From: Parcubacteria group bacterium
Lineage (GTDB): Bacteria > Patescibacteriota > Minisyncoccia > UBA6257 > JACRHW01
Length of the DNA: 64,000 nucleotides
NCBI GenBank assembly: GCA_016217555.1
Contig: JACRHW010000016.1
Coordinates: 8,845-72,844, forward strand
Reading direction: 5' to 3'
The notes under the pieces are model-generated. The model ran no database searches and was not told where the DNA came from. It saw only the letters and a program-made list of their open reading frames with translations. Every line of letters begins with the position of its first letter. Positions within the stretch are counted from its first letter, which is position 1. Made by a program: the position numbers and the translations under genes. This document shows, piece after piece, positions 1 through 64,000 of this stretch.

Positions 1-200
1 GTATGGAGGTAACAGCATATATCCCTGGAGAGGGGCATAATTTACAGGAACACTCTGTGGTGATGATTCGTGGAGGAAAGGTAAAAGATTTGCCAGGGGT
101 ACGTTATCACATCGTGCGTGGAAGACTTGATACATCAGGCGTTCAGAATAGAAAGCAACAGCGCTCTAAATATGGCGCAAAAAGACCTAAGGCAAAATAA
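1..200 (+). CDS. rpsL: 30S ribosomal protein S12, C-terminal portion (5' end upstream of window)
   Basis: Frame open at window edge; ...[29 protein letters not shown]... is the conserved S12 C-terminus; followed by S7 and EF-G in str-operon order. Confidence 0.9.
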
Positions 201-237
201 TCAGCTTTTAGGAATAGACGGTCCTAAATTTCCCTAG

Positions 238-263
238 GAGCTATAAGCTATAAGCTATAAACT
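238..263 (+). repeat. tandem heptamer array (CTATAAG)x3 ending ~6 nt before rpsG ATG; AGCT-core short-repeat family
   Basis: gagctataagctataagctataaac read directly; related AGCT-rich arrays precede other r-protein genes. Confidence 0.6.
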
Positions 264-268
264 AAACC

Positions 269-739
269 ATGAGAAGAAAAAGAAAATATACACGAGAACT
301 TGAACCAGATGCTGTTTACGAAAGCGTAGAGGTTACGCGCTTTATTAATAAACTCATGTCTGATGGAAAGAAGGCAGCCGCCGAAAAAATTATGTATGGC
401 GCACTTGATATTGTTGCTGAAAAAACAAAACTTAATCCTTCAGAGGTTCTTAAAACAGCAATTGATAATGTGGCACCAACTGTCGAGGTAGCATCACGCA
501 GGGTGGGTGGTGCAAACTATCAGGTTCCACGCGAGGTGCGCCCAACACGAAGATTCGCCCTCGCATTACGTTGGCTTATCGGTGCAGCTCAGGCTAAAAA
601 AACAGGGAAGGGCATGACAGAAAAACTTGCAGAGGAGCTTCTTCTCGCAATACAAAAAGAAGGTGCTGCAATGAAAAAACGCGGTGACATGCACCGCATG
701 GCAGAGGCCAACAAAGCATTCGCGCATTTTAAATGGTAA
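269..739 (+). CDS. rpsG: 30S ribosomal protein S7
   Basis: 156 aa; MRRKRKYTRELEPD... and ...GGANYQVPREVRPTRR... match the S7 family; position between S12 and EF-G. Confidence 0.95.
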   Translation: MRRKRKYTRELEPDAVYESVEVTRFINKLMSDGKKAAAEKIMYGALDIVAEKTKLNPSEVLKTAIDNVAPTVEVASRRVGGANYQVPREVRPTRRFALALRWLIGAAQAKKTGKGMTEKLAEELLLAIQKEGAAMKKRGDMHRMAEANKAFAHFKW

Positions 740-858
740 AAATAAATATACTAATATACGAATCCGTTCAAATGATACGAATGGTTACGAATACGAGTTG
801 AGACTATTCGTATTGATTTGTATCATTAGTATAATTCGTATATTTGTATGTTTACCTT
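740..858 (+). promoter_or_regulatory. rpsG-fusA spacer containing four TACGAAT/ATTCGTA motifs arranged as nested inverted repeats
   Basis: atatacgaatcc...gatacgaatggttacgaatacgag...ctattcgtattg...taattcgtatat; outer arms atatacgaat / attcgtatat are reverse complements. Confidence 0.4.
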
Positions 859-2982
859 ATGAGACAATATCCTATCGAAAAATATCGTAACATTGGCATT
901 ATTGCCCACATCGACGCTGGAAAAACAACCGTTTCCGAGCGCATTTTGTTTTATACAGGCATATCCTATAAGATTGGTGAGGTGCATGAAGGGGCCGCAG
1001 TTATGGACTGGATGGAACAAGAACAGGAACGTGGTATCACTATTACAGCGGCTGCGACGACTTGTTTTTGGACGCCCACTTATCTCAAGGATGGCGTTGC
1101 TGATTTAGAAAAGGTTAAGAAAGAGCACGAACATCGCATCAATATTATCGATACTCCAGGTCATGTGGACTTTACTGTTGAGGTAGAGCGATCACTTCGT
1201 GTACTAGATGGAGGCGTTGTTGTTTTTGACGGGGTAGCAGGCGTAGAACCACAGTCAGAAACAGTGTGGAGACAGGCCGATAAATATCATGTGCCTCGTA
1301 TTTGTTTTATCAATAAACTCGATCGATTGGGTGCAAGCTTTGAACGATCACTTGCCTCTGTTCATGAACGCCTTACTCCCCATGCTGTACCCCTAAGTAT
1401 TCCTATTGGTTTAGAATCAGATTTCAAGGGCGTCATTGACCTTATCCGTATGAAAGCTGTTTCGTTTGTGGGGGAAAATGGAAATGATATTGTTCTCTCG
1501 GATATCCCAGAAGATTTGTCAGCAGAGGCAGAGATGTATCGCCATAATCTTATAGAAAAAATTGTTGAACAGGACGACGAATTGCTTACAAAATATCTTG
1601 ATGGAAAGGAGATCAGTGAACAAGAACTTCGTCGTGCATTAAGAAAGGCAACGATTGCTGGTGCTATTGTTCCGGTACTTTGTGGATCCGCTTTGAAAAA
1701 CAAGGGAGTTCAGCTTGTGCTTGATGCGGTAATTGATTATCTTCCAGCACCAACTGATATTCCGGCAATTAAAGGAACAGATCCTGATTCCGGAAACGAA
1801 CTCGAGCGTCATCCTAATGACGAAGAACCATTTTCTGGGCTTGCTTTTAAAGTTGCTACCGACCCTTTTATTGGAAATCTCACCTATGTGCGTGTCTATT
1901 CGGGTGTTTTGAAACGTAGTAGTTATGTTTTAAATTCGGTAAAGGGTGAGCAGGAGCGTATTGGGCGTCTTGTGCGCATGCACGCAAATCATCGTGAGGA
2001 AATTGAGGAAATGTACGCAGGAGATCTTGGTGCTGTGGTGGGACTTAAAACCACATTTACCGGAGACACTCTTTGTGATTCTGCTACGCCTATTGTTTTA
2101 GAAAAAATTATATTTCCAGAACCTGTTATTTCGGTACGTATCGAACCAAAAACAAAAGCAGACCAAGAAAAGATGGGTATTGCACTACGTAGGTTGGCAC
2201 AGGAGGATCCAACATTCCGTATTATAAGCGACCAGGAGACAAACGAAACATTAATTTATGGTATGGGAGAACTCCATCTTGAAATTCTCGTTGATCGTAT
2301 GTTTCGCGAGTTTAAGGTAGAAGCAAATGTAGGAAGACCGCAAGTAGCATACAAGGAAGCCATTAAAGCAAAGGCGGAGGCAGAGGGTAAATATATCCGT
2401 CAATCTGGAGGTAAGGGTCAATATGGACATGTGCGCTTGAGAATCGAACCACGAGAACGTGGTGCAGGGTTTGAATTTACTAATGCTATCAAGGGAGGTG
2501 CCATTCCGCAGGAGTTTATTCCTGCCGTTGAAAAGGGAGTGAAGGAGGCAACAATGAAAGGGGTTCTCGCTGGATATCCTGTCGTTGATGTTGCGGTAAC
2601 ACTTTATGATGGATCGTATCATGACGTAGACTCTTCCGAATCTGCTTTTAAAATTGCAGGTTCTATGGCGTTTCAAGAAGCGGCAAAGCGTGGAGGTATT
2701 TCGATTCTTGAACCTATCATGAAGGTCCAGGTTATTATTCCTATCCAATTCCTAGGCGATGTGTCTGGTGATCTCAATGCCAAGAGAGGAAGAATTGAAT
2801 CCATTGATGAGCGTCTGAATGTAAAAGTTATCGATGTAAAGGTGCCACTTTCAGAAATGTTTGGATACGCCACAAAAATTCGTTCCATGACGGAGGGGAG
2901 AGGAATATTTACCATGGAATTTGATAGCTATCAGGAGATGCCAAAGAATGTGGCAGAACTCATGATGGCAGGCAAGAAGTAA
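859..2982 (+). CDS. fusA: translation elongation factor G
   Basis: GTPase motifs [21 protein letters not shown]; full EF-G domain set; ATG at 859 chosen (track ORF starts at TTG 844). Confidence 0.95.
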
Positions 2983-3158
2983 AGGAGTTGGCTTCTGAAC
3001 GTAGTGAAGAACTGCCAAACCTTTACCCCGCCCTCTAAGCACATCGAGCCTCGTTTTAACCTTGTATCCACATGCATAGAGGGCGGGGTGCTCAATGTTG
3101 TAGATAAATTTATCTCGCTCAACATTGGGTCTCGCTCATAAATTTAAACAACATTGGC
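2983..3158 (+). repeat. structured junction element copy A (~176 bp; RNase P RNA-like)
   Basis: Starts at fusA stop and ends ...caacattggc directly before the next ATG; hairpin ccccgccctctaagcaca...atgcatagagggcgggg plus second inverted repeat caatgttg/caacattg; near-identical copies at 38716 and 40385. Confidence 0.8.
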
Positions 3159-3380
3159 ATGAATACTTTCGAAAAAATAAAAAAAATTCTTGAGTATGGA
3201 AGTGGAAAGGCGATTGTGCTTGACCACGAAGCAACCCCAGCATTTATCGTGATGAACTGGAAGGAGTATGAAAAAATACTCCACACCATCGATGTGCTAC
3301 GTGGATTACAAGAGCAACCAATACATCACGTTCCACGCCCATCACACGACCAACTTACTCTCAACGATCTACCTCTATAG
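3159..3380 (+). CDS. small hypothetical protein, weakly Phd/YefM-antitoxin-like
   Basis: 73 aa; ...KAIVLDHEATPAFIVMNWKEYEKIL... resembles the Phd/YefM fold motif; no toxin partner downstream. Confidence 0.4.
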   Translation: MNTFEKIKKILEYGSGKAIVLDHEATPAFIVMNWKEYEKILHTIDVLRGLQEQPIHHVPRPSHDQLTLNDLPL

Positions 3381-3383
3381 TCA

Positions 3384-3494
3384 CACCTACCCCTCTCCAA
3401 AACTCGCCTCCAAGAGGGAGACCGTTACAACCCCCCTATTATAGCGATACAACTTGACTCCCCCTTGAGGGCTCGCTTCGGAGAGGGGTAGGTT
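3384..3494 (+). repeat. palindromic intergenic element, copy 1 of 2 (second copy inverted at ~56757-56845)
   Basis: 15-bp arms cacctacccctctcc / ggagaggggtaggt flank a core ctccaagagggagaccgttacaacccccctattatagcgatacaacttgactcccccttgaggg that recurs in reverse complement near 56760-56830 at roughly 80 percent identity. Confidence 0.6.
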
Positions 3495-3513
3495 CCAAAC
3501 TAGTATAATATAG

Positions 3514-3543
3514 AAAACACCCCTGTGGGTGTTTTTGGTTTTG
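3514..3543. terminator. bidirectional rho-independent terminator between convergent genes
   Basis: aaaacacccctgtgggtgtttttggtttt; stem acaccc/gggtgt then T-run on + strand, A/T-rich on the other side; sits at the stop of minus-strand ORF 3544-3882. Confidence 0.6.
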
Positions 3544-3882
3544 TTATAAATCTGGTTTTAAAATGCTTTCGAGGAGAAGCTGTTTTATCTCGTCGTACGG
3601 TGTGCGAGAGAAAAAGGGGATGCCGAGGTTGGGGACATCGCGAAGACACTCATTCCAAAAGACTTCAAAAATCGCCTTGGTCCACTCGTCGGGGCTTATT
3701 ACTTCGTTTTTCATACCACGCCACTGCTTTACGCGTCCGAGTCTCATTAGATATTGCTCCCACTCGTAGAAACGACGTTTAAGAATTGAGAGATACCAGC
3801 TCTTTTGTTCACTATCTTTTGGGGGAAAGGCGACAAGATTAAAGATGATGGTTTCCGCATCATAGTCGATGAAGCTACTCAT
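3544..3882 (-). CDS. hypothetical protein
   Basis: 112-aa ORF, no recognisable motifs; start lies 8 nt after the stop of the upstream minus-strand ORF in a different frame. Confidence 0.4.
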   Translation of the reverse strand: MSSFIDYDAETIIFNLVAFPPKDSEQKSWYLSILKRRFYEWEQYLMRLGRVKQWRGMKNEVISPDEWTKAIFEVFWNECLRDVPNLGIPFFSRTPYDEIKQLLLESILKPDL

Positions 3883-3890
3883 CGTTGCGC

Positions 3891-4310
3891 CTACTCAAAC
3901 GAACCATGCGAAAGATGTCTACATTCGCGATCATTTGGCTTTGAACTAAATACATGGCTTGCGCTTTCAACAAGAGTTTTGTCGTATGCTCCAACAAGAT
4001 CGTGTACAACAAGGTGTGCGCTTTCTTTAACCTCATCATCTATCTCTTGTTGTAACTCTTCTTTGTAGTGTTTGGGATGTGGATGTCTTTTCAGCCACGT
4101 TATCTTCCTATAAAGCTCGTGGTGCCAACACTCACTACTGTTGGGACATATGGTGGCGACACCATATCCAGGATAACCACCCATCGTTACTCGATTGGTT
4201 AACCCACCGCACACCCAGCACTTAAATACCTGAAGCGTTCGAAACGTATCATCGCGTTTATTCGGATAATCTTTTTTCCGCATATCATAGAGGACGATGT
4301 TTTCACCCAT
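3891..4310 (-). CDS. hypothetical Cys/His-rich protein (possible metal-binding or HD-like motif)
   Basis: 139 aa; CWVCGG...CPNSSECWHHE...HLVVHDLVGAYDKT; could be one disrupted gene together with 3544-3882. Confidence 0.4.
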   Translation of the reverse strand: MGENIVLYDMRKKDYPNKRDDTFRTLQVFKCWVCGGLTNRVTMGGYPGYGVATICPNSSECWHHELYRKITWLKRHPHPKHYKEELQQEIDDEVKESAHLVVHDLVGAYDKTLVESASHVFSSKPNDRECRHLSHGSFE

Positions 4311-4377
4311 TTTCTGTCACCCCTGTTATAAAAGTACTGTTTCTATATTAAACCCAAAATCAACTTTTTTAAAACCC

Positions 4378-4406
4378 TTGACAAATCCGCAAAAACTGGT
4401 TTACTT
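4378..4406 (+). promoter_or_regulatory. weak promoter-like sequence upstream of ORF 4445
   Basis: TTGACA, 17-nt spacer, then poor -10 (ttactt). Confidence 0.25.
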
Positions 4407-4444
4407 AAATCAGCACAAAACACACAAAAAAGGAGAAAAAAATC

Positions 4445-4951
4445 ATGGGTACACCAAGTACGAACATTCTCACCATCGACCGTTCCCAACCCTTTAACTC
4501 CGAACCCTTTTTCGACAATTGGTGGAGCTTCTGGAAAGGTCCGATCGACGGCAATGGTCTCGAAGGTGACGAGGAGCAAGATCAACGTTCCCTCACCATC
4601 ACGGAGTTGGATCTGAACAAGATTCGTCTCGTGACTATGTTTAATGGTAAGACTAGAATGTCGGGCGAGGAGAGTCTGGTGCTTCTCAAGGCGAGTGGTG
4701 TCATTCGCCTCGACGCCAAGGTTTTCAAGACGCTCTTAGAGAACCAGTCTCATATCCCTAAAGAGTGGTGGAAGAAGACAAATGGTCTCACAACCAGCAT
4801 CTTCTTCGATGGCACGGTTTTCCGCGGTTCGCGTGGCACTTGTTGGACGCTCTGTCTCTGCCTCAGCGGTGGCGAGTGTGGCTGGGGCTACGGCGGGATC
4901 GGCTATAGTCGGAGCGTCGACGATCTGTCTGCGGTGTATGTAAATTCCTAA
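4445..4951 (+). CDS. hypothetical protein
   Basis: 168 aa; preceded by a strong SD aaaaaggag 9 nt before the ATG, which is rare in this window; no known motifs. Confidence 0.55.
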   Translation: MGTPSTNILTIDRSQPFNSEPFFDNWWSFWKGPIDGNGLEGDEEQDQRSLTITELDLNKIRLVTMFNGKTRMSGEESLVLLKASGVIRLDAKVFKTLLENQSHIPKEWWKKTNGLTTSIFFDGTVFRGSRGTCWTLCLCLSGGECGWGYGGIGYSRSVDDLSAVYVNS

Positions 4952-4957
4952 TCCATA

Positions 4958-4990
4958 CCCCACGCACAAGGATGTGTGGGTTTTAATTTC
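4958..4990 (+). terminator. rho-independent terminator-like hairpin
   Basis: cccacgcacaaggatgtgtggg followed by ttttaattt. Confidence 0.5.
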
Positions 4991-5030
4991 TGAAAACCTT
5001 CGGAGGGAAACCAAAAAACAAACACCTGCC

Positions 5031-5145
5031 ACTATGCCACAGCATAGTAGTAACATATTTTTATAGCGGGTCCTAAAAAATGTTTTTAGTCATACCCAGC
5101 ATGCCGTGGCATAGCTCCAACTATGGTAGTCGAACTACCATAGTT
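5031..5145. promoter_or_regulatory. cluster of three perfect palindromes sharing a CTATG/CATAG core
   Basis: actatgccacagcatagt; catgccgtggcatag; aactatggtagtcgaactaccatagtt (12-bp arms), all within ~115 bp upstream of ORF 5200. Confidence 0.4.
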
Positions 5146-5199
5146 AGTAAAAGCATCGTTGCCTTTTGAGACCTGTTGATTTAGTCTAATGGTAGTACT

Positions 5200-5568
5200 T
5201 TGAAGATAGGGGTGGGATGGGTAATGGAAAAAGAACCGCTTGTATTTATCATTGTTCCCAAAGGAAACACAAAAGCCAAAGATGCCCTAAAAAAACTAGG
5301 AGAGTATGCAACATCTCTTTCTATTTGTTTCACTGATACATATGTGTTTCGTAGAGTGAATATGTTTACGGTAGCCCTCAACAAAAAGGATGCTGAAATA
5401 TTGTTTCGTGCTAAATTTCAATGGGTTACCTTTACCGTGCCCAATCTCAACACAGGACCCCACGAAAAGAGTGATTGGAAGGTAATTAAACCACCACAAA
5501 TTCCGCAAGGGCTAGAAGATAGTATCCAATCTATTACCTTAGACCAACAAGTTTTTCTCACCGATTAG
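5200..5568 (+). CDS. hypothetical protein
   Basis: 122-aa ORF starting at TTG (alternative ATG at 5224); followed by a strong terminator; no known motifs. Confidence 0.45.
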   Translation: MKIGVGWVMEKEPLVFIIVPKGNTKAKDALKKLGEYATSLSICFTDTYVFRRVNMFTVALNKKDAEILFRAKFQWVTFTVPNLNTGPHEKSDWKVIKPPQIPQGLEDSIQSITLDQQVFLTD

Positions 5569-5571
5569 TTG

Positions 5572-5630
5572 TGAACCTCCCCGCCCTTACAGGCGGGGAG
5601 GTTCACAGGGGATTGAAATTTCTTTTGTGA
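5572..5630 (+). terminator. rho-independent terminator
   Basis: gtgaacctccccgcc cttaca ggcggggaggttcac (15-bp perfect stem) followed by tttcttttgtg. Confidence 0.75.
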
Positions 5631-5706
5631 GGAATTTTGATTAATTATCATATGCCACCCAAAAACTGGGTGGTTCTCATTTTTACCACCCCAAACGTAA
5701 CAGGGG

Positions 5707-5734
5707 TTGACATATGTTTAAAAATCACTAAACT
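5707..5734 (+). promoter_or_regulatory. sigma70-like promoter upstream of tuf
   Basis: TTGACA, 16-nt spacer, TAAACT; about 95 nt upstream of tuf ATG. Confidence 0.45.
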
Positions 5735-5829
5735 TAATCAGGTAGGTAGATAAACATTTAACTAACATAACAAGAGTAGACAGTGATGCTAAAGCATTAC
5801 TTTTTATTCGTAGAAACAAAAAAATTAGT

Positions 5830-7029
5830 ATGGCGGAAAAAGCAAAATTCGAAAGGACAAAGCCACACGTAAACGTCGGAACCATTGGTCACGTTGACCA
5901 CGGGAAGACTACGCTTACTGCGGCCATCACCCACGTGCTCCATCTTAAGGGGTTTGTTGATAAGGAGGAGTCAGTGGATCAAATCGATAACGCACCCGAG
6001 GAAAAAGCTCGTGGTATTACTATTGCTCTTCACCACTCTGAATATCAGACAGAAAAACGCCACTATGCTCACATCGATGCTCCAGGTCACGCCGATTACA
6101 TCAAGAACATGATTACTGGTGCAGCTCAGATGGATGGTGCCATCCTTGTTGTTTCAGCAGTTGATGGTCCTATGCCTCAGACACGTGAACACATTTTGCT
6201 TGCACGTCAGGTGGGTGTTCCCGCACTTGTTGTCTTTTTGAACAAAGTAGATATGGTTGATGATCCAGAACTTATTGATCTCGTTGAGGAGGAGGTTCGT
6301 GAATTGCTTACAAAACAAGAATTTCATGGAGATAAGGCTCCTGTGATCCGCGGTTCAGCTCTCAAGGCTCTTAATGCAAAATCAGCAGATGATCCAGACG
6401 TACAGCCTATTATGGATCTTGTAAATGCACTTGACACCTATATTCCTGATCCTGTACGTGACACGGAAAAACCATTTTTGATGCCTATCGAAGATATCTT
6501 TACTATTGAAGGACGCGGAACTGTTGTAACGGGTCGCGCAGAACGTGGTGTGATTAAGACAAACGATGAGGTTGAAATTATTGGTCTCCGCCCAAGCCAG
6601 AAAACAGTAATTACCGGTATCGAAATGTTCCAAAAGACACTTGACGAAGGTCGTGCAGGAGATAATGTTGGACTTCTTATTCGCGGTATTAAGAAAGAAG
6701 ACGTAGAACGTGGTCAGGTTATTGCAAAACCAGGTTCAGTTACCCCCCATACTGATTTTGAAGCAGAAGTATATATTTTGAACAAAGAAGAGGGAGGACG
6801 CCATACACCATTCTTTAAGGGTTACAAACCGCAGTTCTATATCAGAACTACTGATGTAACGGGTGAAGTTCTTTTACCAGAAGGCGTTGAGATGGTTATG
6901 CCTGGAGATAGCGTGAAATTTGGTGTAAAACTTATCTCTCCTGTTGCTCTTGAAGAAAAACAACGTTTTGCCATTCGAGAAGGTGGTAAGACCGTAGGAG
7001 CAGGTGTGGTAACGAAGATTAATAAATAA
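5830..7029 (+). CDS. tuf: translation elongation factor Tu
   Basis: 399 aa; [27 protein letters not shown]; highly conserved EF-Tu. Confidence 0.97.
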
Positions 7030-7047
7030 ACTTTTATACTAATAGGT

Positions 7048-7074
7048 GCGCTGAACTTGCGGTGAGCTCAGCGC
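7048..7074 (+). terminator. hairpin after tuf (weak terminator)
   Basis: gcgctga acttgcggtgagc tcagcgc followed by a weak U-tract gctcgttt; second small palindrome gtgtagaaatgttctacac follows. Confidence 0.35.
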
Positions 7075-7156
7075 GCTCGTTTAGTGTAGAAATGTTCTAC
7101 ACGAATAGACCCCCTACCAACATAGTGCGTAAGGGATTTAATAAAAAAATAATAAA

Positions 7157-7483
7157 ATGCCAAAGGAAAAAGACGAAAAAGTTCAAATAAGGATTCGACT
7201 CAAGGCGTATGATTACAAAATCATCGAGAATTCTGCACGCCAAATTGTAGATATTGCAGAACGATATAATGCAAAAGTGAGCGGACCCATTCCACTTCCT
7301 ACAGAAATCAAGAAATACACCGTTAATCGTTCCACGTTCGTACACAAAGATAGTAGAGAGCAATTTGAGTTACGTATTCACAAACGTCTTGTAGATATTT
7401 TAGACCCAAATGAGAAGGTGATAGATGCCTTAATGAACCTAATTATGCCAGCAGGAGTGGACATAGAAATTAAAATGATGTAA
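7157..7483 (+). CDS. rpsJ: 30S ribosomal protein S10
   Basis: 108 aa; ...[14 protein letters not shown]...; position tuf-rpsJ-rplC. Confidence 0.95.
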
Positions 7484-7679
7484 TTGAAAATTGTGCCTTT
7501 GTAGAATCGCTTCGTTTCAGGCTGCGATACTCATTCGTTATATAATATATAACTTATTCCATTTCTCACCCGTGCCTCGCGCTTCCCTCAAATGCACAAT
7601 TTTTCAAAATAAACATCGCTAATGAAGTTTTTAACAATAGCAGTAACGTAAAAAAGGAAGAATGAACTACGGTTTTTAG

Positions 7680-7707
7680 ATACCGGCTTCATTTCCGGTA
7701 TTTTTAT
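7680..7707 (+). terminator. terminator/attenuator-like hairpin in the 230-bp rpsJ-rplC spacer
   Basis: ataccgg cttcattt ccggtat followed by ttttatt, 10 nt before rplC ATG. Confidence 0.4.
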
Positions 7708-7716
7708 TCAAATAAT

Positions 7717-8322
7717 ATGCCATTTACACTTGGTAAAAAATTAGGGATGTCACAAGTATATGATGGGGACAAAAGAATTTCTGTCACCGTACTTGAGGCT
7801 GGCCCTATTACTGTTGCCGCTCTTCGTACCCCAGAGAAAGATGGATATTCCGCGGTGTGTATTGGTTTCGGAACAAAAAAACACAAAACAAAACCGCAGA
7901 CAGGTGAATATAACAATTTGCCTAATTTTTTATCTCTCAAGGAATTTAGAGTGGCATCCGAAGAACTTACTAATTATACGGTGGGGCAGGTATTGGGCGT
8001 TGAGGTTTTTGAAGAGGGCACTAAGGCGCGTATCTCTGGGCTTACAAAAGGAAGGGGATTCCAGGGGGTGGTAAAACGTTATAGTTTTGAAGGCGGACCA
8101 AAAACACATGGTCAGAAAAATCGTCATCGTGCTCCAGGATCTATCGGCGCAACCACACCACAACAAGTTATTAAGGGGAGAAGGATGGCGGGAAGAATGG
8201 GAGGACAAAGAAAGACTATAAAAAATCTTACTATTATCCGCGTAGATAAGGAAAATCAACTTATTGCTATCAAGGGTAACGTACCTGGAAATAAGGGAAG
8301 TCTCATAGAAATAACATCATAG
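7717..8322 (+). CDS. rplC: 50S ribosomal protein L3
   Basis: 201 aa; ...GLTKGRGFQGVVKRY...HGQKNRHRAPGSIG... Confidence 0.95.
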   Translation: MPFTLGKKLGMSQVYDGDKRISVTVLEAGPITVAALRTPEKDGYSAVCIGFGTKKHKTKPQTGEYNNLPNFLSLKEFRVASEELTNYTVGQVLGVEVFEEGTKARISGLTKGRGFQGVVKRYSFEGGPKTHGQKNRHRAPGSIGATTPQQVIKGRRMAGRMGGQRKTIKNLTIIRVDKENQLIAIKGNVPGNKGSLIEITS

Positions 8323-8327
8323 AAAGT

Positions 8328-8966
8328 ATGAAAGCAGATTTGTATAATTCAATGGGGGCGGTAATTGGAACCATCGATGCATCAGATAGGGTTTTTGGCG
8401 TAAAGTGGAATGGAGATCTTATGCGTCAGGTACTTAACACCTATGAGGCAAATGAGAGGCGTCCCCTCGCTCACACAAAAGGACGAGGAGAGGTAAGTGG
8501 GGGGGGTAAAAAACCCTGGAAGCAAAAGGGTACAGGACGTGCACGCGTAGGTTCAAACCGGTCTCCTATTTGGAGAAAGGGTGGCATCACACATGGCCCA
8601 ATTAAAGATAAGGATTATCACAAAGCGCTTCCTAAAAAAATGGCACGAAAGGCCACTGTTATGGCGTTATCCCAAAAACTACGAGACAATGAACTCAAGT
8701 TTATAAGTGGTATGGATTATGTTGAAGCAAAAACAAAAGTAACCGCAACACTTTTGAAACCTTTTGCGGATTTGAAAAAGAAGAATCAACTTTTGGTTGT
8801 TGTCCACGAGAAAAAAGAAGCACTCAATCGTTCTTTGAACAATATCAAAGCCGCCGATTGGGTTCTTGCGAGCGATTTAAATGCAAAAAAACTTATCGGG
8901 CATAGAAACATCATTGTTCTTCAAGACGCACTTGCTCTCATGGAGAAAAATTATAATACCCTATAA
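8328..8966 (+). CDS. rplD: 50S ribosomal protein L4
   Basis: 212 aa; ...KPWKQKGTGRARVGS...; S10-operon order. Confidence 0.95.
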   Translation: MKADLYNSMGAVIGTIDASDRVFGVKWNGDLMRQVLNTYEANERRPLAHTKGRGEVSGGGKKPWKQKGTGRARVGSNRSPIWRKGGITHGPIKDKDYHKALPKKMARKATVMALSQKLRDNELKFISGMDYVEAKTKVTATLLKPFADLKKKNQLLVVVHEKKEALNRSLNNIKAADWVLASDLNAKKLIGHRNIIVLQDALALMEKNYNTL

Positions 8967-8972
8967 AAAAGT

Positions 8973-9377
8973 ATGGCATTCCCACTATTTAAAAAAACTG
9001 ACGTAAAGAAAACCAGCCCAAAGAAAAAAGAGGCGCAGGTTTTTGTTGGTCCACAAAGTAATGAGAAAATCGGTGCCGCTGTTCACACGAAGGTAGGGTT
9101 ACGATGGGATCTCGTAAAACACCCGTGGTTTACAGAGAAGGCGTTAAATGGGACCGCACAAAATAAATATGTTTTTAAGGTTGCTCAAGGTGCAAACAAA
9201 CCGGAAATCAAGAAACTTATTGAACGTGGTTATAACGTAAAAGTTTCCTCGGTGCATATGGTAAACATTCCTGGGAAACCTCGAAGGCGTGGTGCACATA
9301 AAGGAGAAAAACCAGGCTACAAAAAAGCGATTGTTACCTTAAGGAAGGGAAGTACATTAGAAGTTGCTACTCAATAA
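8973..9377 (+). CDS. rplW: 50S ribosomal protein L23 (with N-terminal Lys-rich extension)
   Basis: 134 aa; core ...KYVFKVAQGANKPEIKKLIE...; operon position. Confidence 0.9.
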   Translation: MAFPLFKKTDVKKTSPKKKEAQVFVGPQSNEKIGAAVHTKVGLRWDLVKHPWFTEKALNGTAQNKYVFKVAQGANKPEIKKLIERGYNVKVSSVHMVNIPGKPRRRGAHKGEKPGYKKAIVTLRKGSTLEVATQ

Positions 9378-9378
9378 T

Positions 9379-10209
9379 ATGAAAAAGTACGCTCCAAAAA
9401 CACCATCATTGCGTCACACAACAGTAACTGACTACTCGGGGTTGAGTAGTGTTGCTCCATTTCCTGGACTTATTGGAAAAGTAACCAAAAAAGGAGGAAG
9501 AAATCACCACGGGAGAATTACGGTACGCCATCAGGGGGGAGAAAATAAGAAACGTTATCGAATGGTAGATTTCCGACAGAACAAAGTAAACATTCCAGCG
9601 ATTGTAAAAACGTTAGAGTACGATCCCTATCGTACCGCGTTTATTGCGCTTGTGTGCTATAAAGACGGAGAATATCGTTATCTTCTTGCTCCTCATGGAT
9701 TAAAGATTGGTGATGAAATTATTACATCTGAATCAGCACCTTTTAAGCCAGGGAACAGAGTTCCTTTGGGTATAATTCCCCCTGGTCAGCAGGTACACAA
9801 CATTGAGTTGGAACCAGGCAGGGGTGGTGCATTGATACGATCCGCTGGTTCCTATGCAGAGGTGTTAGGTCACGACGGGAAACATACCCATCTTAAGATG
9901 CCATCCAGCGAAATTCGTATGGTGCTTTCCCTTTCTTATGCGAGCATTGGCCAGCTTTCAAATCCTGAACACAACCTTACCAATACAGGGAAAGCGGGAA
10001 AGTCTCGTCACAAAGGGATACGCCCAACAGTACGGGGATCGGTTATGAATCCAAGAGATCATCCTTATGGCGGTGGTGAAGGTAAACAATCTCGTGGTAC
10101 ACGAAGAAGTAAGGATAAATGGGGTAACATCACAGGAGGGAGAAAAACGCGAAGAAAGAAAAAGTGGAGTGGAAAGTTAATACTTCAGAGAAGGAAGAAG
10201 AAAAAATAG
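9379..10209 (+). CDS. rplB: 50S ribosomal protein L2
   Basis: ...HGRITVRHQGGENKKRYRMVDF...; ATG at 9379 immediately after rplW stop (track ORF from 9364). Confidence 0.95.
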   Translation: MKKYAPKTPSLRHTTVTDYSGLSSVAPFPGLIGKVTKKGGRNHHGRITVRHQGGENKKRYRMVDFRQNKVNIPAIVKTLEYDPYRTAFIALVCYKDGEYRYLLAPHGLKIGDEIITSESAPFKPGNRVPLGIIPPGQQVHNIELEPGRGGALIRSAGSYAEVLGHDGKHTHLKMPSSEIRMVLSLSYASIGQLSNPEHNLTNTGKAGKSRHKGIRPTVRGSVMNPRDHPYGGGEGKQSRGTRRSKDKWGNITGGRKTRRKKKWSGKLILQRRKKKK

Positions 10210-10212
10210 AAA

Positions 10213-10241
10213 GAACGTACGCATTCGAGTGCAGTACGTTC
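10213..10241 (+). terminator. hairpin after rplB (no U-tract)
   Basis: gaacgtac gcattcgagtgca gtacgttc. Confidence 0.3.
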
Positions 10242-10280
10242 TCCAGGCTAGTTGAAAAATTTTAAGTAATAGAGTATAAT

Positions 10281-10358
10281 CACAAGCGAGCAAAAATGAG
10301 AATTTACTTTCATTTTCTGCGAGCGCAGTGATTATATATCCATCAGGATATATAATCT
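10281..10358 (+). repeat. ~75-bp structured element E1 (inverted partner at 12510-12580)
   Basis: cacaagcgagca aaaatgagaatttactttcatttt ctgcgagcgcagtg + 12-bp palindrome gattatatatcc atca ggatatataatc; E2 is its reverse complement with a diverged central hairpin. Confidence 0.65.
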
Positions 10359-10402
10359 TTTATTCCTAATAAACTAACACCTAAAAAGCTAATAGCTATT
10401 CT

Positions 10403-10696
10403 ATGAGTAGATCAATTAAAAAAGGTCCCTATGTTGACGAGAAGCTTTCCGCAAGAGTAGCTACATTAAAATCGGGTGCAAAAATTGTTATCAATACATG
10501 GTCAAGAGCTTCTTCTATTACTCCAGAAATGGTAGGTGCAACAGTAAACGTCCATAATGGTAAAGTATTTGTCCCCGTGTTTATTATGGAAGAAATGGTA
10601 GGACACAAATTGGGAGAATTTTCCCCTACAAAGAAGTTTGTACGCCATGGTGGAAAAATGCAGAAGGAACTTGAACAAAAAGCAAAAACAGACTAA
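10403..10696 (+). CDS. rpsS: 30S ribosomal protein S19
   Basis: 97 aa; ...KGPYVDEKL...[12 protein letters not shown]... Confidence 0.95.
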
Positions 10697-10701
10697 TAGT
10701 T

Positions 10702-11238
10702 ATGTCACAAACAACCTCAAAAGCAACATTACGATATCTTCACATCGCGCCAAGAAAGACGAGGTTGGTTGCTAGTCTTTTGAAAGGAAAATCGGTGGGG
10801 GCAGCAGAGGCTGAATTGAGATACAGCACCAAAAGGGCAGCAAAGCCAATTTTGAAACTTTTGCAATCCGTTGTTGCAAATGCAAAAGCAGCCTCCCTTG
10901 AACCAGAAAAGCTTTATATTGTTGATTTAAGAGTTGATCAAGGTCCCATGTCTAAACGTTTTATGCCTCGTGCAAGCGGAAGGGCAACGACCATCCAAAA
11001 AAAGACCTCCCACATCTATATTACCGTTGCAGAAAGAAAAACAGGCACTCAAAAATTCAGAGAGTTCTATAAGCCACAAAGCAAGAAGGAGGCGAAGCAG
11101 CTCGTGAAAGATTTTGAAAAGGAAAAAAGTAAGAAGGCAAGCGATGCAAAAAAAGAGGGTGGTTCGACACATTCCACTACAGGCGGAGCAGAAACCCAGG
11201 GGGTTATTAAAAAAATGTTTAGAAGAAAATCAGTTTAA
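10702..11238 (+). CDS. rplV: 50S ribosomal protein L22 with ~65-aa Lys-rich C-terminal extension
   Basis: 178 aa; core LRYLHIAPRKTRLVASLL...; extension KKEAKQLVKDFEKEKSKK... Confidence 0.9.
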   Translation: MSQTTSKATLRYLHIAPRKTRLVASLLKGKSVGAAEAELRYSTKRAAKPILKLLQSVVANAKAASLEPEKLYIVDLRVDQGPMSKRFMPRASGRATTIQKKTSHIYITVAERKTGTQKFREFYKPQSKKEAKQLVKDFEKEKSKKASDAKKEGGSTHSTTGGAETQGVIKKMFRRKSV

Positions 11239-11243
11239 GTTTT

Positions 11244-11918
11244 ATGGGACACAAAATTCACCCAAAATCATTTCGTCTTGGTGTGCAGAGTACATGGACA
11301 AGCAAATGGCTTACACCCAAGAAAAAATTTCCTTATCTTCTAGAGGAGGATTGGAATATTCGCGAGTATTTAACAACACGGCTCAAACATACCGAAGTTG
11401 ATTCTATTTCTATTGAACGTTCTGGAAGTAATCTTAAAATAACCATTCGTGTCTCGAAACCAGGCCTTGTGATTGGTAAAGGGGGGAAAGACATCGAACT
11501 TTTGAAAAAAGGTATTGAGAAAATTTTAGTTGCCATCTCAAAAAAATATCCCAAACTCGCTCCGACAAAACGCACCCTTTCTCTAAATGTTGAGGAGGTT
11601 CCAAAACAGGACACAAGCGCAACGGTAATGGCCCAAGAGCTTGCAGGACAGATTGAACGACGAAATCCTTTTCGAAGAACAATGAAAAGATATTTGGATC
11701 TTATTTTACAAAATCCAAAAATTTCTGGTGCAAAAATACGCATGTCTGGCAGGTTGGATGGAAATGAAATTTCGCGTGCCGAATGGCTTGCAAAAGGAAA
11801 AATTCCTCTTCAGACGCTTCGTGCACTTATTGATTACGGGGAGGCAACAGCGCATTGCACATATGGTGCGGTCGGAATCAAGGTCTGGATTTATAAAGGA
11901 GAATTTTCTACAGAATAA
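11244..11918 (+). CDS. rpsC: 30S ribosomal protein S3
   Basis: 224 aa; MGHKIHPKSFRLGV...KH domain. Confidence 0.95.
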   Translation: MGHKIHPKSFRLGVQSTWTSKWLTPKKKFPYLLEEDWNIREYLTTRLKHTEVDSISIERSGSNLKITIRVSKPGLVIGKGGKDIELLKKGIEKILVAISKKYPKLAPTKRTLSLNVEEVPKQDTSATVMAQELAGQIERRNPFRRTMKRYLDLILQNPKISGAKIRMSGRLDGNEISRAEWLAKGKIPLQTLRALIDYGEATAHCTYGAVGIKVWIYKGEFSTE

Positions 11919-11923
11919 CCAGT

Positions 11924-12337
11924 ATGATGATTCCCAAAAAGGTAAAACATAGAAAGTGGCAAAAGGGACGAAACAAAGGACGTCTTACTGAAACACGTGG
12001 AACCAAGCTTACCTATGGGATGCTTGGACTTCAAGCATCTGAAGCGGCGTGGATAAATTCACGACAAATAGAAGCAGCGAGAAAATCTATTGTTTTTTTC
12101 TTAAAAAAGGGTGGAAAACTTTGGATTCGCATTTTTCCGGATAAACCAGTCACAAAACGTCCTCCTGAAGTAACCATGGGTGGAGGTAAGGGGGCAGTAG
12201 ACCATTACGTGTTTCCTGTACGCCCTGGAAGAATGTTGTTCGAAATAGACGGTCTTTTAGAGGCTAATGCGCGTGAGGCTCTTCGAAGAGCGGCACACAA
12301 GCTTCCTATTAAAACAAGAGTTATTACTAGAATATGA
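11924..12337 (+). CDS. rplP: 50S ribosomal protein L16
   Basis: 137 aa; ...KHRKWQKGRNKG... Confidence 0.95.
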   Translation: MMIPKKVKHRKWQKGRNKGRLTETRGTKLTYGMLGLQASEAAWINSRQIEAARKSIVFFLKKGGKLWIRIFPDKPVTKRPPEVTMGGGKGAVDHYVFPVRPGRMLFEIDGLLEANAREALRRAAHKLPIKTRVITRI

Positions 12338-12528
12338 AAATAAGCGAATTACGTGAACTAAATAAGGATGAGCTTGCAAAAGCACTTCATGAAAAACGCC
12401 AGACCTTAAAAGACCTGCGGTTTGAAATTGCTCAAGGCAAGGTTAAAAATGCTCATGTAATTCGATCGACAAAGAAAGACGTAGCGCAAATATTAACGGT
12501 TTTTAATAGTATACCTACGGGTATATAA
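12334..12528 (+). CDS. rpmC: 50S ribosomal protein L29
   Basis: 64 aa; MKISELRELNKDELAKALHEKRQTL...; ATGA overlap with rplP. Confidence 0.9.
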   Translation: MKISELRELNKDELAKALHEKRQTLKDLRFEIAQGKVKNAHVIRSTKKDVAQILTVFNSIPTGI

Positions 12529-12580
12529 CCACTGCGCTCGCATAATACGAAAATAAATTTTCGTTTACTGCTCGCTTGTG
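12510..12580 (-). repeat. ~70-bp structured element E2 (inverted copy of E1 at 10281-10358)
   Basis: tatacctacgggtata palindrome + cactgcgctcgca taatacgaaaataaattttcgtttac tgctcgcttgtg; arms are exact reverse complements of E1 arms. Confidence 0.65.
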
Positions 12581-12594
12581 GTTATAAATAACAT

Positions 12595-12888
12595 ATGGCA
12601 CATCGAACTTTTGAGGGTGTTGTGGTGAGTGATGCGATGCAAAAAACACGTGTGGTTGAGATTACTCGATTCAAAAAACACCCACGATATCATAAGCTAT
12701 TGAAGGTTTCAGAAAGACTAAAGGCTCATGATGAAAAAAATGAGTTTAGGAGTGGAGATAAGGTTATTATCGAAGAAACAAGACCTCTCTCTAGACAAAA
12801 GCGCTGGAATATCGTTAAATTAGTAGCCCGTAAAATTGAGGAGGTGGCTGATAGCATATCTCTTGCTGAGCAAGCGCCTAAAAGCTAA
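12595..12888 (+). CDS. rpsQ: 30S ribosomal protein S17
   Basis: 97 aa; ...[18 protein letters not shown]... Confidence 0.93.
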
Positions 12889-12890
12889 CT

Positions 12891-13262
12891 ATGATTCAAG
12901 ACAAGACAATTTTACAAGTTGCAGATAATTCTGGCGCAAAAACCATACGTTGTTTTAAAGTACTTGGTGGATCAAAACGTCGTTATGCAAGCATAGGAGA
13001 TATTATCGTTGCTTCTGTGCAGGGGGCTGAACCAAGAAAAGCAGTCAAAAAGAAAGACATTGTAAAAGCACTTGTAGTACGAACAAGGGATGTATTGAGA
13101 AGAAATAATGGCACCAGTGTTCGTTTCGGTGAAAATGCGGTGGTGATTCTCGATACAAATTTGACAGATCCAAAGGCAAGTCGTATTTTTGGTCCCATTC
13201 CAAGAGAGCTTAAGGAGAAGGGATATACCAAAATTATATCAATGGCAGAAAATATCGTTTAG
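12891..13262 (+). CDS. rplN: 50S ribosomal protein L14
   Basis: 123 aa; MIQDKTILQVADNSGAK... Confidence 0.95.
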   Translation: MIQDKTILQVADNSGAKTIRCFKVLGGSKRRYASIGDIIVASVQGAEPRKAVKKKDIVKALVVRTRDVLRRNNGTSVRFGENAVVILDTNLTDPKASRIFGPIPRELKEKGYTKIISMAENIV

Positions 13263-13274
13263 TTCCACAAAACC

Positions 13275-13577
13275 ATGATAAAGAAAGGAGATAATGTATA
13301 CGTAGTAACAGGGAAAGAGCGCGGAAAAACCGGACGCGTATTAAAGGTGATACGAGAAATAGGGAGAGTGGTAGTTGAAGGAGTTAACGTCCACAAGAAA
13401 CATATGCGTCCAAAGAAACAAGGACAGAAGGGCGAAATTGTCTCTGTTTCAAGGAGCATGAATGTTTCAAATGTAATGATTGTCTGTTCAAAGTGTGGTC
13501 AGAGGACGAGGATGGGCCACACAATGACAGGAGATACAAAAACAAGAACATGCAAAAAATGTAAGGGAGAAGTATAA
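13275..13577 (+). CDS. rplX: 50S ribosomal protein L24 with C-terminal zinc-ribbon-like extension
   Basis: 100 aa; KOW motif ...GDNVYVVTGKERGKTG...; tail CSKCG...CKKCKG. Confidence 0.9.
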   Translation: MIKKGDNVYVVTGKERGKTGRVLKVIREIGRVVVEGVNVHKKHMRPKKQGQKGEIVSVSRSMNVSNVMIVCSKCGQRTRMGHTMTGDTKTRTCKKCKGEV

Positions 13578-13591
13578 TACACCACACCAGT

Positions 13592-14119
13592 ATGCCTAAA
13601 AAGACAGCTACAAAAGAAAATAGTATGGCGACACCTCGAATCACGAAGGTGGTGCTTAATACAGGTATCGGAAGGATAATGAACCAGACCAAAAATCAAA
13701 AAGAAGTACTTCAGGATGTTACTCGTCTTTTTCAATCTCTGGGGGGGCAAAAACCACAAGTTATCACCAGCAACAAGTCAATTGCTACGTTTAAATTGAG
13801 AAAAGGCATGCCTATTGGTTTGAGAATTACTCTCCGGGGAAAACGAGCCCATGATTTTATTAAAAGACTTGTGAGCCTCGTTTTACCTCGCGTACGTGAT
13901 TTTAGAGGTATTGCTCACTCTTCTCTTTCAACAAATAGTTTATCGTTAGGTTTCAGAGAACATATTGTGTTTCCTGAGGTAATGAATGAGAATGCTAAAG
14001 TACCGTTTTCCCTACAAGCAACAATTGTCACTACCTCAAAGACACAAGATGAGGCGAAAACCCTTTTTGAATCAATAGGAATAAGATTTTCCGCTCTAGA
14101 AAGTGGAAAGAAAAAATAA
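13592..14119 (+). CDS. rplE: 50S ribosomal protein L5
   Basis: 175 aa; ...RITKVVLNTGIG... Confidence 0.93.
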   Translation: MPKKTATKENSMATPRITKVVLNTGIGRIMNQTKNQKEVLQDVTRLFQSLGGQKPQVITSNKSIATFKLRKGMPIGLRITLRGKRAHDFIKRLVSLVLPRVRDFRGIAHSSLSTNSLSLGFREHIVFPEVMNENAKVPFSLQATIVTTSKTQDEAKTLFESIGIRFSALESGKKK

Positions 14120-14131
14120 GAACAGAAACAT

Positions 14132-14317
14132 ATGGCAAAAGCTTCAGTAATTGCACGCGCATTAAAACCTCCAAAATTCAGTACTCGAATAGTACGTCGA
14201 TGTTTTAAGTGTGGAAGAAAGAGGGGATATATACGAGATTTTAATCTTTGCAGAATTTGTTTTCGCGAGCTTGGGTCTCGAGGTCAAATCCCAGGAGTAA
14301 GAAAATCATCATGGTAA
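14132..14317 (+). CDS. rpsN: 30S ribosomal protein S14 type Z (zinc-binding)
   Basis: 61 aa; [23 protein letters not shown] with a CxxC...CxxC zinc-binding motif. Confidence 0.93.
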
Positions 14318-14324
14318 CAAAATT

Positions 14325-14711
14325 ATGAATCCTTTTTTGGAAATGATAATAAAAATTAAGAATGCATATCTTGCTAAGAAAGATATGGTTAAAGTTACTT
14401 CCTCTCGATTTAATGTAAAGATTGCCGATGTTCTCGTGCGAGAAGGTTATCTTGAAAGCGTGATTAAAAAGGGAAGAGGTATTAAAAAGTATCTTGAGAT
14501 AAAACTCGCATACAAGGAGGGTGTGCCCAATATTACCAAGCTTGGATTAGTAAGTAAGCCTGGACGCCGTGTTTATAAAGGAGCGGCGGAGATAAGGAGG
14601 GTGAGAAACGGATATGGAATGAGTCTTATTTCCACTTCTCATGGTCTATTAACCGATAAAGAAGCACGTGCGAAAAAATTGGGGGGAGAGGTGCTTCTCG
14701 AAGTATACTAA
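14325..14711 (+). CDS. rpsH: 30S ribosomal protein S8
   Basis: 128 aa; S8 fold motifs; operon position. Confidence 0.92.
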   Translation: MNPFLEMIIKIKNAYLAKKDMVKVTSSRFNVKIADVLVREGYLESVIKKGRGIKKYLEIKLAYKEGVPNITKLGLVSKPGRRVYKGAAEIRRVRNGYGMSLISTSHGLLTDKEARAKKLGGEVLLEVY

Positions 14712-14712
14712 C

Positions 14713-15261
14713 ATGTCAAAGATAGGAAAAAAAGAAATTATTGTTCCTAAGGACGTAACTGTTACCATAGATACGGGGGCTATTACTGTTTCTGGAAAAA
14801 AAGGAAAGGTATCTGTCCACCGACTTAATGGAATTCTGGTTTCAAATAATAATGGGGTGATACTCGTCGAAAGACCAGAACATTCTCACAATAAAAAAAT
14901 TAATGCTTTCTGGGGGACACAACAGTCAATCCTTGCGGGTGCGGTAAAAGGGGTTCAGGTTGGATATGAAAAGAAATTAGAGCTCGAAGGAGTAGGATAT
15001 AAAGCAATAATGGAGGGAAGAACACTTGTCCTCAGCCTTGGCCTTAGCCATACCATTCGCGTTGAATCTCCCGATGGAATAGATATTGTAGTGGTAAAAA
15101 ATAGTATGACTATTTCTGGTGCTGACAAAGCTCTTGTGGGGCAAGTTGCTGCAAATATCCGTGCATTTAAGAAACCGGAGCCGTATAAGGGAAAGGGTAT
15201 CAGATACGCAGGTGAAATTATTCGTCGTAAATCTGGTAAGAAGATGGCAGGTTCTGCATAA
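14713..15261 (+). CDS. rplF: 50S ribosomal protein L6
   Basis: MSKIGKKEIIVPKDVTV...; ATG at 14713 one nt after rpsH stop (track ORF from 14668). Confidence 0.93.
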   Translation: MSKIGKKEIIVPKDVTVTIDTGAITVSGKKGKVSVHRLNGILVSNNNGVILVERPEHSHNKKINAFWGTQQSILAGAVKGVQVGYEKKLELEGVGYKAIMEGRTLVLSLGLSHTIRVESPDGIDIVVVKNSMTISGADKALVGQVAANIRAFKKPEPYKGKGIRYAGEIIRRKSGKKMAGSA

Positions 15262-15281
15262 ATTTTTAAGAGAACTACGTT

Positions 15282-15638
15282 ATGAAAAGAAAAACAAATA
15301 AAAAATCATTGCGCGAGGCACGTCATAGAAAAATCCGCAAAACAGTAGCAGGCACTTTGGAGCGCCCAAGACTCGCTGTCTTTAAATCAAGCCAGCATAT
15401 CTATGCACGGGTTATTGACGATGAACGAGGGACTACTCTCCTTGCTGTTTCTGACAAAGAAGTTTCTGGTGGTAAGAAGACTAAAAAGGAAAAAGCGGTT
15501 GAGGTGGGAGAACTTGTCGCCTTGCGTGCAGAAAAAGCGAAGATCATAAAGGTGGTTTTTGATAGAGGTGGGTTTCCCTATGCAGGACGTATCAAGGCTC
15601 TTGGAGATTCCGCAAGAAATAAAGGGCTTCAATTTTAA
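15282..15638 (+). CDS. rplR: 50S ribosomal protein L18
   Basis: 118 aa; ...RHRKIRKTV.GT.ERPRLAVF.S..HIYA... Confidence 0.93.
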   Translation: MKRKTNKKSLREARHRKIRKTVAGTLERPRLAVFKSSQHIYARVIDDERGTTLLAVSDKEVSGGKKTKKEKAVEVGELVALRAEKAKIIKVVFDRGGFPYAGRIKALGDSARNKGLQF

Positions 15639-15650
15639 TTATTAGACATT

Positions 15651-16118
15651 ATGGATTACAGAAATAAACAAGTTAAGGACGGCTATGATGCTATTACGGT
15701 TGACCTTTCGCGCGTAACTCGTGTCGTTGCAGGTGGAAAACGTATGAGTTTTCGAGCAACCGTGGCGGTTGGAAATAAGCTGGGAGAGGTTGGTCTTGGA
15801 GTAGGAAAGGGGCTTGATGTCGCGCAATCACTTGATAAGGCAAAGGCAAATGCGAAAAAACAACTTATGCGAGTTTCTATTAAAAATGGAACCATTCCTC
15901 ACGAAGTCCAGGGAAAATTTGGTGCAGCATATGTTATTATCAAACCAGCAGCAAAGGGAAGGGGAGTTATTGCGGGAAGTTCAGTACGCAGTATTTTAAC
16001 TCTTGCAGGATATTCCGATATTTCTGCAAAAATTTTATCAACTACAAAGAACAAACTCAATAATGCTCGCGCTGCACTTGTCGCTCTACAATCAATAGCA
16101 GGACACTCTAAAAAATAA
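15651..16118 (+). CDS. rpsE: 30S ribosomal protein S5
   Basis: 155 aa; ...RVTRVVAGGKRMSFRA.VAVGN..G.VG.G.GK... Confidence 0.95.
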   Translation: MDYRNKQVKDGYDAITVDLSRVTRVVAGGKRMSFRATVAVGNKLGEVGLGVGKGLDVAQSLDKAKANAKKQLMRVSIKNGTIPHEVQGKFGAAYVIIKPAAKGRGVIAGSSVRSILTLAGYSDISAKILSTTKNKLNNARAALVALQSIAGHSKK

Positions 16119-16120
16119 TT

Positions 16121-16555
16121 ATGCAATTACATGAAGTAAAATCAGAGCACCCAGGAAGGAAATCAAAGAGAGTGGGGCGTGGTGGAAAAAGAGGTACCAC
16201 GTCAGGTCATGGGCAAAAGGGACAAAAGTCCCGTGCGGGAAAAAGCATCAAACCTAATGTTAGGGAGATGTTATTACGTTTTCCTAAATTGCGTGGAATA
16301 AATTTCAAATCTACAAAGGCAAAAGTATATCCTATCTCACTTGATATGCTAGGAAAGGTAGTAGAGAATAAAGAAGTAGTTACCCTGCAGTGGCTTCTCA
16401 AAAAACGCCTTGCAAAGAAATCGGGTGGAAAAAGTCCTTCTGTTAAAATTCTTGATGGGAAAGTTGAATTTACAAAGGTAATTACAGTTAAGGGAGTTTC
16501 TGTCTCGGAATCTGCAAAAAAACGTATCTTAGACCAAGGAGGAACTATTGAATAA
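16121..16555 (+). CDS. rplO: 50S ribosomal protein L15 (directly after S5; no L30 gene)
   Basis: 144 aa; ...GRGGKRGTTSGHGQKGQKSRAG...; only 2 nt separate rpsE stop and rplO start. Confidence 0.93.
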   Translation: MQLHEVKSEHPGRKSKRVGRGGKRGTTSGHGQKGQKSRAGKSIKPNVREMLLRFPKLRGINFKSTKAKVYPISLDMLGKVVENKEVVTLQWLLKKRLAKKSGGKSPSVKILDGKVEFTKVITVKGVSVSESAKKRILDQGGTIE

Positions 16556-16703
16556 ATATTTTTATGTGAGAACCTGTGTAGTTGAATGAAATGCGAGGCA
16601 TAGGCGAGAAACGGACTGAGCTGTATTACGGATGATACAGCGAAGGAGTATCGGAACCTATAACGAAGCAGTTCGTCAGATACATAAGTTCTCATACTAC
16701 GCA

Positions 16704-17975
16704 ATGGATAAAGAAACATTATTTCAGGTATTTACCTCGAAGGAGCTACGAAGAAAAATATTCACAGTTCTTGGCATGCTTATTGTAGTGCGTCTTCTCG
16801 CAAGCATTCCTGTTCCCGGAGTAGATGTATTACGTCTCAAAAGTTTTTTGGCATCAAATCAACTTTTTGGGCTTTTTAATTTATTCTCCGGTGGATCATT
16901 TTCAAATTTTTCAGTAGCAATGCTTGGTGTGGGACCTTATATTACCGCGACGATTATTATGCAACTTCTCACTATGATATTTCCTGTGTTTAAGGAAATG
17001 TATCATGAAGAAGGCGAAGCGGGGAGACAAAAGTTTAACCAATATTCTCGCATGCTTACCGTGCCTCTTGCGATGCTTCAGGGGTTTGGTTTTTTACGAC
17101 TTCTTCAATCACAAAGAATTATCGATATCCTTTCGCCTTTTGACATGATATGGAATATGGTGCTTATTATCGCAGGAAGTATGATTCTTATGTGGCTTGG
17201 TGAACTTATTACTGAACAAAAAATAGGCAATGGCGTCTCCCTTATTATTTTCGGAGGTATTGTTTCGGGTGCTCCACAAAAAGTATGGCAACTTCTTCAA
17301 ACATACGACTCAAGACTTCTCCCCACCTACCTCGGATTCCTTATTATGGGGCTTCTTGTTGTTATAGGGGTTATTTTCATCAATGAAGGAGAGCGTAAAA
17401 TTCCTATCTCCTATGCAAAACAAGTAAGGGGTTCAAAAATGTATGGTGGAGGTTCTACGTATTTACCACTTCGCCTCATCCAGGCAGGTGTTATTCCTAT
17501 CATTTTCGCAATATCAGTTCTTCTTTTTCCACAATTCTTAGCGCAAATACTTACTGTGTTCCATATCGAGTGGGCAAGTGGATTACAAGACTTGGTTTCA
17601 CGATTCTATGCAAGCAAGTTGATTTATAACATTGCCTACTTTATGCTCGTGGTACTTTTTACCTACTTCTATACTGCGATTACCTTCGATCCAAGCGAGA
17701 TTGCTAAAAATCTCCAACGTTTTGGTGGTTTCATCCCAGGAATTCGACCTGGTGTTTCCACCGCCGAATTCATTAGTAAGGTGGTAAATCGTATTACCCT
17801 TTTTGGTGCCTTTGGTTTAGGGCTTATCGCAATCCTTCCTAACATGGTTCAAGCAGCAAGCGGAATCAGTGCCTTTAGTCTTGGTGGTACGGCTCTCCTC
17901 ATCGTGGTTTCGGTTGCAATTGAGACGATGAAGCAGATACAATCTCAAGTAGTGATGCGCGAGTATGAGGTGTAA
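16704..17975 (+). CDS. secY: preprotein translocase subunit SecY
   Basis: 10 TM helices; ...GIMPYI.A.II.QLL...; ATG at 16704 (track ORF from 16632). Confidence 0.92.
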   Translation: MDKETLFQVFTSKELRRKIFTVLGMLIVVRLLASIPVPGVDVLRLKSFLASNQLFGLFNLFSGGSFSNFSVAMLGVGPYITATIIMQLLTMIFPVFKEMYHEEGEAGRQKFNQYSRMLTVPLAMLQGFGFLRLLQSQRIIDILSPFDMIWNMVLIIAGSMILMWLGELITEQKIGNGVSLIIFGGIVSGAPQKVWQLLQTYDSRLLPTYLGFLIMGLLVVIGVIFINEGERKIPISYAKQVRGSKMYGGGSTYLPLRLIQAGVIPIIFAISVLLFPQFLAQILTVFHIEWASGLQDLVSRFYASKLIYNIAYFMLVVLFTYFYTAITFDPSEIAKNLQRFGGFIPGIRPGVSTAEFISKVVNRITLFGAFGLGLIAILPNMVQAASGISAFSLGGTALLIVVSVAIETMKQIQSQVVMREYEV

Positions 17976-18005
17976 AAAAAGTTTGGTATACTAGAATTAT
18001 ATGAA

Positions 18006-18130
18006 CCCCGTTAGAAATTGCAACATTTACAAAATATATTCATTGCTATGTTTTATAAAAAGTCGTTTGTCATTAATACTACAGGAAACTCCAATTTCTA
18101 ACGGGGTTTACCTCTAACGGGATGAAATTT
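18006..18130 (+). repeat. ~100-bp element with 15-bp terminal inverted repeats, copy 1, running into the adk start codon
   Basis: ccccgttagaaattg ... caatttctaacgggg (perfect TIR) then tttacctctaacgggATGAAATT; near-identical copy at 20013-20139. Confidence 0.85.
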
Positions 18131-18709
18131 AAAAACGTTGTATTTTTGGGAAGGAGTGGCGCGGGTAAGGGAACTCAGTTAAAACTTCTCGAGACGTATC
18201 TCAACACACAAGGAAAGAAAACCATCTATGTTTCTATTGGTGAGCTTTTGCGTGCACTTGCAAAACAAGACACTTTTGCAGGAAGAAAAGTAAAAAGCAT
18301 TATTACCGAAGGAAAGCTTATCGACGAATGGGTTGCGGCTTATTTGTGGCAAAATGATATTATGACACGTCTTTTGGAAAATGATGCATTTTTATTTTTT
18401 GATGGTTCACCAAGGAAACTCCATGAGGCAGAGGCGCTTGATATGACCCTTGAATGGTTTGAACGCGAAAAAGAGATGGTAGCAATATTACTTGATGTGG
18501 GACACGAAGAGGTTTTTGGACGCCTCAAGGCGCGTGGAAGGGATGACGACACCGATCATGGCATTAAGAGTCGTCTCGATTGGTTTGAGACAGAGGTAAT
18601 GCCTGTAGTGCGTTACTACGAATCATCTGAGCGGCTTCTCACCGTAAGTGGGGAGGGCACCATAGAAGAGGTGCAGGCAAGGATCAGAACGGCGCTAGGA
18701 GTAGAATAA
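18122..18709 (+). CDS. adk: adenylate kinase
   Basis: 195 aa; P-loop GRSGAGKGTQ; follows secY as in the spc operon. Confidence 0.85.
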   Translation: MKFKNVVFLGRSGAGKGTQLKLLETYLNTQGKKTIYVSIGELLRALAKQDTFAGRKVKSIITEGKLIDEWVAAYLWQNDIMTRLLENDAFLFFDGSPRKLHEAEALDMTLEWFEREKEMVAILLDVGHEEVFGRLKARGRDDDTDHGIKSRLDWFETEVMPVVRYYESSERLLTVSGEGTIEEVQARIRTALGVE

Positions 18710-18737
18710 AGCCTGTGTAAACTCACAGGCTTTATTA
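18710..18737 (+). terminator. terminator-like hairpin after adk
   Basis: aagcctgtg taaact cacaggctt + tattaat. Confidence 0.5.
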
Positions 18738-18746
18738 ATAACAATT

Positions 18747-19511
18747 ATGACGGTTAGACTTAAAACAAAACAACAAATTAAAGATTTACGAGAAGGCGGA
18801 AAAAGACTTGCCTCTATTCTCAATACTCTCACAAAAGAAACCCATGAAGGTGTTTCTCTTTTGCATTTAGACCAGCTTGCTGAAAAACTTATTAAAAAAG
18901 TAGAGGGGAAACCAGCCTTTAAAGGCTATACTCCGAGTGCTGCCACAGAACCTTATCCAAATACACTCTGCACCTCTTTAAATAGTGTGGCGGTACATGA
19001 ACGCCCAACCTCTTACCGCCTCAAGGGGGGTGATGTACTAAGTATTGATATCGGAATGATCTATAAAAATCTTATTACCGACATGGCAGTAACTCTTGCC
19101 ATCGGCAACATACCCAAACACGCGCAAAAACTTATTACCACAGCGCAAGAGGCACTTGATGAAGCCATTCGCATTTCAATACCAAACAATACTATCGGAG
19201 ACATAGGAAATACTGTTCAAACACACGTACACAAAGCGGGTTTTAAAGTACTTAGGGAACTTACGGGACACGGAGTAGGTTTTGCACTTCACGAGGACCC
19301 TTATGTTTATAATTTTGGAAAACCGCATGCGGGACTTGTGTTAGAACCAGGGCTAGTAATTGCCATCGAACCTATTATTTCAGAAAGTACTGAATATATC
19401 ATTCAACGCCACGATGAGAGTTTCGCCACCGCAGACAATAGCCTTGCGGCACACTTCGAGCACTCAATAGCAATAACAGAAAATGGTCCCCTTGTTCTCA
19501 CTGTACTATGA
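18747..19511 (+). CDS. map: methionine aminopeptidase type I
   Basis: 254 aa; pita-bread fold motifs ...GHGVG...HE.P...; follows adk. Confidence 0.9.
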   Translation: MTVRLKTKQQIKDLREGGKRLASILNTLTKETHEGVSLLHLDQLAEKLIKKVEGKPAFKGYTPSAATEPYPNTLCTSLNSVAVHERPTSYRLKGGDVLSIDIGMIYKNLITDMAVTLAIGNIPKHAQKLITTAQEALDEAIRISIPNNTIGDIGNTVQTHVHKAGFKVLRELTGHGVGFALHEDPYVYNFGKPHAGLVLEPGLVIAIEPIISESTEYIIQRHDESFATADNSLAAHFEHSIAITENGPLVLTVL

Positions 19512-19897
19512 TTTTAGGCATTGATTATGGAACAAAAAAAATTGGCTTAGCTTTAGGAGACGAGGAGACAAACATCGCTATGCCTTGGCGTATAGTAGAA
19601 AATAAGTCACGGGTGCAGATATTAGAAGAACTAAAAAAAGTAATTTTAGATTATAACATCACGTGCATTGTGGTGGGAGAACCACTCTCCTCCACATCCG
19701 AACGAACTCCTCAGACAGAGATTACAGCAAAATTCATTGCATTTCTAGAAAAAAATATCTCCCTTCCCATCAAAGTCCAGAATGAATTTTTTACCACAAA
19801 AGAAGCACGTATAATCATGCATGAAACAGGACAAAAAAAACACACCATCGATGCCCATGCCGCAACCATCATCCTTCAATCCTATTTAGATAAGTAG
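19508..19897 (+). CDS. ruvX: YqgF/RuvC-like putative Holliday-junction resolvase / pre-16S rRNA nuclease
   Basis: 129 aa; N-terminal LGIDYGTKKIGLALGD signature. Confidence 0.8.
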   Translation: MILGIDYGTKKIGLALGDEETNIAMPWRIVENKSRVQILEELKKVILDYNITCIVVGEPLSSTSERTPQTEITAKFIAFLEKNISLPIKVQNEFFTTKEARIIMHETGQKKHTIDAHAATIILQSYLDK

Positions 19898-19920
19898 TAT
19901 AATACTAATGATGAATCCCG

Positions 19921-19943
19921 TTAGAAGTCGCGATCGCTTATGC
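19921..19943 (+). repeat. degenerate fragment resembling the TIR of the 18006/20013 element
   Basis: atcccgttagaagtcgcgatcgc shares cccgttagaa with the TIR; gatcgcgatc recurs just before the full copy. Confidence 0.35.
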
Positions 19944-20012
19944 CTACCGGGATTAAAGTAAACGAGTATTAATTATATAATAAGTAGTTTGTGATTCTCG
20001 GATCGCGATCTA

Positions 20013-20139
20013 CCCCGTTAGAAATTGCAACATTTACAAAATATATTCATTGCTATGTTTTATAAAAAGTTGTTTGTCATTAATACTACAGGAAACTCCA
20101 ATTTCTAACGGGGTCTACTTCTAAACGGGATGAAATTCT
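20013..20139 (+). repeat. ~100-bp TIR element, copy 2, running into the pgk start codon
   Basis: ccccgttagaaattg...caatttctaacgggg then tctacttctaaacgggATGAAATT; ~97 percent identical to copy 1. Confidence 0.85.
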
Positions 20140-21287
20140 TACGAGAATATACAAGAAAAGAACTTGATGGGAAACAGGTGCTGTTGCGTGTGGATTATAA
20201 TGTGGCATTTGTTGAGCGAAACGGGAAAAAGGTTATCTCTGATGATTATCGTATTACATCGAGCTTTGCATCTATCGACTATCTTTTGGCAAACAATGCG
20301 AAGATCATTGTTCTTGCGCACTTTGGAGACCCAAAAGGCGTTGACCCCATTCTTACACTTCAACCCATCTCTGAACGTCTTAAAGATAGGTATGCTGATC
20401 TTGAATTTGCAAAGACATTTGAAGAAGTTTCCCAAAAAAGCAAAGAAAATAAACATCTTATTCTTCTTGAAAATATACGCTTTTTTGAAGGAGAAAAGGA
20501 GAATAGTAATGAATTTGCAACAAAGCTGGCATCTCTTGGATCACTCTATATAAACGATGCCTTTGCAGTAAGCCATCGCCCGAACGCTTCAGTAGTAGCA
20601 ATTACAAAGCATCTTCCTAGTATTGTGGGTATGCAAATGGAAAAGGAACTTACAAACCTTGATAAGATCCTTACTAATGTTACGCATCCCTTTGTTTGTA
20701 TCGTGGGTGGTGCAAAAATAGGCACGAAAGTACCCCTTATAAATAATCTTCTTTCTCGTGCGGATACTGTTCTTGTAGGAAGCGGTATCGCTTGTCCACT
20801 GCTTCGTGCTCAAGGCTACGCAACAGGAAAGACAATTTATGAGGCGGTAGAAAAAAAAGAACTTACCATGTTGTTTGAATCACATAAAATTCTCCTTCCC
20901 CAAGATGTGGTACTTGAAACAGACAAGGGACCCACTCCAATAAAAATATCGGATCTCAATACTATTTCTAACCAAGAGTATGTTATTCTTGATGTGGGAG
21001 AGGAAACAATAAAAGAATATACAAAGTATATAGCAGGGGCGGGGATAATTGTTTGGAATGGACCTCTAGGCCTCTTCGAAAACCCAGATTTTAAAAAAGG
21101 CTCTGAAGCAATAGCACACGCAATTGCAAACTCAAGTGCCTTCAAAGTAGTTGGAGGAGGGGAAACAGTATCACTTGTCCATGGCCTTGGTCTTGCAGAT
21201 AAATTTGATTTTGTTTCAACAGGTGGTGGCGCCATGATTTCCTACCTAAGCGGCGAGAAGCTCCCTGGAATCGAAGCGCTAAAATAA
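20130..21287 (+). CDS. pgk: phosphoglycerate kinase
   Basis: 385 aa; ...VDYNV.....I.DD.RI......I...........ILL.H.GRP...; C-terminal GGGA... Confidence 0.9.
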   Translation: MKFLREYTRKELDGKQVLLRVDYNVAFVERNGKKVISDDYRITSSFASIDYLLANNAKIIVLAHFGDPKGVDPILTLQPISERLKDRYADLEFAKTFEEVSQKSKENKHLILLENIRFFEGEKENSNEFATKLASLGSLYINDAFAVSHRPNASVVAITKHLPSIVGMQMEKELTNLDKILTNVTHPFVCIVGGAKIGTKVPLINNLLSRADTVLVGSGIACPLLRAQGYATGKTIYEAVEKKELTMLFESHKILLPQDVVLETDKGPTPIKISDLNTISNQEYVILDVGEETIKEYTKYIAGAGIIVWNGPLGLFENPDFKKGSEAIAHAIANSSAFKVVGGGETVSLVHGLGLADKFDFVSTGGGAMISYLSGEKLPGIEALK

Positions 21288-21325
21288 AAACAACTTTTAA
21301 ATTACAAAACATCTCTTCCTCACAC

Positions 21326-21351
21326 GTGAAAATACCCAGCGGTATTTTCAC
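21326..21351 (+). terminator. hairpin after pgk (no U-tract)
   Basis: gtgaaaatac ccagcg gtattttcac (10-bp stem). Confidence 0.3.
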
Positions 21352-21369
21352 TCTCTCCACAAGCGCTTC

Positions 21370-21407
21370 GTTGTCAATTCAATTCATTATCATTCAGAAT
21401 TGACAAC
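21370..21407. repeat. GTTGTCAA...TTGACAAC hairpin (second instance at 31483-31520)
   Basis: gttgtcaattc aattcattatcattca gaattgacaac. Confidence 0.5.
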
Positions 21408-21780
21408 ACCCTGCTTCGCGTCTGCGGAATGGTTCGGAAGGAATATTTTGTGATTTAAATTATATAAATAAAAAAGTCACACTTCGTGCGACCAATAAAA
21501 ATCATATATTATTCAATTGTCATTTTGGAACTTATTACTAAGAAGAAACCATGAAAGTAAGATTTGTATAAGCATACCACATACGAGAAACACATTAATT
21601 GTTTCCATTTGGTAGATACCAAATATTATAAGACAAGAACCCAAAAAATAGACTAACCACAAACGAATTATTGACACCATCACACACCTCCTTTCTCAAC
21701 CGAGATTTCAATTTAATAATAGCGTAAACAAAAATTTTAGTCAAGTATACGTTCAAAAAACATTATAATAAAATTTTTTT

Positions 21781-21879
21781 GTCATCCTGAGCGCAGCGAA
21801 GGATCTCTCGCCATTAGCTAATTCTTGAGATTCTTCTCCCTCGATCCGCCAGCCGGCGGACACTCGGGATCAGAATGAC
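21781..21879. repeat. long-range inverted repeat of the GTCATCCTGAG / CGGGAATCC palindrome family
   Basis: gtcatcctgagcgcagcgaaggatc ... ccgccagccggcgg ... cgggatcagaatgac; related motifs at 43232, 52113, 56651 and 63641. Confidence 0.5.
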
Positions 21880-21897
21880 GGAAGATCAAAATACTCT

Positions 21898-22323
21898 ATG
21901 AATATAGTTATACATACAGATGGAGGTTCGCGAGGAAATCCAGGACCATCGGCCTTGGGGGCGGTTATTGATATTGATGGAAAAAGGCATGAGTATGGTG
22001 AGTTTTTGGGGGTGGGAACAAACAATGAGGCAGAATATGCTGCGGTTGTTTTTGCACTAGGGAAAGCAAAACAACTTGTAGGGAAAGAGAAGGCCAAGCA
22101 CGAAGAAGTGCAAGTCAATATGGATTCAGAGCTCATATGTCGTCAGATGAATCACGAATACAAAATCTCGATAGATCGCATGAAGATGCTCTTTATAGAC
22201 GTCTGGAACCTCACGCTCGATTTTAAAAAAGTAACCTTTCATCACATTCCAAGGGAACAAAACAAAGCAGCAGACGCAATGGTCAACGAAGCTCTTGATA
22301 AACAACGAAACACCCTTTTCTAA
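21898..22323 (+). CDS. rnhA: ribonuclease HI
   Basis: 141 aa; IHTDGGSRGNPGPSA..G.V...; DEDD residues. Confidence 0.88.
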   Translation: MNIVIHTDGGSRGNPGPSALGAVIDIDGKRHEYGEFLGVGTNNEAEYAAVVFALGKAKQLVGKEKAKHEEVQVNMDSELICRQMNHEYKISIDRMKMLFIDVWNLTLDFKKVTFHHIPREQNKAADAMVNEALDKQRNTLF

Positions 22324-22404
22324 AACTAAATTTTTATCAAAAATCTGACGATCGTCAGGTGTTTGATAACTTGACAAACATTACAAAAAGAGTATAGTGC
22401 GGAT

Positions 22405-22832
22405 ATCTTTATGTGGGCAATTGCGATTCAATACAATGTTGAGTCGAGGAAAGTCCGGACTCTCATTTTCGATATTTTGTCGAAATAACAGTAGTGGGTA
22501 ATACCCACCAATCTAACATCACGTTGGATCAGAGGTGCGAACAGAGACGTCGCAATCGAAAGAAAGCGACATCCTTTAGTGGGATGAGCCTGTGTGGTAA
22601 CACATAGGGTGCAACGGCTAAATCCTTACTGAGTGCAAGGTCGTGCCCCGCCCCCTAAGCGCATTGTTATCTATGTAAATCATATTCCTATTTTAAAATA
22701 TTTTTTACGATATAATTAAAACAATATGCATAGGGGGCGGGGAGTGCCGCTTATGATCCTACGAGTAATCGTAGGGCTAGATAAATAATTGTCACCACAT
22801 TGGTACAAAATCCGGCTTATAGCATAAAGAAC
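22405..22832 (+). ncRNA. rnpB: RNase P RNA (bacterial type A-like), with a long P12-type hairpin
   Basis: Universal P4 motifs gaggaaagtccggactc (5' strand) and acaaaatccggcttat (3' strand); agggtgcaacggctaa P10/11-like; terminal helix tctttatg/cataaaga; extended hairpin ccccgccccctaagcgca...atgcatagggggcgggg at 22646-22742. Confidence 0.75.
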
Positions 22833-22866
22833 AAAAACACTGTCATCACTGACGGTGTTTTTGTTC
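22833..22866 (+). terminator. terminator after rnpB
   Basis: acaaaaacac tgtcatcactgacg gtgtttttgtt. Confidence 0.5.
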
Positions 22867-22910
22867 GTACGTCAATTGTTTTGTGGTGATAAACACACTA
22901 AAATGGAAGA

Positions 22911-23513
22911 ATGTATCCTCGACTTCTCAAACGTTCACTCGATATTATCGGAGCATGTATCGGCCTTACCTGTATTGCGCCTCTTTGGCCGTGTATTGCA
23001 GCCATTATTCAATTGGAAAGCAAGGGGCCTTCTCTTGTGAAAATAAAAAGAATAAGCGGAGGAAAACCATTTCTTATCTATAAGTTTAGGACAATGGTTC
23101 ACAATGCGCATGAAATGAGAAAGGATTTGCTTCATCTCAATGAACGAAGTGATGGACCCTTTTTTAAAATGGCAAACGATCCACGGCTTACGAAGACAGG
23201 AAAGATATTAAGAAAGTTTCGTATTGATGAATTTCCACAACTTATCAATGTGCTTCGTGGCGAACTTACCCTTGTTGGTCCAAGAGCCCATGAACCAGAG
23301 GAGATTGAACACTATCCAGAAGAATTTAAACATATTGTCCTCGCAAAAGCAGGGGTTACTGGCCTTTCTCAAGTTAATGGTGCCTCGGGGCTTCCTTTCC
23401 TCGAGGAACTAAAACTCGACAGCCAATATCTCACTCACCAATCATTTACTACTGATCTTAAAATTATAGGGAAGACCGTAAAAATAATATTTACAGATCC
23501 AAACGCCGTATAA
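22911..23513 (+). CDS. polyprenyl-phosphate sugar phosphotransferase (bacterial sugar transferase, PglC/WbaP C-terminal-like)
   Basis: 200 aa; one N-terminal TM; KFRTM...DEFPQLINVLRGELTLVGPR signature. Confidence 0.85.
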   Translation: MYPRLLKRSLDIIGACIGLTCIAPLWPCIAAIIQLESKGPSLVKIKRISGGKPFLIYKFRTMVHNAHEMRKDLLHLNERSDGPFFKMANDPRLTKTGKILRKFRIDEFPQLINVLRGELTLVGPRAHEPEEIEHYPEEFKHIVLAKAGVTGLSQVNGASGLPFLEELKLDSQYLTHQSFTTDLKIIGKTVKIIFTDPNAV

Positions 23514-23520
23514 TGACTAT

Positions 23521-24621
23521 ATGAAAATCGCCATTCTTCATGACTATCTGAACCAACTTGGGGGAGGCGAACGTGTGCTTGAAGAACTTATTACCTTATT
23601 TCCAAATGCACCTGTGTATACACTTTTCTATGATGAAGCTTTGACACAAAAACGATTTAGTGAGACGACTGTTCATACCTCCTTTCTTCAACATGTTCCT
23701 GGTGTAGCTCGCCACCATCATGTGGCTATCCCCCTCATGCCCCTTGCGGCACAAAGCATCCACATACGTAACGTAGATGTTGTTTTTTCAGATTCGAGTG
23801 GATATGCAAAGGGGATTACTGTTGATCCTAGTGTTCTTCATATTAATTATTGCTATACCCCCCTTCGCTATGCATGGGAGGAGAAATATCTTACCACCCA
23901 CGCAATTTTTAAACACTTGCGTCATGGAATTAAACCAATTCTTTCCCACCTGCGCACGTGGGATCACTATACGGCAACCTTACCTCACGAGATGTATGCC
24001 GTCTCGAAACACATCGCTAAAAAGATAAAACTTCATTATGATAGGAAAGTAGAGGTGCTCTATCCTCCTGCACGTACTGATTTTTTTTATCCTACACAAA
24101 AAAAGGAAAATTTTTATCTTGCTGTTGGCAGAATGCTTCATTACAAACGTTTTGATCTCATTATTTCGGCATTTAACACCCTGGGACTTCCCTTAAAAAT
24201 AATCGGCTCTGGACCCGAACATAAACGTCTTAAGGCCATGGCACATACCAATATAGAATTTCTTGATAGGGTATCAGACGAGGTGCTTCGCGATTATTAC
24301 TCTGCTGCTCGTGCCCTTATATTTCCCCAACAAGAAGATTTTGGACTTGTCGCCGTCGAGGCTTTAAGCTGTGATACCCCTGTTATTGCATTTAAACACG
24401 GGGGTGGACCAGAAGAGATCATTGAAGAGGGTAAAAATGGCCTTTTCTTCGAAGAACAAACAAAAGAATCCCTCATCACAACAATTCGTAAATTTGAAAA
24501 TAGTCATTTTGGAAAAGAAGCCTGCCGTACTTCAGCACTTCGATTTTCCCCAGAAAAATTCAGAGAAAAAGTACAACGCATCATACGAGAAGCAACAAAA
24601 CGGTTTTATAACAATATATAA
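23521..24621 (+). CDS. glycosyltransferase family 4 (GT-B)
   Basis: 366 aa; C-terminal ...G.V..EA...G.PVIA...GG..E.I..G.NG... motif. Confidence 0.8.
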   Translation: MKIAILHDYLNQLGGGERVLEELITLFPNAPVYTLFYDEALTQKRFSETTVHTSFLQHVPGVARHHHVAIPLMPLAAQSIHIRNVDVVFSDSSGYAKGITVDPSVLHINYCYTPLRYAWEEKYLTTHAIFKHLRHGIKPILSHLRTWDHYTATLPHEMYAVSKHIAKKIKLHYDRKVEVLYPPARTDFFYPTQKKENFYLAVGRMLHYKRFDLIISAFNTLGLPLKIIGSGPEHKRLKAMAHTNIEFLDRVSDEVLRDYYSAARALIFPQQEDFGLVAVEALSCDTPVIAFKHGGGPEEIIEEGKNGLFFEEQTKESLITTIRKFENSHFGKEACRTSALRFSPEKFREKVQRIIREATKRFYNNI

Positions 24622-24658
24622 TTTTTCATTTTGAGATTTACATTTTAAATTTATTATC

Positions 24659-25771
24659 ATGTGCATAGGTTTTGATATACGAGTACTCTCAACGGGTAGG
24701 ATTACTGGGGTAGAGGAGTATACCCTAGAACTTGCAAAACATCTTTTGGCGGTTGATACAAAGAATGTATATTCTTTTTATTACAATGGATTATCGCCTC
24801 TCTTAAATCCTTATTTTAAAGACAAAAACGTAATATACGGAAAAACACCAAATAAACTCCTCGACCTTTCTTTCAAATTTCTCTCTCGCCCCTACATTGA
24901 CGAACGCATACAATGTAAGCTTTTTTTTAGTCCGCATTTCCTTCTCACCCCTCTCAAATCAGCACAAAGAATTCTCACCGTACACGATCTTTCATTCATA
25001 CGATTTCCCGAGTTTTTTTCTCTCAAACATCGTTTTTGGTTGAACGTTATGGAGATCAAAAAACAAATCAAAAAAGCAGAGCGCATCGTTGTCCCCTCCG
25101 ATTGCACAAAAAATGATCTTATTACCCTTCTCGATGTTCCCGAAAAAAAGATAGAACGGATTTACCATGGTATCAATCCTATTTTTGGACAACGTTATTC
25201 TGAAGAAGAATTGTCAGAATTTAAAATTACCCACGGACTTCCAAAGCAGTATGTTCTTTACCTTGGAACGATTGAACCAAGAAAAAATATTACAACCCTC
25301 ATTAAAGCCTTCGAATTGTTATGTGATGACTTGCCCAACGTCTCACTTGTGCTTGCGGGGAATTTGGGATGGCTGTTTGAACAATGTCTCCACACCATTG
25401 ATACGTCAAAATACAAAAACAGGATTATCCTCACTCGCGTATCCTCAGAAGATCGCCCAAAACTATATCAGGCGGCAGAGGTGTTTGTATATCCAAGTTT
25501 TTTTGAAGGATTTGGATTTCAACCCCTTGAAGCGCAGTATTCTCATATACCCGTTATTGCATCAAATCGCTCCTCGCTTCCAGAAACGCTAGGAGACTCG
25601 GCACTTCTCGTTGATCCCTACAATAGACTCGATCTTGCAGAGGCGATACGGACTGTTCTTACAGAAGAGAAGGTGAGGACTAATTTGATTAGAAAGGGAA
25701 GAGAAAATGCGGTACAATTCAATTGGGGTAGTGCGGCGAGACACTACGCGAAGCTCTTTAATTCGCTTTAG
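24659..25771 (+). CDS. glycosyltransferase family 4 (GT-B)
   Basis: 370 aa; ...EGFGFQPLEAQYSHIPVIASNRSSLPE... EX7E-type motif. Confidence 0.8.
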   Translation: MCIGFDIRVLSTGRITGVEEYTLELAKHLLAVDTKNVYSFYYNGLSPLLNPYFKDKNVIYGKTPNKLLDLSFKFLSRPYIDERIQCKLFFSPHFLLTPLKSAQRILTVHDLSFIRFPEFFSLKHRFWLNVMEIKKQIKKAERIVVPSDCTKNDLITLLDVPEKKIERIYHGINPIFGQRYSEEELSEFKITHGLPKQYVLYLGTIEPRKNITTLIKAFELLCDDLPNVSLVLAGNLGWLFEQCLHTIDTSKYKNRIILTRVSSEDRPKLYQAAEVFVYPSFFEGFGFQPLEAQYSHIPVIASNRSSLPETLGDSALLVDPYNRLDLAEAIRTVLTEEKVRTNLIRKGRENAVQFNWGSAARHYAKLFNSL

Positions 25772-25835
25772 GTATCCTACTCTTTTCGTGTCTAAAAAAA
25801 GTTTTATTCTAAAACTACTTTTTGATGTGAGACCC

Positions 25836-27962
25836 ATGAAAAATGGGTTTTTAGATTCTGTATGGATGAATACACTGACCTCTACCGTGAATCTCGCCCC
25901 ACCAAAAACGAAAGGATTTGAAATTGATTATGTTGTAAATCCTACTCAGGATGTTTTTCGAAAATATGTGGGGCCACGTACTCTTTTCAAAACAAAGGAT
26001 CACTCGAAAAGAATTTATATCAATCGTCCGCCTTTTCTTTTTAAAAATATCTTGCGGAAAAGCGCGATTGGACTTGCTTGTGTAATAATTTTTTGTGCCA
26101 TCCTTTTTAAGGTATTTATTTTTGATAACTACAGCCACCTACAATCTTTAGGTAAGGAGGTGTACCACAACATAGGGGAGGGAATTGCTAGTTTCAAAAA
26201 TCTTAATTTTTCAGAGGGAAAAGAACGACTTAAAAATGCCCAATCATCCCTTTCGATGCTTGAGACAACAATAGATAAGGCATCGCTCTTTAAAATAATG
26301 TATGCGCCACCTTTTACACTTACAAAAAACCTTGATATATTATTGTCCTCCTCGCTCGATGTAGCAAACGATGTAGAAAAGATGACTAATCAGGGCCTCT
26401 CTGATGTATTTGGACGCGGGATAGACCTTGCTAAGGTAAAAACTATTGATAAAAAAATAGAAATAATATCTCGCACAACTCCAAAAGTTATAGGAAGTCT
26501 AGCTGACCTATCTTTATTACCAGGTATGGGGCAGTGGTCTTCTGCGCTAAAAAATCAATATTTTTCAATACAAAATGAACTCAACGATAGCCGAAACTAC
26601 TTGGCAGATCTTACAAATGCTCTTGGAGGAGACGGTATCCCAAAACACTATTTAATTATCTTCCAAAACCCCTCTGAGATACGCGCAACGGGTGGCTTCT
26701 GGGGAAGCTACATGCTTCTTGAGGTGACCAGGGGAAAGATCGCTTCGATGGATATTAGGAATATCTATGATCTTGATGGACAACTCCCAAAAGTTATTAG
26801 CCCTCCGAAACAGCTTCTCCGTATCACTCCACGCTGGGGAACACGAGATGCAAATTGGTTTTTTGATTTTATGACCTCGGCAACGAAGGGAAAAGAGTTT
26901 TTTGAGCAATCACGTCTTATTTCTGAAAAAAATATTAAAGTAGATGTAATCCTAGGAGTAAATACGACATTTGTTGAAGAACTTTTAAAACTTACGGGGC
27001 CTATTCCTATGCCAGAATATGGTATCGACATTACCAATGAAAATTTTGTAGAAAAGGTACAATACGCAATCGAATATGGATCGGACAGATCACATTTTGG
27101 AGATCCAAAAAGGATCCTCAAGATATTTATTCCACGATTTTTAGATACAATAAGCGCCACAGAGGATAAGAAAGCTATTGTTACCATCATAAAATCCATG
27201 TTCAATAATAAGGATATGCAAGTTGCCATTTTTAATCCTGCTCTTTCTCACATCGCTGAGATAGTACACTCTCTCGGATATGATGGGCACGTCATCGAAA
27301 CAAGCGCCCTGGAAGATTATCTCGCTTTTGTGAATTCTAATGTTGCGGGGGGAAAAAGCGATTACGTTATGACACAAAAAATTAACGCTCGACTTGTCAT
27401 TAAAGATGATGGAATCGTTGAACACAATCTTACGGTCACCAGAGAACACACGGGGGAAAAAGCATCATTTGCTCTGTGGCGAAGCACCAATAAGGATTAT
27501 ATAAGAACATATGTCCCATTGGGTGCAGAGCTTATCCATACAAAGGGTACTACGTGGGCAAATTATCCTAATAAAAATAAAAAGGCAACGGATGATCCGC
27601 TTCTCGCCTCAATCGAAACACAATCAAAAATTGCTGATGGCGTTTCTGGTATCGAAGAATATCCCGCAGAAGGAAAAAAGGTTTTTGGGGGTTGGTTTAA
27701 CACCCCTCTAGGGCAACAGCACCAATTTTCCCTTCAATATAAAACAAAATTCCTTGCCTCCTATGAATATCCGGCAGAGGGGGCAGTATATCGATTTATC
27801 TTTCAAAAACAGTCGGGGATTATTAGTGACGTAGAAATTGCCATTCAGGCACCAGAAGGGTATATGTTCAAAGAAACTGCAGGAGAAAAATTTAATGTTC
27901 ATTTTACCTCCGATCCAAAATCATACGAAATAAAACTAACCATTATTCCTAAGACAGAATAA
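25836..27962 (+). CDS. large membrane-anchored extracytoplasmic protein, possibly DUF4012-like
   Basis: ~708 aa from ATG at 25836 (track ORF from 25707 overlaps the upstream gene); single TM then soluble domain with ...IRATGGFWGSYMLLEV...; DUF4012 assignment is from memory; sits in the glycan cluster. Confidence 0.5.
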   Translation: MKNGFLDSVWMNTLTSTVNLAPPKTKGFEIDYVVNPTQDVFRKYVGPRTLFKTKDHSKRIYINRPPFLFKNILRKSAIGLACVIIFCAILFKVFIFDNYSHLQSLGKEVYHNIGEGIASFKNLNFSEGKERLKNAQSSLSMLETTIDKASLFKIMYAPPFTLTKNLDILLSSSLDVANDVEKMTNQGLSDVFGRGIDLAKVKTIDKKIEIISRTTPKVIGSLADLSLLPGMGQWSSALKNQYFSIQNELNDSRNYLADLTNALGGDGIPKHYLIIFQNPSEIRATGGFWGSYMLLEVTRGKIASMDIRNIYDLDGQLPKVISPPKQLLRITPRWGTRDANWFFDFMTSATKGKEFFEQSRLISEKNIKVDVILGVNTTFVEELLKLTGPIPMPEYGIDITNENFVEKVQYAIEYGSDRSHFGDPKRILKIFIPRFLDTISATEDKKAIVTIIKSMFNNKDMQVAIFNPALSHIAEIVHSLGYDGHVIETSALEDYLAFVNSNVAGGKSDYVMTQKINARLVIKDDGIVEHNLTVTREHTGEKASFALWRSTNKDYIRTYVPLGAELIHTKGTTWANYPNKNKKATDDPLLASIETQSKIADGVSGIEEYPAEGKKVFGGWFNTPLGQQHQFSLQYKTKFLASYEYPAEGAVYRFIFQKQSGIISDVEIAIQAPEGYMFKETAGEKFNVHFTSDPKSYEIKLTIIPKTE

Positions 27963-27966
27963 CAAC

Positions 27967-29310
27967 ATGATCTCGGCCATCAAAAAAATAGTACATCTGG
28001 AATCGGGACGTATCAGCACTTCAGCTTTTATTGTGGGAATGGGGGTTCTCATCAATGGCATTCTCTCTGTCCTCAGAAACTCCCTTCTTGCTTCATTTTT
28101 TGGGGCCTCCACAAATCTTGATGCTTATTTTGCAGCCTTCCGCATTCCTGATCTTATCTTTGTGCTCATTATTACAGGGGCACTTTCTTCGATATTCATC
28201 CCACATTTTTCAAAATATCGGGCTGAATCACAGGAAAAAGCATGGGATTTTACTACAAAAATTATTAACGGTTATCTTCTTTTTAGTGCACTCCTCGCCG
28301 GTATCCTTTTTTGGCAAATGCCACTTCTTATGCACTGGCTTGTGCCCGGATTTGAAGCAGGAAAAATAGCTCTTGCAATCTATCTTGCTCGATTACTTCT
28401 TTTGCAGCCCATCCTTCTTGGTGTTTCTGCTATCATTGCGGGAGCACTCCAGTCTCTTGGTAAATTCTTCATCACAAGCTGTGCCCCTATTATTTATAAC
28501 CTCAGTATTATCTTTGGTATCGTCGTCCTCTCTCCGCGGTGGGGCATCCATGGTGTAGTGATGGGAGTTCTTATAGGAGCATGTCTTCACGTAATTCTTC
28601 AAACACTAGTACTTGTCGAATCAGGATTTCATCACAAACTACGCATTCTTTCATATAAAGAGACTGCAGATATTTCACGATTAGTACTTCCTCGATTTAT
28701 CAATATCCTCCTTATCCAAACCAACTTAGTCCTCACCTTACGTTTTGTGTCCCACCTCGAGACAGGTTCCATAGCACTCTTTAATTTTGCATTTGATATC
28801 TATAGTTATCCGATAAATCTCGTGATAACCTCCCTTATTACCGCAAGTTATCCCTTACTTGCAAAACGCTTTCACACATCACCGAAAGAGTTCAAATACC
28901 TTTTCTTACAAATCTTTGGTGCTATTATATTTTTTGCATCTGCCTTTTTCTTGCTATTTGCCTTTCTGGGCACTCCCATTGTAAAATACATTCTGCAACA
29001 CGGAGCATTACATCAACAATCAGCACAAGTAATAGGTCAAATACTTTTCTCGTTAAGCGTGGGTATCGTCGCAGGAGCTCTCCTTCCCTATTTAGTACGA
29101 ATATGTTTTATCCTCGAGGACACAACACTGCCACTACTCACAAGTCTCTTGAATACCGTACTCTATTTCTTTTTAGGCCCCTTATTTTTGACCCGCTATG
29201 GGGTAGGTGGAATTGCTCTAGCGCTTTCGCTATCCCTCTGGTGCGATGTTCTACTTCTCACAATACTCATTTTTATAAAAATATTTTTACCCCCAAAAAC
29301 CAAGAACTAA
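27967..29310 (+). CDS. murJ: MurJ/MviN-family flippase (short, 447 aa)
   Basis: Multi-TM; N-terminal signature ...SVLRNSLLASFFGASTNLDAYFAAFRIPDLIF... Confidence 0.8.
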   Translation: MISAIKKIVHLESGRISTSAFIVGMGVLINGILSVLRNSLLASFFGASTNLDAYFAAFRIPDLIFVLIITGALSSIFIPHFSKYRAESQEKAWDFTTKIINGYLLFSALLAGILFWQMPLLMHWLVPGFEAGKIALAIYLARLLLLQPILLGVSAIIAGALQSLGKFFITSCAPIIYNLSIIFGIVVLSPRWGIHGVVMGVLIGACLHVILQTLVLVESGFHHKLRILSYKETADISRLVLPRFINILLIQTNLVLTLRFVSHLETGSIALFNFAFDIYSYPINLVITSLITASYPLLAKRFHTSPKEFKYLFLQIFGAIIFFASAFFLLFAFLGTPIVKYILQHGALHQQSAQVIGQILFSLSVGIVAGALLPYLVRICFILEDTTLPLLTSLLNTVLYFFLGPLFLTRYGVGGIALALSLSLWCDVLLLTILIFIKIFLPPKTKN

Positions 29311-29322
29311 CCCTTTGTTTAT

Positions 29323-31230
29323 ATGACTTCACGTGAAATTAGAGAAAAGTTTATTAGCTTTTTTAAGGAAAGGGGGCATATCCAAATCCCTTCTTCTTCG
29401 CTTATTCCTATGGGGGATGTAACTACGCTTTTTACGGGTTCGGGAATGCAGCCCCTTATTAAATATCTCTTAGGGGATCCGCACCCAGAGGGAAAACGTC
29501 TTACCAATTCACAGAAGAGTTTTCGAGCAGAAGATATTGATGAGGTTGGTGACAATCGCCACACCACCTTTTTTGAAATGCTCGGAAATTGGTCGTTGGG
29601 TGATTACTTTAAAAAAGAGCAGCTACGTTGGTTTTTTGAATTTTTAACCAATGAGGTAACACTTGATCCCGACAAACTTTATGTAACTGTTTTTTACGGA
29701 GATAAAGAAAACAACATTCCCCGCGACACTGGCTCAATCGACATCTGGCAAGAACTTTTTAAAGAACAGGGGATTGAAGCAAAAGCTATCGAACTTATTA
29801 CAGAAGAGCATGGTGGAGAAGTTGGTATGCAGGGTGGACGTATTTTTTACTATGATGCCAAAAAGAATTGGTGGAGCAGGGCAGGGATACCCGCCAAAAT
29901 GCCCGCACACGAGCCGGGAGGGCCTGATTCTGAGGTATTCTATGAATTCACATCAATAGAGCATAATCCCTCGTTTGGAGTGTATTGTCACCCTAACTGT
30001 GACTGCGGACGCTTTATGGAGATTGGGAATTCTGTCTTCATGGAGTACATCAAGAACGAAGATGGTACCTTTTCAAAACTCGTTCAACAAAATGTAGATT
30101 TTGGAGGAGGACTTGAAAGGATAACTGCCGCGTCACAAAACGATCCCGATATTTTTAACATCGATATTTTAAAACCACTTATTGAAGCCATACGTGCTCA
30201 TGCAAAAAATTCCAACATCCACTCCGAGCGTATTGTAGCCGATCATGTACGCGCAAGTATCTTCTTGATTAGCGATGGCGTAACACCTTCAAATAAAGAA
30301 CGGGGATATCTCCTGCGTCGACTTATTCGTCGCGCCGTAACCCATGGACAATATCTTATTGGTCTACCCAATGGTTTCCTTAGTACCACCATCGATACGC
30401 TTATTGCCGCGTATGCTGATGTATACCCAGAACTCGTTACTAATAAAAGCGTGATCAAGCAGGTATTCACAAAGGAACAATCCGCCTTCGAAAAGACCTA
30501 TCACAATGGCATAAAAACATTTGAAACTATTGCGCGAGAACAAAACACTATTTCTGGAGCGGATGCCTTCGCTCTTCTTGCAACTCACGGATTTCCTATA
30601 GAACTTACAGAGGAGCTTGCCAAACATGCAGGGAAAACGGTTGATCGTATCAGGTTTCAAGAAGAGATAGAACGCCACAAAGAGATTTCAAAAGCAGGAC
30701 AAGAAAAGAAGTTTGGAGGACACGGTCTTATCCTTGATACCGGAGAACTTAAGGCAAGTACCCCCGAAGAGGTTCAGAAGGTTACTCGGCTTCATACGGC
30801 AACTCATCTCATGCAACAAGCCCTCCGAGACGTACTAGGAAACTCGGTACATCAAATGGGGTCAGACATAACACCAGAGCGAACACGTTTTGATTTTTCT
30901 TTTGAGAGAAAACTCACCCCAGAAGAAATAAAAAAAGTGGAAGAAAAAGTTAATGAAATAGTGGCAAAAGATCTTCCTATACAATACAAGGAGATGAAAA
31001 AAGAAGATGCTGAAAAAACAGGAGCACTCTTCTTTTTTGGAGAAAAATATCCAAAAACCGTGAAAGTGTACTTTGCAGGAAACACCCTCGAAGATGCCTA
31101 TAGCAAAGAGTTTTGTGGGGGACCACATGTAACCCATACAGGGGAGGTAGGCACATTCAAAATCCTCAAAGAAGAAGCCTCCAGCGCCGGCGTCCGTCGC
31201 CTCCGCGCTATAGTATTTGACATATTATAA
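29323..31230 (+). CDS. alaS: alanyl-tRNA synthetase, truncated form lacking the C-terminal C-Ala domain
   Basis: 635 aa; FISFFKERGH..IPSSSLIP.GD.T.LFT.SGM; editing-domain HxxxH (TATHLMQQALRDVLG) present; ends ~230 aa short of typical AlaS. Confidence 0.88.
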   Translation: MTSREIREKFISFFKERGHIQIPSSSLIPMGDVTTLFTGSGMQPLIKYLLGDPHPEGKRLTNSQKSFRAEDIDEVGDNRHTTFFEMLGNWSLGDYFKKEQLRWFFEFLTNEVTLDPDKLYVTVFYGDKENNIPRDTGSIDIWQELFKEQGIEAKAIELITEEHGGEVGMQGGRIFYYDAKKNWWSRAGIPAKMPAHEPGGPDSEVFYEFTSIEHNPSFGVYCHPNCDCGRFMEIGNSVFMEYIKNEDGTFSKLVQQNVDFGGGLERITAASQNDPDIFNIDILKPLIEAIRAHAKNSNIHSERIVADHVRASIFLISDGVTPSNKERGYLLRRLIRRAVTHGQYLIGLPNGFLSTTIDTLIAAYADVYPELVTNKSVIKQVFTKEQSAFEKTYHNGIKTFETIAREQNTISGADAFALLATHGFPIELTEELAKHAGKTVDRIRFQEEIERHKEISKAGQEKKFGGHGLILDTGELKASTPEEVQKVTRLHTATHLMQQALRDVLGNSVHQMGSDITPERTRFDFSFERKLTPEEIKKVEEKVNEIVAKDLPIQYKEMKKEDAEKTGALFFFGEKYPKTVKVYFAGNTLEDAYSKEFCGGPHVTHTGEVGTFKILKEEASSAGVRRLRAIVFDIL

Positions 31231-31273
31231 ATTTAATGCTATAATCACAGCAGAAAACTGGAGGAGGTTACTT

Positions 31274-31516
31274 ATGGAAAATTATCGTGATGAACGGGTT
31301 CTGTATCAGGCAATTCACGACGAAGGAAAAATAAATCCTAATCTGGTATGCGCTTCTTCGTTTTCACAAGCGATACAGATAAGTCCGGATAGGGTATTTT
31401 TCAAAATGCAGTTTTATGGACAAATGGGGATGGGTCTTTCAGAAAAAGAGCTCCTTACCATTCCGCAGGCGCGAAGCAGGGTGTTGTCAACCTCGAGTGC
31501 ATACGAGTTGGGTTGA
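31274..31516 (+). CDS. small hypothetical protein
   Basis: 81 aa from ATG preceded by strong SD ggaggagg; C-terminal codons overlap the GTTGTCAA hairpin. Confidence 0.4.
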   Translation: MENYRDERVLYQAIHDEGKINPNLVCASSFSQAIQISPDRVFFKMQFYGQMGMGLSEKELLTIPQARSRVLSTSSAYELG

Positions 31517-31520
31517 CAAC
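31483..31520. repeat. GTTGTCAA...TTGACAAC hairpin (second instance)
   Basis: gttgtcaacc tcgagtgcatacgagtt gggttgacaac. Confidence 0.5.
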
Positions 31521-31597
31521 GGAGTGCCTGCGGATGAGTTCGGATACCGCTGGGTATCCGAACGTGTGAGGAATATATGTGTTGTGATTCAAAACTA

Positions 31598-33355
31598 CTA
31601 CAAGCCCTCCAGTGTATAAACTTGTAGCGGCTCTTTGCGACCCTTTACGGATACCGCGCCCATTGGTTTGAAGGCGTATTTGCCTTTGATTTTATTTTTT
31701 GCGCTTTCTCCTATAAGAAGTGTGGTGTGAAGTTCCTTGTTTACCCCCTCGAGGCGAGAGGCGACGTTTACGGTATCCCCAATAACGGTATATTCCATTC
31801 TGATCTCCGATCCCACATTCCCAATAATGACAGGTCCCGTATAAATTCCAATACCAAACCTAATTTCTTTTATACCTTCGGCTCTGAGCTCTTCATTGAA
31901 TTTTTTTAATCGCTCGATCATGCCAAGTGCTGCCTCTATGGCGTGATCTGCATTATCAGGGTCATCCATAGGAGCACCCCAATACGCCATCACCGCATCT
32001 CCAATATATTTATCGAGAACACCCTTGTGTTTTAAAATTTCATCGGTCATTGCGGTGAGGTATCTATTTAACACACGAATAAGTTCTTTTGGTGTTACCG
32101 TCTCAGAAAATGTAGTGTAGCCTCTAATGTCGGAAAACAATATGGTAACCTCTTTCTCCTCGCCCCCCAAAGAAACCTTGTCAGGATTTTTGATAATATA
32201 TTCGAGTACGTCCGTGGCAACATATTTTGAAAACATTTTTCGCATTTCACGTCGTTCTCGTTCGGTCGTAAAATAGGTGTATCCAAAAAGCGAAAGTGTG
32301 GAAAAAATCCAGCCAAGATTGAGGTGAATAATATTTGCCACCAAGCCATTTTCAAAAAGAAGTATGGCAATAGTGGTATGTATTCCACCCAATACTACGT
32401 TCACAAGAAGAGGACGTGAGACGCCCTTAAAACGTCGGAACACCAAAACAGGGAGAAGGATGGTAATAATAATCCAGATTTGCATCGCTTTCGTAGCTAT
32501 GGGCACAAGGCTGTACCCACGAGAGAGCATATTAATAATATTTGCCTGTATCTCAACCCCTGGCATCTCGATACCTCGTGATAGGGGAGTAAGCTTTGTA
32601 TCGTGTAGATCGGGAGCGGTGGCACCGATAAGGATAATTTTATTTTGAAGTGCAGAAATAATAGTGCCATCCTCCAGCACATCAGAAATATGCCTTCTTA
32701 CAATCGTACCGGGTGCTCTTGAATAAACGATACGCGATGTTGCCCCAAACACTCTTTCGCTAGGAAGAGTCTTTTGAATTCTTGAAAGCACCTCATAACC
32801 AAAGGCACGTACTTTATCCCCCTCGTGCAAAAGAATGTTGATAGGGATCCTACGTACAATACCATCGGGATCTAAAATAAGATTAGTGTGTCCGATTGTT
32901 ACGTTTGGAGATGCAAGAAAAGAGGGAAGAGGGGGGCGTAATATCCCCGCACGAGGCAACATTCCACTATCTAACAAAAGCGGGTCCGCCTCCGCCGACA
33001 ATATAACTGGATATGATGTGGAAGCAAGTGCTGTCGCTAATACCGCATCATCAAATTCACCAAGACGAGACCTTTCCAAAAATGCGACATCTACTCCCAC
33101 CGCCTTCGGATGAGCACTCTCCAAAATTTTTAATATGTGCGCATAAATCTCTCTCGGCCATGGCCACTGGCCTATACGACCAATCGAATCGCTATCGATG
33201 GCAAGAATAACGATATCATTATTGAATGGTTTTGTTGTAACAAGAATGTCTTCGAGGGAGTTTTCGAATTTCGTAAATAAACCATAAGAAAAAGAACCCT
33301 CTACAATGAGAATAACGCATGCCACGATTCCAAACAAAAGAAGACTCTTCTTCAT
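31598..33355 (-). CDS. CHASE2 sensor domain-containing class III adenylate/guanylate cyclase
   Basis: 585 aa; signal/TM, periplasmic CHASE2-type region, 3 TM, then cyclase motifs FSDIRGYTTFSE, KYIGDAVMAYWGAP, GIGIYTGPVIIGNVGS. Confidence 0.85.
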   Translation of the reverse strand: MKKSLLLFGIVACVILIVEGSFSYGLFTKFENSLEDILVTTKPFNNDIVILAIDSDSIGRIGQWPWPREIYAHILKILESAHPKAVGVDVAFLERSRLGEFDDAVLATALASTSYPVILSAEADPLLLDSGMLPRAGILRPPLPSFLASPNVTIGHTNLILDPDGIVRRIPINILLHEGDKVRAFGYEVLSRIQKTLPSERVFGATSRIVYSRAPGTIVRRHISDVLEDGTIISALQNKIILIGATAPDLHDTKLTPLSRGIEMPGVEIQANIINMLSRGYSLVPIATKAMQIWIIITILLPVLVFRRFKGVSRPLLVNVVLGGIHTTIAILLFENGLVANIIHLNLGWIFSTLSLFGYTYFTTERERREMRKMFSKYVATDVLEYIIKNPDKVSLGGEEKEVTILFSDIRGYTTFSETVTPKELIRVLNRYLTAMTDEILKHKGVLDKYIGDAVMAYWGAPMDDPDNADHAIEAALGMIERLKKFNEELRAEGIKEIRFGIGIYTGPVIIGNVGSEIRMEYTVIGDTVNVASRLEGVNKELHTTLLIGESAKNKIKGKYAFKPMGAVSVKGRKEPLQVYTLEGL

Positions 33356-33366
33356 TTTTAAGTATG

Positions 33367-34605
33367 CTAATCTATTGCTCCTGGTGGGATGGGTGTCTCA
33401 GGAATAAAAACTTTTAAGATTTGAGTTTGTGCCCTAAAGATACTTCCTGTTACTTGATCTTTCCATGAAGCGGTGATAAATCCCTCCCCGGAACCCGTTT
33501 GTTCCGAAGAATTTTCATCGAGTTGAGCAGTAAACACGCCCTGCTTTGTTATAGTACCGATGGAAACGTTTGACGAGGTTCGCACTCTCCATTCTACCTC
33601 CCCCGTTACATCACGATCCTGTCCACTCGAATCAGTTCTGACGAGAAAGGCCTTGAAGGAGACAGAAGAATCAACAGGTATCTCTTTATTAGGATCGTTG
33701 TGTTCATATGAAATACGAAGTGCTTTAAATTCAGGGACAATTTCAGAAGACGAGGTTGTTGCTGTATTATTTTCTTGTTTTATTACTGGCTGATTAGCCT
33801 GGTTATTAATAATATTCTGTCTAAAGTCATTGGAACTTGGAGATAGACCTTCTTGCTCGATTTTTGTCTTTATATCCTTCTGTGAAGATTCTTCAACCCA
33901 CACCCCAACATCCTTCGGTGCGTCTTTAATATCCTGAACAACTACAAGTTGTCCTACGGGTTCATTGTTTTCCACTACTCGCTGGACAATTTCATCTGTA
34001 AGTACTGTTGTTTTATGTTCTTCAATAACCGCAACATCCTTTCTTACAACAACCCCTTTATTCACCATACCCACACTCACCTTATGTTCTCCTCCCACAA
34101 CGCGTGATTGTTTGGTTTTTGGATCATACGCCATACCAAAAGCAGTACCACGCACCGTAGCAACAGCATTAGATGTCTTCACCTCCCATGTGGATTCTGG
34201 GGTAGCAAGAGAGAAAATTTTAGACCACACTCTTCCTATTAAAAGCTGAACCTTAACCACAAGAGCCTTGGACTTAGGGTCATACGAAGCTGCATCTATT
34301 GTAATCTTTGTTCCCGTGTCCAGCCTGGCAACTGAACCATCGGGAAAATAAATATTAGCTTCACCACCCTTCTTGACTTCGACAAGTGCACCCGCGTCGA
34401 CTTCATCTCCTGTTTTGAGTTCTCTCTTCACGCTTCCATCTGCACTTGAGACAAAAACAGAAGGAGCAACTACCTCTACCCATGGCTTGAGAAGAGGTTG
34501 TTCGATGGCTTGTTGCCCCTTGTGTAATGACGTATATCCCATCCACCCAAGCCCAAACACTATTGCGAGGATACCTATTCCAATACCTATTTTTTTAAAT
34601 GACAT
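33367..34605 (-). CDS. FecR-domain membrane-anchored protein
   Basis: 412 aa; N-terminal TM; ...SNAVATVRGTAFGMAY... FecR-like beta core; immediately upstream of and co-oriented with the CHASE2 cyclase. Confidence 0.65.
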   Translation of the reverse strand: MSFKKIGIGIGILAIVFGLGWMGYTSLHKGQQAIEQPLLKPWVEVVAPSVFVSSADGSVKRELKTGDEVDAGALVEVKKGGEANIYFPDGSVARLDTGTKITIDAASYDPKSKALVVKVQLLIGRVWSKIFSLATPESTWEVKTSNAVATVRGTAFGMAYDPKTKQSRVVGGEHKVSVGMVNKGVVVRKDVAVIEEHKTTVLTDEIVQRVVENNEPVGQLVVVQDIKDAPKDVGVWVEESSQKDIKTKIEQEGLSPSSNDFRQNIINNQANQPVIKQENNTATTSSSEIVPEFKALRISYEHNDPNKEIPVDSSVSFKAFLVRTDSSGQDRDVTGEVEWRVRTSSNVSIGTITKQGVFTAQLDENSSEQTGSGEGFITASWKDQVTGSIFRAQTQILKVFIPETPIPPGAID

Positions 34606-34617
34606 GGTTATGATGAG

Positions 34618-35103
34618 TTACTTAATTCCCAAAAGTTCTACCTCAAACGTAAGTGTTGCCTTGGGTGGAATTGCTCCAGGAGCTCCACGATCCCCATAAG
34701 CGAGAGAAGGGGGAATTACTAATTTTCTTTTTCCACCAATCTTCATTCCAAGAACACCCTCATCCCACCCCTTGATAACCTGCCCAGCACCCAAAACAAA
34801 AGAAAAAGGTTGACCTCTCTCATATGAACTATCGAATTGCACCCCATCAGCAAGAACTCCTCGATAATTAACAACTGCAGTATTCCAAAGAGAAATTTCC
34901 TTTCCCGTTCCTACAACAAGATCTTCTTTAACAAGTTTAGGCTCCTCAACCTTCTTTACCTCCTTAGGTTCTGTAGAGCTCACCGTAGAGGTTGCGGTAC
35001 TTCCTAAATCTTTTTTTTGCACCACTTGTGGTGAGCGAAGTCGAACCACAAAGATAAGAGCGAGAATAAGAGCAATAAAAAGAATAAGATATGTTTTATT
35101 CAT
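34618..35103 (-). CDS. FKBP-type peptidyl-prolyl cis-trans isomerase (membrane-anchored/secreted)
   Basis: 161 aa; N-terminal hydrophobic segment; ...[59 protein letters not shown]... Confidence 0.85.
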
Positions 35104-35164
35104 AAATAGATAATTTTTTATTAGTTGCTTTATTATACTATAAAGAATATTTTGTTTCCACGCA

Positions 35165-35190
35165 ATAAAAAACCGGCAATTGCCGCCGGG
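35165..35190 (-). terminator. rho-independent terminator after small ORF 35211-35435
   Basis: minus-strand reading: cccggcggcaattgccggg stem followed by ttttttattg. Confidence 0.7.
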
Positions 35191-35210
35191 ATACTATGTT
35201 ACATTATTGA

Positions 35211-35435
35211 TTATTGACTGAAATTCAGTTCGTCTGGTCTTCGATTATGTCCATAATTTACAAGACCACCATTTTCCTTCTTCTCAACAAGAAGACCCCC
35301 TGCTCGCAACCTATTACAAATAATCTTTTCAAGACTTACTCCACATAGTCCGGAATCGATTTGCGCTTGATGCTCTTTCAGGGCTTCACAAACGATTTTT
35401 TCAGCTTCACCACATGTTTCTTGGTTTTTCATCAT
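35211..35435 (-). CDS. small Cys-containing hypothetical protein
   Basis: ~72 aa; strong SD aaaggaggtga immediately upstream; 4 Cys (ETCGEAEKIVCEAL...GLCGVSLEKIICN); terminator follows. Confidence 0.55.
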   Translation of the reverse strand: MMKNQETCGEAEKIVCEALKEHQAQIDSGLCGVSLEKIICNRLRAGGLLVEKKENGGLVNYGHNRRPDELNFSQ

Positions 35436-35456
35436 ATCACCTCCTTTCGTTCTAGG

Positions 35457-35741
35457 TTACCAAAGGGCATAGGGGGTATTAGACCTTCCCCGTACCACCT
35501 TATATTCAAAATCTGTCCTTCCAAGAACGTACTCTATCAACTCACGAGCGTGTTGACCCTCGAGAGCAAGACGGCAAGAGGAGGGGTCGTCGCTATTACA
35601 GCAACTAGAGTAATATACATTGACTCCTCCAATAATTCTTGCCAGCAACTTAATGCAAGAATAGGCGATTCCCCCAAACGGTTGAAAACGAATCAACGTA
35701 TATGTTTTTTCCTCAATGTCTAGCTGCTCTTGCCTAACCAT
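35457..35741 (-). CDS. small Cys-containing hypothetical protein
   Basis: 94 aa from the ATG preceded by SD agggaggt (track ORF extends to 35780); 5 Cys incl. YYSSCCNSDDPSSC. Confidence 0.5.
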   Translation of the reverse strand: MVRQEQLDIEEKTYTLIRFQPFGGIAYSCIKLLARIIGGVNVYYSSCCNSDDPSSCRLALEGQHARELIEYVLGRTDFEYKVVRGRSNTPYALW

Positions 35742-35846
35742 CTTGTTACCTCCCTTTGTGCTGTTGTGAGAATAGCACAATAGCCATATTATGTCAAAAA
35801 AAACTGTGGATTGTACTACACAACAGTTATCTGATAAAATAAAGGC

Positions 35847-37226
35847 ATGCTAGACAACGATAAAGAACATCTCATCTTCGACATAAAACCAAAACATATG
35901 GGGGAAAGGGCAGAAACCCCCATTGAGGAGCTTTATAAAGAAGAGGAGCAGGAAGAGACACATAAAAAATTGGGTTTTTTAAGTCGGCTTCGTAAAAAAG
36001 AAAAACCAACAACAAAAGAAAAGAAATCGAAAACGAAACCTGAACCTGAACCAGAACTCGAGGAAGAAGAACAGGAAGAAACCATCCCAGAAAAAAAATC
36101 CTATAAAAAAATCCTTATCATCACTTCGATCTTCATCGTAGGTTTTGTCATCCTTTACATAGGAACGGCGGTACTTCCAAAGGCAATGCTCACCATTCAC
36201 GCAAAGCGAGTAGAAAAATCGATAAAAGCCGCAGCCACAGCTTCGACAGAAATAACTTCGGTAGATATTGAAAATCAAAAAATTCCGGCACGTGTCTTCG
36301 TCTTCAAACGCACTCTCACAAAGGAGTACCCAACAAGTAAACAAACGGTAACCCAAAAAGCAACAGGGGTTATTACCATCTATAATGCGTATTCGGGCGC
36401 CTCCCAAAGACTGGTTGCAACAACCCGTTTCCGTTCTCCTAATGGGAAAATTTTTAGAATAAATACAAGCGTGACAATACCGGGGGCAAAGATAGGTGGT
36501 GGAAGTATAACCCCCTCCTCAATTGACGTTCCCGTTACTGCCGACAAACCTGGTGCTGAATACAATATGGAACCCACGACGTTTACCATTCCTGGATTTG
36601 AAGGATCGCCAAAATATAAAGGATTTTATGGGAAATCCGCTAGGGCAATGGCGGGAGGATCGCAGGGTAATGCACAAGGAGTAAATGATTTGGATATCCA
36701 AAAAGGAAAGGCGGATCTTGTGCAAGGCGCAAAAGAACTTCTGATGACCGAACTTACAGAAAAATCAAAAGGATATATTTTTATGGATGGGGCCACCGTC
36801 TATAAAGTCGCGGGCGCATCTACAAATCATAAATTAGGAGAATTGGCGCCCACGTTTCAACTTACAGGAACCGTGGAATTACGTGCTATAGGTTTTAAAG
36901 AAGATGATGTAAAAATACTTGCAAAAAAATTACTCGAAGCACAACCGGACGCAAAAGAATTTATCGATCTGTCCATTACCTATGGCACCTTGCGCGTAAA
37001 TGACAATATTACCCTTGCAGCCTTTTCTTACGATGCAACATCCGCTATGCGAGAAAAGATAGATACCGAAGAATTAAAAACGCGTATTAGAGGAAAGGGA
37101 ATGAGTGAGATGAAAAGCATCCTGGCAAAATACGACTCCATAGCAAACGCAAAGGTGTCCCTCTGGCCCTTCTGGGTAACAAGCGTGCCCACTAATAAGG
37201 ACAAAATAGGAGTAACTATTGATTAG
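35847..37226 (+). CDS. hypothetical single-pass membrane protein with charged low-complexity N-terminus
   Basis: 459 aa; N-terminal E/K-rich region (KPEPEPELEEEEQEE), one TM (ILIITSIFIVGFVILYIGTAVL), ~340-aa extracytoplasmic domain without known motifs. Confidence 0.55.
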   Translation: MLDNDKEHLIFDIKPKHMGERAETPIEELYKEEEQEETHKKLGFLSRLRKKEKPTTKEKKSKTKPEPEPELEEEEQEETIPEKKSYKKILIITSIFIVGFVILYIGTAVLPKAMLTIHAKRVEKSIKAAATASTEITSVDIENQKIPARVFVFKRTLTKEYPTSKQTVTQKATGVITIYNAYSGASQRLVATTRFRSPNGKIFRINTSVTIPGAKIGGGSITPSSIDVPVTADKPGAEYNMEPTTFTIPGFEGSPKYKGFYGKSARAMAGGSQGNAQGVNDLDIQKGKADLVQGAKELLMTELTEKSKGYIFMDGATVYKVAGASTNHKLGELAPTFQLTGTVELRAIGFKEDDVKILAKKLLEAQPDAKEFIDLSITYGTLRVNDNITLAAFSYDATSAMREKIDTEELKTRIRGKGMSEMKSILAKYDSIANAKVSLWPFWVTSVPTNKDKIGVTID

Positions 37227-37347
37227 GACCCACGCATTCGGCGCATTACTTCGTCAAACGCTGTGGTACTCAACGCAGTACTTCTTATGTACAGCTTATT
37301 CCGTTTCTCGCGTTTTCCTCATACTGCATCCGAATGCGTGGGTCCTA
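37224..37347 (+). other. large perfect hairpin (18-bp stem, ~88-nt loop) starting at the stop codon of gene 35847-37226
   Basis: taggacccacgcattcgg ... ccgaatgcgtgggtccta; loop contains inner hairpin gtactcaacgcagtac. Confidence 0.7.
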
Positions 37348-37453
37348 TTGACTAATTACCGGTATTTGATTACCATATCTAAGTGGTATTGAGAAGCTTG
37401 GCTAAGGCTTTTTCTTTTTACAAAGCCAGTGCCTCGTTTTTTCCTCCATTTCT

Positions 37454-37660
37454 ATGCAAAAAAAAACAGTTGAAGGTGTCGTAGAAGAGGCCCTGCCCGC
37501 AGGCACATTTCGTGTCCGTTTAGGTGCCGATTCAACTATCTTGGCCCACCTCTCAGGTAAAATGAGAATTTACTATATTAAAGTAATTCCTGGCGACTAC
37601 GTAACGGTAGAGTTAAGCCCCTACGACGAAACAAAAGGAAGAATCATAAAACGCAGATAA
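37454..37660 (+). CDS. infA: translation initiation factor IF-1
   Basis: 68 aa; ...[18 protein letters not shown]....AHLSGKMR...I.PGD.V.VELSPYD..KGRI..R. Confidence 0.93.
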
Positions 37661-37721
37661 GAGATAACTTACAGATTTTAGCTACTAGCTTCTAGGAAAC
37701 ATAATCTAGCTAATCCCTAAT

Positions 37722-37749
37722 TTCCTAAAAGCTAACAGCTAAAAGCTAA
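37722..37749 (+). repeat. CCTAAAAGCTAA-type AGCT-core array immediately upstream of rpmJ
   Basis: ttcctaaaagctaacagctaaaagctaac then ttt ATG. Confidence 0.6.
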
Positions 37750-37753
37750 CTTT

Positions 37754-37867
37754 ATGCATGTACGCGCATCAGTAAAAAAGGTTTGTCAGAAATGTAAACT
37801 TGTGCGAAGAAAGGGTCGTCTTCGTGTTACATGCGCTATTCCAAAACATAAACAACGACAAGGCTAA
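37754..37867 (+). CDS. rpmJ: 50S ribosomal protein L36 (below the ORF-track length cutoff)
   Basis: atgcatgtacgcgcatcagtaaaaaag... translates [37 protein letters not shown] (37 aa), classic L36 with C..C...C motif; coordinates +/-1. Confidence 0.85.
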
Positions 37868-37872
37868 CTTAT

Positions 37873-38259
37873 ATGGCACGTATTAGTGGAGTTAATCTCC
37901 CGGAACTAAAAAATATAGAAATTGCACTTACCTATGTATATGGTATTGGATCCCATCTTTCCAAAAAGATACTTTTAAAGGCGGGTGTTGAACCAAGAAA
38001 AAAAGTGAAAGACCTTGATGCTAGAGAAGTAAAAGCTCTTCAAGATGCCATAGAAAGTAAATATAAGACCGAGAATGATTTAAGGAGGGAGGTAAAAACA
38101 AATATTAAGCGTCTTAAGGATATCGGATCCTACCGAGGCGTGCGCCATTCGAAACATCTTCCTACCCGAGGACAAAGAACAAAAACAAACTCAAGAACAG
38201 TACGAGGAAACGTACGTAAGACAGTCGGAAGTGGTCGCAGAAAAGTTGATCTCAAATAA
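37873..38259 (+). CDS. rpsM: 30S ribosomal protein S13
   Basis: 128 aa; MARISGVNLP..K....AL..IYGIG... Confidence 0.95.
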   Translation: MARISGVNLPELKNIEIALTYVYGIGSHLSKKILLKAGVEPRKKVKDLDAREVKALQDAIESKYKTENDLRREVKTNIKRLKDIGSYRGVRHSKHLPTRGQRTKTNSRTVRGNVRKTVGSGRRKVDLK

Positions 38260-38262
38260 ACT

Positions 38263-38715
38263 ATGGGTAAAAAACGAGTCATAGAAGAAACAGGAGACCA
38301 AGCACTCAAAGCGAGTAGTGCTCTTCACGATAAAATTAAAGACAGTGCAGGAAAAAGCTCGAGTAAATTACTTGAACGTGGAAAGGCATATATTAATGCT
38401 ACCTATAACAATACTGTTATCGCCATCACCGATATGCAAGGAAATGTGATTGCGTGGAACTCTGCAGGAGCACTTGGCTTCAAGGGTCCCAAAAAGGCCA
38501 CACCTTTTGCAGCCGCAAAGGTAGTTGAATCAGTAAGTGAGAAAATTGCAAAAACTGGCCCTACAAAAATAGATGTTATTGTAAAAGGAGTGGGTGGTGG
38601 ACGAGATTCAGCAATTCGTGCCTTTGCAGGAAGAGGATTTGAGATAGATTCCATTGTTGATATGACTCCTATTCCTCACAACGGTCCACGTCCTCCAAAA
38701 GTAAGAAGAGTATAA
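38263..38715 (+). CDS. rpsK: 30S ribosomal protein S11
   Basis: 150 aa; ...NNTVIAITDMQGNVIAWNSAG..GFKG.KK.TPFAA... Confidence 0.95.
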   Translation: MGKKRVIEETGDQALKASSALHDKIKDSAGKSSSKLLERGKAYINATYNNTVIAITDMQGNVIAWNSAGALGFKGPKKATPFAAAKVVESVSEKIAKTGPTKIDVIVKGVGGGRDSAIRAFAGRGFEIDSIVDMTPIPHNGPRPPKVRRV

Positions 38716-38898
38716 AGGATTTGGCTTCCGAACACAGTGAGGAATTGCCAAACCTTTACCCCGCCTTCTAGGCACAATAACATAAGGTAAATTAAAGAAA
38801 TATGATACTACAAGAATATATGTTACAACAGTATGCAATGTGCTTAGAAGGCGGGGTGCTCAGTTTTATTAACTCACTTCGTTTCGTATAAAATTGGC
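38716..38898 (+). repeat. structured junction element copy B (RNase P RNA-like)
   Basis: aggatttggcttccgaacacagtgaggaattgccaaacctttaccccgccttctaggcac...gcttagaaggcggggtgctcag...aaattggc then rpsD ATG. Confidence 0.8.
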
Positions 38899-39522
38899 AT
38901 GATTGGTCCTAAATGTAAAAAATGTAGAGCGGCGGGTGAGAAACTCTTTATGAAAGGGGAGCGTTGTCTTTCTCCAAAATGTGGAGCCGTACGACGTCCT
39001 TATCGACCCGGTGTACATGGGCCAAGCAAGAAGCGAAGAAATGTAACCGAATTCGGCAAACAACTTCTCGAAAAACAAAAATTAAAATGGACGTACGGAT
39101 TGCGCGAACAGCAATTTAAAAAATATTTCAAAGAAGCTCTCGCAGCTAAAGGCGTTACTATCAATCGCCTCGTGCAAACACTCGAGAGAAGACTTGACAA
39201 CGTAGTTTTTAGACTTGGTTTCGTCCCTTCACGAGGTATGGGACGTGCGCTTGTACGTCATGGTCATTTCCTTGTTAATGGAAGAAAGGTTACCATTCCT
39301 TCACTTGCAGTGAAACCCGGAGATATTATCTCTATCCGAGAAGGTTCAAAAGATCGGGGAGATCTCAAAGATGCGTCTATGAAAATTGCACACTACGAGT
39401 CACCTGCATGGCTTTCTATGAACAAAGAAACCCTTGAAGCAAAAATAACAGCGCTTCCAGAATTACAAGACGTAACTATTCCTTTTAATATCAATCTAAT
39501 AGTCGAATTTTATTCTCGTTAA
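38899..39522 (+). CDS. rpsD: 30S ribosomal protein S4
   Basis: 207 aa; N-terminal zinc-ribbon CKKCRAAGEKLFMKGERCLSPKC; S4 domain. Confidence 0.95.
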   Translation: MIGPKCKKCRAAGEKLFMKGERCLSPKCGAVRRPYRPGVHGPSKKRRNVTEFGKQLLEKQKLKWTYGLREQQFKKYFKEALAAKGVTINRLVQTLERRLDNVVFRLGFVPSRGMGRALVRHGHFLVNGRKVTIPSLAVKPGDIISIREGSKDRGDLKDASMKIAHYESPAWLSMNKETLEAKITALPELQDVTIPFNINLIVEFYSR

Positions 39523-39572
39523 ATAAGATTAGCTCATAGCTGTTGGCTTACAGGGAGATGCAAACCATTGAT

Positions 39573-39616
39573 TCCTAAAAGCTAAAAGCTAAAAGCTAAA
39601 AGCTAAAAGCTAAACT
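39573..39616 (+). repeat. (AAAGCT)n tandem hexamer array immediately upstream of rpoA
   Basis: attcctaaaagctaaaagctaaaagctaaaagctaaact then ATG. Confidence 0.7.
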
Positions 39617-40384
39617 ATGAACATTCCTCTTCCTCAAGAACCATTATTTGAAGACAAAAAAAATAACATCGGCGTTTTTAAAATAGAAGGCCTTCACTCT
39701 GGCTATGGTATTACCCTTGGAAATGCCTTGCGACGAGTTCTCCTCTCTTCTTTGGAAGGTGCAGCGGTAATATCCTTCAAAATAGAAGGAGTAGACCATG
39801 AATTTACAACCATTCCAGGTGTTCTCGAAGATGTTATCCAGATCGTACTTAATCTTAAGAAACTGCGAATTAAACTCCTTAGCGATGGTCCAGAAACCAT
39901 CCACATACGTGTAAAGGGAGAGAAGGAGGTAACAGGACGTGATATAGAGAAAAATGCAAACGTGGAGATAATCAACAAAGACCTTGTGCTCATGACCGTT
40001 ACCGACAAGAAAACTTCTCTTACCATGGAAATCACGGTAGCGCATGGGCTTGGATATCAAACCTCGGACAAGGTACAGACAGAAAAACTTTCTATTGGTA
40101 CTATCGCCGTTGATGCCATCTTCACACCAGTCCGAAGTGTCCAAGACTCGGTTGAAAAAATGCGTGTTGGAGAACGCACCGATTATGATCGTCTTGTTCT
40201 TAAGGTTGAAACAGATGGCAGTATTTCCCCCGAGGAAGCATTTACTGAAGCAGTAGCAATTCTTATTGATCAATTCAAAGCTCTCACCATAGGAACAAAG
40301 ACAGAAGAAAACCAAACAGAAGCGGAAGACGTAATAGAAGAGGGTGAAGAAAAAACTAAAAAAACAAAAAAGGCAAAAAAGTAA
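39617..40384 (+). CDS. rpoA: DNA-directed RNA polymerase alpha subunit, N-terminal domain only (no alpha-CTD)
   Basis: 255 aa; alpha-NTD motifs (...LGNALRRVLLSSLEGAAV...; ...ITVAHGLGY...) then acidic/Lys tail TEAEDVIEEGEEKTKKTKKAKK; stop directly abuts junction-element copy C. Confidence 0.85.
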   Translation: MNIPLPQEPLFEDKKNNIGVFKIEGLHSGYGITLGNALRRVLLSSLEGAAVISFKIEGVDHEFTTIPGVLEDVIQIVLNLKKLRIKLLSDGPETIHIRVKGEKEVTGRDIEKNANVEIINKDLVLMTVTDKKTSLTMEITVAHGLGYQTSDKVQTEKLSIGTIAVDAIFTPVRSVQDSVEKMRVGERTDYDRLVLKVETDGSISPEEAFTEAVAILIDQFKALTIGTKTEENQTEAEDVIEEGEEKTKKTKKAKK

Positions 40385-40560
40385 AGGATTTGGCTTCCGA
40401 ACACAGTGAGGAATTGCCAAACCTTTACCCCGCCCTCTAGGCATATGGATACAAGATTAAAACAAGGCTCGATGTGCGTAGAGGGCGGGGTGCTCAATGT
40501 TGTAGATACATTTATCTCACTCAACATTGGGTTTCGTTCATAAATGTAAACAACATTGGC
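40385..40560 (+). repeat. structured junction element copy C (RNase P RNA-like)
   Basis: ~95 percent identical to copy B over the first 60 nt; hairpin ccccgccctctaggcata...gcgtagagggcgggg; ends caacattggc then rplQ ATG. Confidence 0.8.
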
Positions 40561-40908
40561 ATGAAACACGTCAACAAGGTACGAAAATTTAGCAGAAAAA
40601 CATCAGAACGCAGGGCGTTTATTAAGGGCTTGAACCACAACCTTGTAATGCACGGAAAAATGGAGACAACTCTTACGCGCGCTAAGGCACTCAAAAGTAC
40701 AGTGGAAAAACTTATCACTGTTGCAAAAAAACAAAATGTTGCCTCATTACGTCTCCTCATGCGTCGCCTCCCAAAGATTTCTTCCAAAAAACTTTTCCAT
40801 GAAATTGCTCCAAAATATAAAGAACGTAATGGGGGATATACTCGCGTAATAAGAGGAAAAAGTCGCACAGCAGATGGTACCACCATGGCTATTATTGAAT
40901 TCGTCTAA
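40561..40908 (+). CDS. rplQ: 50S ribosomal protein L17
   Basis: ATG at 40561 (track ORF from 40474 runs through the repeat); MKHVNKVRKFSRKTSERRAF... L17 N-terminus. Confidence 0.9.
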   Translation: MKHVNKVRKFSRKTSERRAFIKGLNHNLVMHGKMETTLTRAKALKSTVEKLITVAKKQNVASLRLLMRRLPKISSKKLFHEIAPKYKERNGGYTRVIRGKSRTADGTTMAIIEFV

Positions 40909-40912
40909 ACAT

Positions 40913-41272
40913 ATGACTACTGCCACAAAATCACATATTATTGAGATGGATGTACAAGAAAAAATGCTTGGCCGCGTTGCCTCAGAAATTGCATCCCTCC
41001 TGCAGGACAAAAATAGTCCCTTCTTCGAACCACGCTTGGCAGGAAAGAATATTGTGAAAGTCTCAAATGCCGAAAAGATTAAATTGAGTGGAAAAAAGAT
41101 GGAGCAAAAAATATATTATAAACACACGGGCTATTTAGGCCATCTTAAACAACTCAGCGCCGAGAAAGTGTTTGAAAAAGATCCTACACGCCTTTTAAGA
41201 ACGGCGGTGTATAGAATGCTTCCTAAAAACAAACTGCGCGCGAAAAGAATTAAACGACTTATTTTCATATAA
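40913..41272 (+). CDS. rplM: 50S ribosomal protein L13
   Basis: ATG at 40913; ...LGRVASEIASLL......P....G..I.V.NA.KI...G.K...K.YY.HTGY.G... matches L13. Confidence 0.88.
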   Translation: MTTATKSHIIEMDVQEKMLGRVASEIASLLQDKNSPFFEPRLAGKNIVKVSNAEKIKLSGKKMEQKIYYKHTGYLGHLKQLSAEKVFEKDPTRLLRTAVYRMLPKNKLRAKRIKRLIFI

Positions 41273-41327
41273 GCTTATAGCTGTTAGCTACTAGCTTATA
41301 GGAGACAAGGGGTACTAATCCCGAATA

Positions 41328-41366
41328 TCCTAAAAGCTAAAAGCTAAAAGCTAAAAGCTAACGTAT
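41328..41366 (+). repeat. CCTAAAAGCTAA tandem array immediately upstream of rpsI
   Basis: tatcctaaaagctaaaagctaaaagctaacgtat then ATG; the track start 41367 implies one more heptamer unit than I could read, so unit count is approximate. Confidence 0.65.
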
Positions 41367-41825
41367 ATGCCTACCACTGCTACTAAAATCAAAAAAACGG
41401 TGACCAAAAAAGTATCATCAACAAAAACAGAGGATACTGAAAAATACTTCTACGGTCTTGGACGAAGAAAGACAGCTATTGCTCAAGTACGCCTTTATCC
41501 CAAAAGAAAGGACATCATTATCAATGGCAAAGAATTTCATGCTTATTTCCCAACAAAGCGTACCCAGCTTACTGTTGAAGCTCCTTTCAAAAAAATGAAA
41601 ATTGCCGAATATTTCGGAGGCGATGTAAGGGTACTTGGCGGAGGAGTAAGTGCACAAGCAGAAGCCATACGCCTTGGTATTAGCAAAGCACTTCTCGCCT
41701 TCAATGGGGAGTTCAAGCGAAGACTTAAGCGTGCAGGGTATCTTACACGAGATCCTCGCATGGTAGAACGCAAAAAATACGGCCTCAAAAAAGCACGTCG
41801 TGCACCCCAGTGGGGAAAGCGTTAA
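41367..41825 (+). CDS. rpsI: 30S ribosomal protein S9
   Basis: 152 aa; ends ...KKARRAPQWGKR (S9 C-terminal signature). Confidence 0.93.
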   Translation: MPTTATKIKKTVTKKVSSTKTEDTEKYFYGLGRRKTAIAQVRLYPKRKDIIINGKEFHAYFPTKRTQLTVEAPFKKMKIAEYFGGDVRVLGGGVSAQAEAIRLGISKALLAFNGEFKRRLKRAGYLTRDPRMVERKKYGLKKARRAPQWGKR

Positions 41826-41852
41826 ACTAGCTTTTAGCTGTTAGGTTTTAGG

Positions 41853-41884
41853 AAAAAGACGCCTTTGATGGGCGTCTTTTTGTG
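41853..41884. terminator. bidirectional rho-independent terminator after rpsI
   Basis: aaaaagacgcc tttgat ggcgtctttttgtg. Confidence 0.75.
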
Positions 41885-41897
41885 TTATTATCATAGT

Positions 41898-43190
41898 ATG
41901 AAATTCATTGTACGGGGAGGTAAAAAACTTGAGGGGGAAATTGTGCTTGGTGGAGCCAAAAACGCTGCCACAAAAATGCTTGTCGCCTCCCTTCTTACAA
42001 GCGAACCAATGGTACTTCATAATACCCCCAACATAGGGGATGTTGCGATCACCCAAGAGCTCTGTGAGCTCGTAGGAAGCTCTATAACAAGAGATAATAA
42101 CACCGTTACTGTTCACACCCCAGAAATCAAAAACACCCGCGTACTCTCTTTGAGTCGCAAAAATAGAATCCCTGTTCTGGCCCTCGGACCCCTCCTCGCA
42201 AGAACAGGAGAGGCCGAGATACCACTTCTTGGGGGAGACAAAATTGGCCCAAGACCAATCGATATGCATCTTACTGCCCTCGAAGAAATGGGTGCCATTA
42301 TAGAAAAAAGAGACTCCTCGTACTATGCACATGCTCCCCATGGTCTAAAAGGCGTAAAAATACAATTACGTTATCCAAGCGTAGGCGCAACAGAAAACAT
42401 AATCCTCGCTGCAACTTTAGCAAAAGGGAGAACGGTCATCGAAAACGCCGCGACTGAACCAGAAATCATTGATCTCGTGAAAATGTTGCAAAACATGGGG
42501 GCAATCATCGAGTTGGGTGCTAACAGAACTATTTATATCGACGGAGTAAGATCCCTCCGTGGAGGGGAGCATACTATTTTACCTGATCGTAACGAAGCGG
42601 CCTCTTTTGCGTCTCTTGCTGTTGCGACACGTGGTGATGTTTTTGTACGCAATGCTAAACAAGACCACCTCATTACGTTTTTAAATGCCCTCCGAAAGGT
42701 GGGGGGAGAATATAAGGTAGAAAATACAGGAATCCGTTTTTGGAGGGGAAAAAATTTAACGAGCATCGAACTTGAAACAGACACCCACCCCGGCTTCATG
42801 ACCGATTGGCAACAACCCTTTACCCTCCTCCTCACGCAAGCAAAAGGAAGCTCTATTCTCCATGAAACAGTATATGAAGACAGGTTTGGACATGTAGGAG
42901 AATTAAATATCATGGGAGCTGATATACACGTATTCTCAAAATGCCTCGGAGAGATCGCTTGTCGATTTAATGGCAAAAATCATCAGCACAGCATTCTTGT
43001 AAATGGCCCCACCCCCCTCAAGGGAATATCGCTCACTATAAAAGACCTACGCGCAGGGATGGCACACCTCATCGCTACCCTCATCGCAGAAGGAGAATCA
43101 ACCGTCGACAATATCGAGGAGCTCGACCGAGGCTACGAAAACATTGACACTCGCCTCCAAAACCTAGGAGCAGACATCATCCGAGCGTGA
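41898..43190 (+). CDS. murA: UDP-N-acetylglucosamine 1-carboxyvinyltransferase
   Basis: ATG at 41898; MKFIVRGGKKLEGEI.L.GAKNA; EPSP-synthase fold. Confidence 0.9.
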   Translation: MKFIVRGGKKLEGEIVLGGAKNAATKMLVASLLTSEPMVLHNTPNIGDVAITQELCELVGSSITRDNNTVTVHTPEIKNTRVLSLSRKNRIPVLALGPLLARTGEAEIPLLGGDKIGPRPIDMHLTALEEMGAIIEKRDSSYYAHAPHGLKGVKIQLRYPSVGATENIILAATLAKGRTVIENAATEPEIIDLVKMLQNMGAIIELGANRTIYIDGVRSLRGGEHTILPDRNEAASFASLAVATRGDVFVRNAKQDHLITFLNALRKVGGEYKVENTGIRFWRGKNLTSIELETDTHPGFMTDWQQPFTLLLTQAKGSSILHETVYEDRFGHVGELNIMGADIHVFSKCLGEIACRFNGKNHQHSILVNGPTPLKGISLTIKDLRAGMAHLIATLIAEGESTVDNIEELDRGYENIDTRLQNLGADIIRA

Positions 43191-43231
43191 ATTTCTAATA
43201 TCTAATTCCTAATTTCCAATAAAAATTTCTT

Positions 43232-43258
43232 GTCATTCCCGCGCAGGTGGGAATCCAG
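43232..43258. repeat. GTCATTCCCG...CGGGAATCCAG palindrome
   Basis: gtcattcccgcgcaggtgggaatccag. Confidence 0.6.
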
Positions 43259-43381
43259 ACCCCACTTATTCCTTTTGCATCTTGTATTTTTTACCGTTCA
43301 TACTAGATACCAGGTACTAAATACAAAATACTCGTTCCTTGTGTATTCCTTCCAAACACTAATTCCTGTATACTATTAGAT

Positions 43382-43891
43382 ATGGAATCTTTTTTTGTCC
43401 TTCTCGATGATATTGTTGTGAGAATCACCGTTATTCTTATTGTGTTTTTTATATTGAAATCCTTAGTGCGTCCCGTTGCGCGCCAACTTATTCATATCAG
43501 TAAATCCAAGCCAAAACTCATTCAGGAAAAAAGGGTCAAGACAGCAGTCAGCTTCATCAATAGTATTGCAACAATTATATTATGGGTTCTCACACTCTTC
43601 ACTATCATTGCGCAATTTCATATTGATATAAAAACCCTTCTCGCTGGAGCTGGTATTTTTGGTGTTGCTTTCGGACTAGGTTTCCAATCAGTTATCAAAA
43701 ATTTCTTAACAAGTTTCGGTCTTTTCTTCGGTGGCTACTATGAAATAGGGGATATGGTAACTATCGCGGGGGTAAAAGGAACAGTCCAAGAAATAAATCT
43801 CAAAAATACGATCCTTGAAGACGAAGGAGGCATCATCCACTTCGTCCCCAACAGCGAAATAAAAGTCATCACCAACCTTTCAAAAAAATAA
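43382..43891 (+). CDS. small-conductance mechanosensitive channel (MscS family, minimal form)
   Basis: 169 aa; 2-3 TM then ...GAGIFGVAFGLGFQSVIKNFLTSFGLFFGGYYEIGDMVTIAGVKGTVQEINLKNT... Confidence 0.6.
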   Translation: MESFFVLLDDIVVRITVILIVFFILKSLVRPVARQLIHISKSKPKLIQEKRVKTAVSFINSIATIILWVLTLFTIIAQFHIDIKTLLAGAGIFGVAFGLGFQSVIKNFLTSFGLFFGGYYEIGDMVTIAGVKGTVQEINLKNTILEDEGGIIHFVPNSEIKVITNLSKK

Positions 43892-43918
43892 ATCCTATAA
43901 TCAATGTAGTTCCTGAGC

Positions 43919-45022
43919 TTGTCGAAGGACTACCTTACACCCATGATTCCCCAACAAAAAAAAGCCATCCTCTATCTCGGAATAATTTTTGTAATTATGG
44001 TTTTGTGGCATCCTGTCACACACGCACAAGGTGGAAGTATTTTTGACGCAGTAGATCCACTAAAAGATCAGGGCATAGAAAGCGTTGTAAACAATATTCT
44101 CAAATTCATGCGAGACATTGGCATTGCCCTCGTCACCATTTTTATCATCTATGGCGGTATCACATGGATGACCTCAGCGGGTGATCCGGGTAAAATCAAG
44201 GCAGGACGAGAAACTCTCCAATGGAGTCTCATTGGACTCGCCGTAATTCTTATGGCATCAGGCATCACCTCAGCAGTACTCGAAGCACTCAAGGTGAAAA
44301 ACAACCCAGTGGATCAACCATTACCACAACAACAAAATCAAAACGATAACACAAAAGGAAATTTTGATAATACAGATACCAAACAAGTAGTGGCAGATAA
44401 CACGGATGATGGTAATGATAAACCACCTTGTGATTTAAATCAAAAACAAAAACAAACCGCATTCTTATTATACGCCGCTGATTCCAATAAAAAAGGATTT
44501 CCATGTCTTCTTTCAACATATCGAGCTTATATGGCCAAGGCATGTGTCGAAGAACAATATGCGAAATATGGCGAAGGAAAAACAAATGCCACAACTCTTT
44601 CCAAAAAATATGGTAACCCGGATGGTGGCGCTTGGTGTGCTGCTTTCGTTTCATACTGTTATGGAAAAGCGGGTATTCCCTGGCCAGTTAATACTACATA
44701 TGGCAAAATTTATGTCCCTGATGTATGGAATAACTGGGGGGGAACAAAATTTACTCCAGAGGACATTGCGACAGGAAAAACGAAACCGCAAACTGGAGAT
44801 TTAGTAATATATAAAGATAATGGATCCCCACCATATGCACACATAGGTATGATCACAGATTATAATTCAAAAACGGGGGTATTTTATACGCTTGAAGGAA
44901 ATGCTAGTAGTAATGACTCTAATGCTCCAGGGGCAGTCATAACCAGGCGATCTTTCCGCTATGATCAAGTCCACACGGGAACTGGCTCCGGAGATAGGCA
45001 TAATCTTTTTCTAAGACCATAA
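43919..45022 (+). CDS. membrane protein: VirB2/TrbC-like double-TM pilin-like module + Q/N-rich linker + C-terminal CHAP-domain peptidoglycan amidase/peptidase
   Basis: 367 aa; signal; TM hairpin IGIALVTIFIIYGGITWMTSAGDPGKIKAGRETLQWSLIGLAVILMASGI; CHAP motifs GGAWCAAFVSYCY ... GDLVIY ... YAHIGMITDY. Confidence 0.65.
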   Translation: MSKDYLTPMIPQQKKAILYLGIIFVIMVLWHPVTHAQGGSIFDAVDPLKDQGIESVVNNILKFMRDIGIALVTIFIIYGGITWMTSAGDPGKIKAGRETLQWSLIGLAVILMASGITSAVLEALKVKNNPVDQPLPQQQNQNDNTKGNFDNTDTKQVVADNTDDGNDKPPCDLNQKQKQTAFLLYAADSNKKGFPCLLSTYRAYMAKACVEEQYAKYGEGKTNATTLSKKYGNPDGGAWCAAFVSYCYGKAGIPWPVNTTYGKIYVPDVWNNWGGTKFTPEDIATGKTKPQTGDLVIYKDNGSPPYAHIGMITDYNSKTGVFYTLEGNASSNDSNAPGAVITRRSFRYDQVHTGTGSGDRHNLFLRP

Positions 45023-45034
45023 AAAAAATTAAAT

Positions 45035-45286
45035 ATGTCTAAAAAACTTTTGATAATTCCCTTTCTTATTCTCATGGCAATTTTGGGGGCAGAAATGTAT
45101 TATTATATAAATCAAACAAGATCAAAAACCGAAATCATACTACCAGCTACACAACAACTTATAAAAAAACAAACGGGAGCAAGAAAATTTCCCATAATAC
45201 ATAGTCAACGATGGAATAATCTTCGGGAAGATGAATTAAGGGCGGAACCAGAAACGATGAGAAGATCTTATTTGCTTTCTACTTAA
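45035..45286 (+). CDS. small hypothetical membrane protein
   Basis: 83 aa; single TM LLIIPFLILMAILGAEMYYYI. Confidence 0.4.
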   Translation: MSKKLLIIPFLILMAILGAEMYYYINQTRSKTEIILPATQQLIKKQTGARKFPIIHSQRWNNLREDELRAEPETMRRSYLLST

Positions 45287-45301
45287 ATTTTTACACACCT
45301 T

Positions 45302-46426
45302 ATGTCCACCAAGAAAATAGTAGTCATCGTATCTCTCATAAGTACCATTGCATTAGCGGGGTGGTATTTAGTACCCAAAAAACAAATTCCTACCGATGCA
45401 CAACCAATAAAAACCACTGCAACATTTCGACAAGATCTCCCTACCCCAACCATCGAAAGTACACAAGATCATACAATAGCCTTTCCAGTATTGTCGCAAG
45501 ACGACCAATCGATACGCTATTTGAAAATAACAGGAAACACAATAGAAGATAATACTTTTTGGGAGTTGAAAACTGACGGAACTAAACGTCAACTCACTTT
45601 TGATCATATTGATGAAATACAAAATATTATATGGTCTCCTAATCGAGAAAAAGCTCTTATTCTTGTTAAAAATAATCCGGAAATAGCTAATAATGAACCG
45701 GCGTTCCATACCATAAAATTTCCGGAACTTGCCTATGTAATGTATCTTTATGATCTAAAAACAAACGTCTCAAAAGTTCTTTCGGATAAAATTAAATTCG
45801 CCACATGGTCTCCTGATGGATCAAAAATAGCCTATGCTTATGACGATCGAGTTTTGACGATAGCAAACCCAGATGGGTCTGATTATAAATCGCTGTGGGA
45901 TATTACAAAAGACCCTACTCTTTCTAAAACAAAGAATTTCTTTTTTGCATTATCGTGGCCTCAACCAGATACCATTGTTCTTGACTTAGCGAACCTTGAT
46001 ATATCGGGAACAATTTATCACATCAACCCTCTCACTGGTGTTAAGAAAAAACTACTTTCTTCTGCAGATGTACCGATACCTTCCCCAGATGGAAAACGGG
46101 GGATAGCCTATGGATCTAATAAAGAAACACGAACCCTAGCGCTTTGGGGAGAACATCTAATTGGAAAAAACATTAGCCCAATCTCAACCCGTACCAGATT
46201 CCCAGACCTAACAGCTTGGAATCCTGATAATCAACATGTCTACGTTGTAGAAAACGAACTATATACAACAACACCAAGGGTACTTGATATTAATAGCGAC
46301 AATGGCGCTTACACTACATTAACATGGCCTGGACAACCTTTTGGAGTAAGTGATGTTTTGATAACAAAAACAGGGGACAAACTCTATCTTGTGGGTTACA
46401 ATCAAATTCGGATTTTAAATCTTTAA
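45302..46426 (+). CDS. membrane-anchored beta-propeller protein (PD40/TolB-like repeats)
   Basis: 374 aa; N-terminal TM; repeated W(S/N)PDG..IAY-type motifs (WSPNREKA, WSPDGSKIAY, PSPDGKRGIAY, WNPDNQHVY). Confidence 0.5.
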   Translation: MSTKKIVVIVSLISTIALAGWYLVPKKQIPTDAQPIKTTATFRQDLPTPTIESTQDHTIAFPVLSQDDQSIRYLKITGNTIEDNTFWELKTDGTKRQLTFDHIDEIQNIIWSPNREKALILVKNNPEIANNEPAFHTIKFPELAYVMYLYDLKTNVSKVLSDKIKFATWSPDGSKIAYAYDDRVLTIANPDGSDYKSLWDITKDPTLSKTKNFFFALSWPQPDTIVLDLANLDISGTIYHINPLTGVKKKLLSSADVPIPSPDGKRGIAYGSNKETRTLALWGEHLIGKNISPISTRTRFPDLTAWNPDNQHVYVVENELYTTTPRVLDINSDNGAYTTLTWPGQPFGVSDVLITKTGDKLYLVGYNQIRILNL

Positions 46427-46440
46427 AACAATGACACAAA

Positions 46441-47718
46441 ATGATTAACAAAAACTTTGTTATCTCTTTTTTTCTGAGTGGAGTTTTGTTTTTCTTAATT
46501 TCTCCAATAATCACAAAAGCCTCTCAAGAAAAAATAATTATATATTCTGCAACATGGTGTGGTGCGTGCAATACATCAAAGGATTATTTAAAAACAAATG
46601 GCCTTGTGTATGAAGTAGTCGATATTACGAATTGGACTGATGAAAAACTAAAAAAAGAAGGGATAGGAGGAGTACCGGTGATTCAAGTGGGAAATACCAA
46701 ATTCCTTGGCTTAGATGATGCGAGAACAAGTTTGGAACAACTCAAAAATAATCTTATGGCGGATAAAGAAAAAACTGATGCCCCAACCTCCCAGAACAAA
46801 ACAAAAACAGGAGGCTTCCAACTCGTTCCTTGTAACGGAGTCGATTGCTCGCTGTGTGATGTGTTTGTCATGGTAAACAACATCTATCAACTCCTTGTTT
46901 GGATTGCCGCTTCGTTTGCTATAGGGCTTATCACCTATGCGGGGATTACCATGATTGTAAATAGTGCGAATCCAGAAAAAGCAAAGAAGGGAAGAGAACT
47001 GATTATTCAAACCCTGATTGCCCTTGCTATCGTATTTGGTTCTAGCTTGATTGTAAATGAAGTACTACATGCACTTGCAGGGAGTAGTGCAACCTCGGAT
47101 AATGTATTTCATAAATTTACTTGTGAATCGAAGTCACCAACCCTTGGGGGGGTAGGACTTTCAAAGGTGGGGGGAGGAAAGATAACCCTAAATGGAGCGA
47201 CGCAAAATGGTGGTGGGCAAGGCGGAGGAGGTGGAACAAGCGCAGAAGGCCAAGCATTAGCAGATAAAGCAAGAACACTCGAGGGGCATAAAAGTACAGA
47301 ATTTTGTAGTTTTGATCCACGCAATGCGTGTGCCTCAGTCGTAAGCGACGCATTAGGACTATCTCAAGCAGATATGCTTAAATATGGGACAAGAAGTGTT
47401 GACGGTGTTGCAAATTTTGTAAAAACCCAAAGAGGTTACAATAGAAAGGTTACTGATCCTTCGCAACTAAAACCAGGAGACATTGTCTTACTTAATGTCG
47501 GAAGTCGTTATAGTAATGACGCTGGTGGTGTTTTTTCAAATGATCCAGTATGGTCCCAACAAGCAAACAAAGTTGGGGGTTATCCTCAGCATGTTGGTAT
47601 TTATGTTGGTAACGGGATGATAATTGATAATTCATCAGAACCAAAAGGTTCTCAAGGCAATGGAGTTAAATACCGCCCACTAACAACCCATACCTTTTTT
47701 GGTGGACTGGGAAAATAA
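46441..47718 (+). CDS. multi-domain secreted/membrane protein: glutaredoxin-like + Cys motif + VirB2/TrbC-like double-TM module + Gly-rich linker + NlpC/P60- or CHAP-like papain-fold hydrolase
   Basis: 425 aa; YSATWCGACNTSKDYL...GVPVIQVG (Grx/NrdH-like); VPCNGVDCSLCDVFVMVNN + TM hairpin; KFTCESKSPTLGGVGLSKV; C-terminal ...NACASVVSDALGL...GDIVLL...QHVGIYVGNGMIIDNS. Confidence 0.6.
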   Translation: MINKNFVISFFLSGVLFFLISPIITKASQEKIIIYSATWCGACNTSKDYLKTNGLVYEVVDITNWTDEKLKKEGIGGVPVIQVGNTKFLGLDDARTSLEQLKNNLMADKEKTDAPTSQNKTKTGGFQLVPCNGVDCSLCDVFVMVNNIYQLLVWIAASFAIGLITYAGITMIVNSANPEKAKKGRELIIQTLIALAIVFGSSLIVNEVLHALAGSSATSDNVFHKFTCESKSPTLGGVGLSKVGGGKITLNGATQNGGGQGGGGGTSAEGQALADKARTLEGHKSTEFCSFDPRNACASVVSDALGLSQADMLKYGTRSVDGVANFVKTQRGYNRKVTDPSQLKPGDIVLLNVGSRYSNDAGGVFSNDPVWSQQANKVGGYPQHVGIYVGNGMIIDNSSEPKGSQGNGVKYRPLTTHTFFGGLGK

Positions 47719-47798
47719 TAAAAAACAACAACGCAGGAAATGGTATCGAGTACCCTTTTGTCTTTTTGTAAAGTACGAAATATTAAAATTGATTATAC

Positions 47799-48857
47799 GT
47801 GACATCAAGATTTCTAAAAAAAGGGAGGATAATAAATGTATCTATATTATTAGTAGTTATTCCTATCTTCGCTTTCGCACAAAGTATCGTTCCTTGTAGC
47901 GGACCGGACTGTTCGATTTGTGATCTAGTGGTACTTGTAAACAATCTTTATCTTTTTATTATTGGGTGGAGTCCCGTGGTTGCTGCGCTTCTTATTGGTT
48001 GGGCGGGGATTCAGATGATTATCTATGGCTCAAACTCAAGCAAGATTGGTGAAGCGCGTAATTCCATACAAAAAACACTACTGTGGCTCGCCATTATTTA
48101 CTGCTCATTCCTCATCGTAAATCTCGTCATCCACCTCCTCCCTGTCTCAAGCAAACTTCAAGGCAGTTGGTATAAATTCACGTGCACATCACATTCGCCA
48201 GGTCTGGGCGGGCAAGGCCTTACAAAAGTAACAGGGAGTAGGGTGACACTCAGCAGAGTAGAACAGACATCAAGAGGAGGTGAAACACCACCACCGGGAG
48301 GAGGAAACGGAATAAGCCACCAGGGAGAATATGCAGGAACCTTAAGTTATCCAAAGAATGTGGATCCAAAAAGTTTGAATGATTGTTTAGATAAAGCAAT
48401 CAGAAGTATGAATTCAAATTCACCATTACGAGGCGAGTGGTTTGCACAAGAAGGGGCAAAACACAACATTAATCCTGCATTTCTCATCGCAATCGCAAAA
48501 CAAGAGTCACAACTTGGTACTTCCTATGATTATACAAAAGCAGATCCCAAAAACGGTGGGCGTTATAATATTGGCAATATCCGTCCTGTTGGTGGCACTG
48601 GATTTGCCAATTATAATTCTTTTCAAGAGGGCATAGACGCAAAGGCAACCCTTTTGGCAGATTGGTATATATATCCAAATGGAAAAAAGGGGTACAGCAA
48701 CCTAACAACTGTTAGGGCCGTAGGATATGTATATTGTCCACCAGCTGATTGCGGACCAAGTCATACCTCCAAAGAAACCGAAGAATGGATAGCAGGTGTT
48801 TCTAATTATATGTCAAAGATAAATTCAGATTGTGGAGGACGATTACAAACCAAGTAA
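47799..48857 (+). CDS. multi-domain secreted/membrane protein: Cys motif + VirB2/TrbC-like double-TM module + Gly/Pro linker + glucosaminidase/FlgJ-like muramidase domain
   Basis: 352 aa; signal; VPCSGPDCSICDLVVLVNN + TM hairpin paralogous to 46441 gene; YKFTCTSHSPGLGGQGLTKV; C-terminal ...FLIAIAKQESQLGTSYDY...RYNIGNIRPVGG...FQEGIDAKATLLADWY. Confidence 0.6.
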   Translation: MTSRFLKKGRIINVSILLVVIPIFAFAQSIVPCSGPDCSICDLVVLVNNLYLFIIGWSPVVAALLIGWAGIQMIIYGSNSSKIGEARNSIQKTLLWLAIIYCSFLIVNLVIHLLPVSSKLQGSWYKFTCTSHSPGLGGQGLTKVTGSRVTLSRVEQTSRGGETPPPGGGNGISHQGEYAGTLSYPKNVDPKSLNDCLDKAIRSMNSNSPLRGEWFAQEGAKHNINPAFLIAIAKQESQLGTSYDYTKADPKNGGRYNIGNIRPVGGTGFANYNSFQEGIDAKATLLADWYIYPNGKKGYSNLTTVRAVGYVYCPPADCGPSHTSKETEEWIAGVSNYMSKINSDCGGRLQTK

Positions 48858-49706
48858 ACTTCCCGACATTGGTTTTTTACCTTCAATTTGGATAGTGTCC
48901 AGGATTAAAACATTATTTTCTACGTGTGCTTTGAGTACTTTAATACGCTTACCATCTTTCATAAAATAAGTTCCTGGTTCTTGATTTAGGGCGCGCACCT
49001 TGCAGTCGAGTTCCTCAGCTGGTTTATTAAAATCCAATAATCCATCTTCGCCTTTGTATATCTTAGTGTATATCGCCAGCGCATCATCTTGCGGCACTGG
49101 TTTAATTTTTCCTTCTAGCCAGTCCGGAATAACATCTATGAGTGTTTTTGCTCCTAATTCAGCAAGTTCTTTGCTAAGGGTGGGGTAGTCATAATTGGAA
49201 ATTGCCGCCTCTGGCGAGCCTCGCTCTTGGCGGGGAAATTCATACTTGGAAATTTTTAGTATTTGTCCATGATCCATCTTCTCATCCAAAAGCATTATGG
49301 TTACGCCAGTTTCTTTGTCACCATTTAAGATCGCTGTCTGGATAGGGGTGGGTCCACGGTATTTGGGAAGTAATGAAGGGTGTACGTTGAGGCTTCCGTG
49401 CTTTGGAATATCAAGTACTGATTTTGGAATAAGTTTTCCATAGGCAGCAACAATAAAAATATCAGGCTCTAGTGCCGCAAGATCATCTTTTATTTCACTC
49501 AATTTTTCAGGTTGAAAAACAGGAATGTCTTTTAATCCCTCCTGTTCAAGAATCCATTTTTTGACGAGTGGGGGAGTTATGGTATGTTTTCTTCCTACTG
49601 GTCTATCCGGATTTGTCACAATAGCGCTCGGAACATAACCAGCCTCAATAAGATGTTCGAGAATAGTGACAGCAAAATCAGGGGTTCCAAAAAAAACGTA
49701 TTTCAT
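48843..49706 (-). CDS. fmt: methionyl-tRNA formyltransferase
   Basis: 287 aa; ...NVHPSLLPKYRG.TPIQ.AIL.GD.ETGVTIM... Confidence 0.9.
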   Translation of the reverse strand: MKYVFFGTPDFAVTILEHLIEAGYVPSAIVTNPDRPVGRKHTITPPLVKKWILEQEGLKDIPVFQPEKLSEIKDDLAALEPDIFIVAAYGKLIPKSVLDIPKHGSLNVHPSLLPKYRGPTPIQTAILNGDKETGVTIMLLDEKMDHGQILKISKYEFPRQERGSPEAAISNYDYPTLSKELAELGAKTLIDVIPDWLEGKIKPVPQDDALAIYTKIYKGEDGLLDFNKPAEELDCKVRALNQEPGTYFMKDGKRIKVLKAHVENNVLILDTIQIEGKKPMSGSLLGL

Positions 49707-49794
49707 AGGAGTGTATTTTGTATCTAGTAGTTAGTATCTTGTATATGTCCACCATAGGCGGACTGCGTGCCAGATACAACGTTTAACATAAAAT

Positions 49795-50274
49795 TTAAGC
49801 TTTTACTTCTCCGTCAACGCGATATAAAGAGGTCGCTTTATCAATAAACAATTTACCGTTAAGGTGATCCATTTCGTGTTGGAAGATGCGCGCGAGAAGA
49901 CCCACTGCTTTAATTTTTACAAATTTTCCACGCATATCTGTTCCCTGAATGGTTATTTTTGTAGCGCGCTTTACAGGACCATACACCATCGGTACGCTCA
50001 AACACCCCTCCTCACCCTCCTCCTCCTCAGATGAACTTTTTATAATTTCTGGATTAATAAGCGTATAAAATTTACCAGCATGGGTCGCAACAAATACCTT
50101 ACACTCTTCACCAATTTGATTTGCAGCGAGACCGATACCATTTGTGGCAATCATTGTTTTTTTCATCTCACCAACAAAACCACGCGTAATAGAGTGTGGG
50201 TCAGAAACCTCCTTTGTTTTCTTTCTCAAGAAAGCCTCAGATTCTTTGGTTGCAATAGTTACGATGGTGAACAT
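49795..50274 (-). CDS. def: peptide deformylase
   Basis: 159 aa; GIGLAANQIG, EGCLSVP, HEMDHLNG; acidic insert SSSEEEEGEEG. Confidence 0.9.
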   Translation of the reverse strand: MFTIVTIATKESEAFLRKKTKEVSDPHSITRGFVGEMKKTMIATNGIGLAANQIGEECKVFVATHAGKFYTLINPEIIKSSSEEEEGEEGCLSVPMVYGPVKRATKITIQGTDMRGKFVKIKAVGLLARIFQHEMDHLNGKLFIDKATSLYRVDGEVKA

Positions 50275-50330
50275 GACGATTAGCTTATTAGGTCTACGGA
50301 TTAACTTATATCACAAAAACTCATTAAGTA

Positions 50331-52106
50331 CTAGAGTATAGAGGTGGCGCCAATATCAATGGTAAATCCGCGAGGTACTAATGCCAAGAAACGATTTCGT
50401 GCACGCAAATCATCATCGGTAATCTCTGGGGGACTCTTTTTGAGATGCATAAAAATATGGTAATAATATTGACGATTTATTTTGCTTATAAAGGCGGGGG
50501 ATGGATCGGAAATCTCAAATGATGCCTCGAGATGGTTACTTATAACAAATTCGCGCATACGTGCCACAAGAGTAGCCATAGTACTTTTGATACTTTCCTC
50601 GCTACTGTGTGTATAGGTAATTTTAGTAAGTTCCGCGAATGGGGGATACCCATAGCGCTCTCTCGCCCTGCGCTCTCTCTCAAAAAATTTCTCTGGCGTG
50701 TTGATGTATCCAAAAATAGGACGCGTACTATCTCGAGTACAAATATAAATATGTTTTGATGAAAAACCTAGTTTTCGTACCATACGAAAGACACGTTCCT
50801 CGCTTCCAAAATCAGGAATGTTAAGCATGCGATCCGTGTCGATAATAAGTGATGCATCGACTAAGGGTAGTGAGTGTTTAAAGATAAGCTCTGTAGCCAC
50901 AAGGACACCTTGGTGGGACTCATTAAATTGATTAAGTATCTCTTCTTCTCTTTTTGAAGTTTTAGCATTATCAGAATCGAAGGGAAAAAACGTATGCAGA
51001 GGAAATACTTTCTTAAACCTCTCAACTACCTTTTCCGATCCCACCCCAGAGAATCCCGTCAAAAAACCATGACACTCAGGACAAATATCTTGAGGATTTT
51101 TCTCTACGTACTTACAGTGATGACAGGTGAGACGTTTTGTTTGATTCGTGTCATCTACATGCGAAACAAATCCCGCGGAACACCTTGGACAACGATACAT
51201 ATAGCCACACGAGGCACAAAGAACAAAAGGAACATATCCACGTCGATTTACGAGAATAATAATTTTATTACATTGTTGTAATTCTGATAGCGGAAGATTC
51301 TTTATTAATCGTGAAAATACATCAAGTTGCATTTTTCTCGCTGGGTCTTTTTTGCCCCCAAGAAGGGTATATGCAATATCTTGGGCATTATGACGTGTCA
51401 TAATGCCTTGCTGAACTTCTGAACCATGAACACGAGCGAGCTCCTCTGCAAGAACGTGTGTATCGAAAAAAGGAAAAGACAGGTTCTTGTATAAACTATG
51501 ATCTGCTTCAGCTATTTTGATAGAGGCAAGATTGTGCCACGGCAAAAAGAGTGCTGAAGATAATCCAACCACTGTTATAGGATCCCCCCTTAATATTTTT
51601 GTCCAAAGCGCTCTCTGTACTTTTACCGGCAAAGATTTCTTATAAACAACAAACCCTTGATCACTAAGCTCTGTAGCAATATGATTGAGAAACGCCTCTG
51701 TGGGGACAAGAATAAGGCGCTGAGATGCAACACTATCGAAACGTTTCGGAATAGAAAGTTCTGGAAAATGAAGAAATGTTTTTGCGGGGGAGGGGAGAGC
51801 GTATTTAAGTACGGAGGGCAAAGCCATATTATAACGCAATGCAACACGTTCAAAAAAAAGCTTCTGGCGAGGACTAATAATAGGTGCATCACTTATTACA
51901 CCCCTGATAGATTGTGGCACATATCCAGCATTCTTTACCGAAAGCTTTATCTCCTTAATATGAGTTGAAGAGACAACAAAAGCGACACAATCCCTACCAC
52001 GAAGGGGGACGGTAATCAAATTACCACGCATGAGCGGTTGCTTGGCGTAGTAGGTAAGCACAGGATTGGGGATGGACTCTAAGACAAGGGCTTTAATGAT
52101 ATACAT
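50331..52106 (-). CDS. priA: primosomal protein N' (PriA) homolog with degenerate helicase ATPase motifs
   Basis: 591 aa; PriA-like ...LILVPTEAFLNH...VVGLSSALFLPW..L..I.I and zinc-binding CPRCSAGFVSH...CHHCKY...CPECHG; Walker A GxGKT not found and DEEH box reads AEADH. Confidence 0.7.
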   Translation of the reverse strand: MYIIKALVLESIPNPVLTYYAKQPLMRGNLITVPLRGRDCVAFVVSSTHIKEIKLSVKNAGYVPQSIRGVISDAPIISPRQKLFFERVALRYNMALPSVLKYALPSPAKTFLHFPELSIPKRFDSVASQRLILVPTEAFLNHIATELSDQGFVVYKKSLPVKVQRALWTKILRGDPITVVGLSSALFLPWHNLASIKIAEADHSLYKNLSFPFFDTHVLAEELARVHGSEVQQGIMTRHNAQDIAYTLLGGKKDPARKMQLDVFSRLIKNLPLSELQQCNKIIILVNRRGYVPFVLCASCGYMYRCPRCSAGFVSHVDDTNQTKRLTCHHCKYVEKNPQDICPECHGFLTGFSGVGSEKVVERFKKVFPLHTFFPFDSDNAKTSKREEEILNQFNESHQGVLVATELIFKHSLPLVDASLIIDTDRMLNIPDFGSEERVFRMVRKLGFSSKHIYICTRDSTRPIFGYINTPEKFFERERRARERYGYPPFAELTKITYTHSSEESIKSTMATLVARMREFVISNHLEASFEISDPSPAFISKINRQYYYHIFMHLKKSPPEITDDDLRARNRFLALVPRGFTIDIGATSIL

Positions 52107-52112
52107 ACTGCC

Positions 52113-52192
52113 GTCATTCCCGACTTGATCGGGAATCCAGAGCCCTAAGGTATCCTTAAGAATCCTAGATTCCCGCTTACGCCAGGAATGAC
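52113..52192. repeat. composite of two GTCATTCC...GGAATCC-type palindromes between priA and ctpA
   Basis: gtcattcccgacttgatcgggaatccagagcc ... tagattcccgcttacgccaggaatgac. Confidence 0.6.
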
Positions 52193-52256
52193 AAATTAAT
52201 AGTCCACAAATTGACAGAGAAGACGAAAAACTCGATACTAATACTTATAAGATACC

Positions 52257-53513
52257 ATGAAAAAAATATCTAAACTTCTCCTTTCTTTAAAGGAAATTGG
52301 ACCGCTAGCAAAAATTCCTCTTCTTATCATTTCACTTTTCCTTGTAGGAGTCGGCAGTTTCTATATAGGGAGAATTTCTGTGGCACTCGTACCACCACAA
52401 ATTGTAATTCCTGCGCACGTCACCTCACCCACCAAACCTAATCTTGATTTTGGTATTTTTTGGGAAGCCTGGAATACTGCCCAAGACCTCTACTTATTTA
52501 AATCAAAGATAAACGAAAAAGAAATGGTCTATGGCGCCACAAGGGGGATGATCAAGTCGCTTAACGATCCCTACACAGAGTTTTTTACCCCGGAAGAAAA
52601 TAAAACCTTTGCACAAGAGGTGGGAGGAGCTTTTGGCGGTATCGGTGCAGAAATTGGCTTCAAAAACGAAGATCTCACCATTATTGCCCCCCTCAAGGGA
52701 AACCAAGCGGAGGCGGTAGGACTTCAGGCGGGCGATAGAATTCTCAAAATTGATGCAAAAATAGTTACAAAGGATATGTCTCTTGATGAAGCAATACGTC
52801 TTATTCGTGGCCCCATAGATACTAAAGTAAAACTTCTTATACTAAGAAAAGATGCACAAACCCCAAAGGAATTTGAAATAACAAGAAAAGAGGTGGTAAT
52901 TCCTACTGCTGAGCTTGATATGCTCGAAGGAGGTATTGCCCACATAAAACTTTACAATTTTAATGCCCGTGCAGCGTCAAAATTTTATAGTCTTATATAC
53001 GAATCTCTTCTCAAGGGAACAAAAGGATATATCGTCGATGTACGTAATAATCCAGGAGGCTTTCTAGAGGTCGGCATCGACATCGCAAGTCATTTTATCG
53101 AACCGGGACAGATCGTAGTAAAAGAAGAAAATTATAAAGGACAGGTAGAGCTCCATCGTTCCTCGATTGATGGAAGTGCAGTATTGCGACAATTTCCTGT
53201 AGTTCTTCTTGCTAACGAAGGTTCTGCATCCGCCTCTGAAATTCTTATTGGTGCATTACGAGATAATCGAGGAACAAAATTGATAGGAAAGAAAACGTTC
53301 GGAAAAGGAGTAGTCCAAGAACTAAGAACACTAAGTGATGGATCCTCTCTCAAAGTAACTATTGCACGTTGGCTCACTCCAAAAGGAACTTCTCTTGCAA
53401 ATGGAGGCCTTGTTCCCGACTATGAGATAAACTTCACCGAAGAAGATGCAAAAAATAAACGCGATCCACAACTGAGTAAAGCCATTGAAGTTCTTAAAGA
53501 ACAAATAAAATAA
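52257..53513 (+). CDS. ctpA: carboxyl-terminal processing protease (S41 family) with PDZ domain
   Basis: 418 aa; N-terminal TM; PDZ ...GLQAGDRILKIDAKIV...; S41 ...VVLLANEGSASASEILIGALRDNRGTKLIGKKTFGKG... Confidence 0.85.
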   Translation: MKKISKLLLSLKEIGPLAKIPLLIISLFLVGVGSFYIGRISVALVPPQIVIPAHVTSPTKPNLDFGIFWEAWNTAQDLYLFKSKINEKEMVYGATRGMIKSLNDPYTEFFTPEENKTFAQEVGGAFGGIGAEIGFKNEDLTIIAPLKGNQAEAVGLQAGDRILKIDAKIVTKDMSLDEAIRLIRGPIDTKVKLLILRKDAQTPKEFEITRKEVVIPTAELDMLEGGIAHIKLYNFNARAASKFYSLIYESLLKGTKGYIVDVRNNPGGFLEVGIDIASHFIEPGQIVVKEENYKGQVELHRSSIDGSAVLRQFPVVLLANEGSASASEILIGALRDNRGTKLIGKKTFGKGVVQELRTLSDGSSLKVTIARWLTPKGTSLANGGLVPDYEINFTEEDAKNKRDPQLSKAIEVLKEQIK

Positions 53514-53514
53514 T

Positions 53515-53727
53515 ATGGATATCTCGACTTTAAAATCTCTTACTAGTCTCGTGTTTATTCTTTCAATTTTTTTCGTATTGATCATGAGCGTTATTCTTAA
53601 TTACCATTGGTCAAACTACGGTGTTAACACATTATCATTAAGAAAAATACAGCTCGTACACATACTTGTCATGGGAATCTTGTTTTTCCTCACCATTATC
53701 TTATTTTTTAATACCCTCGCATCATGA
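53515..53727 (+). CDS. small hypothetical membrane protein
   Basis: 70 aa; two hydrophobic segments; tightly packed between ctpA and the next gene. Confidence 0.35.
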   Translation: MDISTLKSLTSLVFILSIFFVLIMSVILNYHWSNYGVNTLSLRKIQLVHILVMGILFFLTIILFFNTLAS

Positions 53728-54257
53728 TTCAACTCTACGAAGGCGAAACAATTACAAAAACAATCAGGCGCCATTGGTTTATCGTTGCCACTGATATTGT
53801 TATGTTTCTTTTTTTTGCATTGGTGCCCCTTTTTGGGATTACAATGTTTTTAAATGCGGTAACAAAAGGAGGGGGTGCAACAGACTATGGAGCTTTCATT
53901 GCTTTTTTTTATCTCGTGTGGCTTGAGTTCTCATGGATTATGTTTGCAGTAACATGGACGACAAACTACTACCTCGATGTTGTTCTCATTACCAATCGCC
54001 GCCTTTTAAAAGTAGAACAAAAAGGATTGTTCGCACGAGACATTGCAGAGATGAGACTCGAAAGAATCCAAGATATCTCAGTGGATATTATGGGCCTCAT
54101 CCCCTCATTACTCAATTTTGGAGACCTCAAGGTACAAACTGCGGGAGAAGAAGAGGCATTTGTCATATCAGATATACCTGACCCAAACGGAATAAAAAAT
54201 ACCATATTTGAACATCACGACGATCCACAGGGACCCGTCACAAAACAAGGATTATGA
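53724..54257 (+). CDS. membrane protein with bacterial PH (bPH_2/YdbT-like) domain
   Basis: 177 aa; two TM then ...NRRLLKVEQKGLFARDIAEMRLERIQDISVD... Confidence 0.5.
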   Translation: MIQLYEGETITKTIRRHWFIVATDIVMFLFFALVPLFGITMFLNAVTKGGGATDYGAFIAFFYLVWLEFSWIMFAVTWTTNYYLDVVLITNRRLLKVEQKGLFARDIAEMRLERIQDISVDIMGLIPSLLNFGDLKVQTAGEEEAFVISDIPDPNGIKNTIFEHHDDPQGPVTKQGL

Positions 54258-54697
54258 AACTTATTTTTCTCAAAGATATACCAGGCGTAGGGAAAAAAGG
54301 AGAGGTGAAAGAATGTAAAGAGGGCTATGCTAAAAATTTTCTTCTCCCAAAAAGACTCGCAAAGCTAGCTACTGATGGAGCGCTCTCTTTGGTAGCACAA
54401 CAACACAAAGCACTTGAAACACGTAAGGAGAAAGAACATGCCTCGCAAGTAGCTCTGGCACACACTCTAAAAAACATAGAACTTATATTCACCCTCAAGA
54501 CATCAAAGGAAAATGCATTCGGATCCATTACAAAAAATGATATTCTTCTGAAACTTAGGGAAGAGGGGATTGAACTCACCAAAGAAATGCTTGAGCTTGA
54601 TCGTCCTATAAAAAAAACAGGGATAGTTGAAATCCCTGTTTCTCTAAAAGATAAAATAAGTTCGACACTAACGATACATATTCAAGGTTCCTCTTAA
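54254..54697 (+). CDS. rplI: 50S ribosomal protein L9
   Basis: 147 aa; [32 protein letters not shown]... Confidence 0.9.
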
Positions 54698-54966
54698 ACC
54701 ACATTTATCACGGTGATTTTTTTGCGAGATCCATCGAATGAGATTTTTTGACGTGAAGAGAATTTGACGCTTCCTGTAGTAATGGCGTAAAGTGTATCAT
54801 CACCTCCACGTCGAACATTCTTACCGGGATGCCATTTTGTTCCCCGCTGACGTATCAAAATAGTTCCTGCTTTTACAGGTTGTCCATCAAACTTTTTAAC
54901 TCCTAGACGTTTTGAGCGTGAATCTCTGCCCAACTTGGTAGAGCCGCCCGCTTTGGTATGTGCCAT
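54694..54966 (-). CDS. rpmA: 50S ribosomal protein L27
   Basis: 90 aa; [42 protein letters not shown]; no rplU upstream. Confidence 0.92.
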
Positions 54967-54977
54967 AGTATAAGTAC

Positions 54978-55010
54978 GTTAGCTAATTAGTATTTAGCTT
55001 TTTAGGAAAA
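54978..55010 (-). repeat. CCTAAAAAGCTAA-type motif upstream of rpmA (minus strand)
   Basis: reverse complement reads cctaaaaagctaaatactaattagctaacgtacttatac then ATG. Confidence 0.5.
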
Positions 55011-55066
55011 CGAGTCGATGCTAGCCTAAGAAGCTAACATCTAACTCTCTAGAAAGCTAATCAATT

Positions 55067-55240
55067 ATGACAAATTTCATCAAAAAAGTCAAAATTTTCT
55101 ATGAGGAGCACAGAATGCTCGTTATTTTTGGATTTCTCATCTTTCTTAGCACCACCATCGCTTTCGCTCTTGGCCTCATAGTAGGGGAGGAGCTCGTCGC
55201 AAAAACACCCTTTATTTATTCAACAGGGGACAGAAAATAA
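55067..55240 (+). CDS. possible 57-aa small membrane protein (below ORF-track cutoff)
   Basis: atgacaaatttcatcaaaaaagtc... translates MTNFIKKVKIFYEEHRMLVIFGFLIFLSTTIAFALGLIVGEELVAKTPFIYSTGDRK; preceded by agaaagctaatcaatt; coordinates +/-1. Confidence 0.3.
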   Translation: MTNFIKKVKIFYEEHRMLVIFGFLIFLSTTIAFALGLIVGEELVAKTPFIYSTGDRK

Positions 55241-55765
55241 AAAAGGCCGAGAATGCCTCGGCCAATGCAATAAAAGCCTACTAGTTTTTGTTCTCCTTGG
55301 CTACAAAATCATTCTCAACTCCGGTGAAAATCTTATCAGAAATCTTTTGAAATTGCGCGGAGATGGTGTGATAGATTCTGCGAAAAAGTTTCTTAATAGG
55401 ATCATTGATGATTGTCCAAATGAGACTCCATGGCCAATAGGTCATCCACATGAGAATCTTCTTCTTGTAGTTGTAAGCAAGGGGAGTTACAACAAATCTT
55501 TCATCCCGATGATATGTATGTGATCTAAATCACAATCAAGTTCATTAATGAAATCGTGTATATGGTCTGGATCAGGAAGCATGAGAAAATATCCTCCAAT
55601 ATAATAATGTACTGAATAGTATATACCATGTATTATTTGTCCTTTCCAGCTTTTATAAACTAGATAGGGGAGCGACTATACCATGGAAAGTTTTCCCCAG
55701 AATATACGTCGCACAATATATGTTTTCGGACGTATCAGGGACTTGTGGTGAGCATAGCCGAACCA

Positions 55766-55791
55766 ATTTAAAAAGCCCCGTATTGGGGCTG
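55766..55791 (-). terminator. rho-independent terminator after minus-strand ORF 55797-56150
   Basis: minus-strand reading agccccaatacggggct followed by ttttaaatt. Confidence 0.55.
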
Positions 55792-55796
55792 CTCAA

Positions 55797-56150
55797 CTAA
55801 TCACTCTTGCCTTGATCACAGTCACATCTCCCGCAAGTTTCGCGCGCTCGGTCTTGTTCTTTTATTGCACGATCTAGATTAGGATATGAATACGCGAAGA
55901 CTTCATCGAAAAAGAGCGCGTTTACTACCCAAAGTAAAACTATAATAACCAGAGTAACCGGAACCATGACCCAATAGAATAGTTCGTGCCAAAAAACATA
56001 AGGAATCGCAGGAATGGTATAGATAAGGCAAAGATCAACACAAAAAACACCAACACATAAGAATCCAAGTTGAACAATATGCTTAAGGCCACTACTCAAC
56101 CTTGCCACATCCTTTCTGGTTGCCAATGAACCAAAGTAATAATAGCACAT
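55797..56150 (-). CDS. hypothetical membrane protein
   Basis: ATG at 56150 (track ORF extends to 56219); 3 hydrophobic segments; C-terminal CGRCDCDQ. Confidence 0.4.
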   Translation of the reverse strand: MCYYYFGSLATRKDVARLSSGLKHIVQLGFLCVGVFCVDLCLIYTIPAIPYVFWHELFYWVMVPVTLVIIVLLWVVNALFFDEVFAYSYPNLDRAIKEQDRARETCGRCDCDQGKSD

Positions 56151-56250
56151 GTAGTATGTGCCGTCAAATTTTGGATTCCCCTGCCTACCGGTAGGCAGGC
56201 GCCTTCCCTCCCCCGCCAAGGCTACGGAAGGGCACAGCGCGGGAAGATAG

Positions 56251-56580
56251 TTAAACTAGATTTTTTAGGTATTCAAGAAAACCAATAATGAGTTTGAAAA
56301 GAGAAATTGATATTTGAATAACGACTTTGGCGATGGGTTTTACAAGCGTATCAATTATCTTCTTACCTACATCCCCTAGTGATTTTGTAATTTCAGAGGA
56401 AGATTTACTAAGCTCTCCTCTATCTACCTGACGCACATTGTCTTTTATTTCTTGTACGGCACCCGTAACCTCCTTTGGAACAGAAGAATTTGTGGTCGCA
56501 AAAGAAACAAAAGAAAACTGGAAAACAAGCAAGCAAAGAATACTTGAAATAAGATACACCCTAAAAGAAACTTTTCTCAT
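56251..56580 (-). CDS. hypothetical secreted protein
   Basis: ATG at 56580 gives signal-peptide-like MRKVSFRVYLISSILCLLVFQFSFVSFA. Confidence 0.45.
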   Translation of the reverse strand: MRKVSFRVYLISSILCLLVFQFSFVSFATTNSSVPKEVTGAVQEIKDNVRQVDRGELSKSSSEITKSLGDVGKKIIDTLVKPIAKVVIQISISLFKLIIGFLEYLKNLV

Positions 56581-56650
56581 ATTCTTATTATACCACAAAT
56601 CAAACCCATTAGGCGCTGATACTAAATAGAGAGATCCTTCGTCTGACGTC

Positions 56651-56725
56651 TCAGGATGACAGACTGGTGCTGGATTCCCGCCTTGGTTCGACTAGGCTCA
56701 CCATAAATCGCGGGAATAACAGTGA
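56651..56725. repeat. composite GTCATCCTGAG / GGAATCC-family palindromes (reverse orientation)
   Basis: ctcaggatgac ... ctggattcccgcc ttggttcgactaggctcaccataaatc gcgggaataac. Confidence 0.5.
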
Positions 56726-56756
56726 GAAGAATGGACACCATCCAAATCAAAAACGA

Positions 56757-56845
56757 ATCCTCAAGGGGGAGTCAGGTGTTATCGCTACGATAGGGGGAAT
56801 ATAACGGTCACCCCCTTGGAGATGAGTGTTTGGTTTGGGTGGGGG
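56757..56845 (-). repeat. palindromic intergenic element, copy 2 (inverted copy of 3384-3494)
   Basis: reverse complement ...ctccaagggggtgaccgttatattccccctatcgtagcgataacacctgactcccccttgagg... is ~80 percent identical to the core at 3408-3471. Confidence 0.6.
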
Positions 56846-56849
56846 GCAA

Positions 56850-58112
56850 TTACATATAATCGCGTGGGTTGACGGTTACCCCTATAGGAACCAGCCCCGC
56901 TGCTGGCGGAATGGATCGAAATTTAATACTGGGTGCCCAATACACCCCAAAATGAAGGTGTGGGCCTGTAGCATATCCCGTATTACCGGAATAGCCGATA
57001 AGATCACCACGCTTTACAGTTTGACCTATCGAGACAACATTGTTCTGTGATAAATGAGCATAAAGTGTCGCAAGATTATTATCATGCACCAACACTACAT
57101 GTTTCCCATACTGAAAACGGTCGAAACGAGAAGTTCCTCTGTCATTGTTACTAATCGCAAACACCTTGCCATCGGCGGCAGCATAGACGGGTGTCCCAAT
57201 ACTTACTCCATAGTCGATACCATTGTGAAATTGTGTACGATAGGCACGCCTTGCAAAATCAGTCTCTCCATACCTTTGCGTAATGGGTGCTCCCGGTATT
57301 GGATTTGCAAAAACACCATGTCTTGGAGAAAGCAGTGAATTATCGAACGAGGCACGCAGCTGACGCTCTAAATCGTCTATCTCTTTCCCAATCTTTTCTT
57401 GTTTCCGTTCAAGCTCTTTAAGTTGTTTTTGATAAATGGATTCCTTGCTTTTTGTTTGTTGTAAAAGACTATCTTTCACCTGTTTCTCCTCCGCCACAAT
57501 ATTTTTTTTTGATTGTAATCGTCCCTGCTCTGTCGTTTTTTCTTCCTTTTTTGTATGTGTCTCATCAAGGGAACCATTAAGCTGATCTTGTAACCGTTTC
57601 AAATCGTCTACTGCAACATAGAGCGAAGTATTAATACTTGAGAGACTTTCCATGTCCGCGAGGCTTTCTGAAAGACTTTTGGTACGTAAAAGCACAAAAA
57701 GAGGCGGCTCCCTATCACCTCCATGCACGTCTCTTAATATTGCTCCAAGGGCATCTTCCTTTTGAGCTATCTTATCCTTGAGATCACTAATTTCGTACTG
57801 CAGTGCGTTTGCCTCTACGCTTAATTTCTGTATCTGAATTTGACTTTCCTTTATACCAAGATTGAGTTTTTGAATTGAAGAAGTAATACTTCCCAATTCA
57901 GACTGAAGGGTTTTTTTTTCAGACTGCACCCCAGAAAGATTTTCGTGCACCTCTTTAATTTGCTGATGTACTACCTCTAATTCTTTTGATTTTTGTTGAA
58001 TAACATCTTTAAGTTCCGAAGGCACGGCAGCGTTGGTCTCAAAATTACGAAACAGAAACACCACACAAAAAACAATAAACATTACGCACCATCTAAAACT
58101 GTCGCTACGCAT
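56850..58112 (-). CDS. M23-family peptidoglycan endopeptidase with N-terminal coiled-coil (EnvC-like)
   Basis: 420 aa; signal/TM; ~230-aa coiled coil; C-terminal ...HNGIDYGVSIGTPVYAAADGKV...GYSGNTGYATGPHLHFGVY... Confidence 0.88.
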   Translation of the reverse strand: MRSDSFRWCVMFIVFCVVFLFRNFETNAAVPSELKDVIQQKSKELEVVHQQIKEVHENLSGVQSEKKTLQSELGSITSSIQKLNLGIKESQIQIQKLSVEANALQYEISDLKDKIAQKEDALGAILRDVHGGDREPPLFVLLRTKSLSESLADMESLSSINTSLYVAVDDLKRLQDQLNGSLDETHTKKEEKTTEQGRLQSKKNIVAEEKQVKDSLLQQTKSKESIYQKQLKELERKQEKIGKEIDDLERQLRASFDNSLLSPRHGVFANPIPGAPITQRYGETDFARRAYRTQFHNGIDYGVSIGTPVYAAADGKVFAISNNDRGTSRFDRFQYGKHVVLVHDNNLATLYAHLSQNNVVSIGQTVKRGDLIGYSGNTGYATGPHLHFGVYWAPSIKFRSIPPAAGLVPIGVTVNPRDYM

Positions 58113-58129
58113 AGATTATGTGGTTTGAA

Positions 58130-59560
58130 TTACATGAGAAGTGCTGCCAGCTTCTGAAGCGCAAGCTCTATGCGCCTTATGGAATCCTCCTTCCCCAAAA
58201 TTCCTGCTATTTCAAAAGGACCAGGAGAATGCGACTGTCCAGAAAGCGCAACGCGCAATGGCCACAGCATCTCCCCCCTTCCCCTTGATTCGGTAAGAGG
58301 CATTATAAGAGTCTCTACTGCGGAAGTATTCCAGATTTCATTGTACGCTCCTAGAACCCCTAAAACGATTTTGAGATTATCCTCAGCCATTTCTAAAGAC
58401 ATCGTTTTCCAAACAAGAAGTTGTGCCTCGTATTCGGGAAGATCAAAAAAGAAACGAGCAAGATCAGAAAATTCACTAAACCGTTTCATCCGTTCTTGTT
58501 CGAGGGAAATAATTGCAACAAGCTTTTCCTTATCACGTACCCACTCTTCTGGAAGAAACGGAGTTAGAAGAACAACAAGTTCTTCTGGTGTTTTTTCTTT
58601 GACATAGTGGGCATTCATCCAATTGAGTTTTTCGATGTCAAAAATGGCGCCAGCTTTTTGAACACGCGAGATATCAAATTGCTCTATCAACTCTTCTTGT
58701 GTTAAAAGTTCTGCGTCAGATATACTGGGGTGCCAACCTAATAATGCAATAAAATTAAACAACGCCTCCGGTAAATAACCAGAATTTTTGTATTCGAGAA
58801 TAGAAACCGCATTAAAACGCTTCGAGAGTTTTGCCCTATTTTTATCAAGAATAAGGGGGAGGTGGGCGTATTCTGGCGTGGTAAATCCAAGTGCTCTTTG
58901 TAATGCTATTTGTTTTGGGGTATTTGAAATATGATCTTCCCCACGAATAACATGGCTAATTTTCATTTCAAAATCATCCACTACTACTGCAAAATTATAG
59001 AGGGGGGTACGCACATTTTTAGCTATTACCACATCACCAAAAAGACTCGTATCAAACTCAACTTTCCCACGAATCATATCCTCAAACGCTATGCGCGTTT
59101 CTGGCATCCTAAACCTGATAACCGAAGATTCCCCCTGGACCGCCCTCTGTTCTGCCTGCTCTCGAGAAAGATGGGAACACCTCCCGGAATACTTGGGAGC
59201 AACTCCACGCGTCATCATCTCTTGTCGCTCTATTTCAAGCTCCTCCTCCCGACAGAAACAATAATAAACATCTCCCTTCTCAAAAAGCTGAATAAGATAT
59301 TTTTCATAGATATCTAACCGTTCTGACTGACGATAAGGCCCCTCATCCCATGATAGACCAAGCCATGTAAGATGTTCCAAAATATCTTTTTCGAAAGCGG
59401 GTTCTGACCGCTCGAGATCAGTATCCTCAATACGTAACACAAACGTACCACCAAGTTTTTTAGCAAAAAGATAGTTAAAAAGGCCTGTTCGCGCAGTACC
59501 TATATGAAGTGATCCTGTAGGAGATGGTGCCAAACGAACACGTATAGGATTCATAAACAA
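58130..59560 (-). CDS. gltX: glutamyl-tRNA synthetase
   Basis: 476 aa; RLAPSPTGSLHIGTARTGLFNYLFAKK (HIGH); ...KLSKR... (KMSKS). Confidence 0.92.
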   Translation of the reverse strand: MFMNPIRVRLAPSPTGSLHIGTARTGLFNYLFAKKLGGTFVLRIEDTDLERSEPAFEKDILEHLTWLGLSWDEGPYRQSERLDIYEKYLIQLFEKGDVYYCFCREEELEIERQEMMTRGVAPKYSGRCSHLSREQAEQRAVQGESSVIRFRMPETRIAFEDMIRGKVEFDTSLFGDVVIAKNVRTPLYNFAVVVDDFEMKISHVIRGEDHISNTPKQIALQRALGFTTPEYAHLPLILDKNRAKLSKRFNAVSILEYKNSGYLPEALFNFIALLGWHPSISDAELLTQEELIEQFDISRVQKAGAIFDIEKLNWMNAHYVKEKTPEELVVLLTPFLPEEWVRDKEKLVAIISLEQERMKRFSEFSDLARFFFDLPEYEAQLLVWKTMSLEMAEDNLKIVLGVLGAYNEIWNTSAVETLIMPLTESRGRGEMLWPLRVALSGQSHSPGPFEIAGILGKEDSIRRIELALQKLAALLM

Positions 59561-59594
59561 AAATTAAACGAGATAATCTTAAATACCTTTACCA

Positions 59595-60719
59595 TCAATG
59601 GGCCGTACCGGTTAGTAGTATTTCACGTGCAATCTGCTCTGCCGCCTGTGGTGCCGCAAATTTTTTTGCACCTTCGATCATTTTCGTGCACACCTCCTCA
59701 GTATCAAGTATACGAAACAGTCTTTCGAGAAATAGATGTGGCAACAAATTCGCCTGTTCAAAAAGTTCTGCACCTCCATATTCTGCATATTCTTGAGCAT
59801 TAAAAAGCTGATGATCATTTGCAAGCCCTGCAAGAGGAATAAGGATGGCGGGTTTATTGAGTGCGGCAAGTTCAAAAACAACACCCGCCCCCGCCCTTGA
59901 AATTACAAGATCTGCGGCATAGAGGGCGTTGTGATACTCTTCTCCTTCGAGAAATCCAACTATTTTATAATCATTTTTATTTTGTACTCTCCCAAGATCT
60001 TCCATTGCCGCCACCTCCCCACGCATCGCTTCATAATTTGTACTTCCCACCTGATGTAGCACCTGAACTTTTTGGAGGAGCTGCGGAAGAAGATTTACAA
60101 TAAAATCATTAATCGCAATGGCACCCTGAGAACCTCCCAAAACGAGAATAAGTGGTTTTGTGGAATCAAATCCAAAATGTTTTTTCGCCTCCTCCTGTGC
60201 AATAGAGACATATAACCCTAAACGCAAGGGATTACCAGCCATAATAGGTGCCTTTGTTTTAAAGTATTGCTTTGCATGTTCAAAAGAAATCATCACTTTT
60301 TTTGCAAACCAAGCTCCTGTAAGATTAGCCTTTCCTGGAATACTATCCGATTCATGTACTACTACAGGAATACGATAAAGCCACGCAACAATGACAATAG
60401 GCAACGACCCATAAGAACCTTTGGAAAACACCACGTCAGGCATATAGGAGAGAAGAAGCCAGAGTGATTGCACAATACCTACAAGCGTTTTTCCTATACC
60501 CAAAATGCCACCATTTCCTGCAATGATTTTATAAATAGGTAATCCACTCTTGTCTAAAAACCGCAAGGAGTTATCGTTGGGGCCAAAATAACGTATTTCT
60601 ACATCAACATGTTCCTCGCCGGATACCTTTTGAATACCTTCAAAAACCGCAAGAAGAGGAAACACATGTCCTCCACTCCCTCCCGCAGTAAATGCCACGC
60701 GAATGATAGGATTTGCCAT
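59595..60719 (-). CDS. murG: UDP-GlcNAc:undecaprenyl-PP-MurNAc-pentapeptide GlcNAc transferase
   Basis: 374 aa; ...AFTAGGSGGHVFPLLAV...; GT28 fold; adjacent to ftsW. Confidence 0.9.
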   Translation of the reverse strand: MANPIIRVAFTAGGSGGHVFPLLAVFEGIQKVSGEEHVDVEIRYFGPNDNSLRFLDKSGLPIYKIIAGNGGILGIGKTLVGIVQSLWLLLSYMPDVVFSKGSYGSLPIVIVAWLYRIPVVVHESDSIPGKANLTGAWFAKKVMISFEHAKQYFKTKAPIMAGNPLRLGLYVSIAQEEAKKHFGFDSTKPLILVLGGSQGAIAINDFIVNLLPQLLQKVQVLHQVGSTNYEAMRGEVAAMEDLGRVQNKNDYKIVGFLEGEEYHNALYAADLVISRAGAGVVFELAALNKPAILIPLAGLANDHQLFNAQEYAEYGGAELFEQANLLPHLFLERLFRILDTEEVCTKMIEGAKKFAAPQAAEQIAREILLTGTAH

Positions 60720-60880
60720 AAGATAAGTTATTTCTTGTACTTACTATATCGCAAAAAAACCAACAAATCAAAGAAAAAGTATCTGGTATCTTGTAGCTAG
60801 TATTTTGTATACCCAATAACGCAATGTTCGCTGTAAGCGAACATATACTAGATACACGATACTAAATACAACATACTATT

Positions 60881-61972
60881 TTACCGTACTGTGTACCTTG
60901 ATACATTAGCCACAAATCCTGTACACGCCAATACTACAATAAGCGAAGTTCCCCCATAACTAATAAATGGCAAAGGAAGCCCCGTAAGAGGAAGCAAGCC
61001 ACTTATCGCCCCAATGTTAATAAAACCTTGTAATACGATCGTTGAAATCATCCCCGTAGTGGCAAGTGCAGAAAATGAATCGGGTGCATCCCGTGCAATT
61101 TTGAATCCGCGCACCAAAAGTAAAAGGAAAAGCCCAATAAGAAGGGCGGCACCCACAAATCCAAGCTCTTCGGCAACAAGAGCAAAAATAGAATCCCCTA
61201 TTGGCTCTGGGAGATAAGATGTTTTTGCTCTACTATTTCCGAACCCTATTCCAAACATCCCACCAGAACCAAGTGCAATGAGAGCCTGGTTGATATGGTA
61301 TCCCTTTCCTTGAGGATCAGAATCGGGATTAAAATACGTAAGAAGTCTGTCTTTACGGTAGGGGGTAACCATAACAACAAGAGCAAGAATTAAACCAATA
61401 AGAAGCGCGGTAAAAAGAAGATGGTGCAAACGGGCACCGCCAACGAAATACATAAAAAGAGTTGCTATAACTATAAGCGCAAAAATTGCTGTAGCGGGTT
61501 GTTTGAGGAGGAGACCAGCAATGAGACCCATAACAATGAGGAAGGGAAGAAGCCCCTCCTTGATGCTTTGCGACTTCTTAGCTCGAGCTCCAAAAAATGC
61601 TGCAATGTAAATGATAAACGTAAATTTGAGAAGTTCCGCGGGTTGGAACATTAAAGGACCTAGTCGTAACCATCGTGTTGCCCCCCCTGCAGTAACCCCA
61701 AATGGCGTAAAAACAAGAATAAGCAAAATAATATTTGCAATCAAAAGGACAAGAGACATTTTTTGGAAAAAACGATAGTAACAATAATAAGCAACGAGGA
61801 AAAAGAATCCACCAAAGCCAAGCGAAACAAGCTGGTGCTTGAAATAATAATATATGTCATCAAATTTTTGTTTTCCAAGAACCGAAGAGGCACTAAGAAG
61901 CATAGCAAGCCCAAATACAAGAAGCGTGCCCACAATCACTAAGAAAACATAATCGGGTTGATGGCGTCGCAT
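60881..61972 (-). CDS. ftsW: SEDS-family peptidoglycan glycosyltransferase (FtsW/RodA)
   Basis: 363 aa; 10 TM; C-terminal ...GLLPLTGLPLPFISYGGTSLIV... Confidence 0.88.
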   Translation of the reverse strand: MRRHQPDYVFLVIVGTLLVFGLAMLLSASSVLGKQKFDDIYYYFKHQLVSLGFGGFFFLVAYYCYYRFFQKMSLVLLIANIILLILVFTPFGVTAGGATRWLRLGPLMFQPAELLKFTFIIYIAAFFGARAKKSQSIKEGLLPFLIVMGLIAGLLLKQPATAIFALIVIATLFMYFVGGARLHHLLFTALLIGLILALVVMVTPYRKDRLLTYFNPDSDPQGKGYHINQALIALGSGGMFGIGFGNSRAKTSYLPEPIGDSIFALVAEELGFVGAALLIGLFLLLLVRGFKIARDAPDSFSALATTGMISTIVLQGFINIGAISGLLPLTGLPLPFISYGGTSLIVVLACTGFVANVSRYTVR

Positions 61973-61976
61973 TTAT

Positions 61977-63533
61977 TTAATGTAACGAGGATTTGATAAT
62001 TTGACCTGATGTGGAATTGAGGAAATTTCCACGCTCATAGGACAATACTCCATTTACAAAAACCATAACGATACCTTCTGGGTAGAGCCCGGGATTTTCG
62101 AAGGTACCTTTTTCACCCACCTGTGATGGATCGAGGATAACGATATCGGCATTATTACCCACCTTAACAACACCACGCTTTGTAAAACCATATTTTAGAG
62201 CTACAGTACCTGTAATCTTTTGAATTGCCTCTTCAAAAGATATTTTCCTTTTTTCTCGCACCATACGGAGAAAACGCGGAAATGCTCCGAAAGAACGAGG
62301 ATGAATTTTAGGACGATTCAGGACACCTATTTTGTCATACCCCACCCCATGAGAACTGATACACGAAAGGGGGTGAAACAAAAGCTCCTCACGAAGAGTC
62401 TCGTCACTATCTACTATAAACCCGCCAACTTGATTTTCAGAAATTTGAAGTATCTTTAACAGCGCCTCCCCAATACTTATATTTTGATTTAAGGCGACCT
62501 CCTTGATACTTTTTCCGTGAATAATCCACTGATTTTTTGCATAAGAAATGATAATGTCGCCAATTTCTTTCTGTCGTGCATCGATATCATTTAAAATACG
62601 AGCTCGTGTATCACTTGTGGTAAGGTAGCGCGAAAGTTGGTCAAAACCCCGCTGAGTTGCCCATGTTGGCAATAAGGTAAACATGGGTCTCACACTTATA
62701 TGGTAAGGAGAAATATCGAAGTGAACAGAAATATTGTGAGACGCCTCTTCAATAGACTCCAAACCCCTTCTAAAATCATCGGATCGCGGGGTGGCAAGAT
62801 GAGTAATTTCTGTAATAAGATCATTTTCCTTCGCAAGAGAAAGTACCTCCCCCACCCCCCGTTCTATTCCCGACTCTTCCTTTGGATAACAACCGTACAC
62901 CCCTTTTCTATGGGCGATACTTTTTGTGAGTTCAAAAAGTTCTTCGGTACTTACATGAGATGCTCGACTATAAGCCAATCCAGTAGAAAATCCGAGCGCC
63001 CCCTCCTTAAGACCCTGCTCAATAAGATAAACAAATTTTTTATACTCATTCTTACCAAGTGGAATAAGTGAGTCCCCCATAAGCCCCCTGCGAATCGTTG
63101 AATGACCAACAAGGCTTCCAAAATTTACTCCAAATTTACGCGTATGGAGCCACGTCATAAATTCGCCGAAAGAACCCCAATTGATATTTATTTGGTTCGG
63201 ATCTGCCCACTTTCGAAGAGAAAGAATGCCATCTCCAAACAATGGTGCAAGAGAAGTTCCTGAATTTCCACCAACAATCGATGTTACTCCCTGCGCCAAG
63301 AGACTCCTTTGCCCCGGATCACTAAACAACGTAAAATAATGATCCGAGTCAACGTTTACATCAATAAAACCAGGGGTCACGGTAAGACCAGCAAGGTCAA
63401 TCACACGATCCGCCCTAACATTAGGGAACGAGCCAATATCCGAAACAACATTATCCTTAATTAAAATATCAGACTGCACCCCAGGCGTACCCGTACCATC
63501 AACGAGAAAACAATTTCTAAGTAATATAAGCAT
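61977..63533 (-). CDS. amidohydrolase-superfamily protein (D-aminoacylase-like) lacking the N-terminal HxH metal motif
   Basis: ATG at 63533 gives MLILLRNCFLVDGTGTPGVQSDILIKDNVV.DIG...VIDLAGLTVTPGFIDVNVDSDHY (the usual GFID.HTHDD reads NVDSD); track ORF extends to 63701. Confidence 0.7.
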   Translation of the reverse strand: MLILLRNCFLVDGTGTPGVQSDILIKDNVVSDIGSFPNVRADRVIDLAGLTVTPGFIDVNVDSDHYFTLFSDPGQRSLLAQGVTSIVGGNSGTSLAPLFGDGILSLRKWADPNQININWGSFGEFMTWLHTRKFGVNFGSLVGHSTIRRGLMGDSLIPLGKNEYKKFVYLIEQGLKEGALGFSTGLAYSRASHVSTEELFELTKSIAHRKGVYGCYPKEESGIERGVGEVLSLAKENDLITEITHLATPRSDDFRRGLESIEEASHNISVHFDISPYHISVRPMFTLLPTWATQRGFDQLSRYLTTSDTRARILNDIDARQKEIGDIIISYAKNQWIIHGKSIKEVALNQNISIGEALLKILQISENQVGGFIVDSDETLREELLFHPLSCISSHGVGYDKIGVLNRPKIHPRSFGAFPRFLRMVREKRKISFEEAIQKITGTVALKYGFTKRGVVKVGNNADIVILDPSQVGEKGTFENPGLYPEGIVMVFVNGVLSYERGNFLNSTSGQIIKSSLH

Positions 63534-63640
63534 AATTAGTACTTTTATTATAACCCAATAACAGTCAAACCGTATCCACAGGGCATGCATCCAATTGCCA
63601 TACTCCCATACGATGCTGGCACTGTTTTGAAACACAATAT

Positions 63641-63698
63641 TCCCTGAGCGAAGTCGAAGGGTTTCCTTAGAGAAAGGTAGGCCTTCGACAAGCTCAGG
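63641..63698. repeat. ~58-bp hairpin of the CCTGAGCGAAG family
   Basis: ccctgagcgaagtcgaagg gtttccttagagaaaggtag gccttcgacaagctcagg. Confidence 0.5.
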
Positions 63699-63738
63699 CA
63701 CTAGTAATCATGAGGTTATCGAACGGCGCCTACGATTC

Positions 63739-63767
63739 TTGACACTCAATAGTAAAAGTGTTATATT
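63739..63767 (+). promoter_or_regulatory. strong sigma70-type promoter upstream of rseP
   Basis: TTGACA, 17-nt spacer ctcaatagtaaaagtgt, TATATT; SD aaaggag precedes the ATG at 63800. Confidence 0.55.
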
Positions 63768-63799
63768 ATCAGAAGCACATCGAAAGGAGAAATGTCTAA

Positions 63800-64000
63800 A
63801 TGGAAACGTTGGTACTCGTAGGAAAGGTTGTTTTCTGCTTTATTTTGGTTGTCGGAGTTCACGAAGTGGGACACGCCATTGTGGCGATCCTTTGTGGTAT
63901 CAAGGTTGAGGAGATCAGTATTGGGATTGGTCCTGGCATCAGAATCAAGAGCAAAACAAATTCATTCCCCACGCTTATTCTGAGCCCTATTGCCATTGGT
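63800..64000 (+). CDS. rseP: site-2 protease RseP (M50 zinc metalloprotease), N-terminal portion (3' end beyond window)
   Basis: METLVLVGKVVFCFILVVGVHEVGHAIVAILCGIKVEEISIGIGP...: first TM with HExGH zinc motif, characteristic of the RseP N-terminus. Confidence 0.8.
   Translation, partial: METLVLVGKVVFCFILVVGVHEVGHAIVAILCGIKVEEISIGIGPGIRIKSKTNSFPTLILSPIAIG

Follow-up and report, generated by a model that had tools for sequence, protein, structure and literature searches.

Heptad arrays before ribosomal-protein start codons are the 3′ arms of long hairpin-forming repeat elements in a Parcubacteria-type bacterium

Introduction

Tandem arrays containing AGCT precede several ribosomal-protein start codons in the 64,000-nucleotide stretch of DNA analysed here (the window), which belongs to a Parcubacteria-type CPR bacterium; the question they raise is whether they replace the Shine–Dalgarno (SD) sequence or are elements of another kind. 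As originally predicted, canonical SD sequences are nearly absent. Among the upstream regions (−20 to −1) of the 73 genes called in the window, 38 of which are ribosomal-protein or translation-cluster genes, GGAG occurs in two and GAGG in none, against 4.6 and 5.0 expected. The missing SD sites are probably explained by the host's group, as the Parcubacteria include a subgroup without the anti-SD motif (PMC9297842).

Results

The arrays are real and non-random: AAAGCTAA occurs 17 times in the window against 4.55 ± 2.0 in shuffled sequences, and none of 100 shuffles reached 17. Tandem Repeats Finder called period-7 arrays of CTAAAAG at three junctions, with calls at 37725–37749, 39575–39614 and 41330–41361, ending 3–5 nt from the ATG of rpmJ, rpoA and rpsI, and of AGCTATA at 239–264; variant arrays precede rpsG and rpmA. 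The repeat unit is therefore the 7-nt AAAAGCT (the CTAAAAG register), not the hexamer AAAGCT of the original prediction, whose copy counts fell one unit short (five full units rather than four at rpoA, four rather than three at rpsI). The rpsG and rpmA sites lie outside the region 37722–41366 to which the motif had been assigned, and "many" ribosomal-protein starts proved a generous description: among the 73 genes there are five arrays or hairpins, and rpsS, rplN and def each have a single unit. The elements and their remnants are as follows.

37673–37749, plus strand: infA–rpmJ element; 5′ arm 37673–37699 (TTTTAGCTACTAGCTTCTAGG), loop 37700–37720, 3′ arm 37721–37747
37724–37749, plus strand: infA–rpmJ array, CTAAAAG × 3.6 (Tandem Repeats Finder); rpmJ ATG at 37754
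39529–39614, plus strand: rpsD–rpoA element; 5′ arm 39529–39560 (TTAGCTCATAGCTGTTGGCTTACAGG), 3′ arm 39566–39599
39574–39614, plus strand: rpsD–rpoA array, CTAAAAG × 5.7 (Tandem Repeats Finder, 100% match); rpoA ATG at 39617
41272–41361, plus strand: rplM–rpsI element; 5′ arm AGCTTATAGCTGTTAGCTACTAGCTTATAGG, hairpin 41272–41359
41329–41361, plus strand: rplM–rpsI array, CTAAAAG × 4.6 (Tandem Repeats Finder, 100% match); rpsI ATG at 41367
41826–41852, plus strand: solitary 5′-arm copy (ACTAGCTTTTAGCTGTTAGGTTTTAGG) without a 3′ arm, immediately past the rpsI stop codon
41853–41881, plus strand: canonical intrinsic-terminator-like hairpin with a 12-pair stem and T-run (terminator scan; fold)
203–264, plus strand: rpsL–rpsG variant; short hairpin 203–242 (AGCTTTTAGG / CCTAGGAGCT)
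239–264, plus strand: rpsL–rpsG array, (AGCTATA) × 3.7, mostly outside the hairpin; rpsG ATG at 269
54978–55060, minus strand: rpmA 5′-UTR variant; hairpin 55060 to 54994, rpmA ATG at 54966
55006 to 54978, minus strand: 3′ arm of the rpmA variant (CCTAAAAAGCTAAATACTAATTAGCTAAC)
10365–10398, plus strand: solitary 3′-arm-like tract (CCTAATAAACTAACACCTAAAAAGCTAATAGCTA) before rpsS, without a complementary arm
12877–12888, plus strand: single unit CCTAAAAGCTAA, formed by the last codons and stop of rpsQ, 2 nt short of the rplN ATG (12891)
50275–50292, minus strand: single unit CCTAATAAGCTAATCGTC, directly upstream of the ATG (50274) of def (confirmed by Pfam)

The AGCT-rich blocks reported upstream of the arrays are present, and are more than palindromic in themselves: each block, (TTAGCTN)n, is an imperfect reverse complement of the array, and the two together make an imperfect palindrome with the array on its 3′ side. 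The arrays are thus the 3′ arms of long hairpin-forming repeat elements between genes of a ribosomal-protein operon. Computed folds predict RNA hairpins of 23–32 pairs and −22 to −41.5 kcal/mol that span the intergenic space, from the preceding stop codon to a point 3–20 nt short of the next ATG. Each arm is a run of 7-nt modules, (TTAGCTN)n in the 5′ arm and (NAGCTAA)n in the 3′ arm. Next to the start codon the modules form an almost perfect tandem array, which gains or loses copies 7 nt at a time. By our reading, it is this start-proximal arm that holds the regular array in the seven elements with a clear tandem array in the window and in L002, a close relative.

Fold strength varies between copies. 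The rplM–rpsI hairpin, which begins at the final base of the rplM stop codon, is the most stable at −40.1 kcal/mol (z −5.9), or −41.5 kcal/mol with 32 pairs when three bases are added. The rpsD–rpoA element folds at −28.5 kcal/mol (z −3.9, 27 pairs), its final two array units lying outside the main stem, and the infA–rpmJ element at −21.8 kcal/mol (z −3.0, 23 pairs). The rpmA variant gives folds of −30.3 kcal/mol (z −3.8) and −26.2 kcal/mol, and the rpsL–rpsG variant folds weakly (−14 kcal/mol, z −0.8). A promoter scan placed a promoter-like TTGACT-17-CATAAT with an upstream TG (10/12 matches) at 55092–55064, so that the whole rpmA hairpin would be inside the transcript. In the infA–rpsI operon, the scan placed a promoter-like site before infA and none within the arrays, and the sole strong terminator, at 41853–41881, likely ends the transcription unit.

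The elements belong to a family of dispersed copies. Those at rpmJ and rpsI align end to end and are 85–93% identical over loop and arms; the loop CTAATCCC(T/G)AAT is common to copies at different junctions, which marks them as a dispersed repeat. By our comparison, the reverse complement of the solitary arm at 41826–41852 agrees with the rpsI array in 23 of 26 positions. The rpsS tract resembles a 14–15-nt unit family of L002, and the def unit matches a 16-nt unit of the rpoA–rplQ elements in L002 and in a second relative, L001. Among the 36 window spacers of at least 40 nt, more than half have stems of at least 17 pairs, with several repeat families represented.

Orthologous junctions differ by presence or absence in close relatives, and different unit families fill the equivalent intercistronic slot. 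L001 (RpoA 89% identical) has 2–4-nt spacers and no array at the rpmJ, rpoA and rpsI junctions; L002 (90%) has the same hairpin design made from other units (CTAAGCA and others), with two such repeat families across 6–7 junctions. Spacer lengths are given below.

infA–rpmJ spacer: window 93 nt, L001 3, L002 74, L003 86, L004 28
rpsD–rpoA spacer: window 94 nt, L001 4, L002 64, L003 21, L004 20
rplM–rpsI spacer: window 94 nt, L001 2, L002 90, L003 7, L004 9

The constant core in relatives is TTAG/CTAA rather than the AGCT first proposed. The suggestion that tract length varies was borne out by the 3.6, 4.6 and 5.7 copies in the window, by an orthologous 3′ arm re-homogenised in L002 relative to L001, and by two metagenome contigs (L081 and L083) carrying 7 and 9 copies between identical flanks. 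At equivalent junctions L001 also holds a distinct inverted-repeat element, flanked by direct duplications (TCTAA, TATG), which indicates that insertion into such junctions does happen.

Heptad hairpins of TTAGC/GCTAA also occur in unrelated metagenome contigs, and 10 of 80 sampled loci with the motif are inside ribosomal-protein clusters, one of them from an organism that retains GGAG-like sequences in its spacers, downstream of the hairpins. In the metagenome loci the complementary arm precedes the A-rich array in 17 cases and follows it in one; of 52 intercistronic hairpins, 42 have a G/T-rich 5′ arm. Over these 52, the median distance is 4.5 nt from stop codon to stem and 13.5 nt from stem to ATG.

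The arrays occupy the SD position (−5 to −30 from the start codon) in an organism without SD usage. Unlike SD sequences, they are missing at most genes, are not conserved at orthologous genes and are largely base-paired in the mRNA. Their gain and loss among close relatives argues against a replacement ribosome-binding site, and an SD-substitute role is unsupported. CTAA does occur at −20 to −1 of 21 of the 73 genes (3.2 expected); by our sorting, 15 of these are upstream-gene stop codons, element copies or a 113-nt repeat, leaving six against about 2.5 expected.

Discussion

Taken together, these data lead us to favour, with modest confidence, an account in which the elements are dispersed, fast-evolving palindromic repeats prone to slippage. 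They would spread by copying among very short stop-to-start operon spacers, and the array arm may lengthen and shorten through replication slippage. In the infA–rpsI operon mRNA, the arms would pair into a 23–32-pair imperfect hairpin across the entire spacer. Survival within operons would be limited to one handedness, G/U-rich arm first and A/C-rich arm second, since the reverse would place a U-rich strand 3′ of the stem as an intrinsic terminator; extra A-rich units left unpaired beside the ATG may hold the start region accessible to initiation without an SD. The four solitary arms and units (41826–41852, 10365–10398, 12877–12888 and 50275–50292) count in favour of this account as putative decay products. 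Several observations weigh against it. A Pfam scan of 30 window ORFs turned up no transposase, and there is no unambiguous target-site duplication, the flanking TAA being trivial for a CTAA array. Every window copy adjoins ribosomal-protein or RNA-polymerase genes, which, with the 10 of 80 metagenome loci, exceeds the expectation for random insertion. The array is start-proximal in all seven elements, and many low-GC loci have their last CTAA 2–6 nt before the ATG. Finally, opening the start region costs 9–14 kcal/mol at eight of 11 junctions, a burden that selection would be expected to eliminate where genes are essential and strongly expressed, unless the structure has a use or undergoes processing.

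That cost is what a processing or expression-tuning hairpin would account for, an explanation that we regard as possible yet rather unlikely. RNase III or another double-strand-specific activity would cut the heptad stem, separating the cistrons and leaving a short, unstructured A/C-rich leader downstream, with copy number tuning output. The analogy is the Haemophilus influenzae hmw1A/hmw2A 5′-UTR, where RNase III cleavage of an imperfect heptamer-repeat hairpin raises expression (PMC12721329). There too, a transcribed heptamer tandem repeat of variable copy number makes up one side of a long, imperfectly paired hairpin that influences start-site access, and the 23–32-pair stems with periodic mismatches resemble that substrate; the link to ribosomal-protein operons and the apparent need for an unfolding or cleavage step also fit. 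In hmw, however, the repeat supplies the left arm, with a G-rich tract as its partner, whereas here it is the right, start-proximal arm paired with a degenerate complementary heptad; RNase III cleavage and phase variation are proven at hmw, which is one virulence locus, whereas the present elements are dispersed over housekeeping operons and known from sequence and fold prediction. Against processing, no rnc was seen among the window ORFs scanned, the elements are dispensable at all three L001 junctions, and sense-strand stem mismatches show no bias to G–U (11 G–U versus 20 A–C).

An SD-independent enhancer or standby site, at which A/C-rich CUAA heptads would recruit the 30S subunit or protein S1 upstream of the AUG, is improbable in our view. 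The lack of SD usage in a group with anti-SD-less members, the spacing to the ATG and the start-proximal position of the regular array are consistent with it, and the start region opens easily where the array runs past the stem (5.1 kcal/mol at rpoA, 2.9 at rpsG). Heptamer direct repeats of TAACTGA in marine Beggiatoaceae, some Cyanobacteria and Bacteroidetes lie in an equivalent position, with a translation role proposed (MacGregor 2015, PMC4679880). Like the present arrays, they contain a stop codon, run forward a few nucleotides from SD-less starts, sit in part at internal ribosomal-protein operon junctions, over-represent translation genes and have a patchy phylogenetic spread. They differ in unit sequence, and reportedly have no predicted secondary structure and one inverted copy only (PMC4679880), whereas the window elements as a rule have an inverted arm and a long hairpin. 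The lineage-specific initiation signal originally envisaged, and an enhancer equally, are opposed by the absence of arrays at the same L001 genes, the other units in L002, the array-free majority of window genes and the base-paired state of most copies. Moreover, at L137, a ribosomal-protein cluster locus, the hairpins end 5–30 nt before the ATG with GGAG-like sequences between.

A translational-coupling bridge, in which the hairpin foot joins stop codon and AUG and a terminating ribosome unzips it and re-initiates, is very improbable. The median distances from stop to stem and from stem to ATG suit it, and at rplM–rpsI a ribosome placed on the stop codon lowers the cost of opening from 13.7 to 5.1 kcal/mol. 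Such relief is seen at only three of 11 junctions, putatively because the repeated arms re-pair in a shifted register, and no cistron precedes the rpmA copy. Least probable is that the arrays are operators, bound by an autoregulatory ribosomal protein or another sequence-specific protein, or that they act as a phase-variation switch: a protein could bind the identical units cooperatively and copy number does vary, but the unit is not conserved between close relatives, no Rfam leader family matches, contingency loci are unlikely to be found among essential ribosomal-protein genes, added units leave the distance from last unit to ATG unchanged, and similar arrays in other organisms precede unrelated genes (hsp20, nusA and, judged by N-termini, pdxA-, trxB-, adk- and proS-like genes), making the shared autoregulatory factor first suggested unlikely.

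We return to dispersed palindromic repeats, of which REP/BIME and Correia/ERIC-type miniature inverted-repeat elements are established examples: imperfect palindromes in intergenic and intercistronic positions, co-transcribed as hairpins and polymorphic in presence between strains. The present elements share the dispersal, the imperfect palindromy and the differences between relatives; their arms, in contrast, are slippage-expanding tandem heptads, and no cognate transposase or clear target-site duplication accompanies them. Cyanobacteria also carry heptamer repeats, STRR sequences among them. These are likewise contiguous, lie within 30–100 nt of the starts of many genes and are suspected of a role in translation, but they have other units, occur in another phylum, and inverted-array hairpin pairing is not among their described features. 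Examples near start codons include Nostoc recF/recO (bioRxiv 10.1101/2022.06.06.494920). On the account that we favour, the heptad elements are repeats tolerated inside operons that may modulate expression, rather than a ribosome-binding signal.

Heptad arrays upstream of ribosomal-protein genes

The window carries clusters of str, S10, spc and alpha ribosomal-protein genes at about 40% G+C, and the interval between rpsE and rplO (15651-16555) is without an L30 gene. CPR (Patescibacteria) bacteria generally lack L30, and its absence here fits that affiliation. The original prediction placed short tandem arrays upstream of ribosomal-protein start codons. These arrays are real: they are recovered by Tandem Repeats Finder, and AAAGCTAA occurs 17 times in the window, a count that was reached in no shuffle, against 4.55 expected. 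The repeat unit, which had been read as 6 nt in part, has an actual period of 7 nt; two of the arrays had been written one unit too short, and the interval assigned to the five sites holds three of them and leaves two outside. At rpmJ, rpoA and rpsI, 3-5 nt separate the array end from the ATG, and variant arrays lie upstream of rpsG and, on the minus strand, of rpmA.

Heptad elements, arrays and single arms in the window
37673-37749, + strand: infA>rpmJ element; CTAAAAG array of period 7 at 37725-37749, 3.6 copies
39529-39614, + strand: rpsD>rpoA element; CTAAAAG array of period 7 at 39575-39614, 5.7 perfect copies
41272-41361, + strand: rplM>rpsI element; CTAAAAG array of period 7 at 41330-41361, 4.6 perfect copies
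239-264: AGCTATA array of period 7
41826-41852: copy of the 5' arm only, 3' of the rpsI stop codon and followed by a canonical terminator
41853-41881, + strand: canonical terminator after rpsI
Before rpsS, rplN and def: solitary 3'-arm units

The nearest descriptive precedent is furnished by the TAACTGA heptamers described by MacGregor, which sit just upstream of start codons lacking a Shine-Dalgarno (SD) sequence in Beggiatoaceae, Cyanobacteria and Bacteroidetes and also at internal ribosomal-protein operon junctions, and for which no role is established and no hairpin is predicted (PMC4679880). The window arrays share their arrangement, with at least two tandem heptamers in forward orientation a few nucleotides from SD-less start codons. 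Direct reading of the sequence further shows that at least three units place TAA (3' arm) or TAG (5' arm) in every reading frame; the TAACTGA repeats likewise hold stop codons in all three frames (PMC4679880). Whereas the TAACTGA repeats are reported to lack intrinsic secondary structure, the window arrays are predicted to pair with an inverted arm. Heptamers near start codons in Nostoc are another unexplained case.

The arrays are arms of predicted spacer-filling hairpins

The AGCT-rich palindromic blocks that had been noticed upstream of the arrays are present, and are in fact an imperfect reverse complement of the arrays themselves, (TTAGCTN)n against (NAGCTAA)n. Aligning the two arms gives 19-33 matched positions per element. 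The rpmJ, rpoA and rpsI spacers are each predicted to fold into one RNA hairpin of 23-32 pairs, with energies of -21.8, -28.5 and -40.1 kcal/mol (z-scores against shuffles of -3.0, -3.9 and -5.9). The predicted stems start 0-12 nt past the upstream stop codon and finish 3-20 nt before the next ATG, and the spacer is thus filled. A similar fold is predicted for the rpmA copy (-30.3 kcal/mol, z -3.8); at rpsG, a short predicted hairpin precedes a mostly unpaired array.

The arm mismatches comprise 11 G-U and 20 A-C oppositions together with many A-A and G-A, with A in the 3' arm. Because most mismatches put A in the 3' arm, they suggest that the array is homogenized to an A-rich unit without regard to pairing, faster than the other arm compensates. 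The elements are handed: a G/T-rich arm comes first in 42 of the 52 hairpins between cistrons, and this handedness must be a property of the element itself, since a palindrome reads alike on either strand. The simplest explanation would be that opposite handedness sets a U-rich strand 3' of the stem, leading to termination inside the operon. Selection on the sense-strand RNA through a wobble bias was also considered, and the 11 G-U against 20 A-C mismatches gave no signal for it.

Canonical SD sites are rare, and a substitute role of the arrays is not supported

The near-absence of canonical SD sequences holds, as both GGAG (2 of 73 gene upstream regions) and GAGG (0 of 73) are depleted. No 16S rRNA gene lies within the window. 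A Parcubacteria subgroup is devoid of the anti-SD motif in its 16S rRNA (Tsurumaki et al., PMC9297842), and this loss probably explains the missing SD sites, with no replacement motif needed. The further claim that the arrays stand in for the SD is not supported: about 9 of the 73 genes carry an array or a single unit, the motif is absent in a close relative (L001) at rpmJ, rpoA and rpsI, and another relative (L002) uses other units.

The most enriched 4-mer at positions -20 to -1 is CTAA, found at 21 of the 73 genes against 3.2 expected. By our own sorting, 5 of these fall in the termination codon of the preceding gene, 9 in the heptad elements and 2 in a 113-nt repeat, leaving 6 against about 2.5 expected; the excess is thus mostly gone once stop codons, elements and the 113-nt repeat are removed, and CTAA was discarded as a general initiation motif.

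Transcription context and access to the start codon

A consensus scan places a promoter-like site upstream of infA, and the sole strong terminator-like site on the + strand between 37300 and 42000 is the one after rpsI. No match to a sigma-70-type promoter (-35/-10 hexamers, 16-18-nt spacing) overlaps any array. Because a promoter-like site precedes infA, a terminator follows only after rpsI and the arrays are promoter-free, the elements are most likely transcribed inside one operon, as judged from these consensus matches. At rpmA, a 10/12 promoter match at 55092-55064 would make the complete hairpin part of the 5' UTR. Intrinsic terminators or attenuators were rejected, as the stems lack a following U-run and no terminator-like site coincides with any array. 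Known ribosomal-protein leaders and other Rfam families gave no match at gathering thresholds across the whole window; in a permissive Rfam scan, the hairpins gave only sub-threshold microRNA-precursor matches.

The predicted cost of opening the region from -18 to +12 around the start is 9-14 kcal/mol at 8 of 11 junctions, and just 5.1 (rpoA) and 2.9 (rpsG) kcal/mol where the array outruns the stem. By this model, free initiation should be impeded by hairpins that are neither cut nor unfolded. When a ribosome was modeled at the stop codon of the preceding gene, the opening cost fell at only 3 of the 11 junctions, and a simple coupling of translation by ribosome unzipping is therefore weak.

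Rapid turnover among related genomes

The rpmJ, rpsI and rpoA copies align with one another along both arms and the loop, as expected of a multi-copy element; for rpmJ against rpsI, the identity is 85-93% and covers the 5' arm and loop in addition to the array. Relatives were found by an RpoA scan of species-representative genomes, and the spacer lengths reveal presence/absence polymorphism at orthologous junctions.

Spacer lengths (nt) at orthologous junctions, with RpoA identity of each related genome
infA>rpmJ: window 93; L001 3; L002 74; L003 86; L004 28
rpsD>rpoA: window 94; L001 4; L002 64; L003 21; L004 20
rplM>rpsI: window 94; L001 2; L002 90; L003 7; L004 9
RpoA identity: L001 89%; L002 90% (labelled Parcubacteria group); L003 78%; L004 74% (Patescibacteria)

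The element is absent from L001 at all three junctions, which have 2-4-nt spacers. L002 carries hairpins at six junctions, and a short array without a hairpin at a seventh. The architecture of these hairpins is that of the window with different units, (CTAAGCA)n, CCTAAAAAACTAACA and CCTAATAAGCTAACGT, and L002 holds two further element families. What stays invariant between the window and L002 is the core TTAG...TTAGG-loop-CCTAA...CTAA rather than AGCT. L001 and L002 have orthologous rpoA>rplQ elements, and in L002 the 3' arm has been re-homogenized into two identical 16-nt units.

TAA stands at both ends of the element, as is inherent to a CTAA array; clear flanking duplications are limited to another element, in L001. 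No transposase and no RNase III gene were found among the window ORFs scanned with Pfam (30 ORFs for the transposase, in 64 kb of genome). A different inverted-repeat element of about 125 nt, with ends CCCnGTAGTGAAAATTCGAC ... GTCGAATTTCTACTACnGGG, occurs in L001 at 876-1006 and 3312-3437 and is missing from the window and L002. It sits in rpsM>rpsK and rplQ>rplM and is flanked by the direct duplications TATG and TCTAA; insertions into such junctions therefore occur.

A Logan contig of 1467 nt from run SRR12113407 is 100% identical to window positions 37276-38742 and is the sole other record of this organism; RpoA, RpsI and RpsD have no record. The run is one source of reads for the window's strain, and the contig stops inside a copy of a roughly 180-nt repeat, as one would predict were short-read assemblies broken by repeats.

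Other intergenic repeats in the window

The window has 36 spacers of at least 40 nt, more than half of which hold stems of at least 17 pairs.

Further repeats and structured intervals
2983-3158 (fusA>orf73), 38716-38898 (rpsK>rpsD), 40385-40560 (rpoA>rplQ): three copies of a roughly 180-nt structured repeat
18005-18117 (adk), 20012-20124 (pgk): 113-nt repeat, 97% identical, directly upstream of each gene
43300-43332, 49712-49744, 60778-60878: second heptad family, GTATCTA/TAGATAC
745-842 (rpsG>fusA), about 10270-10330 (before rpsS), about 12530-12590 (before rpsQ): additional hairpins between cistrons
4952-5829, 24622-25706, 55241-56849: intervals of 0.9-1.6 kb with strong predicted structure and without a convincing ORF by a crude gene call

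The GTATCTA/TAGATAC family forms a 28-pair predicted hairpin in the ftsW>murG spacer, and partial copies lie close to fmt and o169. Hairpins with heptad arms thus extend past the AGCT family and past ribosomal-protein genes. The repeat of about 180 nt spans stop codon to ATG, with AGGAkTTGGCTTC directly after the stop and TTGGC directly before the ATG; three stem-loops make up its consensus fold, in which 6 compensatory pairs occur across the three copies, and the repeat has no Rfam match. The 113-nt repeat may be a common promoter or leader module of adk and pgk. One of the three further intercistronic hairpins has arms of 8-9-nt period, and TATAAyCAC...GCGAGC motifs are common to two. The three long intervals gave no tRNA or Rfam match.

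Heptad-arm hairpins beyond the lineage

An exact search of metagenome contigs with CTAAAAGCTAAAAGCTAA yielded, among the matches listed, 80 loci that were read, spanning 26-69% G+C. Handedness shows here too: among the matches listed, 17 loci have a complementary (TTAGCNN)n arm on the upstream side of their array and 1 has it on the downstream side; shuffled controls never reached the cut-off score. Ten of the 80 loci, again among the matches listed, are inside ribosomal-protein clusters, with arrays at rplO>secY, rpsG>fusA, before rpsQ, rpsQ>rplN (three loci), rplM>rpsI, before rpsL, rpsS>rplV and secY>adk. Other downstream genes among the matches listed are an Hsp20-family gene, nusA and L25 (by Pfam) and proS, pdxA and trxB (by N-terminus resemblance).

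The arrays had also been suspected of varying in length between strains. Two metagenome contigs (L081, 4229-4285, and L083, 3571-3641) have identical flanks around 7 and 9 CTAAAAG units, respectively, which is direct evidence for copy-number polymorphism in another organism; for the organism studied here, the SRR12113407 contig is identical to the window. A further metagenome contig (L137, 13.9 kb, 58% G+C), which unlike the window and CPR bacteria in general has an L30 gene, carries long heptad-arm hairpins at most S10/spc junctions, with the arm families AGCTnnT/AGCTAAn, GGGAATA/TATTCCC and GTGATTA/TAATCAC. These hairpins stop 5-30 nt before the ATG, with purine-rich GGAG-like sequences in between. 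Among 67 species loci, heptad arrays occur near rpoA only in L002 and two further species (L039 and L040); the arrays are thus not a general alpha-operon feature, and their occurrence is patchy rather than universal.

A dispersed repeat or a processed leader

Taken together, we lean, somewhat beyond even chances, toward a dispersed palindromic repeat with rapid turnover and a slippage-prone start-proximal arm, tolerated in operons through its handedness. The main rival is a processing or tuning role like that of the Haemophilus influenzae hmw 5' UTR, the nearest mechanistic precedent, in which a heptamer repeat supplies one side of a long, imperfectly paired hairpin, cleavage by RNase III raises expression, and change in repeat number requires transcription, folding and cleavage (PMC12721329). 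By predicted folds and inferred transcription, the window elements resemble it in that a heptamer repeat of a transcribed UTR pairs imperfectly, as one arm, into a long hairpin. Such a role would account for the link to ribosomal-protein operons as well as for the cost of the structure; we consider it possible and rather unlikely. Still more doubtful is a broader reading, in which TTAGC/GCTAA "heptad-zipper" hairpins would be a widespread intercistronic punctuation of distant bacteria, preferring ribosomal-protein operons, that is cut or remodeled to leave short A/C-rich leaders, with repeat number setting output. The substitute-SD reading is not supported.

In the literature searched on the repeat sequence itself, on ribosomal-protein-operon repeats, on STRR heptamers and on Parcubacteria repeats, TTAGC/GCTAA heptad hairpins are not described. 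The present analysis documents tandem-heptad-arm hairpins that fill the stop-to-start spacers of ribosomal-protein operons, with strong handedness, rapid turnover and recurrence in unrelated organisms, and this combination had no counterpart in the papers searched. They bear on how SD-less bacteria (many CPR lineages and Bacteroidetes) initiate on internal genes of long operons, and with the window case one tempting answer, a new SD-like motif, falls away. The heptad-zipper reading, if true, would offer a general route to internal-cistron translation without or alongside SD pairing. If the elements are mere passengers, they show the load of structured insertions that an essential operon absorbs and the designs that it permits; if instead they undergo processing, repeat-number variation would be tied to ribosomal-protein dosage.
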